Shown: positions 1 through 64,000 of the stretch, in pieces
Layout of the letters: each line of letters opens with the position of its first letter
How positions within the stretch are numbered: position 1 is the first letter of the stretch
Assembly (NCBI RefSeq): GCF_024521635.1
Contig: NW_026250403.1
Location: 2,914,001-2,978,000 of the forward strand
Direction of reading: 5' to 3'
Source: Tricharina praecox
Taxonomy: Eukaryota
DNA: 64,000 nt
Notes under the pieces: model-generated
What the model was told of the DNA's origin: nothing
The model's input: only the letters and a program-made list of their open reading frames with translations
The model's database searches: none
Position numbers and translations under genes: made by a program

Positions 1-284
1 ACACACTATCATCGGGTGTTCCGAATTTGTCGCCTTCGGAGAAGTTCATCGAGAACTTTAGGCAACCCTTTAGCCTTGTTATCGTCCCGGGGAGGTCTCG
101 TGATACATCTTTGGACCCCCCCTCCCCTTCACTGCTCTCTCGGAGGTTAGGGGCATAAGGGCGGCACGCCATACAGGTTATCCGGTGAGGAGATCTGGCC
201 ATCGGAAGGCAACTACTCGACAGCGGCCAAATCATCCTCCCATCTCCTCGTCCACATCCCGATTGGCTACGGGTGAACAGTTTG

Positions 285-2355
285 ATGAACTCTCACACAT
301 TCGTCGACGCCTCTTCAAGAGTTGGAAGGCTGAGCAGGTAAACTTCCACCTTCGTATGGGATTCTTCGCGAAGAAAAAAAAAACTGACCCGGAGGTGCAG
401 CGAGGACTATGACTTAATTATACGTCAAGGGCCCGAAAGAGCTCGGGTAGCTGGTGTCAAAGAGAAAGGTAGATGGGTCCCGTGCCACGGTCGGTCTCCG
501 GTCCTAAACTCAACGATGCTGATGGCAATATGATAGATCGGAAACCCGTGGATCCTCCCCCGATCGTTCAGCTCAAAATCAGAGATGAAATGGATCCAGC
601 CCAGTGAGTTTGGTATCCGCTGTTCGACCCGGCAAGTCATTCTGACCATTTTTCCGAATAGAAACTACCTCCAGAGCCCTTACTATTTCATGTGCTGCAA
701 TCTTTACAGCGCAGTCCATGATGAACCCACATTGATCCCCCCACATCAAGCATTGGCCGGTACTCTGGTATCGTCCCTGCACAGATTGAAGGACATCGAC
801 AATAGCGGTTTGACCCCTGCCAATCCTCCATTTGTGGACTGCTGCTGATGACTCAAAAGACGGTGGATTCTTCGTCTTCGGGGACTTGTCGGTCAAAATC
901 GAGGGGGAATTCCGGTTGAAGTTCAGCCTCTTCGAGATGATGAAGTAAGTACCTCCTGACTGTCCGAGAGGTTTCCACATTACTCACACCTGGACCAGGA
1001 ATCAGGTGGTTCACATCAAATCGACTACCTCCGAGCCATTCACCGGTAAGCCATACCGCAGTCCCCTTGGTATCGTGTGTATTGGGCCGTCTAATTCTCT
1101 TCAGTCTACGCCGCCAAGAATTTCCCGGGAATGTCGGAGTCCACCTTTCTTTCTCGGTCTTTTGGCGATCAAGGAGTGAGACTGAGGATCAGAAAGGAGC
1201 CAAGGACATTACTGTGAGTTTTCACCCTACTTATTGGTTACCAATCGTTGATAACTTATTCACAGTAGAAAGCGGCCTCAACCACGACCAGAGGAGTATT
1301 CCGCCCGGCCATACAATCCGATGGGTCCCGACCCACGAGTAATGGGAGGCTATCAGCATCCGCCTGTATCCGGGTACTTGACGTCCCCCAGTCATGACTA
1401 CCCATCTCCATATTCGGACGGTGGGAAAAGGCAGCGTACGGACAATCATGTCAGTCCGCGACATTCAATCGATGCACGAGCGCCAGAACATCAATACATG
1501 GCTCGGGCATACGACCAGCAACACCAGCAGCCGCATCCGCAACATCCGCAACATCCGCAGCATCCTCAACATTATCAGCATCCTCAACAACCACAACCAC
1601 AACACCATCACCAGCAGCAGTCACAGCAGCAGCAGCAACCGCAGCCCTATATGTATCCTCCGGTATCCCAAGGGCAGTATCCCCCATACAGCGGCAACTA
1701 CAGCCAGCAACCACCCCCACCGCCTCTGCCACCTTCGACACAGTACGGGGCACCGCCACCCTCACCTGTACATTCGCTCCCCGATTCCTCTGCATACGGA
1801 CAGAGGGCGAACCCAACAGCTCAATCTCATTCTCCTTCACCTTACCATTCGCCCCGGACCCATACATATTCTCAGCAGCGCTCTCCACTTCCTCCGACGG
1901 TGGCACCGCAACCATCAACCCAGTTCAGATTTCCTCAACAACCCCTTCCCCACCAAGGAAGTGCACCTCCTCCGATAGCTCCACCACGGATCAACTCGCC
2001 TTCTTCAAGAAATCCGCCATCTTCGCATGCGCCATCTTCACATGCGCCATCTCTGCGGCCGCTACATGCTCCATCTCCACTTGGCGGGGGCGGACCACTC
2101 CCACAGTCGTCGTCTTTGCCGCCGATGCCGCCGCCGTTACTTTTGGCGGATCAACGACCACCACCTCCACTGTTGCAGCAGTCAAATACAAATCCTGTCT
2201 ACTTGCCTCCGCTGCTGCAGCTTCCTCCGATGAACTCGGGTTCGCAGATTCCATTACCGGGAGGGCAACGGAACACGATGCCGCCTATGCTGACACAACC
2301 GCCCAAGTATCCTGGGCCACCTTCCTCGCAGCAGAAACAGCAATCATCCGCATAG
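285..2355 (+). CDS. vosA: Velvet-domain regulator, VosA-like (8 exons)
   Basis: Spliced model: exons 285-337, 401-468, 537-603, 662-807, 860-944, 999-1045, 1105-1213, 1266-2355; all introns GT-AG with frame preserved. Gives [33 protein letters not shown]...YFMCCNL...[45 protein letters not shown]...[28 protein letters not shown], an N-terminal velvet domain, followed by a Pro/Gln-rich tail. This architecture fits VosA rather than VeA, VelB or VelC. Confidence 0.88.
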
Positions 2356-3293
2356 TGTACAGATTATCACGGATTTCCTTGGCAGTCGGTTTACGGAATC
2401 ATTGAGCGACCCGAGGGGCATTTTGTGCGTTTATTGTTTAATTGGATTTGGGCATCGGATGGGGTTTGATTTCTTATGGCATAAGTTGAATTTCGGAGGG
2501 GAGGGGGGAAGAGGGGTGGCAAAAGGTCGGGGAGGGGTGGCAAAAGGTTGGGGAGGTGTATTTTTCTGTCCGTTTCCGTTGTAGATAGAGGGGGGGTTGT
2601 GTCGTTATCAGTAGGACGGATTCTTGTGGCTTTTTTTTTATCAACTTTATTTCCGTTTCCTTTTTCCTTTTTCATCATTTGTTTCCCGGGATATGGCGCA
2701 GGTTATGACGGTATGGTATGTTATTTATTATGGTATTGCATGAATTCGGAAAGGAAAGTTGAATGAGAGGATTTCGACATGAGGGTTTACGGTGCAGACT
2801 TCGGGGACACTACGGGAACTATTGAATTGCTACATACTTCTGCCCTCGAGCAGATATCCACTGTTATTGGTACATCTACAAGTATTCCGTTTATGCTGGT
2901 GAAACAGCAGTCTTGTCTGCATGCGAATTCGAATAGGCGAATAGAAAGAACCGTTGGTATCGCGTGAGTACGTACATGAGCCTAATTGTTTGTACAATGC
3001 AGCACGAGCATATGCGGTTGTAATATTACCTTATTTCTTGTATGTAGACAAAGCATGTACTCACTCTATGTCCGATACCTTGTTGCCATACCACAGAGCA
3101 CAGCACAGCACTTGAATATTACAACCCCCATTGCCTCTGCATATCATCATCTTCTCTGCCAATACCCGTCCTCCATTCTCCTCCGTCTTCATTTATAGCC
3201 CCTACCCAATTACTTGTTGGAACATACCTACTGTACCGTACGATTACACTTCAACCTCCTCCCACCCCAATATCAGAATAGAAGCAGCAAGCC

Positions 3294-6200
3294 ATGAGCT
3301 CTCGTCCAGGCTCTCGTTCGGGCTCCAGTGGACCCGATCAGCCCGTCGTCGACCTCTCACTAATCGGACGATGGGATCCAAAAGACGGCACCAACACGGC
3401 CGATGTGATGATATATGCAAAGGCAAGCTCATATGATTCCCCCCCCCCCCCCCCCCAATTGCCCGTTGTCCCCATGCACTTGTTGTGTTCCTGCCGTGCC
3501 CTGTAGCTTTCCGAGCTCACACCACACTGGGCAAAACTAGGTTACGCCGCCGCAGCAGCAGCACTCGTTGAGGATCCCCTTCCTGCACCTCCAGCCGTTG
3601 GTGCTCCAGTCCACGCTCGTACGTGTCGTCCCCCTGCTGCCCGACGGCACGAGTCCTTGGGGGTCGCCCGGCGTTAGGGCGCTCGGTGTTTCTACCGTGG
3701 CTGGAAGGAAGCGGCGGATGCCGAGGGGGGGACCATTGCGGCGTGGGGATGGGGATGGGGAAGGGGGGATGGTGGACGGGGGAGGGGATGGGAGGGCTAC
3801 GGCTGGTGGTGGGGATGATGCGGAGTCGGTGGGTTCATCTTCTAGTGGGACTGGGACTTCGTTGCTTTCGAATGGGTCTTCGGAGGCACCGTATGATGAT
3901 GGCAGCCCGGAGGATCCGCTGCCTAATCTCATGCCACCACTTACGTTCGACGAGATGGATCTTTCTTCCGTCGAGGGCTTCGGGGGCGTCAGGCTGGGTG
4001 AGGTTGAGGTTGAAGATTCCAGCCGACAAGACAAGACCATCAGTGCAGACGAGCAGCAGGAGGAAGCTTCATCAATAGTGTCCAGTCCATTTCCCGAGCG
4101 GGGCCGCTGGCTACCAAGGGACCATGCAGCGTCGACCTCGCCAGAGCCCGGAGTGGCGCCTTTTGCGATGGCCGGGAGGAGATGCGTCAGTTATACCAGG
4201 ACCTATGACGGTGTGATGCAGCGCGTTCCACTGGGTGCCCATGAGTGGGACCGCATCCAGAAGTGTGCCGAGAGGATTCAGAGGGTTGAGACCCCCGTTG
4301 CCACGAGAGATAGAGCGGCCAATGTGGCTTTCACCCCGAGGGTCGATAGTAGAGGGAGGATAATCTCCTCGGGATCGTACAACAGTATCAGGAGCGTGTC
4401 GCCTCTAACCGCCCATCTGGCTCAGCGGCTTCAGCATGGTGATATTGATCACTCGGTGGACGAGGAGGAGATGGCAGAGCTGCTGCCTCACGGACACGAT
4501 GGCCCTGGAGAGTTCAGAGACAAAGTTAGGGGGAAGCTTCGCGGAGTCAGGCATGTGATGTTTTCTGAAGATCGACATTCTGAGTCGGAGTCGGAGGATA
4601 AGAACGCTGAAGACGACGAGATTACGATCGCCGTGGAGGACAATTCCCTCGTTGTGTGTTTCCTTCAACACGTCCGTCCAGATCCAGTGGTTATCGAGAT
4701 ACTGCTCAAGGTCAGGCCCATCCTGCTCGGGCAGAACAAGAACTACCATACCTTCATCTTTTCCGGCCTTCCTTACTGTAGGAACCCGGCCTTTTTCGAC
4801 TTCAGGGTCGACAGAGATGACGAGGAGTGGGTCTTCGATGCGGGCGATCACGACCAGACGGCTACGTTCGAACCTCTCGTTCTCGATGAGCCAAACAGGC
4901 TTCGTGGACAACTACATCTCCGGGATGCAACGCCTACCCAGCGCAGCATCATCATGCGGGCACAACGAGTTCCTTCCCATGTCGAGATTTACGGGCATAA
5001 GATTCGAAGCAAAACCAACGCTCTGTTCTCGTGGACTCCGGATGGGCATGTCGTGGCGGAGTTCGAGATAAAGGTTTACTTGATTGATGTCGATGTTGCG
5101 GACAATGTGGCGCGAAACATGATAAACCTGATACTCGTGAACGGCGTCGATGATCCCAAAGAAATCACAGTAAACTCCGCCTCTGGTCGCCGCGAGAAAT
5201 TCTCTCTGGAAGGTCCGGTGATGAAGGATGGCGAGGAATTGCAGAGTGCTCGGCTTCTGCAGGTCTCGAGGCTTGTGCGGGACTCCCGAGATTCAATGAC
5301 GATCAGCTTCCGCAAGGTTCAGGAATCTTTTCCCTGCTATTTTCACATTCCCCTGGTTGAAACCGGCAGTCACCGCGATATATTGGAGCAGATAGTGGTG
5401 ATTCATGAGCCACGTCTACCGCTGACCCTAGCCTTCACTCCGGATCTGTCGTTCTGGCGCGATCTGGGTGAAGAGAAGGATCTACTGGGTTCGAGGAAGA
5501 TAACTAGAATAGTTGACAGCTCGGCAATCGAATATCCCAGGGTCTGGGTGAATTCGCTGGAACCCGTCTGTTCAACCGCCATTGCCGTTCTCGGCAAGTT
5601 CAGAAACCTTGGGTTCGTCGATAAATTGACGTACCAGATCGAGGAGCACTCGCCGGCGCTCTGGAGCGCACGCAATCCAATTTCTCTCCACTTGCGAATG
5701 TCATTTGAAATTGAGGGCCCGGTGAAGAATGGAGCGGAATTGTCGAGGGTGCACAGAGGGTTATTTCAGGTTGAGTTCATCACCATCAATGGCGCCCCGG
5801 CTAAGATGGCATTCATGGACGAGGATGAGCTGGTCATCCTTAATCACGGGCATGAGTACGAGACGGTGCCGATGAAGTTCAGCGTTTACTGGGTATCCAT
5901 GCAACCGCATACCACCGACACGATTGGCGGGGGCAAGATGCTGGAATTCCAACTACCGCGCATCCACGAAAAGTTGGTGGGTCGAGCGGTCTGCAAGTAT
6001 CCGCATGGACCAGCCCAAATAACCTCAAGGTCACACCTCCTGGATACACCCCCGCCAGACGCTGGGCCCTGGACCGTGGTTTTCACCAACGGAAAGGCTA
6101 CCCTGTCAGGATTACAGACTTTTAGCAGCCGCATGTACCTTCAGATTCCGGCAGAGTCGTCCCGGTGGCCGCCGAAGTCCCGGGCCGGAAGCATCATCGC

Positions 6201-6972
6201 CGACGCTGACTCGTTGGCCGAAGGGCTCGTATTTAGGAACTCGGCACACGACGAAGCGTCTTCACTTGATGGCCCGGCTTCCACCACGCGCTTGCCATCC
6301 CCTGATCCATCTCCATTTTCTTTCGATGGAGCCTACAGCCCACCGTCAACCTTGCGGCACCTCTCGACAGATTTCGGCCCAAACCCATTCGCAGTGGCCG
6401 TGGAACACAAGGACCAAGGCTCCTCCGACGGCCCCACTCCGCAGGAAGAAGCAATGGGGTGTCTCCGTAGAGTCTTCCTCTTGCTTTTGATTGCCGTGAC
6501 GTTTCTCGGTTGCTACTACTGCTATATGGACCTGGGAGGACAGTCGTTCTGGGCGCCGCAGTCGCGATTCCACCCGTACCAGGCCACGGCGAGATCGTCG
6601 TACGAACGCCTGGAGAACTTGCTGATGGAGGGGTACGCGGATATCCTGCATGACGAGGCACCACCACCAACGCAGGATCACTGGAGAGGCATTTATACGC
6701 CGGAGCCGCTCTCCGTCGTGCCTGCCACTCCGGATGCGGATGAACCCGCGATAGAGTCGGGGAGTCCGACTGTTACTTGGAGAGACGATGGGGTGATGGC
6801 TGGCGAGTACGAGAGCGGCATGGGAGGAGAAGGAGAAGGAGGAGGAGCAGGAGGAGGAGGAGGAGGAGCAGGGGAACCACGGGGTGTGGGATTGTATCGA
6901 CACGGCTTTGTGGCGCTTAACTTTTGGACGGTGGCAAGGACTTTGTGGGCGCGTTTGAGAGGTTTGTTTTGA
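3294..6972 (+). CDS. Uncharacterised ~1,186-aa protein with one C-proximal transmembrane helix; first intron is GC-AG
   Basis: The 1134-codon ORF lacks an ATG at its 5' edge. Exon 1 (3294-3422, MSSRPGS...MIYAK) joins in phase 0 to 3541 via AAG|GCAAGC...GCTCAC...ACTAG. Hydrophobic segment VFLLLLIAVTFLGCYYCYM at ~6472-6528. No family recognised. Confidence 0.75.
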
Positions 6973-7003
6973 TTACCTACTCTGATGTGATTTGAATTGG
7001 CTT

Positions 7004-7110
7004 GATGCATAGCTTATTGTGGGGAGCTTTGGTTTGGCATGATGTATATAGCTTACGATGGGGAGCTTTGGTTTGGCATGATGCATAGCATACTATGGGG
7101 AGCTTTGATT
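7004..7110 (+). repeat. Imperfect ~37-39 bp tandem repeat (about 3 copies) in 3' UTR
   Basis: Core TGGGGAGCTTTG occurs three times, with GTTTGGCATGATG following twice. Confidence 0.8.
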
Positions 7111-8283
7111 GAGTGGAATGAGGCTTCTTGATGGACTTTTTCTTCTTTTGTTTTGCTACCAAGTAGATGGCTAGATGGACGAACTTACCTATTTTATTCT
7201 TGATGGACATGATTAACATGGCAGGATAGTACTTGGATTGTACTTTTACTCTTACTTATAGTTGCGGGATGCGGGATGGCTCTGAGGACTTTCCCGCTTC
7301 ATTTCCTCTTTGGGTTTTTTTTATGTTTATGTTTAAAGGGCCAACACTCATGGCAATGGTATGATACCAAATTGGAATGGGAAAAGAAGTGTCCAATTGT
7401 TATGCATAGGAAAAGGTCTCGTACATACATGTAACTTTTTTATCCTGATGGGGGAAGGGGAGGGGTTTTTTGTTGATTTTGTCTGGTCCAAACCCACCGA
7501 AAGTGACAGAAGATGAACAAGAAAGTGTCATGATGCCCTCAAATCCCCTATGATAGGTATTGAGAGCGAATAGAGTAGAGTATCCAGAGGTGAAGGGGAA
7601 GAATTGAATTACCCGAATCCCATAAACGATGAAGAAGGAGAAAGGAAAAAGGAAAAATGAAACGGAAAAGGAAAAAGAAAGAGAAAGAAAGAAAGAAAAG
7701 AAAGATGAACAACCTTGAAGACAGATGTGGGGGGCTGGCTGGCTGCTAAACGCACTGAAAGCCAGCCAGCCAAAGAAACAGAATAGGTACTTAGAGAAGT
7801 AAGTAGGAAAGAAAAAAACGAAACCCCGGGGCCATGGCATTTTCAGAAGAAAAAAAAGAAAACACTTTGAGATGAAGAAGATTAGGAGAAACAGAACGAA
7901 CAATACAAGAGAGCGAAGGAAGGAAGCAAGGAAAGGGAAACGAGAGATGCATAATGTGACAAAGACAAACAGCTCACAACCGCGCGCGATAACTACCACC
8001 TTTTCTAGAGTAAAAGTGAAAAAAAAACGTATTTGGCAAAATAAGAGGAAGTAGAGATGCAAGAAGAAAAAAAAAGCTGGACTTGAAATTGGAACGTATA
8101 AAAACCTATCCGCCCGCCGAAAAGAAAAAAAAGCTGGAGCCTACAACAACCTATTCAACCCTCTCCGCCATCCATCCACCCCTCATTCAACAAAGGCCGA
8201 GGAACATCACAACATATCACTCGACTTGTTACAGCCACCCAGTCTCATTGTGCTTACAAACCAGCCAACCCTGTCCAGCCAAC

Positions 8284-10337
8284 CTAAAAGTCGATCAGGT
8301 TCTGGTTCTGTTGTTGCTGCTGCTGCGGCTGTCCGAATGGATTTGCGTTGCCGCCCTGGTAGGTCATGCCGGCGGGGCCGGTGTGTGCGGGGACCAGTCT
8401 CTGCTGCTGCGGCTGGAGACTAGCACCAAATCCTGTCGTCTGCGGCATACCTGTGAACTGTGTTTGCTGCATCCATGGGTTGTTCCCCGTGGCCTGTGCG
8501 GGCGTCGGACCGCGCCTCATTCCGGCTGAATTCACGAACATGCCTGGCGCAGTGTGCTGGGCCGGGATTCTGAGATCACCAGTATTTCCAAACGTATCCA
8601 GACCGTTTCCGCCAGCCAACAGTGCCTCCAGTTGGGCGTGTTGGGGATTTATCGGTTTTGCTGGCTGCTGCTGCTGCTGAGTAGGGACAGGAGTCGACGG
8701 TGATGAGAACGAGGGCTGCTGGCCAAAGGCAGTCTGCTGGGATTGCTGCTGGAACTGACTGAATGAAGGGGTTTGTGTCCGTTGCTCCTGGAGGGCCGCG
8801 AGACTCGGTTGGCCATTGTTCCTTGGTGGCGACTGCGTACCATAGCTCATCTTCGGGGCGAATGGATTGTTTGAACCGGTAGGAAGGGGCACCATCGGTT
8901 GCGCCGGCTGCAGACCATTCGCGTAAGGGTTGTTGTTGCCCGGGGACATGTACGCGGTTTGCTGCGGACTGAGGTTACCGCCATTCGCGTACGGATTCTG
9001 CGCGGCGAAGCCAGTGGGTTGAGCGACCATCTGTTGCCCATATCCCTGCGGTTGCTGCATTTGCTGCTGCTGCTGCTGCATTTGCTGTTGCTGCTGAAGT
9101 TGCTGCTGCTGCTGCATTGCCTGCTGCATGTCAAATCCAGTTGGCTGGGGAAATTGCTGCTGATTCGCAAACTGCCCAGTTGGCTGTCCGTAAACACCAT
9201 TCAAGTAGCCGGTGTTCTGCTGGTTCATCGGGTTACCCCAGAAATCCACCATCTGGCCTTGCTGGTAGTCTGGCTGCTGCTGGAACGCTGTCTGCTGGTA
9301 CTGCAACGGCTGAGCTTGCTGTTGAACCGGGGCATCATCGAAAAGAGAGTCTGCGTTAATCTGTCCCTGCTCCTTCTGGGCACGCTCGCGCTCCGCTTCT
9401 TCCTTGCTCAACCGGATCGCCTTCGCCAGGTCATCATCGGGGACATTGCTCTGCGACTGTCTCTTCTTGTCTTCCTCCGCCTGGTTCTTGCTCGCCTCAA
9501 TCGCCAATCTGTATTCCAGATCCTCCTCATCCGTCCTGGCGCTCGGGCCTGGGTTCGAGTGTCTCCGTGGGCGCTGCCGTTCCGACGACCGTCCGGGGTA
9601 TCCATTAGACGAAGCAGAGTCCTCAATTCCAGACACCCGTGACTTCCACGATTTCCGATCCTTTCGTTCGTTACGCAGGCGTTCCTCGTCGAGCAGCAAT
9701 GAGGTGAGCTCCTTCGCGGATACCCGAACTGTCACACCCCCACGTCAGCCGCTGCAACCACAATCTATGCAAACGCACATCATCCATACCATTCATTCCC
9801 TGATCCTTTCCTTCCTCGTCGACGTACTGGAACTCGCGCAGAGTCTTAATGATGTAAATGTTGTCCTTGGCCCATACAACCACGTGCTCGGAACCTTCGT
9901 GCAAGCAGTAGTCCAGCACTTTGAGTGCCTTCAACACGTGCCGCCAATTCTTTCCCTTGTCGTTCAACCGTTTGTCGAGCATGTCCATGATTTCAAAGAA
10001 ATCTGTAGTCCTAGTACTTATAGCTGAGTTAGTACCGGTTTCGCTGGGCGTGCAAACAGAATGCGACAGGTTGGGAACTACGGGAAACACCTCAGGTGAG
10101 TGTGGGGGGAGACCAACGTATCAAACGTCATCCGAGCGATGTCGCTCATCTCTGTTCCCGTGGGACCCCATGGATCATTACTCGTAGCTAGGGTGGCCAT
10201 CATCAGCAACTATCACTTCTGCCTCGGCCGACAAATCCAGCGTGTGGGAGAGCGCCAATCTCACCATTCCGTACCTTCACCTGGGTGTTCGAGTAACCCT
10301 TGGTGACATTCTTGACTGTTCTGATAACCTTAGACAT
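8284..10337 (-). CDS. ENT2: Epsin (ENTH domain, two UIMs, NPF motifs, C-terminal clathrin box)
   Basis: Spliced N-terminus MSKVIRTVKNVTKGYSNTQVKVRNATSNDPWGPTG...FFEIMDMLDKRLNDKGKNWRHVLKALKVLDY (ENTH). UIM-like EEDLEYRLAIEASK and DDDLAKAIRLSKEE, NPF/NPY/NPW motifs, terminal NLIDF. Three introns. Ent1 versus Ent2 orthology cannot be resolved. Confidence 0.92.
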
Positions 10338-12789
10338 GGTTGCTGTTGTGAGTGCGACAACAGACTACAAGCGGGAGGTGGAGGTGTCGATGGAGAAGGT
10401 CGCAGTAGGAGAGGTGGTTGTCGACAAGCGGGAGCGGGGGCGACGGGACAGGGACTGCGGCTCTGCGGATGGTCAATGCTATGCGTCCCTTCGTGTCGTA
10501 TCTTCTTTCCAACTCCCAGGTCCGGGTGTGGGAAGCGGGGCTGGAAACTGTTGCGTGGCTATGCGACGACGGTCGACCGACCGAGAGTGATGGTGGATAG
10601 CTTGGGGGGTTGATGGTCCGACGAGCAGTGTCGCGGGCACGGTAGAAGAGCGGGTGGAGAGAGGGGGTGGAGAGGTGCGGGCGGCTAGGGGGATGGGCGG
10701 TGAAGGCGGGAAGGAGGGATATTGCCGCAAGTTTCGAGATGAGGTGTGTGTGGTTTGAGAGTAGGTGTGTATGGGGTGTATCTTTGGTGGTAGTAGTTAC
10801 TAGTAGTGCAGTACGTAAGTAAAGCTTGGGTCAGGCGAATCCCAAGTCAAGTGCAACGGGAACGGGACCGGTACCTCCTTTTTTTTTCTACGCAAAGGTT
10901 CCCCGATGCCCGTGATGTCCGCTCTTCGCTTAATATGTTTTCCGGTTGCCCAGCAACTGTTACGCGTCCACTATGCCGGCAGCCCTTCGGGGAGTTGGGA
11001 ACTTTGCCGTGCCGGATCCACAGTGTGGCGTGTGCCTGAAGTGAAGTGGCGTGCAACAAACGGCTGCGGCGTGTGGCTGTGGCGGAGCTCTGCTGTGCGT
11101 CTTGGCGTGTGCGTAAACTTACTGCTTGGCTGTGCGGTGTTGCGTACTTGTGTACCATTGGCGTACTCGTGTATCATTGCCTTAAGTCCCAGGTGCAACC
11201 GGTTACTTTGAAAGATAGCAACCCACCACTGAGTCTCCGTTTCACCTGACTCAGCCAGTTTGAAAGCAGTGGCCTACTTGAAGCCGCTGGATGCACGGCA
11301 GGGACGGTTATGGCTGTGAGATTTGATAATACGCGTCCAATGAAGCGTATAAGAAGGTCACGATCCCGCTATTTATCTTGGAGAATTAAATGTACAGAGT
11401 GATATTTCATGAACAGATGCATCACGTTGCGGAATTCCCACTGCTGAGATAGACTGGTTACAATCACGGGAACATACAAACGATAGTCCGAATATCACCT
11501 TTCTAATTGCATAGTCCATGAGCTTTTAGCTGTCAAATATGCAGCATTAGAGAATCGATACTCACCATAGCAAGCGAGCCGGCTGGCCGGGCCGGCTACG
11601 GTCTGCGCGCGAGTGAGGGAAACACCTGACACTCAAGCTTGGAAAGAGCAATAGTCGCTCACTCGTCAACCGCCATTGGGAGTAGATCGATTAGACGGTT
11701 CATATGACTCAAGAATACTTGCATAATTGCACAACTCACCATTAGTCCCTTAAGTGAATAGTTTGACCCGAAGACATGTCCCCAATCAAACGCACCTCTG
11801 ATTCGATCAGCCCACGATAGATAGTAGAAAAAAACGTGCAAAGCCGGGCGGCCTAGCTTCCAAGAGACTCAATGGCGTAGTACAAGTTCCCAGAACGACA
11901 GTGGCCAGGTAGAATAAGAGCACAGGAAACATTGGCGCCTACATGAAGCGGAATGTCTCCAGTCGCACTACCGCTCGGATTTGAATCAAGCAATCTCGGA
12001 GAATACATATTTACTCGGGAATTTTTTCTTCTCCTACAGTCTCAATTCTACGGTATCGAAAAGAATTATACGCAGTGTTGCAAAGATACGCTTGCTAAAA
12101 AGCCGGAAGGACTACCGCAGTTCTTCCGAATACAAATTGTGACGTACTGTCCAGAATACAAGAAAAGTACCAGAGGATTACCTTATGATAGTTCATTGGT
12201 ATTCAAATGACCGTGGTATTCTTCCCGTATCAATCGTATCCCACTTTTTGCTACTGTTCCTACACACAGGGTCTCCCATCCACTGCCAACCCCGACCTCG
12301 ATCAGTCCGCAGGCAGCTCCCCTACCCACCGCCTTAGTCTGTCGCGGAAACATATGGAGCGCACCAAAGAAAATACGAATGAGAGTGCCCCCAGCGAGGC
12401 GTAACGAAAGGACCGAGTGATCGTAGTGATTCCAAGACTCAGAAACTCCCTACAATGTAGGCCCGCATCCACAAACGCATCCGCACTTCCTGTGGGAACG
12501 AGTGTGTTCCTGTGAGTATTCAACTAACCGTTCGCAGGACCGGTGGTGGGTGCTTGGAACATTCGGTGCGGTAGCGGGTCCAAATTCAGGTTTCTTTCCC
12601 TCTCTCTCCCTCTTGTACCTGTAGCTCCTGGACCCCAAGATACCACTTCACTCCATCTCGATCGTTCCAGTGAATCACCTCCACAAGTCCTTCCAACACA
12701 CCCCACCATTTCCCCCTTCTCTATTTGGTAGCTCATTGGGGGTATCACATGCCTTAAACTTTCAGCAAACCATGGTACAGAAATATTGT

Positions 12790-12966
12790 CATATCCCCCG
12801 TATCCTACCATATCCTCCCATATCCACCCATATCCACCCATATCCACCCATATCAATACCATATCAATCCATATCCTCCCATATCCATCCATATCCATCC
12901 ATATCCTCCCATATCCACCCATATCCACCCATATCGATCCGTATCCTCCCATATCCTCCCATATCA
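12790..12966 (+). repeat. Decamer minisatellite (CATATCCWCC)n, about 17-18 degenerate copies
   Basis: 10-bp periodicity directly visible; it explains the spurious HPYPPISS and MGGYGWIW ORFs. Confidence 0.9.
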
Positions 12967-15900
12967 CTGTGGATAGACCGTAGACAGGGTCCATCACCAG
13001 GGGAAAGTATCCAGCATACTCCGTGACAATCCACAGGGCGTGGAGTAGGGCACCGTATGGAGCTTCCAGCGACAGACCGAAGACGTGGTATGCACCTATC
13101 ACATGACGGATGACGAGAACGAGGAGGCTACCTATCAAGGCCTAGACGCCGCGGTTCCGCACATCCTGATCCAGAAAACCTCTACATGGGCGGGGGGAAT
13201 ATCATAGGTACAATGCTTCACGGACGGGCAACGTACACAGACGAAGATAATTCTTCAGAGGCTAAACAGCTGAGGTACGCATTTGTGGGTTCAACACGAT
13301 TAAGAGTGAGGAATGAGGACGTAGATGAGTTGGGTATATATGATACTTTTCGATCTCTGGCATTCACATCTGAGAGTGAGAGTGCTAGATACGGTACAAG
13401 GTGTAGAAGCCGACAGCGAATAATGACAGGTATCGCGAGGCAGAATGATCAAAACGACGAGCAGAGCGACTCCAAGGGGAGCGTGACGGTGGTCGCAATG
13501 CCGCAATTCCGCAGGCTCAAAGCCGCTCCACGCAATTAGGGGCAGTCTGTGCTAGGTACTCATGTCACAAAGTTACAGCTTCACTCGTTTACTGCCAGAA
13601 GGACAGCAAGACAGCAACCTCCCTGTTTACGTGTAGTCTAAGGAACGGTTCGGAGGCCACCTATGTTTTACATAGATCAGCGTCGCGATGAGACCAATCC
13701 GCAACCACGCCGCCGGGTTCGACCTCGTTCCGGACCCGCTCATCTAATCGTTGGCAGCCGGATTTCGCCTCTATCAGGTCGCAGTAGCCCGAACGTCCAA
13801 TTGACGTGTCCAAGTATATGCCTCCAGTATATTAGCGGTTCCGGCGCCAAATTAATCGAGCGACGTGTCTATATAAATATGTGGGTTTACAATGGCAAAG
13901 GTTCGGCAGAACCTCCTGTCTGCGGTATCTGCGAATACGAGCAATCGGGTGTTATTACTCCTTCCTGCCTATATATTCGTTACTATTATCTTTGGGAGCG
14001 AGAGGAGATGGAGATTCACGAAATCTCTTCCGAAGTGCCACTTACAGGTTCCAACTGTTTATTCTGGCTAGAGGATTCCCCGTATTGCAGTTCTGAGAGA
14101 TCATCAATGTCAGCCACCGGTAGAAGGGAAGAAATATACATGTGTATATATCAGCGCTACGAGGTGTCTCATTTGTGGCCATCGTGGTTGGCTATTAGTT
14201 ACTGTTGAGACTACTGCTTCGTATAGGTAGCGTATCGGCGTCCTAATCCGGTCAAATAGTTCGATCATCCAGCCACTACTCTCACCTTATAAGATCTGAA
14301 ATATAGGCGTCCAAGTGGCCGCATTCTCGTACGCATCCACAGAATATCACTCACAAGCATGACCTGCAAGTAAATCTGGGTAAGCTGGCTCGGATATCGG
14401 GAGAAAGCTGTCTCAGAGGCTGGGAGGTGCCTTCTCCAGCTGAATACATATCACGAACAAGCGTCAGACGGGCTGTGTTCTGCCACGATGGCTGATCGCA
14501 CGTACGTGCGGAGCCGGGAGCTCTCTAGACGGTTTCCATAGCCGGAGTGGTGATTGATCTGGGTCACGATTACGTACCTACTTCTTATATCGAGCGCTGA
14601 GATTTTTCACGAATATCTGGGTAGTATATATGAATCGATGGGCACAGGAAGCGAGCTCGAAGCGGGCACTCAGCTAAGGCACGCGCTGGCCGCGTAACGG
14701 TGCTCGCTTCACAGAATCACAGGTGCAGTCCGGACGGACGGCCGGCGAGTGCGGCTGCATGAGGATGTGATCGTGGTTCCCATCAGCCATATGTATTCAC
14801 ATACAGTCGTCATGATCAGCGAACTGGCGGGGTGGGTCTTTATTCGGCTAGATAGGTTCGCTTCTGTCGTTGTGGTTTTATGTTTGGCTTCATATGATAA
14901 CATCATGCCTCGCATATGGTGATCTGCCGACCTTCCAGATGGGTATATTATCTACTATGTTCGATGAACCGAGTGGGAGATGCGCGTGCACCACGCATGT
15001 TCGCTGCTGCATTAGATAAGGTGTATAGTATGTACCTTCATCTCACTCCCCAGCGTCATATAGAGGATGGGGGGGTTTCGACATCCGTTAAAGCCCCCCT
15101 CCACCCGCCCCACCCTCCTGACCTCCGTTGTTTCAAACAAAGCCCAGAAACGTGGTTCCGAGAACGTTGCCGCGCCACTGGTACCAGGGGGTTCCGCTTC
15201 ATAGTTGGGTATAGACGAAACTTGCTGTGTGACAGATATATATATATCATCAGGGCAACGACCGTTATCGATCAAATCGATGACAGGAACGGGCCACCAA
15301 TAGTGATGGCAGGCAGGCGGGCAGCAGGAACAGCAGCAGGAGCAGCAGGTAAGACGGCTTCCCCGCTTGTTCAGCACCCCCCGCATTAGTAGATTATGGA
15401 TTGCAGAGTACTCAGCACCAGACAGGCCGGCCCATGTTGCGGGTCCGGCACGGAAGCCCTCGAAACGAAACTAACCAGCGTATAATCCCGGAAGGCCCCA
15501 TGACTTACGGTGCATTGTGCCTGCGCGCGCCTTATTACTCCGCCGTGGTGCGCCCTACCTAGATACCGGTATGGTGTATGTATTCGCGAGATTGTATGTA
15601 CGGGCATAGGTAGCTATCCAGCTACGCGGGTACGATGAAGCACATGAGCATGTCGCTCGTTTGAGGATGTTTAACTAAGCTGAAGAAGTACGCCAGCGCG
15701 TCGTTTCAGAGTCGACAAGGACCGCACCTACTTTAGAATCACCCATGCCATGAAACTGCTTTCAACCGTCGAGTGATGGGCAGTATTCCAACGGGGCCAT
15801 TGGGAGCAATTGATCCGAGAGGCCCGCCGTCGCATCGGTAGGCACGGTCGGCTTTTTCGGTCGACACATTGACAACCAACCAGCCAGCCAACCAACCACC

Positions 15901-18900
15901 GGTTTCGAGGTCTTGGACGTTTGGGCTCATCGTTCCTCAAAGCGATTAGACTTCCGACCACACACCGGGTGACGGCCATGTGGATTTTAGTCGGGGAGTG
16001 GCTTGCGAACCAAAGCGGTAAGCTCCGACTCCCGCCTGGAGAGAGAAAAAATCCTGGAACGATTTGGGTTGCCGAGACGAAGGAATTGCTGCTGCCCATG
16101 GTTGACCCGAGCGAGCGAGCGAACTCCACCTCACACCTTCACCACCATCCACAAGTTCAGAAGCAAGCCCCGAGAAACCCCTGCTTGTCTGGCACGTGCG
16201 TCCGCATGGCGTGCCGTTGCTTTTTTCGCATAATCGTCTTCAAGTCTGCTTCCAGAAGCACTAAACGAGTGTTCTTCGCATCCAAGGGAACCACGAGGTC
16301 TGTGTCGTACATGCAGCTCAAGCGCTCGATGCTGGTGGTGGTAGTGGTATCTAGTGGTGGTGGTGCTGCTGCTGCACTGCACTCCCCCTGATACATGCTA
16401 ACCAAGCAGATAGTTACCCCGCGGGCCCACCGCAGCAACATTCTCCCTCGAATAAGGATCCCGAATGCGACTGCCGGCTGTACCGCCCCTGCCTCCTTGC
16501 GACATTGCTGCTCCTGTCGCTGGACCGAAACGGCCAAAGTGCCAAGTCCCCCAGGAAGTTCGCGGGTTCCGGAGAGGAGGAGTTATGTATACAGAAAGTA
16601 TGTACTGCATGTAGAGTGCTGTGTGTTGGAAACACCCCTCGATCCCGCACCCCATAGTTAACTTATCGTTTGGCAGAAGCAGCTGAGCGAGCCTAGCCCA
16701 AAGACACTTTCATCTGTGTTTGCTTCTCGCCAGCTTACTTCAACCACCCAGATTGCGGGCCGTTGCAATATGTAGAGTACCTAGAGTATCTACATGGAAT
16801 GGCTGTTAGAGTACCGTGATGCATTGCTGCCATCGATGCGAGCAACCCAATTTCCGCCGGGTGTATAAAGGCCCTGTCATATATGGCGGGCCCTGGACAT
16901 GGTTTGGCGCTGGGCCGGCGCCGAGACAAAAAGTCTCTCCGCTGTATGTACCAGTATACGTACTATCCATAGAACTGTTCGTTCCGAGGTTGCTGTTTAT
17001 CAGGTTGTACGACAGTACGTAATGCAGCATTTCGTGGCCAGCTGAGGAAGAACAACAACTCCACCAACGAGAGCGATTCAACCAGAAGCGAAAAAAACGC
17101 AATCAGCGATTCGACCGTCAAATTCCATGCGGTATGTAACTCCACGTACCTACATAACATACAGACGCAGACGACACCAGAGCAGCCGTGCGTTTTTCTG
17201 ACAATAATCCCTGCACCTTGCTCATGGCGATTGCCGAATCGACGATATTATTCCGGAGCCTACATAAAGTAACTTTCCATCATCCCCCTTAGCACGGAAG
17301 CTATGATCATGGGCTGTGGGCTCTTCGACCAAGCGTCAACGTCTCGTTATGGTATGCATATCCCCATCGCAAATCACTCACTCCACAGGGGGAGGGAGGT
17401 GTCACTGCTAGTAGTGGTCCACCATCGCCGCACGGGATGTCCAGGCGAATGAATGAGCTCGGACGAACTCATGACAGGAGGCCTCCCACCCTCCTTTTGC
17501 GCTTCTTTAGCCACAGCTTCCTGCGGCAATTCTAATTCACAGGCCGGTGCTGCATCTTATGCAGGTCTTCGCAAGTGCATGGAGAACCGGTAACTTTGCG
17601 ATTGAAGTCGTGCCGCGTCTTGGGACGCCCCGCCCAGCGCCAGAGGAGATTGTAGTTCAGGCCAACGGCCACATGGAAGATTAAGGCGAGTTCTAAAAGA
17701 TTTCAAATCTGGCGGTGGCACTGTGCCTGCATTGGAACCCTGTGATCCGCAGCTCTTGCGCATAGGTATGTTCCGCCAATACACCAAGCCAGTGTAGCTA
17801 CCATTCTTGACCTCCAATGCTCTGATTTCCATCAAGCGGTTATGGTTGCAAGCCTGAATCTGTTCGATACATACAGGCTTTCGTTGCCGCCGGTAGCCTT
17901 CAGATGACTGCGGATCTAGAGACAACTTTGGGCGGTCCCGAAGTCTTCACCACGGCTCGCACTCTAAGTGGGGACCGCGGGCCAACGTCCTGCAAGTCGT
18001 TCTGGCGTGCTATGTAAAGTACAGACGGCGTAATGTACCTGTAATCAACCGCGGTGATCGCGATGAGGGTCACACTCAAACCGGATGACCACCCGGCGGC
18101 CATCTGCAGACAAGATGATGCTTAGAGTAACCCCGTACCAGATCGTGGTGCGAAGTACCTAAAGTAGAGAAGTACACTATCTCGGTGTCTTCATCTTCGG
18201 AGTAGACCGTTGCACTATCTCAACATAGGTAGTAGGTATACAGCTTGTAAGAAAGAGCTGTCTGTATAGAGTAGGTAGGGACCCCGGATGTTGGGATTGC
18301 AGAAAATGCACTTGCTGAAGTGAAGTGGCTGTCACCCAAGCACGATAGCGTACTAAGCAACCATGTTCCAGGTGTTTAGCAAGTGCTGCGCCCTGTTCGG
18401 CATCATCTTCGTGAGTGTCGTGTCGTGTGAGTGGGGTCGGTAGAGATAGGTATGACGAAGGAAGACCGGCTTTCGTTCTGAGACGACGGCAAATCCCACA
18501 GGTGGGAAGTTCGAGCAAGATTTGTCCCATTGGATGATATTTGCTTATTTTCCTGGATGGCAACAACACTCATAGGCAGAGTAGAGTATGCAGTGCGTCA
18601 GTGCGGTTGCGCACACTGTTTCAAACATTATTTTCCTCCTCCTCCCCACTTCGGGACTCGCGAGCTGTAGAGCAGCTGCGAGACGTCCTGGTTGTCGAGG
18701 GTTGAGAATCGGTCTCTTGGCTGCATCGGCAGCGGAGTTAGCTCTTGCTCCAGGGGTCTCGGTGTGATGAGCGGTGGAAAGTGCGTGGGCCTTGCAAAGA
18801 AGATCCCAACGTTAGTTGGCTTGCAGGATGGGATCTGGCTGACGCCTGGGGGCGGGGCGGGGGATGCAGAATAGCCATAAACCCGCATTTTGAGCTTTGA

Positions 18901-21900
18901 TGTGCGTAAAATCTTGTTGTCGGGAAACGGCTGCCTCATGGAAGTCATTGATGGGTTTCTCCAACCTCTTAGGTTTGCAATCGATACTTAGCTGAGGTAT
19001 AATCGGTCAAGTAGGATTCCGAAGTATGTACGGGGATATATCCGGTCTCACGGCGAGCTGTGTAAAGAATTGTTTCATGAGAGAGTTCTGCGGTGCATGC
19101 TGCGAGGTTGAGTGGAGGTGAGGTGGTTGAGAAACACAGCGGAGCTAACGAACCCATCCTGTGTTACCGAAGGCTCAGAGAAAGAAGTGCGAGAAATTCC
19201 ATACGCCTTCCTTGCCCGCACAGACGCACTCTTTCCGAATGAGGAATTGCTCTGGAAGCTTGCCGTTTAAATGAAAGTGGTAGGTCATGATGATGTTTGC
19301 TTTGCCCAGAAGTGGATTCGGGGAGGAGAGGAGGGTCTATCATCGACCGGATCCGACCGCACTTCGTGACTTGCCACCCCTTGATCCCAAACTCTTCACC
19401 TTTTACAAGGCACTGCTGGTACATACGCATATAAAAATCACCATCTCCAAAATAGGAGTACTCTTATTGCACACAGAATATGGAATCTAGGTAATGGGAC
19501 CATCAGGATTATCACTGGTGACAAGCATGTGTGCCTAGGAATGCGTCTTCCTCATCAGACATTGGGCGTTCTTGTATGTATGCGTCCAGAGCTGCTGGGA
19601 CGCTGTATCGGCTATCTGTTGATGCTCGCAGTCTTTAGCCTTAGCCACCTGGTGGCAGTTGTATGATAGCTCGGGGCATCTCCTTCCTCTCGGTTTTCGT
19701 CCCACGGAGGAGTGCATCCAGCTCAATCAGCAATTCAGTCTCCAGCTCAGCGGCGGCGGCAGCGCGGGGCCACCATCTCGTCCCCCCTTCGCCATCATAA
19801 TACAGCAAATTGAATGGAGCCAGTCGATACACCGGTAGAATGAAACCCATGTAGATATCATCAGAAGCCTAGAAACGTATTTTCCTATACTGGATCCAAC
19901 ATCCATTTAGTACCGTGTTTCCTTGACTGCCAAACATTGAACAATATATCCTAGGAAAAGAATGTGTCGCCGAGGCTTGAGATGGTAAAATGTGGTGTGT
20001 CGTGGGTGGGTGGGGTGATTACCTAGCTGCCGTTGTCATTGTGAGGATGGAAGGTCACGATACCTACTCTGCTAGAGAGTACTCTATATCCCGCTCCTCC
20101 GCAATACCTAAGCAGTAATTTTCTGGGCAAAATTGCCAGATCTGGCCATCTCGCATGTTTGGTATATATCAGAGTAGGCAAATGTCGACCCCGAGTAGCT
20201 GACAGACCCTCTGGTGTTTCGGTTATGCAGAGGGCACCGCTCCCTGATCGAAGGAGCACAGTCGATTGCTCGAGCAGAGTTGTTGTTTCGTTCGAACGAT
20301 GGGCAGTCACTCACTCCATTCACTAGCTGCTACAGGTCTCTTTAACTCCCCCGATCTCAGTTACCAGTGACCTTGTAACTACGCCCTTTGCTCGAATTTT
20401 GCTTCTTTGCGGAAAGCATGAAGACCCTGCGTTGCTGTCCTGGTTATGCTTTTTTGGATATATATCCCGGGAATGGCAGTTCATATGGCTATCCTACTAC
20501 TATTGGCAGCAATGAGAGTTTATATCCAACATATTGAGTACAACCGAAGGCCATAGAGTGCTCAGAGTACCTTCCACTCGTAGCAGGCATAAAGTATCCG
20601 GAATATTTTAGCGTGATGGAGTTTCCGGGACATGCGAATCTTTGCTGCAACTGGGAATTTTGGATGAAACATTACTGCTTAGGAAAAGGCTTCACGCCCA
20701 GGAAAAGGGCTGTATGTCTGGATACTAAAAGCATGCCACGAGCACTCTAGGTGAATAATATCAAGTGCTGCATAAAGTAAAGTAACTACAGCGGTGAGTG
20801 CGGAGCGATATGTAACATCTTCACCTAGCGCAGTACCAGAGTAATTCAGGTGTTCGGCTTGAGACCGGTGTGTTTTTATTTTTTTATTCCCAGCGTCAAG
20901 GAAGGATTCTCACCGCCTTCCTCAATCTCTGTCCCGGCCACTGCCACTATCCACCGGGTCCATTCGGCTGCTACTGAAGTCTGAAGCTACACATCGACCT
21001 CGAAAAAGGCATGTTAGCCATCGTTTTGGCCGCAAAAGAAAACCTCCTACATAGCCGGCCAGTAATGGCACCGAAAGTCCGCTAGCCAGCGACCAACTTG
21101 TTCCGCAGGTCCGTCAAAAGCAACCTGTGTACGACCGCCTAGAATCTGAAGTGATACGGAGTGCTCCTGAGCCAGGAAAGAGATGCTCCATACCGGTTCT
21201 TGTCGCCGTCAACTGCGAGGCTGGAGGATCCGGGGCCGCTCTGGAGTATAGTACCTATAGTACCACCTCATTGATTCCCGCCTGGCCCGGGTCCCTGCAT
21301 GGCATCTGATCGACTCGTTTCCTGTGCGGTTGGAACCAGATTCTCTTGGCTGTCTGGCAGCGGAACACGGTCGAAAGCCAGCCGCCGGTTGGGACTTCTC
21401 CAACCGCGGGAAGTTGTGGTCAACTATCGGCGGGCCGGACATGGCAAGCCACCAGACCTCTGTGGGGCCGGGACAGCATACAAAGGTGGACATTGCGCTG
21501 GTACGTAGTGCTCCTGTTGATCTTCGGCTTTGCCATCTTCGGCGCTGGCAGAACAACCCTAGAGCCCCTTCGGGGAGGCTGCAGTTCGACGCACTGCGCG
21601 GTGGGGACCGACTAGCTCCAGGAGCGAGGTGTGCCAATGGAAGTTCGATTCTGGGAGGCTCGCGGTGATACATACCACGGTCCACTAGGTACCATGCTAC
21701 ACACACGCACAGAGATGTGGCGGGGCACTCAGATCGGTATCTACTGGCCAATAGCATCACGCAAACCCCGCAGACCAATGGGAAAAAAACAAAGTCCGCA
21801 AGCTTCGCACTTGGCGGCACGAGGAACATCACGCAACCGAAGACGCAAAAGCTAGTTAGCCAGGTCGTTTCAGTGCCCGTTGCCTGCGGATTCCTTCCCG

Positions 21901-24900
21901 TGCTGGTGTGTTCTGGTTTCGGGCTCGGTCGCGTCTTGGGGGGGCGAGTTGCCGACGCGAGGGCTTCCCATGGTTACGAGTGTCGACCCAGGCCGTCCCT
22001 GGCGTTGCGAACCACTCTTGGGTCCGTAGCGACGCGGGGAAGTGCAAGAAGAAGTTTGGACGGTGATGACAAAGCCCGAGACGATGCTCGAGGTAAGGAC
22101 CAAAGTAAGAAGTACCTGGTACTCGAGGGATGTCCTTCCATACCAGTCCTCCACCACGCAACCACGGCCATTTGCACGCAACGCTCGCGTCCTCTCTCCC
22201 CCCTCCCTCCGTTTCGATCGTCCGCCGTCAGAACGCCTCCGGGCCTCGTTCCATCGCCAGTGCTGGGCCTTTTATTGCCGTTAATATCGAGGTGGGGACA
22301 GCGGAGTTGCTTAAACGACAGCCATGACTGCATGGAACACTGCTCAAGGTACCGCATGTGTACCAGCCACTTCTGTCCTCTGTCCCCGCCGCCGCCGCTC
22401 GCCTTTCCAGGGTTCTTCTAAGTTCTGCTTCGAATTCCTTCTCCTTCCGTTCGCACGGACCACCAGTGTCCACCACCATCTCATCCCGCCGGGTTGCACC
22501 TCCATCGCGCTCGTCTAAGAGAAGGACCTATCTTGCAGGCTTACGCCCACCACCACCAGTCGGTCGGCCCCATCCCCTCCCCCCCCCTGCCTCGTGGTAC
22601 TACTCTACGGACTGCTCCTCCTGAAGTTGACCCCAGAGTCTGAACAGACCCCAGCGCGTGTTCTTCGTCAGATCCGTACATACTATACAATACAACCCAC
22701 GCCCCCCCCACCCACCCATCATCCCCCCCCGGCGCTGATGCTGTTTTGCTGCCGCTGCTCGAATTGCAACTTGCAAACCACATAGACTACCCTTCCTACG
22801 GACTTATGTACTACTTGCCTACCGCAAAGTCTCACTCACATCCACCTCGCGCTCACTCGTTTCTCGGATCACGCACGCACGCACCTCCCCTCCCACCACC
22901 CCCCACCATCGCATACCCGCCCACCACCCACTATCGCACTGTACCACTACCACTACTATACTGTCCATAGAAATCGAGTCGACGAGCAGCAACAGTTGTT
23001 CTTTAGTGACGGCCATCCCAACCCTCCATATCACCGCACGTACCACTCAACCCCGTCGAACGGTCGCCGCCTAGAATAATAATAATTATTCCATATTCCC
23101 CCCGCCCAACGGCCGCAAACTCCTACCTGTACTTAGCTTCGACCTGCGCTGCCGAGTCGTCCGATCTTTCCCGCCAGCACGCCTGAGCCCAAACATTACC
23201 GCATTCCCGCGATCCTTTGACAGACGTCTGCTGGAACGCATTAGGCCGGCTGCGACAGAAAGAGAGAGAGAGAACACAGGCACACGACAGACAGCGTAAG
23301 TAAAAACAGTCCAGGAACGGACGGGGGCGGGGGGGGCGTGCTGCGCGGTTCGAGTTTTGAGTGCGAAACTGGGATCTTGAGTTGACGACTTTTTGTTCAT
23401 CAGACAGCCTCTCGGAACACCACGCCCTTAAGACGCACTTCCGCATACTACCACACACGTAACCGCCTGCGCCCAAGCTTATTGAATCTGCGGGCAGAAC
23501 GAGGCGGGTGGCTAAAGTTCTTTCAGCCAGACACGACCGGGCGAAACTGCGCGCGTCGTTTTTCTGCATTTGTCGCCGAGGAAGGGTGGGGAAAAGACCA
23601 CGCCAGTCTGGTCGCAGGTTCTCCAAGGTGCTCTGGAATTTTTCTTTCAGAGGAGAAATTTTTACCCAGTGTCTGTGCGGTTGGGCTTTCGGATTGAGAG
23701 TGGGGATTTGCTCATCGTTTTTTCTGCGGCGAACGTTGCACAGATTGGGAACTCGTCACCCGAAAGCGTTCGGACAAGAGTTGCTTGTTCCGTTTGACGC
23801 GGTATCCTGCGGATTGTTCGACGGGTGACCTTGTGTGAACTCTTGTCAGGTTGGAGGAGAAGTGAAGCGAGCGAGTGTGGTGGAAAGATCACCGGTCTAG
23901 GCTCTACTACCTGCCCGCCTTTCGGAGGTGACGATATTAATCGACGACTTCGAATTTTTCGAAGTACCTGCAACTCAGCACCACCTGCGAGTTTTTGCGG
24001 TGCTTGCTAGAAGATCTCGGGCGTATTGGGCTTTGGGTCAGAGCTTGACACACTAGGGCAACGGTCAGGAGGATTTAGATCAGGACGGAACATCCCACGA
24101 CGAAGACGACCGCTGAAGAGATTTGCAAGCGAGGCCGACTGCCAAAGGATTTTGAAGCATACATTATATTTTTACCTTTGGCGAGCAACAATCGGCGAGA
24201 AATTCGGTGAACAAGAAGCCGACCAGGCAACCGGAAGAACAACAAGTAGTGTTCAATCGATAACCGTCACGTCAGATTATATCAGTCATCTCCGCCATCC
24301 TGCCAAAAGAACCGACTCCGCCTAACCCGCCGCCCCCCGCCTCCCCCTTTGGAGCAGGTTATACGATATCCGGATTCTGTACATACCTCATCGTCATCAT
24401 CATCACAGCGCATTGTTCCGTCCACAGCACTAGCTTCACATCATCTGCACCAACGTACATACATCCACACACAACTCGACCCCCCCAAAGAACAGAGTAA
24501 CGTGACTTGATTTCGCTGCGGGTTGCCGATATCCCAAGTTGCGCAGACCCTTGCCAACGAACCATTTTCTTTGACGAAGTTCATCCCATCTGCCTCGCCT
24601 TGTTTGCCAACTCCTCCCCCGCCCCGCTCCTCCGTCCAAGCTCAAGCTCGGTACCTTGCATTCGGCATACCCACCTCTGGCTTTGACGTCCCCGTCTCAA
24701 GCAGAAATTGGGTATTCTAGCGGTTGCGGCTGGTTGGCGTCTCGGCTTCTGCACTTGGCTGTCGGGTTTTCTGTGCACATTACCGCACCCTGCTGGTTCC
24801 CGTCGATAGCTGGCTCGACAGGATTACCCTTAATATCTACCCACGCCGAGCCAAAACTTTGTTCACATTGTGGATTCGGCTACTCTGCCACCGGTGAACT

Positions 24901-25042
24901 TGTTGATATCGTCGCCAACATTTTAGGCTTCTCTCGCCGACAGAATACCCTATCCTAGACACCCCTCGGCACGGTATACTTCTACCCTGCGCCAGTACCA
25001 GTTTTCTTCCTCCGTCTTCCACATCTCAGACCAACTTCACTT

Positions 25043-26788
<1,746 letters not shown>

Positions 26789-27699
26789 ATGTCTTGAGAA
26801 TATCCAGCTGATTATTTTCCTTCTCACCGGAATGTAGTGCTGACGGATCCATCCGTTGTTGCCACGGTGTTCAATGTTGACGGGGAATGTTTTTCTTTGA
26901 TTTGATCTGATTTTTTCTTTCTTTTCATCTTAACCTTGGGGCGCGTGTGCTTGCTGCATTTTTTTTTGTTGTGAATAGATCGGGTCGGTGCAATTGCCTT
27001 ACGGGTAACAGGTCTTTTTGGGGTGTCGTCTGTTTTTTCTTTCTTTTGTCTCTTTTTTTTTCTTGGATTCTATTTTGCTTTTGGGGTGGGGCTGATGAGC
27101 ACAGAGTCTGTCGGCCATCCTCCTCTTCTACTTAATAATTGGTTTCCCCTCTGTAGGAATGAAGCATTATTATTCTCTATCTCCTCTCTCTATCTATCTC
27201 GTGGTCATGTGGTTGGCTGGCTTTGTGTCCGGATTTGAATCGTTGGAGTTTTTTGTCTTGTCTTGTCTTGTCTTTCTTTTTGGCGGGTGCTTGCTTGCTT
27301 GCTTCTCTTGCTTACTTGAGTACTTGCTTGGGGTAATGACGCTGACGATGGCAAAAAGTTTGGTTGTTATGGGATAATGTCTGCGTTGCGTTTGCGTTTG
27401 CTTTTTTTCTTCTTCTTTTGCTTTCTTTGCTTTCGTTTCTTCGGCTCGGCTCGACTCTATTCCCGGGGCTCAAGTCGCAGTTGCTGAGTGCCGCGTGCGG
27501 GGATTGGGTTACTGTGCCTTATTTTATTATACCCTATGTGCTTTAGCTTTGGTCTGTTGGGTGTGTCTATTGGGTGTGTTGGTGTGTTTATTGGGTTTTG
27601 GGAGTGTATGTTTGGTGTACTTAGGTTTGGTGCATGTATGCCATGTGTGGCGGCGGCCCGCGTGTGCAGTGATTGGATTAGGATTATACGTCACTAATT

Positions 27700-27774
27700 A
27701 TTGAGTTACCGATTGGGTTGTCTATTGAGTTACCGATTGAGTTACCGATTGGGTTACTAAGTATTGGGTTATGG
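27700..27774 (+). repeat. 12-bp tandem repeat ATTG(A/G)GTTACCG, about 6 degenerate copies
   Basis: Units start at 27700, 27712, 27724, 27736, 27748 and 27763. Confidence 0.8.
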
Positions 27775-27781
27775 TAAAGGA

Positions 27782-27826
27782 AAGGCTCTCGGCACGAAGG
27801 TTCTCGGCACGAAGGTTCTCGGCACG
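27782..27826 (+). repeat. 15-bp tandem repeat AAGG(T/C)TCTCGGCACG x3
   Basis: Three adjacent near-identical units. Confidence 0.9.
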
Positions 27827-27947
27827 AATTTTGTGAGCGAAATATGTGAACCGTGAAGCTTTCGGGCGTGCTCTGGCGTGCTCCGTGATGAGGGATGCTG
27901 CGGACGATGCTTCCCGTGCGGGGTGTGTACCTATGGTGACATGCAAA

Positions 27948-27952
27948 CTCTG

Positions 27953-28025
<73 letters not shown>

Positions 28026-28030
28026 CTCTG
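27948..28030 (+). repeat. Hexanucleotide microsatellite (CTCTGG) about 14 copies
   Basis: Perfect run directly visible. Confidence 0.95.
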
Positions 28031-28964
28031 ACGGGTTGACGTGTCGGCCGATGCTTCTTCGGAAGATACCTGGTACTATACTGTATCCCACCGGGTTGAT
28101 TTTCTGCTGCTGCGAGGCGGGATGCAGCGGCGATTGCAGCCGAGCCGAGATCCGTGGGTCCCGTCCGCACACAGAGTTCTCAATAGCCAACAAGCCGGTC
28201 AGCCAGCTGGGCCGGTTTCTTTGAACCCGTGGATTAGGTTGGGGGGATAAGCCGGCCGGACCGGCTGGCTGCCAGGGCCGACGTCCGGGAACGACAGAGC
28301 TCGGCTGGGATGTATCGTTGCCGTGTGCTCTGACGTTCGGTGGTTCACCGGGTTGGCTGCAATGTCTGCTCTTCTGTGGGGCGCGGAGGACTAGTTGGTG
28401 GGATGGTGATTGTCGGCGGGGACCCGTGGAGCCTGGAGGCGGATGATAGGTTGTGCGTGGTTAGTTGTGTTTTGGTTGTTGAAACTTGAGATTATCATGG
28501 TAGGACTGAGCCAGTTTATAAGTCGCCTCGTTAAAAGGATGGGCGGTTGGAAGATACACGGAGAAGATAAGATATATTGCCTACTCGCCGTTGGCGGTTG
28601 GATGATGGATTGTCAGGTTTTACCTATATGTAGTAGAGTGGGTATCGAGGATCATCCCGTCAGGTTCGTTGATTACATCAATATACCTAGATAACGGAGC
28701 ACATTGTCGCTGTGTGGGATGGGCGGGCAGTGAATGGGAGGATTGTTATTGTTCAAGGCTCGCACATGGTGATGGTATGTAATCGGTTATGACTGACAGC
28801 AGGCCGAGGCCGAGGTGGGAACAGGAGGTGGGGGGATTGTGCTAGAATAGGTACAAGACAAGATACCACGGCACAGCGCGATGTTGCGGGAGTCCATGTA
28901 TTGGTGATCATTAAAGGCAAAAGCAGTGAGCGAGTTAACTAGAAAGAAACAACAGCCTATTCGA

Positions 28965-29866
28965 TCAATCCCCTTTGCAGATAGCTATGAACTCTTCCCT
29001 ACTGACTGCACGCATCACCAATCATTAGCACTCGAGTGATTTCCAGTGATATTGCACACGGGGAAGGAAGGACATACTCATGCCATCATTATCGACATCG
29101 AACTCGTCGATCATAGCCTGCAGCTCTTCCTCCTCGAGATTCTCTCCGAGCTCCTTTGCGACTCTTCTAAGATCGTCGATTCCGATCTTCGGGTCCCTGC
29201 CGTCCTGGCGTCCCCCACTGCCCACACCAGCGAAGAGCTCGAACGCACGGCCGATCTCTTCCAGCGGGTCACGCTCCGCGATCTTCTGTGTCATGATGTC
29301 CATGAATGCTTCGTAGGTAATGTAAAGGTTGGTGGGAGGGGTGTTGGCTGGTGGTGCTACGCCTGTCGGGGTCACGCCGTGCCGCCGGATGATGTCCAGC
29401 AGCTCTGGCTTGGGCGTGTCGAAGCCGAGGGCTTTCATTGCTACCTGGGGAGATTAGCGGGGCGGGCGGGGCGGGCGGGTGGGTGGATCGGTGGGCAGTA
29501 CTTTCAGCTCGTGGTAGTCGATCCTGCGGTCTTGGTTCAGGTCGAAGAGGTTGAACTTTACATCAATCAGCTTCGTCTTCTTCTTCTCTCTTCTCCTCTC
29601 TTTCTGCTGGAGACAGGCTTAGTCACCGCGTCGGCAATCTCATCCTTCTGGTCCTGTGTCAACTCCGCCTGGTATTGTTGCTCCCGTTCGCGGTATGCTG
29701 TCGCGGGCGCCTTCCCGCTCGCTCCGACCTGTGCAGCGAAGAGACCTCCGCCGCCGCTTCCACCGCCCGTTGACGGGCCGGGTGAGGCCGGGCGAACGTT
29801 TTGACGACGCGTTCGTGATGACTGTGGCGCCACGTTCGCATTGGGTTGCCGGGTGTTTCCGAACAT
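28965..29866 (-). CDS. CDC31: Centrin (EF-hand spindle pole body protein)
   Basis: Four exons: ...ELTQDQKDEIADA|FNLFDLNQDRRIDYHELK|VAMKALGFD...DPLEEIGRAFELF...DLRRVAKELGENLEEEELQAMIDEFDVDNDGM|ISREEFIAICKGD*. Characteristic centrin signatures. Confidence 0.93.
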
Positions 29867-30663
29867 GATGGTGACTGTGGAGTAGGCTGGTTCGATCGAG
29901 AGGTGTCTAGACGTGCCGGTGTGGGCGAGTCCTCGTAGGCTGTGGCGGAGGCTGTGTTGTTGTTTCTTTCTTGTCGTCTTTCGTGTTTACGTTGCTGCTG
30001 CTACGGCTTGAGAAGTTGAGGTGACGCGCCCGAACGGCTCACCTCGTCACGTGGCTCATATCACTCGAATCCCATCCGCCAATCGATGATATGTGATGTT
30101 CACACTTTATCACACCTCGTCGGGTGACTGGATTCGCATGCTTCTAGACCGTGAATAGACCCATCGATATCGCTTTTTCTATGCCCTCTGCTGTGAGTCC
30201 TCTTCTCCTCTGACTCCCGAAGTGGAATCATTAAATTGGGAGTTGCTGTCTTGGCATTCGAGCAAGGAGGTTCTCGCCCATTTCGTCGCACTGGTCTTTC
30301 TGCGCTGCCACGAGTATCTCTCTCCTCTTCCTTCGCTTGTCCTCAACCTCTCGCTCGCTGGACTTGAAAAAAAGTCGCTAGTTAAAGAAGAGCCGCTTCA
30401 TCACCAAAACCCGAGCACACGTCAACACCACACACCCTACTCCAACCACAACCCGACTCCAAGAATCTTTGCTCTTCCTCTTCAATTTCACCTTCGTTTC
30501 CCTTTACAACCCCTCACCCCCCCACACAAAACACAACAAAGCATCCACTGCACCCCCCAACTCCCCCCTTCTTTGACCACCCAATCTCCCTGCCTTAATC
30601 CAGAGCATCACAACAACCACACCTGCAGCTCTTCTTACGCGCAATTCCTCCATAACCGCCATC

Positions 30664-33600
30664 ATGTTTAGTCAATCCAATACTGGTGGCTTTGGAGGGT
30701 TCGGCACCAACAATAACACAAATCCCGGCACGGGTACCACTGGCAGCGTGTTCGGCTCCGGCGGTGGCTTCGGTCAGCAGCAACAACAGCAGCAACAACA
30801 GCAGCAACAACAACAGCCTGCGGCTCCAGGTACGTTCAGCCCTCGATACTTCTCTCCTTGCGTTCACAGGGTTCATCGCGCTGCTTGATGCAGAGGCCCA
30901 TCCCATCTGGTGGGGTTGTTACGGCTGGCCGTACGAACGTGTCCTTTGTGAGGATAACGCGTCGGAAAAAAAGTCCTGGGGACATATCCCGACCTGATGG
31001 CAGTGATGGTGGCTGCGACGATGGTTGAATGAACGGAAAGCCATCCGCTTCTTTTCGGTGGATTCAACGCGCTCGTATGCGCGCGCGTCTTCCTGATCGA
31101 ATCCACTCGCTCGACCGATCGCTTGGCTTCTGCAATGTTCACGACAAGAGACACTGACTGACATGATCTTTCCGCGCTTTACTCAGGATTTGGTAGCGGC
31201 GGTGGCTTTGGTGCGACAAACACCGGTGGCGCTTTTGGTTCTTCGACGACTCCTGCTTTTGGTGGTGCTGCTCCCGGAGGAGGTAAACATTCCACCCCCC
31301 TCCAGCCATTTTGTCGCGAGGGAAATCGTCATCTGTCGCGGTGGTGGCTTTGTCGTGCGCAATCATCATCGGTGGTCTTCCCTGATCGATGACTCTTGCG
31401 CCTTCCGGTTACACGGTGTACAGCCTTGTTGAAGAGTCACCACCGCCAACTTGATACCCACTTTCCCTCCCAGATGCCTGTACCTGATGTGGTATATGAT
31501 GAGCTAACTTCCCGCGCTTTTCTTTTCTAGGATTCGGTCAGGCTAGTAACGCTTTCGGTGCAAAACCTGCTTTCGGTGCAACAACAACTGGAGGTGGACT
31601 CTTTGGATCGCAAGCCGCTGCACCGAATACGAACCCTGGATTTGGCGGAGGAGGAGCCTTTGGAAACAACACCGCGACGTCTGCATTTGGCGCTACCAAC
31701 ACGGGTGCTACAGGCGGAGGAATGTTCGGAAATGCTGGAAAGCCCGGGTTTGGCGGTGTCACAACCACCACTGGTGCGACGGGAGGTGGTATCTTTGGGA
31801 CGTCCGGCGCTGCTACAGGCACTGGCGCTTTCGGTGCGCCTGCCGGTGGTAATGCTGGAGGTATTGGATTTGGTGGCGCGGATACCTCTGTTCTGCCTGT
31901 GAACGGAACCGCGACCACTCCCTACACCGTTACGCAAGAGAAGGAAGCTAGTAGCTCCTTGATGAACCACTTCCAGACCATTTCGTTCATGCCGGCCTAT
32001 AAAAACTGGTCACTAGAAGTAGAATTCTCTCTATGAGTGTTCTTGCGCGATGAATGCTAACAGCCGTCAAAGGAATTGCGTCTGCAGGATTATGCTACCG
32101 GAAGACGCTACGGCAACTCATCCGGCCAATCTGGCGCGTTCGGTTTCTCTGGGTTTGGCGGAGCGAATGCGGCACCAGCAACTACTGGAACCGGGTTTGG
32201 CGCTACGAACACTGGGGCCGCAGGTGGCGGTGGTTTGTTTGGAAGTGCCAACAATCAGCAACAGCCTGGTGGATTCGGAGCAACCAGTGGTGGTGCATTT
32301 GGAGCTACCAACAACAATGCGGCTGGCGGAGGTCTCTTTGGAGCGAAGCCTGCTACGACCGGTGGATTGTTTGGAGCTAGCAACACGGGTACGGCTGGAG
32401 GGGGTCTGTTTGGATCGAATCCTGCTCCTGCTGCTGGTGGCTTCGGCAATACTGGCAATACTGGGGCGTTTGGCAATAATACCGGGGGTGCATTTGGGCC
32501 CGCAACCCAGCAGGCTAAGCCTGGATTCTCTTTCGGTGGACCTGCTGCAACCACTCCCACAACTGGTGGCTTCGGAGCTACACCTGGAACTGGGTTTGGA
32601 CAGCAGAATACTGGTGCTACCGGTGGATTGTTCGGTCAGCAACCCCAACAACAACAGCAACAGCCGGCCACTGGATTCGGAGGCCAGGCCGCGGGCACTG
32701 GTTTCGGCGCTACCGGAGGATTCGGGCAGCAAAACACACAGCAACAGCAGCAGCAGCAGCAGCCGTCATCCTTTGGCGCATTTGGGCAGCAGCAGAACAA
32801 TCAACAACAACAGAAGCCTGCTTTTGGCGGCTTCGGTGCGACATCCGCGGCCCCTGCTACAGGTGGTGGCCTCTTCGGTAACCAGCAGCAAAACCAGCAG
32901 CCTCAACAACAACAGGCTGGTGGACTTTTCGGAGCCAAGCCTGCATTTGGAGGAGCTACGACTAATACTTCTGCCACTAGTGGTCTGTTCGGAAACAACC
33001 AGCAACCTCAGCAGCAGCAAACTGGTGGTCTGTTTGGAAACGCCCAGCCGTCTCTGAATACTGGTGGCGGTGGATTGTTTGGAAACACCCAGGCTGGCGC
33101 CACCAACACTGGCGGTGGTGGACTGTTTGGAAACAATCAGACAAAGCCTGGCGGTTTGTTCGCGTCGGGTGCACCTGCGCAGAATACGGGTGGTGGATTG
33201 TTTGGCGGTTTGAACACCACTACCCAGACTTCTGGCGGTTCATCCCTGTTTGGAAATCAGCAGCAGCAACAGCAACCGCAGCAGCAGTCGAGTCTGTTCG
33301 GCAACACCCTTGGCCTTGGTCTTGGTGGCCAACAACAGCAGCAACAGCAATTCACAACCTCGATTGCGGATTCGCCGTATGGAAATGCTTTGCTTGGTAC
33401 TATGGGTCCAGGACAGCAGAACCAGCTGGGCCCGATTGCGACTCCTCTCGGCTCTTCGACCACCAAGAAAGCAGCAATGATTCCTCACCACAAGATTGCT
33501 CCCAGGCAGCCTGCTCTCACGCCCCGCCTCGGCAACAGCTACTCCAGAAGCGGATCTCCGTTCGCTTCGTCCACCACGACTACCACTTCTCTGAGTGGAT

Positions 33601-36600
33601 CCAGGGGATCGTTCTCGTCCAACAACAAATTGAGTCTCTTTGACGGCGACGACTCGGCTTTGAGTGCGAACGCTTTCTCTTCAAGCACTAGTAGTCGTGC
33701 CGCCGGGTTGAAGAAGTTGGTCATCGACAAGAAGATCAAGGATCAGGACTTGTTCACAGACAACAACGAGCCACGTGGTAGGGCGGACAGCATTAGCAGT
33801 GGACCGGGCAGCGCGTCTCCTGTCACTACTAAGGGTATCTTGAAAAAGACTGTCAGCTTTGACGTGGCTGCTGAGAACAAGAGGGATGAAGACTTATTCG
33901 GTACTGGCAGCGCTACGCCTGCTAAGGCGACTAGTGGCCCTGCACCCACAGCCGAGGAGCTCGGATTCATCAGGCGCACTCCTGAGCGGAGACGGGCTAC
34001 GGATCTTGACGAGTCTCCTCAGGGAAGTGCTGTATCCTCTAGCAGCGCCCCAGTGCTTGGTAACGAGGTTGCTCTTGTTCAGCAGCCTAGTGAGGAGCGC
34101 GCTCACGGTACATACTGGATGGTTCCCAGTGCGCAGAAACTTCGGTCCTACACCCGTGAGCAGCAGAAGAAGGTCATCGGTCTTACTGTCGGGCGTCGCG
34201 GATATGGTTCCGTCCGCTTCGACAATCCTGTGGATATCTCCGGTCTTCCTTGCGAATTTGAAGATATCCCCGGCACCGTGGTTATCTTTGATACCAGAGT
34301 TTGCACTGTCTACCCAGAGGGGTTGGAAAAGCCCGCTCCTGGAAACGGCCTCAACGTTCCTGCCACTATTTCCCTGGAGGACTGCTTCCCCCTCACGAAG
34401 AACCAGCGCGACAAGATCGTCGATCCCGAACACCCTAGGTACATCACCCACATTCGCCGGTTGAAGGGTATTAAGGATACCGAGTTTGTCGATTACCACC
34501 CCCAGCAGGGTCTTTGGATCTTCAGAGTCCGACATTTCACCACCTACGGTCTGGTTGACAGCGACGATGAAGAAATGGAGGAGGAGATGACCTACGATTC
34601 CAGCTTCGCCACCAGTCAGGGAGACGACTCCATCTTTGGTCCCGACGACAACACTGTTACCCCGAGACCGGCAATTATTACTCCCGCCTCACTCATGATT
34701 GATGACGAGAACAGCATGGATGCCGACATCAGCGGTATGGATTCCACCTCCGGGTTGGATGATACCTTTGACTTCAAGAGGCTCCCTACCGCTGTTGGTT
34801 CTCTTGCACGTAGAACTGCCCCCGCTACCGCTCAACAGCACCCGGGATCTTTTTTAGGCGAGGACGATGAGCCCATCAATTCATCGTTTGACGAAGACCA
34901 GTACACGGAGGAGGAGGGTGATGTGACCATGACTGGTGAGTCTTTTTTAGGGGAAGGCTCCGTAGGCAGTGTTGAAGAAGATGAACCTGCGGAGCCCCTG
35001 TCGGAGGAGGACGATGCGGTGGAGGAGTCGACAATTATCCTGGACGACGACGAGGATACGACTGGTGCTCTTAACGAGGAATCACCCCAGAGACTGGCTC
35101 TTATGTCCCCGGAGAGATCACCAACGAAGTCGATTGCGGCGACGCCTTCAAAGGCGTTGGCATTAGGCAAGGACTGGACTGAACAGCTTAATAATACGAT
35201 CAGTCCTGTAAAGAGACGGTTCGGTGGCGAGAGCTTCTTTGCCGGTGGAGGTGGGGGTAGATCGCCCAGCCCTCGGAAGGCGATGATGGAGCCTCTCAAC
35301 TATGGACTACTTGATTTGGCCAACGACCTTTACGGAAGCCCTTCGAAGTTGAACGGCAGTGCACGCAGGGATACGGGAAGGACGAGGAAACGGGATGAAT
35401 TTGAGGTTTGACTTTCTCATCCGCTTGCTGTGGTTTAACGTTTTTTGCTATTTTACGATCCTATGTTTTGTTTTTTCAATTGAATTGGGATCTGTTCGAT
35501 GTTGTCCTGTCCGCTGTAGTTGTAGGAATAAAAATGCTGAGACATGTGTTTGTGTGCAATTCTAGTCACTCGGCGATTCGAAATTTAGCTCGGAAGGGGT
35601 ACGACCCATCGCCAAGAAACCGATTGCCTTGATTGCCTACTCCGGAGAACCCTTTGATTACAATGAGTTGGAGGGCGATGACCAAGCCTGGCGTAAATCC
35701 GTGAGGCCGGCGTGGGGACCTGAGGGAATCATCATCCACATGGGTCAATTGGAGGCATTGCGTGTTCGGAAGAGTGAGGGAAGTTTGAGCATCGCAAAGC
35801 TGAACTTCGGCACCAAGTCACATGTCGTTCCTCGGCCTTTGGAACTTCAAATGCGCAACACCGACATTAGGCTGGATGAGTTTGGCATTCCATTCGCCGA
35901 GGTCAAAATGGAATTCCTCTTTCAAGAGTTCACTGAACTGCCTTGGACGCGAGATTCTAAGGAACAACACGAGAGGAATGTGTGGAGGCTTGCGAGCGTT
36001 CTTTGGGACCCGCTCGACAACATTCCCATTGTTGACGACATAGAGCTAGAGTTCTACCTTCACGAGAAGCGTCGAAAGGAACTTCTGTCTCGCTTCCTCC
36101 AGGAGCTTGTGGAAAATGATGCCGATCTCCATGCTCAGACAGCGCCTACTGCTGAAGAAGCCGCTTTTGCACATCTCACTGCATACCGTATCGAACAGGC
36201 GTGCTCGGTGCTGATCGATGCTCAGGACTTCAGGCTCGCTTCTCTGATTCCTCTGATTGGCGGTGATCGATCTGTCCGACAGTCGATTCGCAGCCAGATC
36301 GATCACTGGAAGGGCAAAGGTGTTCTTAGTGAGCTCACGATCCCGATGCGTGCGCTTTATGAACTCCTTGCTGGGGAGACTTGCTTCTCTGAAGGAGTCA
36401 AGAACCCTGCCGAGGATGCTACGGCCGATATCTTCTTTGCTGATTATTTCGGCCTGGACTGGCGGAGAGCGCTGGCGTTGAAGTTCTGGTACGGATGTTT
36501 CGAAGAGGAGAGTATCGGTCGTTTAGTGAAGAGGTACGAAGAAGACTTCTTGCGATTCCCCGAAAAGGTGGCGCGGCCTACGCCTTGGTATCTCGACGCA

Positions 36601-37593
36601 CAGGAGCCAGCAGACGGCAGACTGGATATTCTTTGGGGTCTCTTGAGACTTTACGCGGATTCCCGCCTTCCACTCGAAGAGGTGCTTTCTCCTGCGAACA
36701 TCGGTCCCAATAAGCTTGACTACCGGGTCTCATGGCAGATGCGTACCATCCTCGCCAAGATTGGAGTTAGAGATTTCAGTCCCCTAGACGATTACAGTAG
36801 TAGGGGTGATCAGGTTACCGCCGAGTTCGCTGGAGGGCTTGAGAGTGCCGGTCTGTGGGAGTGGTCTCTGTTTGTGATTATGCATATCGAGGACGCCGAC
36901 GCTCGTGGTGCTGGCCTCAAGAATCTGATCGGCAGACACATTGACGAGATTGATGATGGCGAGAAGAGGACATTCTTGGAGAAGACTCTTTGCATCCCGC
37001 GTACTTGGATCTACGAGGCCAAGGCCCTCCGGGCCAGACACGCCGGTGACTACCTCCAGGAAGCAGAGTACCTCATTACAGCTAAGGCCTGGGTTGAGGC
37101 GCACAAGACTATCATCGAGCAGGTTGCACCCGAAGCTATCATCTCGGGCAACCTCGACGACCTCAAGAAGATCCTGGCCAAGTTCGACTCGTCGGTGCAA
37201 CCTGAGGGCTGGGGTCTCGGTGGCCAGGTGTATCTCGACTACATCCGCCTCCAGGAGCTGACCAAGACTACTTCGCCGAAGGCTAAGACTGAGAAGCAGG
37301 CGGTTGCTCGGAGGTTGCTCGGTGCGTTGAAGAACATGGAGATTTGCGGCTTCTTGCAGGGCATTGCGGTGCGCGAGATGGCTGGAGTTGTGGGTTCGCT
37401 AGTACTCAAGTATGGTGATATGGTATGTATTTCGGTGTCCTTTTTGTTCTGTCTAAGACTAACTGTTCTATAGGCCGGCGACAAGACCAAGGTTCTCGAA
37501 CTGCCGTTGACTGAGGACCAATACCTCAAGAAGACTGTCAACCTCAGCCTGGAGTACTACAAGGCAAAGTTGCAGGGCGTCACTGCACATTAA
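30664..37593 (+). CDS. NUP98: Nup98-Nup96 precursor nucleoporin (FG/GLFG repeats, GLEBS, autoproteolytic domain, Nup96)
   Basis: Exons 30664-30829, 31187-31282, 31531-32018, 32073-35405, 35566-37422, 37474-37593, all in frame. Many GGLFG repeats, GLEBS motif FQTISFMPAYKNWSLEELRLQDY, autoprotease ending WIFRVRHF|TTYG, and a helical Nup96 region (LDWRRALALKFWY, AGLWEWSLFVIMH). Equivalent to sonB / nup189 / NUP145. Confidence 0.95.
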
Positions 37594-38171
37594 AAGGGGA
37601 TTCGGATGGAAGGAGGAATCAAAATTGGGGGGAATTTTGTGACGAGTGATGGGCTGCATTTGTTTACGATGATACATTTCTCTTTTTTTTCTTGTTTTCC
37701 TTAAGTATTACTTCACTACTCGTCTTCTTTCATAGGGCTTCTTTCTTTGTTTTTATGTTCCATTTTTCTTTGCCTTAATCGATTCGCAACTTCTTGTCTG
37801 GATTATAAGTCATGCCGGAGGTTCTTTGCGCTTGAGTCTGTTAGATGAACCACTATAAGCTTGGTTCTGTACGTTGTTTTTGGATTCTGTTCAATCATCT
37901 TTGCATTCGACCCTTCAGATCATGCTAGTTGCACAACCGGTTCCACTTCACTGTCCAGGCCCGTGGCCGGTTGGCGTAACGTAAGTTCCCGATTGCCTCG
38001 CCTATGGCCCTATGTTGCTTTGAAAATGCCATTCGCATTCAACAAAACATTCCAAGGGCGAGTGATAGCCGTGAGGGTTAGGGTACCACCACCCACCGTG
38101 CCAGACTTCGGCAACACCCGAGCGACTGCAGGCTGTCGTCATTCCATTCCAATCCGCAACCCCTCTTCGCG

Positions 38172-39065
38172 ATGTCCACAATACGAGCACTCCGGTCGTT
38201 GCACACACGAATACCCAGCCTCCAGCGTATTCCCTCGCAATGCCGGCAGCACAGCACGCACACTTCCTCCGTCGACCCAACAGAAGTCTCTCACTTCTCG
38301 GCGCTCGCAGCCGAGTGGTGGGACCCGCACGGGACCTCACGTCTGCTGCACTTGATGAACCCGCTGCGGCTGCAGTTCCTGCGCTCGTGTCTCGCGCGCG
38401 GCCACACTGGCGCACAGTCGCTGCGGTTCCTGGATGTGGGCTGCGGCGGCGGGATCCTGGCGGAGAGTCTTGCGCGCCTGCGCGGGACTGAAAGCGTCCT
38501 CGGAATCGATCCTACCCCCGAAGTGCTCGCGGTTGCGAGGGCGCATATGAGGATGGATCCTGGGTTGAGGGGCAGGTTGGAGTATCTGGGCACGACGATT
38601 GATGCGCTGAGGGAAGCGGGGGGAGAGCGGGTGGTGGGGGGGTTTGATGTGGTATGTTTCTGGCCCCAAGCCGAGGTATGAGGGCGTTGGACTGATGAGC
38701 AACAGGTCACGACAATGGAAGTGGTCGAGCATGTACCCAACCCCGCCGTGTTCCTGCGGGAATGCATGGGGCACGTCAAGCCAGGCGGCTGGATCCTCGG
38801 ATCGACAATCGCACGGACGTGGACGAGCTACCTCACGACGAAGCTTGTGGCGGAGGATATCCTCAATATCGTGCCTAGAGGAACACACGATTGGAAAAAG
38901 TATGTCAATGCGGACGAGCTACAGGACTTTTTCGCACAGCAGAAGGGATGGGATGAGGCGATGTTTAAGGGCTGTATTTATGTGCCCGGACTGGGGTGGA
39001 AGATGTTGGATCACGGGGAGAAGGTGGGGAATTACTTCTTTGCGGTTAGGAAGAGGTTAGAGTAG
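38172..39065 (+). CDS. COQ3: Ubiquinone biosynthesis O-methyltransferase, mitochondrial
   Basis: Arg-rich presequence; SSVDPTEVSHFSALAAEWWDPHGTSRLLHLMNPLR; SAM motif FLDVGCGGGILAESLARL. Intron 38652-38705 joins to EVVEHV...VPRGTHDWKKY. Confidence 0.93.
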
Positions 39066-39245
39066 AGGGATGGAGGTGGATCATAGAGGTCACTCGGGGT
39101 ATACGCATGCGGATTAGCCGGGTGCTTCGGCGCCAGATAAAATCAGCCGCTAAAAAAGTTGATTTGCGTCTCTTCAGTGAAACTGCGATTTGCGTTGCCC
39201 ACCACCAACCTACCACCCCACCAAGTCTCCCACACCGCGCACACA

Positions 39246-41672
39246 ATGGCAGGCTCAAATATTAAAAAACGAAAGGCAGCAATGACGGAGGAGATAATCG
39301 CCGACTCCGGTTCTGAAGACGAATTCCAGACCGGACTTCTGAACGGCGGCGCGCTCGACAGCGACGACGACAGCGACGGGAACGATTCCAGCTCCGAAGA
39401 GGAGGATGACGATGAGGTCGACGAATTCCCTGAAGTCGGCAGTGACGAGGAGGAAATTGATAGTGACGAGATCCCCTCTTCCGACGAGGAGGCGGACGAG
39501 AAAGATGAGGAAGACGAGGATGAGGACGAGGTAGATGGGGAAGTCGACGAGAACGGCCGCAAGACAGTTCTAGATTCGGCGGGGAATCTGAGATACATAT
39601 ACCCCGAAGTCGACACCGGATACGCCTCGGATGACTCCGACCGCGAGGAGTTGAATACCATTGGAAACATCGATCTGGCGCTGTATGAGGAGTACCCGCA
39701 TGTGGGATACGACATTAACGGGAAGAAGATCATGCGCCCGGCGAAGGGTAAGGCGCTGGATGCCCTGCTGGATACGATTGATGTGCCGAAGGGCTGGACG
39801 GGAATGCTGGACAAGAACACGGGTGGCGATCTCAACCTTACCCGCGAGGAACTGGAGATCCTGCGCAAGATTCAGATGGACGAGGTGCCTGTGGATGGGT
39901 ACAATCCTTACGAGGTGGGATTCTTCCGTGCGGATGCCAGGGTATTAGGTGGTTTGCTGACAGCTACGACAGCCTACTATAGAGTGGTTCACCTCAAAGA
40001 CGGAGGTGATGCCTTTGAGCGCCGCGCCAGAACCGAAGCGCCGGTTCGTCCCTTCGAAGCACGAGGCAAAGCGGATAATGAAGATTGTGCGCGCCATCCG
40101 CGAGGGCCGCATAGTCCCCAACAAGCCGAAGGATGAGAAGCCACAGTACTACGATATCTGGGCGAACGAGGTGCCGCGTGAAGACCATATCATGCATATC
40201 CCCGCGCCGAAGCTACCCCCGCCGACGCACGACGAGTCTTACAATCCGCCAGAGGAGTACTTGCCTACTGAGGAGGAGAAGAAGAAGTGGGAGGAGAATG
40301 ATCCAGAGGACAGAGAAAAGGATTACTTGCCCAGGAAACATAAGGCCCTCCGGTTGGTGCCTGGCTACGACAGATTCCTCAATGAGCGCTTCGAAAGGTG
40401 TCTGGATCTGTACTTGGCGCCTAGAGTACGGAGGAATAAGCTGAATATCGATCCCGAGAGCTTGCTGCCCAAGCTGCCCAGCCCACAAGATCTGAGGCCT
40501 TTCCCGACGACCACTGCGACCATCTACCGTGGACACGAAGGGAGAGTTAGATCGTTGAATGTGGATCCTACGGGTATCTGGTTAGCGACGGGTGGTGAAG
40601 ACGGCACTGTTCGCGTTTGGGAGATTCTGACTGGAAGGGAAGTATGGAAGATTAAGCTGGCTGATGGAGAGGCCGTTAACTGCGTGAAGTGGAGACCAGT
40701 CAAGGAGTCTGCGATTCTGGCGGCTGCTGCGTAAGTTTACTATCTTGGCATATATATAGGCACACATGCTAACGAGAACAGTGGCGATGATCTATACCTT
40801 ATGGTACCACCATTATTCGATCCTGAGATGGAGATGGAGAGCAGACGGATACTGGAGCACGGTTACGGAACAGCGACGGGTGGTGAGAAGAAGGACCCTA
40901 CAAAGAAGGAGCCACCAGGAAAGTGGTCGAAACCCGAGGGCAAGCTCGCGGAACAGGGTGTTGTGGTCGTAGTCACTGTCCGCATCACGATCAAGCACAT
41001 CGCATGGCACAGACGTGGTGACTACCTTGCTACAACTTCTCCTGAAGGTATGTGACCATCTGTATTGATTGGGGGGTCAATCTAACAAATTCAGGCCAAA
41101 ACCGCGCTGTGGCCATTCACCAGCTCACCCGCCACACCTCTCAGTCTCCCTTCCGCAAATCGAAGGGTATCATCCAGCGGGTCGAGTTTCACCCGTTCCG
41201 CCCCATCCTCTTTGTTGCAACTCAACGCTACGTCCGTTCCTACGACCTGGCTAAACAAGAGCTCATAAAGACGCTGCAACCGGGAGCTCGCTGGATCTCC
41301 TCGTTCGATGTGCACTCCGGTGGTGACAACATCATCGTCGGATCCTACGACAAGCGCCTTCTGTGGCACGACCTCGAACTGTCCACCAAGCCTTACCGGA
41401 CTCTGCGATACCACGAGAAGGCTATCCGCGCCGTCAAGTACCACCAGGGCGGTCTGCCACTGTTCGTGTCTGCCTCCGACGACGGAACAATCCAGGTGTT
41501 TCACGGAAAGGTGTTCTCGGACATGATGGAGAACCCGTTGATTGTGCCGCTCAAGATCCTCAGAGGACACAAGGTCTCGCAGGCGCTCGGCGTGCTCGAT
41601 GTCGACTGGCACCCCAGGGAGTGCTGGCTGTTCTCGGCCGGAGCGGATGGGACGGCGAGATTGTGGAATTAG
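39246..41672 (+). CDS. ERB1: Ribosome biogenesis protein Erb1/BOP1 (PeBoW complex, WD40)
   Basis: Acidic N-terminus; BOP1NT motifs [66 protein letters not shown]40 repeats ending [14 protein letters not shown]. Introns 39915-39972, 40731-40781, 41048-41094. Confidence 0.95.
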
Positions 41673-41940
41673 GTGGTTGCTCTGTAGCGTGGTGCTGTTG
41701 TAGTATAGTCGCTTTAAAAGTTATATATCGGACGTGATTAATAGGTTCTTCAATCCACTCGTGCTGTCACATGTAGATCTTCAACGCCATATGTAAGTAC
41801 TAATGCCAACCTGAAACCCTACATAGTCAGACTACATTGCGGCTTAAAAGCTTATCACCAACGTGACCTCATCTGATCCAACCCACCAAGCAACCAACCC
41901 ACCAAACACCCAGGCAACGGCAACCAAACCAGGCAACACA

Positions 41941-42762
41941 ATGGCCCCGTCGCTATCCCACCCCGCCGTAAGCCTGCTCACCACGGCGATCGCCGCAAGC
42001 GTGGGCTACTACATCGGCAAATCCTCGGGCCTGCGCAGATCCTCGGTCGTCCACGAGCTGCAGGCGAAGGCGCGGAGCGCACCCACTTCCGAGGACGAGT
42101 TTGTGCCCAAGAAGGCGGAGAAGGGGGCGGCAGCGGTAAAGGAAGAGGAGGAGGAGGAGGAGGAGGAGGAGGAGGATGGGAGCGACGAGGAGGAGGAAGA
42201 TGATAGCGACGACGACGAGAACGCAGAGGGCATCTCGTCGTTTCCCGGCAACGACGAGGATTGCAAGATGGTCTATTGATTCCTCCCCCCCTCCCCCGTC
42301 CCTCCCCCCCTCCCCCCCCCCCTCGCCTCCACTGACGCCCGCGTAGATCTTCGTAGTCCGCACAGACCTCGGGATGACGAAAGGCAAGATTGCAGCGCAA
42401 TGTGGACACGCAACACTGATGTGCTACAAGACCGCTTTACGGCTTGCGCCGGCGCTCGTGCGGCGCTGGGAGACGCGGGGCCAGACCAAGATTGCCGTGC
42501 AGCTTAAGGACGGCGGCGAGGACGCGCTCGAGGAGTTACTCGCTACCGCCATCAGTCTGGGGGTCGTCGCGAGGGTCGTAAGGGATGCTGGCAGGACTCA
42601 GATTGCGGCTGGCAGCGCGACGGTGCTGGGATTGGGGCCTGGTGAGTCTTCTTTCACAGAGGGGGGAGGGGGAGGGGAGGGGAATGCTGACGGAATGGGG
42701 GGGGGGGGGTAGCGCCGAAGAGTGTCGTCGATGCTATTTCGGGGCATTTGAAGCTTTTGTAA
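41941..42762 (+). CDS. PTH2: Peptidyl-tRNA hydrolase 2 (mitochondrial outer membrane type)
   Basis: N-terminal hydrophobic anchor, acidic linker, then CKM|IFVVRTDLGMTKGKIAAQCGHA...GQTKIAV...DAGRTQIAAGSATVLGLGP|APKSVVDAISGHLKLL*. Introns 42271-42346 and 42642-42712. Confidence 0.93.
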
Positions 42763-43724
42763 CGGATCGGTCACGAGACGGTGAAGCGGTGGGGATAGAG
42801 GCGTTTAATAGACGGATGGATAGACGGGTCGATATGAAATAACATCTGGATTTTACATTTCCCAATTCCCCTTTCGTCCATGATACCCCTCCGCACTGAT
42901 TCTTTCAACTCCCGTGCCTCCTCCTCCTACTTGAAATTATGCTCATGCATATCATCTCTCCTGCACACTATATCCATACCCCTATGGGAAGTCGGCAAGG
43001 AGGAGGATGATGGACAGGATGAACATGAGGGACATGATTAGTTGCATTTCGACGGCTTTTGAGTAGAGCGGAGTGAGGTGAAGTGAAGCTACGGTAGTGC
43101 TTGGGTTGTTTGGTCATTTGGCCGGTTGACTGGCCGGCTGGCTGCATGGATAGCTGCTGGTTGGATCAATAGACGAATAAATGGATATCTCGTAGACATG
43201 AGTACCTTTCATCCCGTTAGTGAGCATGAGCACCTGTAGGCCTCTCCGTAGGTATATATTTGTTCGGATGGGATGTCCAGCGGACTCCTTGGACCGGTCC
43301 CATAGGCCCTTCCATATCTGCAAGTGGTAGGTGATATTATATGTACATACTTTTTTACTTCATGACCAGAGAAAGAAGAAGTAGAGTCAGTGAAGTAATG
43401 ACAAGAGAAAGAAGTAGAGTCAAAGTGAAGCAATGACAAGAGAGGTAGGTAGGAAGGTAGGAAATGTGCCGACTGGCAGTTGTAACAAGACACACACAAA
43501 CAAACAAACAAACAAACAAACAAACACTATAGGTACAAGTATCCCCAAAACGCCATGACCGTATGATACAATACAATGTGTAGAACTCCAGTCCACCCAT
43601 CCCCGCCGCCTCCCAAAAACAGAAAAGAAAAGTAGGCACTTAGTCTATACTATACGCAGAACAAAAGAAACACAGACAGACAGACAGACAGAGAGAGGTT
43701 GTTGAGGTTATTGAGATTGTTGTT

Positions 43725-44948
43725 TCATCCAAACGTACCCGACGACGGCCGCACGCTTAACCGCCGATCTCGATCTCGGGATCTATCAAACTCGATACTG
43801 ACACTATCTCCATCGTCACCACCAGCGCCACTGCCTCGTATCACCGACGAAGCCGCGATGCTGCTAGTCGCATACCCAGACCTGCGTCTCGGCTGGGTGA
43901 TGATAGTAGCGCCCGACGCCGTTCTAGCCCTTGAGGGGAGATATCTGCTCCCGGCGTCGGATCTGTCAGGCGTATACCCGCCACTGGCAATCCCGCTGCC
44001 AGCGCCGGCGTCATACGAGACGAACCCGTACTCCTCGCTCGACACCGTTTCGTACCCGCCATACCCTGCCGCCGCCTCAAACAAATATCCGCGACTGCTG
44101 CGGTCGCGGTCGACCCGCACCGAGCCCTCATACTCCCTTCCGCCGTCGAGATACTCCCACCCTGGCTGGTCCTGCTGCTGGATCTCCTGCGCCGTCGGCG
44201 GCGGACTCGCGCACATCCCGGCCCTCAGCGCCCTCAGCGCCTTCATCAGCGCACGGAACTCGCTCTCCTCAACGCCCTTGCCACGGGTGCGGAACCTCGC
44301 ACGCTCATACAGCGCCACGAAAAGCTCACTCTCGTCCCTTGGGGCGAGTTCCATGGCTACCAGTCCCTCGAGCCAGGCCCTAAGCGTAGCCGTTGGCGGC
44401 CTGCTCACAACCCTCGGATCCACGTCCCCTCCGTGCACCACCAACTCCGCGGCCTCGCGCTCCAGCAGCGCCGGCAGCTCCGCCACAAGCGCCGCATACT
44501 CCACGCCGCGCAGCTCGCCGCCCGGCGGCGCCCAGCCGGGATGGTTCAGCGCGCCCCAGACCTTCTCCCCTTCCCCCTCCCCGCCAGTGGGCATACACGG
44601 CCTAGCGCCCCTGGCGACCATCGCACTCCTGGCAATCCCCCGCGTGACGACGGCATGCATACGTTTCGGCAGGTCTCGCCGCGACACGGGCGGCACGCTC
44701 TGAGGGATCGCGGCGAGGAGCCGCCGGAACGTGTACATGCGCGCCGTGTAGAGGACGGCCCCCAGCACGCCTGTCAGAAGGTAGCTGCCTGAGATCACGA
44801 AGATGTTGGCTAGTCGCGCGTGTGTGGGGAGCCGCTGCGATTGCTGGATCGTGTCCCCGAGGGGGACGAGGACCAAAGCGAGGAGGATCAGTGAGAGGAA
44901 GGTGAAGGTTGTTGAGTAGAAGAGGTGGAAGAAGGTTAGGCGTGGCAT
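43725..44948 (-). CDS. DLT1: Defect at low temperature protein 1-like membrane protein
   Basis: Intronless 407 aa with two N-terminal TM helices (FYSTTFTFLSLILLALVLVPLGD; NIFVISGSYLL...LYTARMY...LAAIP), plus HPGW and YERARF motifs, matching my recollection of fungal Dlt1. Confidence 0.75.
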   Translation of the reverse strand: MPRLTFFHLFYSTTFTFLSLILLALVLVPLGDTIQQSQRLPTHARLANIFVISGSYLLTGVLGAVLYTARMYTFRRLLAAIPQSVPPVSRRDLPKRMHAVVTRGIARSAMVARGARPCMPTGGEGEGEKVWGALNHPGWAPPGGELRGVEYAALVAELPALLEREAAELVVHGGDVDPRVVSRPPTATLRAWLEGLVAMELAPRDESELFVALYERARFRTRGKGVEESEFRALMKALRALRAGMCASPPPTAQEIQQQDQPGWEYLDGGREYEGSVRVDRDRSSRGYLFEAAAGYGGYETVSSEEYGFVSYDAGAGSGIASGGYTPDRSDAGSRYLPSRARTASGATIITQPRRRSGYATSSIAASSVIRGSGAGGDDGDSVSIEFDRSRDRDRRLSVRPSSGTFG

Positions 44949-46339
44949 GGTGGGACGGTGGGTGTGCTGGGTGCGGTGAAGGCGGCGCGGAGAACATTGG
45001 TTGTCGCTGCCGGCATCCGAGGGTGCGCTGCGGTGCGCGTGGGGTTCGGGCCGGGTCCGGGTCCGGGTCGGGTCGCTGAGATGGCCGATGGCTATCGATT
45101 TGGAGGGGGGGGGGCCGAGACTCGAGACTCGGGGCCGGCGGGGTGTGCGGTGTTTGGTGTTTGGTGGGGTGTTTTGTCGAGGTATGTACCCGTAAATGCT
45201 CGAGTGGTGAGGTTAAAGGGTGGGTGTAATCACGAATGTTCCGGTTGGGCTTAGGGCCGTTCTCGAACTTGGCGGGCGACAAGGGCGCTATTTCTTGGGG
45301 CCACGGTTGCTCACTCGGTGCTGTGTAGAGCACTAGACAGGATGCATTTGTGCACGGATGGAAATCGCAAGACGGAATCAAGTTCCATGGAGAGGACTCG
45401 ATCTGTCTCCGAGACGCGCACGTGGCCGCTACCATCCTATGTATATACCATCCGACCATCCGCGCCTTCACTCGCAGCTTTAAGCATCTACTAGCAGTCG
45501 TAGCGGCCCACCCGTAGGCCGTAGCAAGCCGGCGACTCTGGATGGATAGATCGGACCTCACGCCCCGAATCTCACGCCCCCCATCCTCACCCTCAACCGT
45601 CCCGTCCGTCAACAGTCAAACGTGCATCGCCCCGCCTTCCCCCAGCTTGGCGATGGCGACATCTTAGCTAGAATAGAGTAAAGTGCACAACGAGCCGAGC
45701 AAAGAAAGAAAGAAAAAACCCCTCAGCCCGAAGAAAGAAATAGAGCTGAGAAGGATGCGTGTGAGTGTGAGTCAGACAAAGTTTCAACAGCTACCCCAAC
45801 CCCCACAGTCAAACTCCAGGCCTGCCGAGGATGGGATGGAATGGGAACGGGATGATCAACAGAACGGATGTCAGGATGGAACTTGGAAGTATTGTACATA
45901 TACTTTAGAATAGATAAGCGACGTAGATACGGTTTGCATAGATATTACAAAACGGGACTCAACATGTCGACAGGTAACGCAGAGTAAGGATCAGGGTGGA
46001 AAGAGAAAAAAAAATTCCACACCCGATAACAAGATGTTCAGATGTTCAATCCCACAATAAACACACACGCCAGAAAGCCCGGAAACCACTCCTCGATATA
46101 AATAAAAAAAAAAAAAGATCCCCATTAACCAGAAGAAAATAAACAAAACAAACGGGCCCGAATCAAAAGAAACAAAAATGGCCTCGACGAAAATACGAAG
46201 AAACACACACGGTCCCCCCACTCCCATACTCCAGATCTCCATTTCCCATATACAGCACAGCGCACACCCAAGTCAAGTTACATACACACAGTCTCGGTCC
46301 ACATCCAACAGCTCCACCTACTTAGCTAAGTACATGGAC

Positions 46340-47055
46340 TTAATCGAGAAGCTCCTTGCGGGGGTCCTTGACGGTGAAGACGTGCGCATCGGGGTCCTCG
46401 GGACACTCGAGCATGTGGCACTCTCCGGAGCTGATGTTGTAGACCCAGCCGTGGACCTCGAGTCCGCGCTCCTCAATGGCCTCCTGGACGTTGGCGTTCT
46501 TGAGCACTGAGCGAACCTGCTCCATGACGTTGAACTCGACCAGCTTGTCGCTCTGCTGCTTAGGCGTCAAGCCGACCAGCTGCTTCTCGTACTTTGCCCG
46601 GACCTCGCGCACCCCCCGGAGCCAGCTGTCGATGAGTCCCAGCTTCTTGTTGGCGAGCGCAGCATTGACGCCTCCGCAGCCGTAGTGGCCGCACACGATG
46701 ATGTGCTGGACCTGGAGGACCTCGACGGCGTACTGGAGGACACTCAGGGAGGAGAGATCGGTCGCCGGGAGGAGGTTGGCGATGTTACGGTGGACAAAGA
46801 CCTCTCCGGGCTGGAGATCGAGAACCGTGGTCTCAGGAACGCGGGAGTCGGAGCATCCGTACCAGAGGATCTGGGGAGATTGGCCTTGCGCGAGGGCGGG
46901 AAACAGGGCGGGGTTGGTCGCGGCCGTTCGGGTAGCCCATTGGCGGTTGCGGTTGAGGATGCTGCCGAGGAGATCGTCCTGGGTGGATTCTGTGCGCATT
47001 CGGTTAGTCATGCTGGATCCATCGCGGGTGTTTCGGGTGGATAAAACGTACCCAT
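46340..47055 (-). CDS. NCE103: Beta-class carbonic anhydrase (AUG-initiated form)
   Basis: Zinc ligand motifs GCSDSRVPE, GEVFVHRNIAN and IVCGHYGCGGV. A micro-exon ATGG (47055-47052) is spliced over intron 47051-46990 (GTACGT...ACTAAC...CAG) to give MESTQDDLL. A longer upstream extension is possible (see findings). Confidence 0.93.
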
Positions 47056-48992
47056 CTTAGCGATTACTGGTGCTGGTAGGGGTAGTGGTGGTGTAGTGGG
47101 AGTGGCTGTTGTTGCGATAGCTGCTGTGGATGATTCTGCTCGCGAAGATGATGACTGCCCGGAAGACTCCTGTGCGATTTTCCTTGTTTCGTTTGTAGCG
47201 GCGGTGTCGTTCGGGGTGGAGGAGGGTTCAGTTATATACTCGGGCGGAACTTCGGTCGACAGGGGTTTTTCTCTCTTCTCGTCGGTGGTGGCGGGCGGAG
47301 GTGGAGCCGGCTGCACCGGCGCTTTCTCCTTCAGTTTAGGTTGCTTGTCGCCATTCTTCTTTCCCTTATCATCCGAACCGCCTCCAACACCTCCACGGCG
47401 CTTTAGCGCTCCGCCGATTGACCAAAAACCCGCCAGCGTGGCGATGAAACGAAAACTGGGGGGAAATAAGCTGTGGAGGGATCTGCTATCAGCCGTGACG
47501 TCTGCGACCCGTTGAGGTGTGTGTGTGAAACGATAGAAACGATAGAAACGAAAGCTACAGGGCTGGCAGGGGACAGAAGTATACTCACTTTAGGTAGGTG
47601 AAGCGGAATAAGCAGAAGGCAACACAGCAGTAGACACCGGGGGTCGAGTGGCTGCGTGTCAGAGTCAGACCGAGGCCGAGACGGATGATGTATGGAGGCC
47701 GAAACAGGGAAGTGGAAGAAGCTGAAGCCCGGGTGTTGGTAAGTGATGTATTGGTTGTAGAGTAATGTGTTATTTGACGATGATGTCGCTGATGGTACAG
47801 ATATCGTCAGAAACTTTGTCGAGCGACAATGTGATGATGATGATGATGATGATGGGAGAAGGGGATGTCACGGCGTTCTTATGCCCGCGGGTTATTATTA
47901 TTATTATAACCCACTGGGGGTGTGGGGGGGGGAGGGCGGGACAACTCCGAGACAGGCAAGCCAAGGGATTTTCTTTCCGATTTTCAATGCACAGCTCGAG
48001 AAAGGGAGCGTAGAATCTACCGGTACGTCTGGGTATGTAGAGTGGTATGTAGGCATGGAGTATGTACATGCTGCTGCTGCTCGGTTTTGCGGTGGAGACC
48101 TCTACCCTACTCTCACTCTACTCTACCTGCCCTTGACTCCTGTCCAGTGTCCAGACCCACAGGGCAATTGGCGCGGGGATGTTCTTTGTATGCGGTGTCT
48201 TACCTGCAGGCCTACATCGAGAAGGTTTGTTCTCGAGTGTGGCCCCCTTGTCCTATCACTCCAGCATTTATGCGGTATTCGGTTAGTTACTCTACTCTGC
48301 TGTGGATTCTCTTCTCTCCCCCCCCTTTGCTCGATGGCGGTGTGTGGTGTTGAGTGTGGTGGCGGTGGTTTTGTTGGGATATGAGAGGCTGGCCAGGTAT
48401 CCGGAGATCGCCCTGACCCTGCATGTTTGCGAGGACGGCGGGCAGTCCAGCGGGCTTGGGCACTTTGGACGTCATGGCTGATTCGGCACGGCTTTTGGTA
48501 CGCAGCAACGCAGTGCTCTATGTACTCTAGATACTCTAACGCAGTGGAGCACGAGCACAAAGCCCGCTGTTGCTCTAGAGTAGGTACTTCCTCAGGTATC
48601 TACTTCCTCACATGAAGCCAAAGAGAGTGGCGGCAGCCTGTATGCGGGCTCCAACCACCAATCAACTACTAGCTACATCCTCATGCACTGCACAATGATG
48701 GCTGAACTTCGCAGCTCAGGCGGAAGTGGCTCCTCGGATCTCCACCTCCTGTTCCCACCGACCCCGCGGCGGCAAGTCGTGATTCCCGATGGTTGGAAGA
48801 TGGCCCCCACAGTCGCATCTGTTTGTCCCACGTCCAATTAGAGTCGAGCAGCATGATCACCCACCCTTCCACCCACCCACCCACACAAACACCCACACAC
48901 ACCCACCCACCAGGATGAGGGGCTTCATGTTGTGTTTCTGATTGAGTTGCGTAAGGTGTATGTAGGCAAGGAGACGACGACGGCGACGACGG

Positions 48993-49043
48993 GGAGGAGG
49001 AGGAGGAGGAGGAGGAGGAGGAGGAGGAGGAGGAAGAGGAGGA
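48993..49043 (+). repeat. (GGA)n trinucleotide microsatellite
   Basis: Long GGA run with one interruption, in intergenic DNA. Confidence 0.9.
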
Positions 49044-52000
49044 GAAAAGACGCGCCTCGGCCAAGAATGGGTTGTCTCAAATGCTGTAGAACCGTAGGAC
49101 GCCGGCCCCCGGGACGTCTTGCGTGCGTGTACTCCTCGACCCAAATTCCTGAAGCAGTGGTATTGTTGCGGCAGGGTCGCCGCCGAGACCGCCATCTATT
49201 CTTTCTTCAACCTAAACCTTAATCGACCGAGGCTGAGACGATGCTTCACCCGTGCCCGCCAAACATCGATATCGCCGACACGAGCTTCCCCAGAAATCCC
49301 ACCCAGTCAACAACGCAATCAACAACGCAAGTCACGCAGACAAGTCTCCTGACTTCCCGTGCTCGTCACCAGATATCTGACAGCCAACCGCAGATTTACT
49401 GAGAATCTATGTACGCAACCCATCCTGGCCCCGAGGCCGCATGCCGAAGTAGCATGCCGCAACTACTCTATGTTCTGCATCCGACTACCTAGCCCATTAA
49501 CAGCACCGGAATCCGTGGAAACATCCATCGAAGCAAACGTCAGACGCCCAGACAAAGGCTCACTATGCCAACCCAAAACTCCAACGCTTATCCCCATCGC
49601 GTCAACCCAGCCTTGCAGGATCTTGCTAGGAGATGTTGGACTACGCAACACAGTGAACCCAGCCGCGCCCAGCCCCGCCTCGCAGCCGCGCGGCCGCCGC
49701 GGAGGAGGAGGGGAGAGTCTGGGCGTTTGAGCGGAGCGTGGGCAGTCAGTTGGGATGTTCCCGGGTGAACAATAGAAGAGTTGAACGGCCTTGGCTATGG
49801 ATGAGGGTCGACGGGTCCAGAGCGAGGCCCATCGGCGCATATCGATGAATGCCCAGACGGGTTTGAGGGATGGGTGCTATGAGTGCTATGGACTCTGCAG
49901 ATCTTCGCTTTACGTTCCAGGAGCACTTTCTATCTGGACTGTGCTGTCGAGCATGGAATACCTATACCCTATATACGAGTCTGCGGTTGATTCTGAAGAT
50001 TCACGATGAGCTCTCATGCCACCGTCGGGCAGATATGCCTCACCCCGTTTAGAATTGTATACAAACGGAGCTCGGATTCCGGCCTCCTCCTATGTTTCTG
50101 CGGAATGTCATTGCTCCAATACCTACCTCGCGATGGAACGTATAGCTCCCGGGGCTGGCAGCTGGCGGATGGTTCATACCCAGCCTCCCCATGCACCCAT
50201 CCCATCAATCAGGATTTAGAAAGGCATCGATATCCGCGTAATTTGCCATGTAACTAACACTGAAATGACCATCCTTTCCCGAACAGAACACAGTCGCAAA
50301 TATAAGCCTTCACTGCATTTCGGCTTCCAGCAGCAGTAGCACCAGCAGCGGCACCACAGGCTCTGTCGTGCTCTCAGTGTCACGATACCACGTCAAGTAT
50401 GTCGGTAGGTGTGTACAACGTCGCACAAACTTTCAGTCTTCACCACTCGCGGTCGTGGCCGTGGCCGGTTGAGGGGGACAATTTCCCATCTTGATGATGG
50501 GATATGATAACTAAGATATGATGCTTCCTCGCCATATCCTCTCGGATTCCGCCCTTCCACTCGCCTAGGTATCATATAGTTTGATATAGTTTGACAGCTT
50601 GACTGACGTCTCCCCCCTCCCTCATACATCTCATACGAACATACACCAGGCTGCTCAATTACGGTATCAGTTATCAATAAACCTGAAACCTCCCTCTCCC
50701 AGAACGAAAGAAAGAATGAAAGAAGGAAAGTAAATCCAGAAAAGCTTAACCACTCCCGCGCGCACGCTTACCTACCTGCGTGAGCTCCGGTGGAGTAACC
50801 CCTCTCCCGCCCCCAACTACTCCACTATATGGAGAGTAGGCCACGTCCAGATTACATTGCTCTGTGTGCCTCTGTTCCCCTCTGTCTCTCTCTATCTCTC
50901 TCTATCGATACACACGTCTTTACTCTAAATTGGGCCGTCCAGCCCAGCACCCCCTGCGAGGACTGCGAGGTGTTTATCCGGCCGTCGGGAGATGCGCATG
51001 TATGTACCCCAAATATCTATGGGTATAATATGTGTGTAGACCGCTCACGACCGTGGATGGGACACGCCCCCCCCCCTCCCCCCCCAACCCAGCCCTACAT
51101 ACAAACATAACTACAAAGGGAAGAGCAGCTGGATTCGGTATCAGGTCATGGCTGCAGCCTGCGGATGTAGGTGAACGTGCAGGTGCAGGTGCGGGTGCAG
51201 GATGCAGTGGTGTTGCGGTTGGCGGTGTTGTGTCTACGGGGTATGTATTGTGTCTATGTGGGTATTGTTTGTTTGTGGTGAAGGCAGCCGAGAAGTTATT
51301 GATTGTCGGTGGCCGAGAAGTTCTGATAGTCGACTTCGGTGGACGTGAGTATTTACAGTATGTACTTACCTGGTATGTGGAGTATACACAGTGGGTACAG
51401 TGGGGAGGGATCACGGGCTGCGTGGGTAGCACTGTAACCAGAGTATCGCTGCAAATTCATTCGAATTCAAAAACGACGTAGGTAAGTGGTTATCCGGACT
51501 CATCAACGAAATTATATCCGAGGTTCTCAACTTCTCATATCCTCCATCTGCCCGTGGAGGTCCGTGAGCTCGTGATCTCACGGTGACATCTTCGTTCTTC
51601 ATACGGGGCGGTGGTTCATCTGGCGACGTGGAATCCGGTTTTTCCGGTGACGGTGATTGCCTACGGATGGTGGTTTTTCGGATGGTGGTACATGATGTGA
51701 TGTGATGATCTCCAGCGTCAACTTTGCGAGTTTTGGGTGTGTGCGTATATCCAGACTCCAGGATGGAGAGGAGGAGAGGAGGAGGCTCAGGACTCAGGAG
51801 GGTGGTTCGAGCGGGACGGGGTGTGATGTCCGCCACATGCCGGCTTCCCTCCCTCGCGATCGTGAATACCTCAGGTAGGTGGGTAGGTGGGTAGTGGGTA
51901 GTGAGCGGGGTGTCGTGCTTCATGGTCCGATGCTTTGCTCCCTCTATGTACTGTAGTCTATACAGTCTATACTAGTAGGATGTATGTGTCGACAACGTGC

Positions 52001-52516
52001 TCACCCAAGATGATAGAGTACCTATCGGACAAAGACGAAGATTGGGATGGGGATGAACCGTGGACGGAACGTGGACATGACAGGACATGAGATGTCCTCC
52101 CCCCTCTCTCCTCCCTCTCCTCCCCCAGTTCATCTGTGGTCATCCCCGTGGCCTGGAAGATAAGAGATGTTATCATATTGGCGGTGCGCGGCGGTGGTGG
52201 GGGCGCGGAAATGGCCGTGTAAGCGCTGGTCTTTCCCTACTGCTCGCAGTCCGCAGTCTGGTATTATCCTCTTTGGTCCTATGTAATGCTGCTCGATCAC
52301 TCGTGCAGTCGTGCAGTCGCGCAGTTGTGCAGGAGGACGCAAGGCATCACCACCATCCTCCATCCTCCATGTGGGTAGAGTACACTGCGCCAGATACGCG
52401 GTACAGGTAGGTACATAGCAAACCAGATAGGTAGAGTAGAGTACATGTCCAGCTGAAATGTCAGCGCGCAAGCCAGCCAGACAGACAGCCGGTGGTTCCT
52501 CTACCCTACTCTCGAT

Positions 52517-52558
52517 GGAGTTGGAGTTGGAGTTGGAGTTGGAGTTGGGGGGAGTTGG
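52517..52558 (+). repeat. (GGAGTT)n hexamer microsatellite, about 5-6 copies
   Basis: Directly visible. Confidence 0.85.
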
Positions 52559-53173
52559 GGGCCGTCTGTCATAGTTCCCCCCACGCCCCAGGCATCCGGA
52601 TCTGCATCGACAACCTACAGGCAGGACCTGGGTAAGATGCCGTGCTGCATCAAGAGCTTGAGAGAGACAAGAAGAAGCTTTTCTGTATGTACCTAAAGTA
52701 TGCACAATGCCGTTATCCGGCAGCGTGTACCTGTCGCTTCCGGATTCTTTTGACTCGTCACTCGAGGGCGGGGCCGAGGCCGAGTTACCGTTCGTGCTTT
52801 CGTGCTTGAACGAGCGAACAGAGAAGAGGCCACGGAGATAAGATAAGATAAGCCTCACACCCCTCCCCGCAGGAAAAACCTAAAAGGGACTGGGACAGGG
52901 TCTAGAAGTGGACAATGGTTTTTCGCGTTTTTGCCACCCCCGCTCCCTCACCCTCCCCGCGACCCCTCGTGACCGCCGCCAAGAAACGCGCCAACTGGCG
53001 CAAGCTCGAAACATCCATGTCGTACGAAAGCGCACTTTTACTTTTGTCTTTTTTCCGTGCAAAAATTTGAAGTAGGTACTGCAACTTCAACTGCAACTCC
53101 AGTGTTCTCCACGTCCGCACAACTCAACCACCGCGACCGACAGACGATTGAAGACCGACCGACGACCGAAGCC

Positions 53174-54612
53174 ATGGCCAAAGACACCAAGACAAAGACA
53201 AAGCCTGTCGACCCGCGCCTCATCGCCCTCGTCGGCTCGTTCCTGAAGGATCACGGACTCGACGCCAGTGCGAAGATTTACCCGCTGGATGTCAAGGCGA
53301 AGAAGTTGACGACTTCGGGCGCTGGGGCGGGGCCGAAGTCGCTGGCGGAGGCGTTGAAGGCTTGGGATAAGGCGGCTGCTGGGGCTGGGACTGGAGCACA
53401 GGAGGAGGAGGAGGATAGTGGGAATGAGAGTGATAGTGAGAGTAGCGACAGTGGCGAGGAGACCCCGGATAGCAGCGATGATGAGAGTGGAGATGAGGAT
53501 GTGGAGGCCAAGAGTGATAGCTCGGCTACGGTCAGTGGGGATGATAAAAGTGAGGTGAAGGTCAAGAAGGTCAAGGAGGAGAAGAAGGAGACCAAGGAGA
53601 AGAAGGACAAGAAGGAGGACAAGAAGGAGAAGAAGGAGGAGAAGAAGAAGGAGAAGAAGAGCGAAGACAGGTAGCAATCTACATTTGCGTTACTCTGGGT
53701 CGGGCTTGCTAACAGGTATGGCAGCAGCTCGGACTCGGACTCGGACTCCGACTCATCCAAATCGTCCGCCTCGTCTGATTCCGACTCGGACTCTGATGCG
53801 GCGTCCAAGAAGTCCGATTCTTCAGATTCGGACTCTGACTCTTCATCCTCTGTGTCGTCCGACTCCTCCTCTGATTCGGACTCTTCCAAGTCCTCCAGCT
53901 CGTCCTCATCGTCGGACTCCGATTCCGACTCCAAATCCAAGGTGGCCAAGGTGGCCAAGAAGTCCAGCAAACCCTCTACCTCTTCGGACTCTTCAGACGC
54001 CGACTCCGACTCTTCTTCGGACTCGTCGTCTGGCGCCTCTTCCTCATCCGAGTCCGATAGCTCATCCTCCTCCGACAGCTCTTCCGACTCCGATAGCTCT
54101 TCCGACTCGGACTCTTCATCATCTGACGAAGATGACAAGAAAGCCAAGAAGTCCAAGGATACCAAGAAGGACAAGAAGGACAAGAGCAAGAAGGATAAGA
54201 AGAGTGATCCCGCTCCCACTTCCGAGGAGCAGGAGGAGGAGCCCGAAACCAACAAGCGCAAGCGCAGCACCTCATCCGAGCCCGACGCTAAGAAGCCCAA
54301 GATCGAGACGCCCTCCAACAAACGTTTCTCGCGCATCAATGTGGCCGGCACAGTGTACGAGGACGAAACCCTCATGCGTAACGACTACGAGGCCGTCGGA
54401 TTCGCCGAGAACCACTATGCTGCTAGAGCTCACCAGGACTTGATTGTTACTCGTGGAAAGGGATTCACCAAGGAGAAGAATAAGGTACGTTTGCGCTTTG
54501 TGTACTGTTGTTGGTGTGGATGGATGGCTGACCACTATTACAGAAGAAGCGTGGTAGCTACAAGGGCGGTGCTATCGACTTTTCCACTAAGTCTTACAAG
54601 TTTAAGGATTAG
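53174..54612 (+). CDS. SRP40: Nucleolar Ser/Asp-rich protein Srp40/Nopp140
   Basis: LisH-like N-terminus (LIALVGSFLKDHGL), alternating S/D-rich and K-rich tracts, and SRP40_C domain YAARAHQDLIVTRGKGFTKEKNK|KKRGSYKGGAID...SYKFKD*. Introns 53671-53724 and 54486-54543. Confidence 0.9.
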
Positions 54613-54986
54613 ATGGGTACGGTTGTTAAAGAGCGAGACATATGCATAGGATACCGAGATACCATGAAGGGGCTGCCTGGTCTGTCTATATAGCTTTTTT
54701 CTGTTTCCTTTTCTTCTATTGGGCTAGATGTACCTTTTTCTTCTCTGCTTGGACTGCTTGAATGTTGGGAGGTGTGCTTTAATGATTGGCGTATCAAAAA
54801 GTTTTTTGGCGTAAATGATAGACATAATTCAACGGCTGCTCATGTTTGTTGAAGCACTCTTGAACCACCTTTGATGAAGGCCGATGCGTGATTCTCAAGA
54901 ACCCTGTCCACACGCTACACGTTCTCCCGTGACTCCACGTTCTACTCCATAAAACGCGACCTCCCCACCACCGCAGCCCACAACAT

Positions 54987-57100
54987 ATGGCCACCACCTC
55001 GACCAACAGCAGTCTTACATTCTACCCATCATATGTCTTCTCCGAATCTCCCACCTACGATTCCCTGGCGCGTCTCACTGCCTCCGACATCCAGACGAAC
55101 CTCTACCGGCGGCCCGAGTACGCCGGAGTGCCCGATCTCTACTTCTTCACCGGCAGCAACCACCCGATCCGCTGGGTGCAGGTCGTCGGAACCGTAGTCG
55201 CCTTCGACGAGTACGAGCAGAGGACGGTGTTTACACGTACCACCTCCCCCCTCCTCCCCCCTCACCAGGCTAGGCTGAGCTAAGAAAAAGAATAGTCGAC
55301 GACGGCTCGGGCTCATGTCTCGACGTGCTGCTATGGACCAGCAACGCCAAGCCCGGCCTGGACACTGCCGGTGTACGCCTGTACGCGGTGATCAAGGCGC
55401 GCGGCGTGATTACGGAGTTCCGCGGGGCGAGGCAGATGGTGCTGAGGGCGAAGGTCGAGGTGGTCAGCAATACGATGGACGAGGTCAAGTGCTGGAGGAA
55501 GATGGTGCTGTGGAAGAGGGAGGTGCTGATGGTGCCGTGGTCGGTCGATAAGAAAACGCTGAGGAGGGCGAGGAGGGAGCGCGAGAGGGGGGTTAAGGAT
55601 GAGGAGCGGGAGGGGAGGAGGAAGAAGAGGAGGAGGAAGGAGGGGGTGCCCGCGCCAACACTGCTGGAGGAGACACTACTGGAGGACACACTACTGGAGG
55701 AAACACAACCACCGGCAAAGAAGAAAAGAGCGCCGGACAACAGGAGGTCGCCGGAAGTGTACACCGGTAAAGTGGATTTATATGCCGACCTCGATTTCGG
55801 CACAAAACCACCCGCACCAACCAAACGCAGCGCTCGAGTGATACACGATGATTATTCGGATCTAGACTTCGACCGAGACACCAGCAGAAGGCCTGCTGTT
55901 GTGGGAGTTTTGGGTACCACGCGGAAAAACAAGAGCAGCACGCTCTTAGAACGTGAGAAGCCTGTGGATCGCGCGCCGTCGCCATTACCAAAGCGGCCAC
56001 GGTCACCTTCACCGGAGTTTCCGCACATCAACAAGAGGATGAAACGAGATCTTTATGAGGATCTGGAGTTTGACACCCAAAGAACAAGAAGTGATGCTAG
56101 ATCTACATTGAAGGATGTATGGAAGATATCCGGTACAACTAGTGGAAACCGGAGTGAACGAACCGTCCAGTCAGACAAAGTGGAAGCACCGCAGACCAAA
56201 CCAAGGTTGGCAGTACAACACGATCCGCAGACATTACGATTCTCGAGACCGGTTGATGATCCACCAGCAGCTGCACCACGGCTACCTGCAATGTTACCTG
56301 CACTAACGCAGGATCCTCCAGTATATCCGGGTGGCCCCCGCAGAAAGGTCTCACCGGTGGGGATATCAGGGTCGCAGCAATCAGTATCTCGAAGTCTCGA
56401 AGTAAGAATGTCTCAACCAGGAGCTTCATCCAAGCGTGAGCGGCGGTCAATGGCGACTGAGTCCAGCCTGCCACCATCATCGATCGCCGCTCAATCATCG
56501 TATCCCTACGATGATCTATCTGCAATCATTTCAACCTACCAACCCACCCCTGAGCCTCCCTGCGATGATCTATCCACCATCATATCGGCCCACCAGCCCG
56601 CCTCAACACCCACCCCATCACAGACCTCACGGAGATCCCGCTGTCAAGAAATAGAAACATCCTCACAATCCACCCAACCATCCACCCAACCACCAGACTC
56701 ACCCCGTCCACTAAAATACCTCATCCTCTCCCACCTCCGCTCAACCTCTGCCATCACCACTACCCTCGCCTCACTGACCAAATCTCTTCACGCCACACCA
56801 AGCGACCTATCCCCTGCACTGGAAGCCCTCTCCTCAGACGGTTACATCATCCCCTCCAGCGACGGCTGGTACGTAGTCGGCTACCCGCTCCTACGGGACA
56901 TAATTGATACCGAAGTCCGTGCTGCACAGAAACGAAAGACTGTTAAAAAATTGCTAGTCGGCAAGGTGTTGAGGAAGGCCGGCAAGTTGTGGCCTGGCAT
57001 AGGGAAGGAGGCTACAAAAGATGTGCTTGCGGAGTGGTTTAAAGAGCGCGAGGGGTGGGTCGAAGTTAGTGGTGGATGGGAGTGGACGGGTGGTGGATAG
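54987..57100 (+). CDS. STN1: CST complex subunit Stn1-like OB-fold protein (~684 aa)
   Basis: Intron 55237-55295 joins FYPSYVFSESPTY...NHPIRWVQVVGTVVA...FT to LDDGSG...VIKARGVITEFRGARQM...DEVKCW...LMVPW, a fungal Stn1 OB-fold pattern. Long disordered linker; C-terminal helical region resembling winged-helix domains. Confidence 0.8.
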
Positions 57101-57414
57101 ATTTGAACTTTTGAACTTTTTGCCAGAGAGGGGAATGTACGATAACAATGGAGAATCAACTCCCATGGTCCAGGCCTTCTACCAATCAAACAGAACAATA
57201 CCTACACCCAGAAAAGTTGCTACAGACAATACCAGAGGAAGGGGGACATTATATATACAACTTCCGCTGGATAAAGGGAAGAAACGAAGCCCCCCTCAAG
57301 TAGAGTAAACACAAACACCAACAATACCAAATACACACGCGCGGAATCCCCAGAGAAAAAAAAACCATACACGCACAGCCAAAAACACCCGTACAAAAAA
57401 TAGTACACCCACAC

Positions 57415-58188
57415 TCAACTCTGTATCTTTGCATGTTTGAAGTACTTGAGCCCGACCCACGCCACGACAACCCAGACCCAAGCCATGACACAGCTCAGGA
57501 TGCCCATGGCAGGATAATACCCTGGGATCGGGAACTCGCCGGGGAACTTCTTTTCGCCCCCAATACTCTTCGGCCACTTCTTCGCTGCTGCTCCGCCGGC
57601 CGCACCGCCAGTCCACGCCCACTCCCACACGCCAAGCACGCTCCCAATGCCGACCACGAACACCACCCACGTCGACAGCAGCACCACCCACCCCCAGAAC
57701 AGCGTGTCGCCCGGATCGCCCGCCTCGGGCACGGGGCGCAGCATGCGGTACTCGACGAGCGCCGCTTCCACCTCCACTTCCACTTCCACTTCCTCGGCGG
57801 CGACGGCGCTTTCCGCTCCACCACCACCACCATCACCGTCCTCCTCCCCGTCGGACGAGGAGTAGTCGCTGGAGAACTCCTCTTCGGACTCGGAGTCGTC
57901 CGGCTGTGGTTGCGGCTGCGACGGTGGCGGGAGCGGCGGCGGCAGCGGGATCGATAGTCGCCGCGGACGCAGGAGGACGTTGCTGCGGAGCGAGCGGCCG
58001 CGGTGGCGCTTCTTCGCCGCTGTCGAGGTGATGGTGATGGGGGGAGCGGTGTCGTCGTTATTATTATTGTTGTTAGTATTGTTGTTGTTGCCGTCGGAGG
58101 ACGACGATGAGGCGGACCGCTGGATGCCGTGGCCGTTCACCGCCATACCGTGGCTGTTGCCGGATGCGGTGACATTAGGAGGGATCAT
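57415..58188 (-). CDS. PIG-Y/Eri1-domain protein (GPI-GlcNAc transferase subunit Y family)
   Basis: Low-complexity N-half, then two TM helices (WGWVVLLSTWVVFVVGIGSV; YYPAMGILSCVMAWVWVVVAW) ending WVGLKYFKHA, similar to the PIG-Y WxGxKxFRH terminus. Confidence 0.72.
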   Translation of the reverse strand: MIPPNVTASGNSHGMAVNGHGIQRSASSSSSDGNNNNTNNNNNNDDTAPPITITSTAAKKRHRGRSLRSNVLLRPRRLSIPLPPPLPPPSQPQPQPDDSESEEEFSSDYSSSDGEEDGDGGGGGAESAVAAEEVEVEVEVEAALVEYRMLRPVPEAGDPGDTLFWGWVVLLSTWVVFVVGIGSVLGVWEWAWTGGAAGGAAAKKWPKSIGGEKKFPGEFPIPGYYPAMGILSCVMAWVWVVVAWVGLKYFKHAKIQS

Positions 58189-58710
58189 GCATCAAGGTGT
58201 GCGGACATGCGGTGGGCAGCGGGGGAGGTGGGCGGTCGTAGGCGGCGGATGCGTAAGGAGGCGGGTAGCTTAGCCACGTGAAAGTCGTAGTGTTCGGGGG
58301 GGAAGAGGGAAAGCGCAATTCGGGAGATTGGTTAGGTATATGTGATTGGCGACAGGAGACGCGGATATCTCAATGTATTGTCGTGTGTGTCGTGGCGAGA
58401 AATTGTTGTGGAGCTCGAGGTGAAGCAGGTTCGAGACACAGATCACGATTCACGAAACGTGCCTGGTAGCTGCATCTAACTTTCCTAAAACGGCAGGCGA
58501 TATTTTACCCGGATCAAGCATGCATAATACGTCACTCATGATCGCGATAGCAGCCTCCAATTATATCGGTCAATAGAAATGTACCGGACTATATAAAGGG
58601 CAGAACAATGCACACCACACCCCCCCTCAACCTCGACCGCTGCAGGAAAACATCCCGTATTCTACAATGCCAATTCCACACACTCATCCCCCTTTGCTCA
58701 TGCTCATCAC

Positions 58711-60412
58711 CTACTGTCCAGGTGAGATCAACTTGCCCAGTTCCCGAGCGTTGTGCTCGCTTTCTCAAGTCAGCAAATTACCTTCCACAGTGGAAACGGG
58801 AAGCAACTTACTGTCCACCAGCCAGCGCCTCACCACCATGCTCTTTGGCGTAATCCGCCATCCGGGCCTCCAGCTCTGGCCGGAAGTGTCTGATAAGACC
58901 CTGGATAGGCCATGCGAAAGCCTCTCCCAAAGCGCAGATAGTGTGACCCTCAACCTGCTTGGTGAGCTCCTGAAGCATATCGATCTCCCGTGTCCGTCCC
59001 TGGCCCTTGGCGAATCTGTTCATGATCTGGTAGGTCCATGCGGATCCCTCACGGCAGGGTGTGCATTGACTGTGCCTTCGTCAGTGGCAGATTATGTGTA
59101 TTGGAGATAGAACACCTACCCGCAAGACTCGTGCTTGTAGAACTTGGACAGCCGCGAGATGGCGCGGATAACATCGGTGCTCTTGTCCATGACGATGACA
59201 GCGGCAGTTCCAAGACCGGACTGCACGTCCTTCAGCGCATCAAAGTCCATGAGCACGTCGTCGCAAATCTTCCTAGGAAGAATGGGGGTAGACGATCCAC
59301 CAGGGATTACGGCCAGAAGGTTGTCCCAACCACCCTTAACACCACCACAATGCTTCTCGATTAGCTCCCGAAGAGGAATCGACATCTCCTCCTCGACGGT
59401 GCAGGGGTTGTTGACGTGTCCCGAGATACAGAAGAGCTTCGTTCCGGAGTTCCGGTCACGGCCGAACGAGTCGAACCAAGAACCACCTCGTCGGCAGATA
59501 GTCGGCGCAACAGCGATCGTCTCAACGTTCGCCACAGTACTCGGGCATCCGAACAGACCGACAGCAGCAGGGAATGGCGGCTTCAGTCTAGGCTTTCCCG
59601 GCTTTCCCTCCAAACTCTCAATCAATGAAGTCTCCTCTCCACACACGTACGCTCCCATTCCACGGTGAACAAAGACATCGAAATCGTATCCGGAACCGCA
59701 AGCATTCTTTCCGATAAAGCCAGCAGCATACGCCTCCTGGATGGCGCGCTGAAGGATCGTAGCCTCGTGATAGAACTCACCGCGGATGTAGATGTAAGCG
59801 GCGGTGGCGTTCATGGCGCGACCGGCAACGAGACATCCCTCGACGAGCTTGTGTGGGTCCTTTCGCATGATCTCACGGTCCTTGCAGGTTCCTGGCTCTC
59901 CCTCATCGGCGTTGACGACCAGGTAGCGGGGGGTGGTGCCCTTGTCCCATCCAGGAGGGTTCATGAACGACTAGAAATGCGCAATCACATTGCATCAGTT
60001 CACTGCTACAGCCTTCACCTTGTAGCAAACAAGCACAGCTATGGATACATACCCACTTCATTCCCGACGGGAAACCAGCGCCACCGCGACCTCTCAATCC
60101 CGAGGTCTTGATCTCGGAAATGATCCAATCATGGCCCTTCAACAAGATTTCCTTCGTCTTGTACCAGTCGCCAAACTTCATCGCGGTTTTGAGGTCCGCT
60201 CCATGCTGTCCGTACAGGTTCTGGAAAATGCGGTCCTGGTCGCTGAGGCCTCCGAACTTGGTCTTCTTAGGCGGGGTAGCAGCTGCATTGTTGACGGTGG
60301 CCAGACCCCGGACAGCAGCTGCGGCGGCACTTCGCGCAACAGGAAGTCGATTGGCCACGGCCACGGCGGTAGCACAGGCCCGGCGAGCGGTAGTATTTCG
60401 CACGGCGAACAT
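58711..60412 (-). CDS. NDUFV1: NADH:ubiquinone oxidoreductase 51-kDa flavoprotein subunit
   Basis: Mitochondrial presequence; [68 protein letters not shown] motifs. Three introns; ends ...GKLISPGQ*. Confidence 0.97.
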
Positions 60413-61220
60413 TTTGCGTAGGTTCAATCAGTGGGGTGTGAAACTCTCTCTCTCTCTCTCGACTCGGCGCTGAGTGGAGAGGTGGGGATTAAATGGGACG
60501 TGGGGTGCGAGGGTTGCGAGAGAGTGGTGCGAGAGAGTGGTGCGGGAGGAGGAGAGAATCGATGATGCCGGGGCTAAGTGGGATAGCATAATCCAAGAGT
60601 TTGATTGGTTCATGGCAACAAGGGTCGCCACCACTGTGAACTCGACTCACTCATTAATCATTCTGCACCGAGAACCGCAAACCGCGAGCTTCCCGCGGGA
60701 AAGCGAGAGAATTGAAATAATCAAAAAGCACATGATGGCTGAGCGCGAGGGCTAGATGGACGATGATTAATGGTCGGTTGAGTCCTGAATTACTCCATCC
60801 GGATAATCCCGTGATCCCGAGTCAAGCTTCAAAGCTTCACAGCGATGAAGAAGGTGGAATGAAGACGATGGAAACGTCATCCATGGCAGGAAGACAACCA
60901 ACCCAAAAGCCATGCTATACCATATGATACGGTCCATAAAGCTAAACAGCACACAATAGCAGTGCCCCATCGGGCCCATCAACCCGGCCGGAATCCACGA
61001 TGGCAACCACAAGCACCCGCCGTCTAGTAGTTGAGAATAAAAACAAAAGAGACTGGAGAAAAAAGATTCATGCGTAACATCGTTTCAAAGAGGTAAGGAA
61101 ATGAGTAAAAGATAGGAATAAAAAACCCCCAGAACAAAACAGAAAACCCAAATGCCCCTCCCCCCCACCCCCGATTGTCATCACTTCATCTATACAAGAA
61201 TTTCCCCATGTGTGTATGGT

Positions 61221-64000
61221 TCATGCCTTCTCAGACAGACCCTTCCCCTTCGCCTCGTCCTTTTTTGTATCCTCGGATGCCACCTTCTCGGGAGAAGGCT
61301 GTTCCTTCTCCTCGGAGGAAGCAGTTGCAGCTGTCTCGTCCTTCTTGGTATGACCGTAGAACTCACCCGGCGCCACCTCACGGCTCTCATATGTGGTGAT
61401 CGGACTCCTGATATCAAGAGCGCGGATCCCCTCGCTGAGAAACTCATCTTCCTCGTCCTCGAGAAGCTCCCGTATCTTGGCCTCATGCGTCGAGTTGATC
61501 CTTCTCCGGAACAGCGAACCTTCGAGCACATCTTCTTCCTCGTCGGAGCTCTACTGCAATTAATAACACTATACTGATACTGGAAATGAAAAAGGTCTTA
61601 CATCGAAATCCCCCATATTCTCGATTCCTTCAGCCTCCTTCTCGGCATCCTCGATCTGAGTCCGGTGCTGGGCACGCTTGATGTTTAGGGGCAAAGGCGG
61701 CGGTGGAGGTGGCTCTGAAGGCGCACTGGTGAACGACACTTCATCGTCTTCATCCTCTTCGTCCGAGGAGCCAAACTTGTCGACGTTGCTGATTTCTTGG
61801 GAGATGTAACTGGAAAACTTTGGGGATCGTGCTGGTCAGCTTCGGATCTTCAAGTAAAACGCTGGGCAGCACCGAGGATATAATGAGAAATCTGTCCTTT
61901 TTCTTCTTTCGGGGAAAGGAGGATAAGTAAATGACAACAGGGAGTACTTTGATATGATGACGTTCCCGGGTGTAGGTCCCTGTACTTGAAGAAAACATTG
62001 AAGTCTAATCACCAGGAGACCGCCCCCCCAGAACGCCAGCACAACAGAAACAGAGACCAACTCGGGGGAATCCTCAACACCACCACCGGATACTTTTACA
62101 CACAAGGTCCCTAGACATGTACACATAAAAAAGACATATAAACAAAATAACCAGCCTCATGAGAGAGCGCATGGTCATCATAAACAAGCAAGGTCGTCTT
62201 CAAACATATCCTCGATGTCATCAAACAAAAGGTCATTGAGGTCACCCACTTGATCACTACTGCTGCCCAGTCCCATCCGTGTAACATCCTCTTCGTCGTC
62301 ATCATGCTCCATATCGTCGTCTTCTTCGTCGCTTGAAGATCCGAAGCCGCTGCTCAAGATGCCGCCCTCCCTTCCATTACCACCAGTCCCCGCAGTGTTT
62401 CCGTTGGCGAGGTCGATGCTATCAAGTCCAGTTCCGAGAGTCAATGTGCCGACAGTCGAAGCATTGCTGGTGAATGTTTGAGACTGCACTGAACCCATCC
62501 CGGTGATCCGGGGAATGTGCATGTCCGGCCGTACTCCTCCAAGGATAGCATTATCCCGTTCCCGGGTTGCCGCAAGCGTCTCCTCCACATACTCGATCCA
62601 AATCGGATCCGACACTTTCTCCAACACCTTCGAACCGAGAACCTCCGGAGGATGTCGTTCGGCGAACTTGACTACCTCTTCCGCAACCAAGGTCAGGTGT
62701 CCCATGTATCCGAGTCGCATCCTCCTCCCTGTCTCAAACTTATCGGAATACTTCTGTCCTTCGACTATGCGTTCGGTAATCCGTCCTGTGACGAACAAAT
62801 CGATCGCCAAAGCACGGTTATATCCCCTGTCCATCGGGCCGTTGAAGACTTGCTGGACAACATCGTAAACAACGTTGTGGAGGAAGTTGTTCCACGGGAA
62901 GCGGAAGAAGAATTCCTGGCGAAACGAGTCAGCATCCCATACCCATTAGACCCCAATGGAAGCAATCCCTACCAGAATCGTCGGAACGACCTTGTGCTCT
63001 ACAAACATCATCTTCAAATAGTCACCGACCACTGGATTCCCGTCCAGATCCGGTTCGACCATTGCCTGATATTCGGTGAAGCTTGAGCCGAGCGACCCTG
63101 TCGATCGGACACTGACATCACCCTCAGCTATGGTCGTATCAGGAGTGCTGTTCAGATCCATGAGATTTTCCTCCTCTTCGAGTTGCGGCGTCTCATCCTT
63201 ATTCTCGGTCGATGGGGGTGGTTGTTGCGCCTCCGAAGTCTGTGCCGTCACAGGCGCTGGAGTTTGTGGACTGAGCGGTAATGACTCTGCTGATTTTAGA
63301 TCTTCTACCAGTGACCTCCCGCTCTGCCGGAGGGATTCGTCGTCTTCTGCCGCAACCGGAGGCGAGGGTGCCTTAGGAACTTCCGTATCCTTAGGCGCCG
63401 CTTCACTGCTCTGCTGCGCAGGTACTGGATCTTCCTTCTCCTGGTAGGCGGGAGGCGCATCACTCATGTGTACATCGACTTGCGATTTTGTCTCCTGAGG
63501 TGCTGTGGTCGGCGCATCCGCATCTTTCTGGGGCGCCTGGGGCTCGCTTGGAGTCTTGTCCAGTGGAGGGATATCATCGGTCGGTATCGGGACCATAACG
63601 GCTTCGGTAGTGTCCTCAATAGTATCCTTCGGTTTCGACGGTGGAGACAGAGGCTCATCGACAAACAGATCCTCGTCATCGTCCCTCCGGCCTTCATCGT
63701 GGATGTCATGGATGTTCGCCAGATCTTCGCATTCCATGTCGGCGTCGGCGCGAACATCGTCCAGCATCCCAGAGATTATTACATCCTCGAATTCCTCTTC
63801 GTTGATACCGTCGTCCGACATCTCAACGCCACCGTTTTGAACCTGAAGAGGCGCTTTTTCCACAACCACGCCTTCGACACCGGCATGATGATCCACCAGC
63901 TCGTCCGTCGCAAGCATGTGTTGGAGCCGCGCCGCCTTCAGTCTCTCCCTCTCGCGGTCCCTCTCCCTGACATATCGTTCACCTCCTTTCTCATTCAACA
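61221..64000 (-). CDS. SAP190: SIT4 phosphatase-associated protein (SAPS family), 5'-truncated by window
   Basis: PVVGDYLKMMF...VVPTIL|EFFFRFPWNNFLHNVVYDVVQQVFNG...MRLGYMGHLTLVAEEVVKF, the SAPS-domain C-terminal motifs. Further exons 61817-61602 and 61550-61221 join in frame. Exact Sap155/185/190 orthology unresolved. Confidence 0.88.

Follow-up and report, generated by a model that had tools for sequence, protein, structure and literature searches.

The gene and its transcript

The stretch of Tricharina DNA that we analysed (64 kb, the window in the following) contains the gene of a C2H2 transcription factor on its + strand. The coding sequence extends from 25043 to 26788 in four exons (25043-25586, 25642-25781, 25844-25944 and 25999-26788) and encodes 524 aa. 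The three coding introns of the gene model are all removed in RNA contigs, and the spliced product contains four C2H2 motifs. In an orthologue (P0003), the zf-C2H2 domain was detected in four stretches with an E-value of 8.7e-21; the first finger of the window gene, taken alone from exon 1, gives a weak match (E 0.0016, 19.2 bits, below the cut-off of 25.2). Across 14 aligned homologues the finger block is almost invariant. The N-terminus MDLTNILN is common to the Pezizomycete orthologues, and exon 4 has 52-57% identity with proteins of Geopyxis, Tuber and Rhizina. Having four tandem fingers, a conserved N-terminal motif and a conserved C-terminal region, the protein belongs to a four-finger orthogroup that occurs throughout the Pezizomycotina, and its nearest named relatives are Pezizomycetes.

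No characterised relative was found among the homologues listed (94 in one set, 120 of 158 in another). All homologue names among the matches listed are automatic, such as 'zinc finger protein 58' or 'C2H2 finger domain', and some homologues carry spurious KRAB/SCAN or PacC labels. An atlas search on the factor returned generic names only, and a literature search for 'zinc finger protein 58' combined with fungus returned no paper.

Two sequencing runs, X1 and X2, inform on the transcript. They are labelled 'RNA?', and we took them as RNA because their contigs are spliced. Each run yielded one contig that matches the window with 0 mismatches and starts at 22772 (X1) or 22899 (X2), includes the whole coding region and ends at 27593 (X1) or 27694 (X2). 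Four GT..AG introns are removed, of which three are coding and one lies in the 5' leader; thus, the contigs originate from + sense RNA. The leader intron (23296-23403, 108 nt) is documented by the joint 23295->23404, seen in a single contig per run, so that the upstream pieces are 22772-23295 and 23404-25585 in X1 and 22899-23295 and 23404-25585 in X2. An earlier interpretation of the window without any RNA, to which we refer as the sequence-only reading, had pointed out a candidate donor GTAAGT near 23296, and this is a real splice donor. Because the contigs span the region from 22772 or 22899 to the coding region minus the intron of 108 nt, the spliced leader (22772-25042) measures 2.04-2.16 kb, that is, 2,163 nt from the X1 end and 2,036 nt from the X2 end, and exceeds 1 kb in both runs. 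The 3'UTR (26789-27694) is T/GT-rich and, judging from the reach of the contigs, at least ~0.8-0.9 kb long. Of the mRNA of 4.5 kb, the coding region accounts for 1.6 kb.

These lengths are those of assembled contigs, which cannot prove a transcription start site (TSS), a strand or a single molecule, as de Bruijn assembly can join overlapping transcripts. A shorter-leader isoform from an internal TSS, or an overlapping sense transcript, may thus exist. Low-depth contigs upstream of 22772 were left out of the interpretation, and two soil metatranscriptome runs (X3 and X5) provided no usable cover of the leader.

Directly upstream of the contig ends lies a C-rich tract (22560-22771, + strand) with a TATA-like ACTATACAATA near 22682, which we consider a putative core promoter on the basis of its sequence and position. 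The tract includes a C-rich repeat at 22704-22730, and the GC skew ranges from -0.31 to -0.45 over 22250-23249. The sequence-only reading had proposed a C/T-rich, core-promoter-like zone at ~22560-23100; we confirm the C-rich zone, although from 22772 onwards it belongs to the transcript.

An ATG-free interval upstream of the start codon

On the + strand, an ATG is present at 22806 and the next one is the start codon of the C2H2 gene at 25043. The 2,234 nt in between (22809-25042) contain no ATG, as our recount confirmed, and 38 CAT, which had previously been described as common there, against 33.6 expected. In the whole window, ATG occurs 989 times and CAT 984 times. The original expectation of ~35 ATG assumed uniform composition and is too high. 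With a first-order Markov model we expect 21.3 ATG, and 5,000 dinucleotide-preserving shuffles, the null that the sequence-only reading had called for, have a mean of 21.3 (sd 3.7, minimum 8). None of the shuffles (0/5,000) was free of ATG and the Poisson probability of the gap is 5.7e-10, so that the depletion still stands.

When the gaps of all 64 trinucleotides in the window are compared, this ATG gap is the longest, followed by a TTA gap of 1,703 nt. The second-longest ATG gap (1,062 nt, 32317-33379) lies within a GLFG-repeat coding region. Among non-coding runs without ATG that lead up to a likely start codon, the next in length has 821 nt. The frequency of such deserts was judged from the 64 kb of the window and 445 kb of related loci. 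We conclude that the depletion of ATG is strand-specific and statistically extreme.

The interval also coincides with the borders of the leader. It begins 37-90 nt from the 5' end of the respective RNA contig (22772 in X1, 22899 in X2) and ends at the conserved start codon (MDLTNILN). No AUG uORF is present within 22809-25042 and splicing creates none. The mRNA thus carries a leader of ~2.0-2.2 kb with essentially no upstream AUG, and the very long leader purged of upstream AUGs (uAUGs) that had been postulated from the DNA is found in spliced RNA contigs of both runs that span the desert and the coding region. The leader region is not coding, since its spliced form has 47 stops over the three frames and the longest open frame inside the gap comprises 127 aa; the list of open reading frames contains no long ORF at the gap on either strand.

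Composition and folding of the leader

The leader consists of 31% C. We considered CNN-repeat binding sites in its C-rich 5' part and rejected them, as none of the six segments (6/6) has a 3-nt periodicity of C (p 0.24-0.75). Folding of the leader is unremarkable overall, with a mean z of -0.09 and one of 35 windows below -2. The sole segment that folds better than its shuffles is 23900-24019 on the + strand (window z -2.77; MFE -37.1 kcal/mol, z -2.85, with 0/200 shuffles as stable). It includes the perfect 8-bp hairpin ACTTCGAA-TTT-TTCGAAGT at 23947-23965, which had been noticed before and is paired in the MFE fold. Structured elements had been suggested before; the leader as a whole is not unusually structured. 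Loading and movement of 43S complexes are favoured by low G content and weak folding in the cap-proximal 500 nt and in the region 24260-24680. A search of Rfam 15 gave no match in the leader; the sole match with E<=1 lies in the coding region on the minus strand, with 19.4 bits compared to a gathering score of 61. The main AUG at 25043 has C at -3, which is not an optimal context.

Depletion of ATG upstream of orthologous genes

To compare the window with other fungi, as the sequence-only reading had suggested, we used 10 orthologous metagenome loci that resemble five other ascomycete classes, with proteins similar to those of Leotiomycetes, Sordariales, Eurotiales, Onygenales and Pleosporales. 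In seven of them, ATG in the proximal <=2 kb upstream is below expectation at P<=0.01, whereas CAT and the distal 2 kb match the expectation. The remaining three (L010, L011 and L022) have no significant depletion over 2 kb, with an ATG-free run of 803 nt adjoining the start in L011. The longest run free of ATG or CAT on either strand of a locus lies upstream of the gene on its own strand in 9/10 loci. Runs of at least 600 nt number 18 in the complete set of 80 fetched loci (445 kb), and 15 of them are located upstream of the match and on its strand. The strand-specific depletion upstream of the orthologues extends over 0.8-2.7 kb. Most orthologues retain a few upstream ATGs, so that full removal is no general rule; the retained ATGs may be located in introns of the leader.

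The leader sequence itself is shared with the window in none of the loci from other classes but only in a close relative (L003). There, a start-proximal block (24731-25042, + strand) has 81-82% identity; the values for third codon positions (73%), introns (69%) and the 3'UTR (67%) are lower. Between classes, we found a leader block of 42 nt common to L002 and L017/L018, at -926..-885 in both, and a second one of 25 nt common to L008 and L017/L018. As judged from these sequences, upstream ATG depletion is conserved in the orthologues although the leader sequence is not. Since the strand-specific depletion is kept and the sequence is not, the comparison points to selection for an AUG-free path and not for RNA motifs.

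A probable scanning leader and its alternatives

We think it likely that the ~2.0-2.2 kb leader serves cap-dependent scanning, that it is free of uAUGs by selection and that its length is a regulatory feature. Ribosomes would enter by cap-dependent linear scanning and probably travel an unusually long distance to the start codon. Any AUG in the leader would trap scanning 43S complexes and expose the mRNA to nonsense-mediated decay (NMD), and therefore selection would have removed every AUG from the transcription start region to the true start. In Cryptococcus, uAUGs are reported to repress translation and to induce NMD if they lie more than 20 nt from the TSS (PMC7049704). The operative feature would then be the length of the leader and not uORFs or strong structure. 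Length would lower or gate translational efficiency, and the mRNA would be especially dependent on bound proteins or on the capacity for scanning (helicases, eIF4F activity). Probably, the leader acts as a translational throttle, by analogy with WOR1 of Candida albicans, whose leader of ~2 kb free of AUG uORFs has been shown to have such an effect; another leader of that species, EFG1, stimulates translation and does not repress it (PMC6034079).

Control might instead reside in non-AUG uORFs or in a single cap-proximal AUG uORF, with length not being operative. The AUG at 22806, in the context cttATGt, opens a uORF of 54 codons that ends with TAG (22806-22970, + strand) and is the sole AUG of the longest RNA contig. 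As the X1 contig includes it, some transcripts may carry one cap-proximal uAUG, and the longest isoform may thus carry this uORF. The AUG is however missing from the X2 contig, lies 34 nt from the 5' end of the X1 contig and has a poor context, and in Cryptococcus uAUGs close to the TSS are mostly skipped (PMC7049704). Near-cognate start codons, which had been suggested to form regulatory uORFs, are plentiful in the leader (CTG 40, TTG 48, GTG 24 and ACG 40). Yet they occur at or above expectation and none is depleted, so that we rejected selection on them in either direction; the excess of ATA, ATC, TTG and CTG is an arithmetic consequence of the fixed dinucleotide counts. Furthermore, L003 has not kept the in-frame stop that precedes the main ORF. 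We thus regard control by uORFs as unlikely.

A second possibility is internal ribosome entry, where a cellular IRES in the leader would replace scanning from the cap. Very long leaders are the usual ground for proposing IRESs, the segment 23900-24019 folds better than its shuffles, and the studies on WOR1 and EFG1 refer to the cap-independent translation of invasive-growth mRNAs in yeast as one possibility (PMC4552353, PMC6034079). Entry near the start codon, however, needs no removal of AUGs over 2.1 kb, yet the desert reaches the 5' end of the transcript. The purge along the whole leader thus argues for scanning from the cap and not for an IRES. An A-rich element of the yeast type is absent: the leader has no A run of 6 or more, its A content is at most 38% in any 100 nt and the last 200 nt contain 21% A. 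With the mean folding z of the leader near zero and no Rfam match in it, we find an IRES quite improbable.

The assembler could also have merged an mRNA with a short leader and an overlapping non-coding sense transcript from upstream, so that the contigs would represent two RNAs and the coding mRNA would lack part of the desert. De Bruijn assembly permits such joining, so that a contig proves no single transcript, and a long and a short transcript are described for EFG1 (PMC6034079). A non-coding RNA that is never scanned towards a downstream ORF has, however, no reason to shed AUGs on the sense strand, whereas here the depletion is unbroken up to the start codon and the orthologues share it in their upstream regions. 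In addition, both runs yielded one contig of near-identical extent. We therefore consider two merged RNAs highly improbable. The remaining explanation, chance or composition (including RIP-type mutation and an antisense or unrecognised coding region), is practically negligible: although the composition is skewed towards C and the other long ATG gap, at 32317-33379, is a compositional effect of its GLFG-repeat coding region, shuffles never fell below 8 ATG (local P ~6e-10), RIP would remove CAT as well as ATG yet CAT is not depleted, neither strand has a long ORF, and the strand-specific depletion is seen again upstream of the orthologues, where the sequence is unrelated.

Going beyond the proposed scanning leader of Tricharina, the AUG-free kilobase leader might be an ancient trait that has defined the family since the radiation of the Pezizomycotina classes, with its sequence wholly turned over and its length selected as a 'scanning runway'. 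We put this forward as a tentative and rather doubtful extension. If it were true, synthesis of the factor would read out scanning or helicase capacity, and hence nutrient or growth state, or the leader would be a delay element; the orthogroup would then be a natural system to study the passage of 43S complexes over 2 kb and the use that cells make of it.

Significance and comparison with known systems

An uncharacterised, highly conserved C2H2 factor is thus a probable target of strong post-transcriptional control. For annotation, our results mean that the ~2.3 kb upstream of the gene, which look intergenic, are transcribed as leader. Long leaders and an approximate TSS can be predicted from DNA alone where a strand-specific ATG desert runs up to a start codon. 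Kilobase AUG-free leaders have been studied functionally in few Candida regulators only; the Tricharina case is more extreme, with ~21 expected AUGs missing, lies outside the subphylum of Candida and is accompanied by comparative data. Our literature search found no title or abstract on kilobase leaders in filamentous ascomycetes among the matches listed.

Fungal regulators of the GCN4 and CPA1/arg-2 type are controlled through AUG uORFs in their leaders. The Tricharina gene resembles them as a regulator mRNA with proposed translational control via the leader, but its architecture is the opposite: the leader has no AUG uORF or at most one cap-proximal one, and none was found well inside it. 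IRESs of the yeast invasive-growth type consist of an unstructured A-rich tract upstream of the start codon, and Gilbert et al. reportedly described such A-rich cellular IRESs of invasive-growth mRNAs in 2007. Those are long leaders on fungal growth-form regulators too, whereas the Tricharina leader has no A-rich tract.

With the general depletion of uAUGs in eukaryotic leaders, our case shares the selective logic that TSS-distal uAUGs lower translation and trigger NMD, as laid out for Cryptococcus (PMC7049704). According to the same study, leaders average 84 nt in S. cerevisiae and over twice as much in Cryptococcus, where 43% of those genes for which a leader is annotated keep uAUGs (PMC7049704). 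The Tricharina gene differs in that ~21 expected AUGs are missing from a single leader of 2.1 kb.

The closest resemblance is to the WOR1 type. In the two Candida albicans studies, leaders of 1,978-1,997 nt (WOR1), 1,139 nt (EFG1), 2,071 nt (CZF1) and 3,041 nt (UME6) are given, and the WOR1 leader is stated to have no AUG uORFs (PMC4552353, PMC6034079). The EFG1 leader is described there as free of AUG uORFs in strain SC5314 (PMC6034079), and for the likely mechanism the authors discuss structure and length rather than uORFs (PMC4552353, PMC6034079). The Tricharina gene likewise combines a kilobase leader free of AUG uORFs with a transcription-factor mRNA, and a similar effect on translation is suggested by analogy. 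In contrast to the WOR1 type, it belongs to the Pezizomycotina and not to the Saccharomycotina, it encodes a protein of an unrelated family (four-finger C2H2), its leader contains a spliced intron, and the depletion of ATG upstream of the gene is conserved in several fungal classes.

A strand-specific ATG desert

On the forward strand of the window, the ATG at 22806 is followed by the next one only at 25043, the start codon of a C2H2 transcription factor gene. The sequence-only reading had claimed that the 2,234 nt in between (22809-25042) contain no ATG and that CAT (the reverse complement of ATG) is common there; our recount gives 0 ATG and 38 CAT. In the interval's first-order Markov model, 21.3 ATG are expected (Poisson P(0) = 5.7e-10). 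The comparison with a dinucleotide-matched null agrees, as 0/5,000 dinucleotide-preserving shuffles of the desert were ATG-free (mean 21.3, sd 3.7, minimum 8). CAT is near its expectation of 33.6, thus the depletion is strand-specific, and the window as a whole contains 989 ATG and 984 CAT. Within the desert, none of the other 63 trinucleotides comes close to ATG in depletion (z -4.6 for ATG; next -1.8), and no trinucleotide has a longer gap anywhere in the window. The desert is not a composition effect. RIP-like mutation is excluded as its cause, since it would remove ATG and CAT alike and CAT is kept.

After the desert, the longest ATG gap in the window (32317-33379, 1,062 nt) sits in a 1,116-aa forward-strand open frame (32061-35411) rich in GLFG/FG repeats, presumably a Nup98/Nup116-type nucleoporin. 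This gap is an ordinary coding-composition effect of the GLFG-repeat part of the nucleoporin-like frame. Apart from the desert, ATG-free runs that lead up to plausible start codons measure 821 nt and 483 nt. The 483 nt precede ATG 30664 (MFSQSNTGGFGGFG...), where the likely first exon of the GLFG-repeat gene starts. The 821-nt run lies on the minus strand (11158 to 10337), ends at the ATG opening MSKVIRTVKNVTKGYSNTQVKVRN..., an N-terminus that we take to be of ENTH/epsin type, and may be another long AUG-free leader. A homologue from Aulographum (P0016) is modelled as a fusion of ENTH and C2H2 genes, a hint that they are neighbours in other fungi.

The desert coincides with a transcribed leader

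The C2H2 gene, as modelled from ATG 25043, has four forward-strand exons (25043-25586, 25642-25781, 25844-25944 and 25999-26788) and encodes 524 aa with a poly-Q region and four tandem C2H2 fingers (Pfam zf-C2H2). Homologues found with exon 4 include 94 longer proteins and 158 of similar length, and the family spans the Pezizomycotina. Among the matches listed, the closest named homologues are from Pezizomycetes (Tuber borchii 56%, Geopyxis carbonaria 53%, Rhizina undulata 52%), and none of the sources gives a gene symbol for the family. The N-terminus MDLTNILN is shared by the Pezizomycete orthologues, and the finger block is nearly invariant in 14 aligned members.

Contigs of two public sequencing runs, X1 and X2, were mapped on 21000-28000. 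A single 4,550-nt contig of X1 covers 22772-23295, 23404-25585 and the coding exons, and continues to 27593; a single 4,517-nt contig of X2 has the same structure from 22899 to 27694, both with 0 mismatches. The two contigs omit the three coding introns exactly at the modelled GT..AG borders as well as a 108-nt GT..AG intron in the forward-strand leader (23296-23403), whose GTAAGT near 23296 had already been proposed as a donor. X1 and X2 are on record merely as 'RNA?'; as spliced contigs arise from RNA alone, the runs contain RNA, and the orientation of the introns shows transcription through the desert in the forward sense. The spliced leader comprises 2,163 nt when counted from 22772, or 2,036 nt when counted from 22899. 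These lengths are set by the contig ends, and contigs give no proof of a transcription start site (TSS), of a single molecule or of isoform ratios. Splicing of the leader makes no new ATG. On its 5' side the desert begins at 22809, between the 5' ends of the two contigs, and on its 3' side it runs up to the start codon, so that it matches the extent of the transcribed leader. The mRNA measures about 4.5 kb, of which the coding region accounts for 1.6 kb and the 3'UTR for at least 0.8-0.9 kb.

ATG 22806 lies inside the X1 contig, 34 nt from its end, in the context cttATGt; initiation there would give a uORF of 54 codons. At the main AUG, position -3 is a C (cacttATGg). The AUG that follows (25112) lies 23 codons further on in the same frame, so that leaky scanning past 25043 would yield a protein without the MDLTNILN N-terminus.

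Further observations concern the flanks. The 3'UTR (26789-27694, forward strand) is T- and GT-rich with short repeats (ttgtct, gcttgctt); its part 27244-27317 was masked as repeat during contig mapping, and some further contigs connect 27061 to 27399 without GT..AG ends. A hexanucleotide microsatellite (27940-28030) follows shortly after the transcript; its forward strand reads (GS)n and its minus strand (PE)n, (SQ)n or (AR)n. Upstream of the leader, RNA contigs at 21079-22597 have a depth of 3-6 compared to 54-60 for the main contig and contain no convincing ORF; they could represent weak upstream transcription, DNA carry-over or a neighbouring non-coding RNA.

ATG depletion in orthologous loci

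Scanning metagenomes with the family alignment yielded 80 loci, in 14 of which the match begins at residue 1 on an ATG. We counted the 10 loci with about 1.1 kb or more upstream, leaving out L012 (a duplicate of L011) and L003, L007 and L016 (too short). As L017 and L018 have 1,079 identical upstream nucleotides, they are not independent, and the 10 loci represent nine distinct upstream sequences. Within the proximal 2 kb at most, ATG is below the Markov expectation at P<=0.01 in 7/10 loci: L002 (7 observed, 23.2 expected), L005 (4, 19.9), L006 (7, 15.9), L008 (8, 27.5), L017 (1, 11.8), L018 (5, 21.2) and L044 (7, 17.0). ATG is not significantly low in L010 (8, 9.8), L011 (25, 29.4) and L022 (27, 32.7); an 803-nt ATG-free run nevertheless adjoins the start in L011. 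CAT and the ATG of the distal region (-4000..-2000) are at expectation. By best named protein, the affinities are Leotiomycetes (L002, L008, L017/L018), Sordariales (L005), Aspergillus (L044, 75%), Onygenales (L010), Pleosporales (L011) and Lecanoromycetes (L022).

In 9/10 loci, L022 being the exception, the longest ATG- or CAT-free run on either strand is on the forward strand and at most 2.8 kb upstream of the gene. When both strands of all 80 loci (444,989 nt) are considered, 18 runs measure at least 600 nt, of which 16 are on the gene's strand and 15 upstream of the match. Ten of these 15 are in residue-1 loci and five in L019, L029, L030, L050 and L063, the last a candidate orthologue whose match covers the finger region alone (residues 109-238). 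No run in the 80 loci reaches the window's run of 2,237 nt.

Among the orthologous loci compared, leader sequence is not conserved between classes. In the close relative L003, the 338 nt available upstream contain no ATG, and their aligned part is 81% identical to the window, which is above the values for third codon positions (73%), introns (69%) and the 3'UTR (67%). This is modest evidence that the start-proximal leader is constrained. A 42-nt block, 86% identical, is found at -926 to -885 from the start codon in both L002 and L017/L018, and is a candidate conserved element of two otherwise unalignable Leotiomycete-like leaders.

Probable scanning through the leader

In the mechanism that we propose, 43S complexes would load at the cap and examine each triplet of the leader until they reach the start codon. 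Loss of AUG on one strand, all the way from the 5' end of the transcript to the start codon, is what such scanning would be expected to leave behind, and we consider it likely that the leader is scanning-dependent and purged of upstream AUGs. If ribosomes instead entered the leader internally, its distal part would need no AUG purge; the leader also has neither an A-rich tract nor an Rfam match, all of which argues against internal entry. Near-cognate codons in the leader are not depleted.

With regard to folding, the leader has no global structure (mean z -0.09). The sole segment that stands out is 23900-24019 (z about -2.8); it holds the perfect hairpin that had been noted at 23947-23965 and is indeed present. 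G is scarce (0.11-0.16) in the cap-proximal 500 nt and in 24260-24680, and both stretches fold weakly, which would ease loading and movement of 43S complexes. In yeast, scanning is reportedly processive over leaders longer than 1.5 kb, and mRNAs with long leaders are hyper-dependent on Ded1 and eIF4B. In our reading, leader length would be the regulatory variable: the leader may throttle translation, by analogy with WOR1 of Candida albicans, or gate it via helicase/eIF4F capacity or bound proteins.

Comparison with known systems

The sequence observation was confirmed in every detail, and its interpretation as a long 5' leader without upstream AUGs is supported by the spliced RNA contigs and the comparative evidence. 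Among the titles and abstracts listed by our literature search, which covered sources outside subscription journals and supplements, none described such a leader for filamentous ascomycetes or for this C2H2 family. In Cryptococcus, according to PMC7049704, translation is repressed and NMD triggered by upstream AUGs if they are more than 20 nt away from the TSS, whereas TSS-proximal ones are skipped, which bears on ATG 22806. The nearest known parallels are found in C. albicans, where regulators of cell fate have long leaders. One is WOR1 (1,978-1,997 nt), which is stated to have no AUG uORFs; others are CZF1 (2,071 nt), EFG1 (1,139 nt), RFG1 (1,267 nt) and FLO8 (835 nt) in PMC4552353, and UME6 (3,041 nt) in PMC6034079. 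The latter also describes the EFG1 leader, which has no AUG uORF in SC5314, as promoting translation. As this leader stimulates rather than represses, the effect of the window's leader could have either sign. Long AUG-free leaders on mRNAs of fungal regulators are thus already known; the leader in the window is more extreme and is evolutionarily conserved.

Follow-up and report, generated by a model that had tools for sequence, protein, structure and literature searches.

Yeast ALA1 and GRS1 are translated with non-AUG-initiated extensions that carry organelle-targeting signals, and the fungal arginine attenuator peptide is an example of an upstream open reading frame (uORF) that encodes a conserved peptide. 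In Arabidopsis, the isoforms of the beta-carbonic anhydrase BCA4 are divided between plasma membrane and cytosol, and they arise because the gene uses different first exons, each with its own AUG, not from near-cognate initiation on one mRNA. The available portion of one study describes three annotated BCA4 isoforms and tissue-specific translation (PMC12401059). Excerpts from two others describe a non-AUG-initiated N-terminal extension with a targeting signal on the fungal peroxisomal 6-phosphogluconate dehydrogenase (PMC7214817), and cryptic yeast mitochondrial isoforms that come from non-AUG-initiated extensions with targeting signals (PMC6582344). An earlier reading of the present locus from its sequence only had cited a non-AUG start on a Sordaria beta-carbonic anhydrase as a precedent, but the excerpted account has Sordaria macrospora CAS2 starting at an ATG, with a 60-residue targeting sequence; only the Neurospora crassa homologue NCU08133.3 was given a CTG start in its annotation, and ascospores formed with cas1 or ATG-cas2 only, a CTG-cas2 construct failing to restore them (PMC2664464). 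A full-text literature search gave no report of a non-AUG start on a fungal carbonic anhydrase among the matches listed, and the accessible text of a 2026 review of fungal carbonic anhydrases presents AUG-type targeting sequences only.

The window (the whole 64,000-nt stretch of Tricharina praecox DNA that was analysed) carries a beta-carbonic anhydrase gene on its minus strand (Table 1). The encoded enzyme belongs to Pfam family PF00484 (Pro_CA), whose 156-position profile it matches from 1 to 155 (E=1.9e-51; 174.9 bits against a cut-off of 25.7), and it is 97% identical to the database protein P0001 and 84% identical to the Pyronema omphalodes enzyme. Its translation contains GCSDSRV and CGHYGCGG, and so has the Cys/His/Cys motifs CxDxR and HxxC, which we take to be the zinc-ligand motifs. 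The ATG and one further base precede an intron, an arrangement common to the window and to three related loci (L001, L002, and L006), and the AUG has an A at -3 and a G at +4.

Transcript structure was read from assembled, cDNA-like contigs, one each from runs X1 (1497 nt) and X2 (2048 nt) of two separate studies. Both contigs skip exactly 47471-47588 and 46990-47051 and 0 other letters, which bears out the leader intron predicted in the sequence-only reading. Both also extend to 47823, plus 23 and 35 letters, respectively, into the masked (ATC)n repeat, and there is no coverage of 47865-48115 in either run. The transcript therefore starts upstream of 47823, rather than downstream of ~47300, and no AUG-bearing upstream exon is seen in the contigs, which cannot reveal minor isoforms. 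The junction of 47052 with 46989 is confirmed in three runs, the third being a soil metatranscriptome with a 262-nt contig from which the 62-nt intron is removed and which extends to 47273. Runs X4 and X5 contained hardly any of the words sampled. A public protein, P0122 (219 aa), begins MRTESTQ at the ATG within intron 2, and appears to be the window's own protein model.

Table 1. Features of the beta-carbonic anhydrase locus (positions in the window)
Feature	Position	Strand	Remarks
Main coding exon of beta-carbonic anhydrase	46340..46989	-	stop TAA 46342-46340
Intron 2, 62 nt	46990..47051	-	ATG 46999-46997 inside; skipped in contigs
ATGG micro-exon end with AUG of 217-residue enzyme	47052..47055	-	context AAG ATG G
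Proximal leader exon, 138-codon AUG-less frame continuous with enzyme ATG	47056..47470	-	
TATATAACTGA element	47228..47238	-	core ATAACTGA at 47235-47228
Out-of-frame 13-codon uORF	47331..47372	-	ATGs 47372-47370 and 47354-47352, TGA 47333-47331
Most conserved peptide PSFRFIATLAGFWSIGGALKRRGG, apparent hydrophobic helix then basic cluster	47389..47460	-	
Candidate near-cognate starts ACG 47439-47437, CTG 47436-47434	47434..47439	-	context ACG CTG G
Leader intron 1, 118 nt, GTGAGT...CACAG, GT..AG	47471..47588	-	skipped exactly by one contig each, X1 and X2
Distal leader exon	47589..47860	-	5' end approximate, inside (ATC)n repeat 47824-47864
Candidate near-cognate start CTG	47660..47662	-	ACT CTG ACA, A at -3
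In-frame TGA, upstream bound of open frame	47807..47809	-	

Joining 47809-47589 to 47470-47053 gives 639 nt that read as the TGA, 211 sense codons, and the ATG at 47055-47053, with no other in-frame ATG; the open spliced frame reported earlier is thus reproduced, with the same translation. The locus shares with the fungal non-AUG extensions an upstream ORF that lies in the mature mRNA, is in frame with the enzyme and free of stops and AUGs, is, in its proximal exon, conserved at the protein level among close relatives, and is followed by a strong AUG. When the leader, 687 nt after splicing, was put through 5000 dinucleotide shuffles, 211 or more codons in a row rarely stayed open (P=0.003); for just the proximal exon, with its 138 codons, the value is P=0.015. 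The openness of the distal exon is itself unremarkable, because this C-rich exon has other extended open frames, one of them giving 154 aa at 47403-47867. Codon usage in the extension (GC3 0.51, A3 0.30) is unlike that of the enzyme (0.85 and 0.06), which counts against a translated long form; most of the window's remaining long ORFs lie at 0.55-0.79 in GC3.

The proximal exon, compared among the window, L001, and L002 (three closely related species), is by its substitution pattern under protein-level selection. Frame 0 contains no stops in any of the three, the other sense frames having three to seven, and it is also open across the whole exon in P0121, a protein from the L002 species; permutations predict a new stop in 80-91% of cases. 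In an unconstrained nucleotide alignment, each of the seven indels in the exon has a length divisible by three (3, 3, 6, 33, 3, 3, and 3), and in the distal exon, introns, and 3'UTR together this is true of 8 out of 22. Minimum substitutions at the three codon positions number 34, 29, and 56 (56/119 in third position; binomial p=0.0013), and 20, 20, and 41 between the window and L001. The dN/dS ratios for the three pairs are 0.37, 0.44, and 0.51, against 0.76-1.23 in shifted frames; for the window and L001, 0.37 compares with 1.05 and 1.09. By permutation, the synonymous excess has P=0.001 for window-L001, 0.02 for window-L002, and 0.08 for L001-L002, so that the synonymous-biased conservation expected from the earlier reading is present in this exon. 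Synonymous divergence (pS 0.34) is about that of introns (0.32-0.33), and pN is 0.15. The pattern is uneven along the exon, with 4 synonymous and 2 non-synonymous differences in alignment codons 1-20, 5 versus 20 in codons 61-100, the middle of the linker, where evolution is almost neutral, and 10 versus 8 in codons 101-140.

The distal exon behaves differently. Only two of its nine indels between the window and L001 are multiples of three, parts of it are read in different frames, and judged from this alignment it is not conserved as coding sequence; the mitochondrial-like presequence proposed for its translation therefore fails. The same reading had a 13-codon uORF that may tune the ratio of two isoforms. 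The uORF and its two out-of-frame ATGs are present in the window, but both ATGs are absent from the nearest relative, L001, where other short out-of-frame uORFs lie at different places, and a conserved tuner is not supported.

Conservation in the proximal exon is strongest in the peptide PSFRFIATLAGFWSIGGALKRRGG, which P0121 also carries; its hydrophobic character was judged by eye only. Structure prediction for the extension (mean pLDDT 55.8) gives a single helix at residues 6-18, at low pLDDT, and is weakly compatible with a helix plus disorder. From its sequence, the hydrophobic helix with the basic cluster behind it resembles a signal anchor no less than it does a presequence. The candidate starts ACG 47439 and CTG 47436 lie within the peptide and are identical in L001; a more distant relative, L004, has ACT GCG instead. 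CTG 47436 shares the context of the main AUG (A at -3, G at +4). The codon CTG 47662 is kept in L001, in frame 0 under the splice inferred there. Any of the three might be used as a start, and we note that the PSFRF residues, upstream of CTG 47436 and ACG 47439, are conserved too. RNA structure downstream of the candidate CTG and in the motif region is not unusual (z=0.35). Farther downstream, the core ATAACTGA of the TATATAACTGA element is kept in the sequences of four out of five relatives (ATAATTGA in L002) regardless of reading frame, a pattern that marks it as a nucleotide-level element; an internal promoter with this element as its TATA box is a speculative reading.

Searches for other proteins with the extension returned little. 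A profile search of 1.84 billion representatives gave one match, P0121, which was also the only one in a search with similar-length proteins (alignment A3); among 4898 candidates of longer length there was no match at E<=0.01, the ESM Atlas gave no usable match, and Pfam placed no families on the extension, on P0121, or on the distal translation. The absence of further proteins says little, because gene callers require AUG starts. One candidate, P0016, whose enzyme is 71% identical and is preceded by 28 open codons before its Met, showed no similarity to the extension in profile comparison (probability 0.1%) and was set aside.

Conservation of the frame, as predicted earlier, holds in the window, L001, and L002/P0121 but is broken in more distant relatives. 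L004 (enzyme 83% identical) has a version of the motif, FPIVATAAGFWAITGGKRKQKG, in which 10 residues are retained and six of their codons differ synonymously. In L004/L005, the motif ORF and the enzyme ATG are kept apart by two stops: the ORF closes at a TAA 33 codons before the ATG, a triplet that in L004 is contained in the TATATAACTGA element, and a second stop follows. An intron that would remove the stops in L004 was considered and rejected, the sole candidate donor (GTAGTT) being poor and neither acceptor giving a stop-free product in the right frame. The homologous leader of L006, whose enzyme is 84% identical, carries a frameshift and, 35 codons ahead of the ATG, a stop, and the motif was not found within 571 nt. 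Fusion to the enzyme is thus confined to a narrow clade, because stops intervene in L004/L005.

The arrangement in L004/L005, where the motif is conserved as a peptide and yet its ORF stops short of the enzyme, suits an alternative in which the translated leader ORF acts through its hydrophobic peptide, as an upstream ORF, regulatory or small and independent, that controls the enzyme's translation, with the fusion secondary or incidental. The superior conservation of the motif over the nearly neutral linker middle and the poor codon usage point the same way. However, the window, L001, and the species of L002 all keep some 110 codons after the motif free of stops and frameshifts, which a self-contained uORF would not need, and they have both the in-frame indels and the synonymous differences at codons 101-140 described above. 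In addition, neither the window nor L001 has an AUG to start such an ORF, and L006 is without the motif. We consider this explanation unlikely.

An ordinary long 5'UTR with an intron, untranslated in frame, opened by chance in C-rich, stop-poor sequence and conserved at the RNA or DNA level, would account for the lack of an AUG, for codon usage like that of non-coding sequence, for the other long frames of the distal exon, for the frame-independent ATAACTGA core, and for the broken frames of L006 and L004. The p-distance to L001 in the proximal exon (0.21) is also not far below that in the distal exon (0.26). What this explanation fails to predict is the three-periodicity of the substitutions, the synonymous excess between the window and L001, indels that are without exception multiples of three, and the lack of stops in three species where permutation expects them; nor does it predict that codon differences in the retained L004 motif residues are synonymous only, or that RNA structure in the motif region is ordinary. 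It seems to us improbable, too.

A further alternative places the start of the extension at an AUG missed by the contigs, which a different first exon, another start site, or a retained intron would supply. Minor isoforms would be invisible in the contigs, and relatives do have suitable codons: the genomic ORF of P0121 has an ATG 20 codons before the exon, where the window has intron 1, at alignment codon 43 an in-frame ATG of L002 takes the place of the window's AAG, and L004 has one 74 codons upstream of the motif. Against this, the window's intron 1 has no ATG if retained, and the unspliced frame is closed by a TAA at 47592-47590; the spliced leader has two ATGs in total, both out of frame; the region 47865-48115 is without contig cover; and L001 has no in-frame ATG, either unspliced or spliced at sites inferred without RNA data. 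We regard a hidden AUG as very unlikely. Finally, an antisense gene in the wobble-sharing frame, for which permutation gives values similar to those of frame 0 (P=0.0115 and 0.007), is rejected because a stop interrupts that frame in L001, its only Met lies close to its end, and the transcripts that are spliced run in the sense direction.

Non-AUG initiation of the in-frame extension is, we infer, the best reading, because the proximal extension is under protein-level selection; that an AUG-less leader extension is translated from a near-cognate codon to give a second, longer form of the enzyme has in our estimate an even chance of being correct. The long isoform of the earlier reading thus keeps its spliced leader and a proximal exon selected as protein, and loses its distal presequence and its uORF tuner. 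In the mechanism we favor, the mRNA would start at about 47860, with a leader of ~690 nt after removal of its one 118-nt intron. Most ribosomes would probably begin at the strong-context AUG at 47055 and produce the 217-residue, presumably cytosolic, enzyme, and a minority would begin upstream in frame, at CTG 47436, ACG 47439, or CTG 47662. The long form would open with a short hydrophobic helix and KRR (FRFIATLAGFWSIGGALKRRGG), continue through a disordered linker of ~110 residues in which Pro, Ser, Thr, and Lys are abundant, and end with the enzyme. Its helix and basic cluster would anchor it in, or direct it to, a membrane or organelle. Which codon serves as the start, how much of the long form is made, and where it resides may all differ from this outline.

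Relative to the known non-AUG extensions of fungi, this one would be long (at least 127 codons from CTG 47436, compared with typically tens elsewhere), is mostly a predicted disordered linker, and begins with a putative hydrophobic helix and KRR rather than a recognizable presequence or PTS; moreover, a more distant relative keeps the peptide without the fusion. It resembles CAS2/NCU08133, of the mitochondrial plant type, in being an N-terminal extension on a fungal beta-carbonic anhydrase, which for CAS2 sets its location in the excerpted account (PMC2664464), but in place of an AUG-initiated presequence of ~60 residues the extension is AUG-less, with a distal part that is not conserved in frame. 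As with Arabidopsis BCA4, one beta-carbonic anhydrase gene would give long and short N-terminal forms. With conserved-peptide uORFs the locus has in common a conserved short peptide encoded in the leader; unlike them, the window's ORF has neither AUG nor stop and runs into the main ORF, and its peptide is hydrophobic and resembles a membrane anchor. To our knowledge, this peptide has no known regulatory ligand. Termination before the main ATG, the feature of such uORFs that is missing in the window, is present in L004.

A broader and rather doubtful proposition is that the beta-carbonic anhydrase leaders of Pyronemataceae contain an old AUG-less coding element, a hydrophobic peptide of the form AT.AGFW.I.GG with a basic cluster after it, that has switched state in evolution between a stand-alone uORF (L004), loss (L006), and an in-frame membrane anchor joined to the enzyme by a fast-evolving linker (the window). 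If so, a uORF would have become an N-terminal targeting module, or the reverse, and the element might couple CO2/bicarbonate metabolism to translational control; the L004 lineage, in which the peptide is kept but stop codons precede the enzyme, offers a natural comparison for conversion between a leader ORF and an N-terminal extension. If the long form is real, a single gene would supply a tethered or organelle-targeted carbonic anhydrase as well as a free one, and the long form would be invisible to annotation pipelines, as the start of P0122 inside an intron illustrates. Beta-carbonic anhydrase would then join the few enzymes in fungi whose dual localization depends on near-cognate initiation.

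A plant-type beta-carbonic anhydrase is encoded on the minus strand (Pfam PF00484, E = 1.9e-51). Among the matches listed, named Pyronemataceae (Pezizomycetes) enzymes match it at 84% (Pyronema omphalodes) and 83% (Sphaerosporella brunnea), and those of Trichophaea hybrida and Wilcoxina mikolae at 80% each; E was ≤ 0.001 for every one of the 8000 candidates scored, and relatives are named from the best 120 of these. Searched with the enzyme main exon, metagenome contigs yielded 61 loci, six of which encode enzymes 83 to 96% identical. These are four distinct sequences: L001 (96%; L003 is identical over the compared stretch), L002 (93%; 249 nt of contig precede the ATG), L006 (84%), and L004 (83%; L005 is identical).

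One spliced cDNA-like contig from each of two RNA runs of different studies, X1 (1497 nt) and X2 (2048 nt), skips 47471–47588 and 46990–47051 exactly, with zero mismatches; in a contig from a soil metatranscriptome (X3), which extends to 47273, the 62-nt intron is likewise spliced out. Because intron 46990–47051 is spliced in all three runs, the true start lies in the ATGG micro-exon (MESTQDD), and not at the ATG 46997–46999 within that intron where P0122 begins (NCBI, 219 aa, MRTESTQ); P0122 is apparently the annotated protein of the window itself. With 47588–47471 removed, the ATG frame is open for 211 codons back to a TGA at 47809–47807 and lacks an in-frame ATG, so that the spliced, AUG-less frame of the sequence-only reading is borne out, together with its intron and the peptide strings it quoted. 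The X1 and X2 contigs extend to 47823, plus 23 and 35 letters within a masked (ATC)n repeat, and this extent with the exact splicing gives a leader of ~690 nt after splicing that holds the whole open frame.

The exact transcript 5′ end is not visible because the repeat, (ATC)8 at 47841–47864, was masked during contig mapping; it reads as His8 ahead of the stop in the leader frame, and is itself preceded by a (TAA)5 repeat at 47898–47913. The block GGGCATAAGAACGCCGTGACATCCC (47866–47890), directly upstream of the contig 5′ ends, is near-identical in L001, with the sequence upstream of it ~50% diverged, and is probably a core promoter or start region. No contig covers 47865–48115; beyond this gap, three X1 contigs (48116–48700, depth ~3) indicate a weakly expressed neighboring transcript. 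At the other end, the 3′UTR has a long T run (46104–46204, mRNA strand), where the X2 contig is one base shorter at 46104, the X1 enzyme contig stops at 46170, and short X1 contigs accumulate in large numbers. An X1 contig of lower depth (83.5 versus 845) and the X2 contig run on past the 3′UTR at 45630–46072, toward the next minus-strand ORF (43725–45212, 495 codons, with hydrophobic segments), perhaps as read-through or as part of an overlapping neighbor transcript.

An open run of such length is rare in dinucleotide shuffles of the leader (P = 0.003), although openness alone is weak evidence in the distal exon, which is C-rich with few stops in every frame. In the proximal exon, the ATG frame alone among the sense frames is free of stops in the window, L001, and L002; each of the others has three to seven. 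All seven proximal-exon indels are multiples of three (3, 3, 6, 33, 3, 3, and 3 nt, in an unconstrained nucleotide alignment), against 8 of 22 window-L001 gap runs across the distal exon, the two introns, and the 3′UTR. Substitutions between the window and L001 number 20, 20, and 41 at codon positions 1, 2, and 3, and minimum changes over three species 34, 29, and 56 (binomial p = 0.0013). Nei-Gojobori dN/dS is 0.37, 0.44, and 0.51 in the ATG frame versus 0.76 to 1.23 in the two shifted frames; pS (0.34) matches intron divergence (0.32 to 0.33), with non-synonymous divergence at 0.15. Permuting the observed substitutions gives P values for the synonymous excess of 0.001 (window-L001), 0.02 (window-L002), and 0.08 (L001-L002), and predicts a new stop in ~80 to 91% of trials. 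The extension profile had one match among 1.84 billion representative proteins: P0121, an ORF called on a genomic contig of the L002 species, open through the whole proximal exon and then into intron 2. The proximal extension (47470–47056) is probably coding and AUG-less, and we infer its translation from these patterns. The wobble-sharing antisense frame has statistics similar to those of the ATG frame; an antisense gene was rejected, as there is a stop in L001 and transcripts are sense.

The proposed non-AUG extension is thus supported in part: for the proximal exon, whose frame is under selection, but not for the distal exon, where only two of nine indels relative to L001 are multiples of three and parts lie in different reading frames, so that the distal peptide likened to a mitochondrial presequence is not supported. 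A tuning role for the 13-codon uORF is likewise not supported, both its ATGs being missing in L001. The L001 proximal leader exon has three out-of-frame ATGs of its own (3703–3787; 215, 188, and 131 nt before the ATG of L001, at 3916), opening short uORFs placed differently from that of the window. Predicted short uORFs are common to these leaders, and their positions are not conserved.

Conservation is strongest at the 5′ end of the proximal exon, PSFRF(I/T)ATLAGFWSIG(G/S)ALKRRGG (47460–47389), around the core of which window-L001 differences are synonymous (GCG/GCA, GGT/GGC, ATC/ATT). The L004/L005 version, FPIVATAAGFWAITGGKRKQKG, has a different synonymous codon at 6 of 10 retained residues, a pattern that fits selection on the peptide and not on a nucleotide element. 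AlphaFold2 predicts a sole helix in the extension, at residues 6–18 (FRFIATLAGFWSI) with low confidence, and nothing else. The linker middle (alignment codons 61–100) is near-neutral (5 synonymous versus 20 non-synonymous changes), and the last 40 codons again have a synonymous excess (10 versus 8).

Frame conservation in relatives is mixed: intact in L001 and L002/P0121, but broken in L006, where the homologous leader is frameshifted with a stop 35 codons before the ATG and the motif was not found in the 571 nt available, and in L004/L005, where the motif ORF closes with a TAA that precedes the ATG by 33 codons, a second stop follows, and no plausible intron joining it to the enzyme was found. 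The motif ORF could therefore be a regulatory or independent upstream ORF, as its closure in L004 favors; against this, the frame is preserved over ~110 downstream codons in three species. The ATAACTGA core (window 47228–47238; L004 3814–3824) supplies that stop in L004 and is kept in four of five relatives' sequences, L002 having ATAATTGA; being kept whatever the reading frame, it is a nucleotide-level element, and may act as the TATA box of an internal promoter giving a short mRNA.

After splicing, the window leader contains two ATGs, both out of frame, and no in-frame ATG lies upstream in the window or L001, spliced or unspliced; candidate near-cognate starts are listed in the table. PSFRF, just upstream of the proximal CTG and ACG, is also conserved, which favors a start further upstream, and from 47662 to intron 1 the window and L001 are frame-discordant. 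An unseen AUG-bearing isoform might instead start the extension: the P0121 start ATG sits in sequence matching intron 1 of the window, and an in-frame ATG occurs in L002 at alignment codon 43, so an AUG-dependent route exists in at least one relative. An untranslated leader is a further rival reading. Extension codon usage (GC3 0.51, A3 0.30, versus 0.85 and 0.06 in the enzyme; GC3 lower than in most of the window's long ORFs) is compatible with low-level translation or none.

Features of the carbonic anhydrase gene and candidate upstream starts
Feature	Position	Strand	Remarks
Enzyme start ATG	47055–47053	−	start of 217-residue frame, MESTQDD...
First exon end	one base after ATG	−	ATGG/GTACGT
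Intron 2	47051–46990	−	62 nt
Main exon	46989 to stop at 46342–46340	−
Near-cognate CTG	47436–47434	−	context ACG CTG G; kept in L001, not L004
Near-cognate ACG	47439–47437	−	kept in L001, not L004
Near-cognate CTG	47662–47660	−	distal exon; kept in L001

The Sordaria precedent proposed for non-AUG initiation does not hold in the accessible text of PMC2664464, which has CAS2 starting from an ATG with a 60-residue targeting sequence, reports no non-AUG initiation there, has the CTG start only as an annotation of the N. crassa homologue, and describes ascospores solely with cas1 or ATG-cas2. Fungal non-AUG extensions bearing targeting signals are already known, from what is accessible of PMC7214817 and PMC6582344; the accessible portion of a 2026 review (PMC13514724) has AUG-type targeting sequences only, and literature matches listed for carbonic anhydrases with non-AUG initiation include no fungal enzyme.

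In the mechanism that we propose, a single mRNA would give two products: the strong-context AUG would yield the main 217-residue enzyme, and a minor upstream near-cognate start would add a hydrophobic helix, then KRR, then a disordered linker, giving a long form. We infer that the helix and basic cluster would look no less like a signal anchor than like a mitochondrial presequence.
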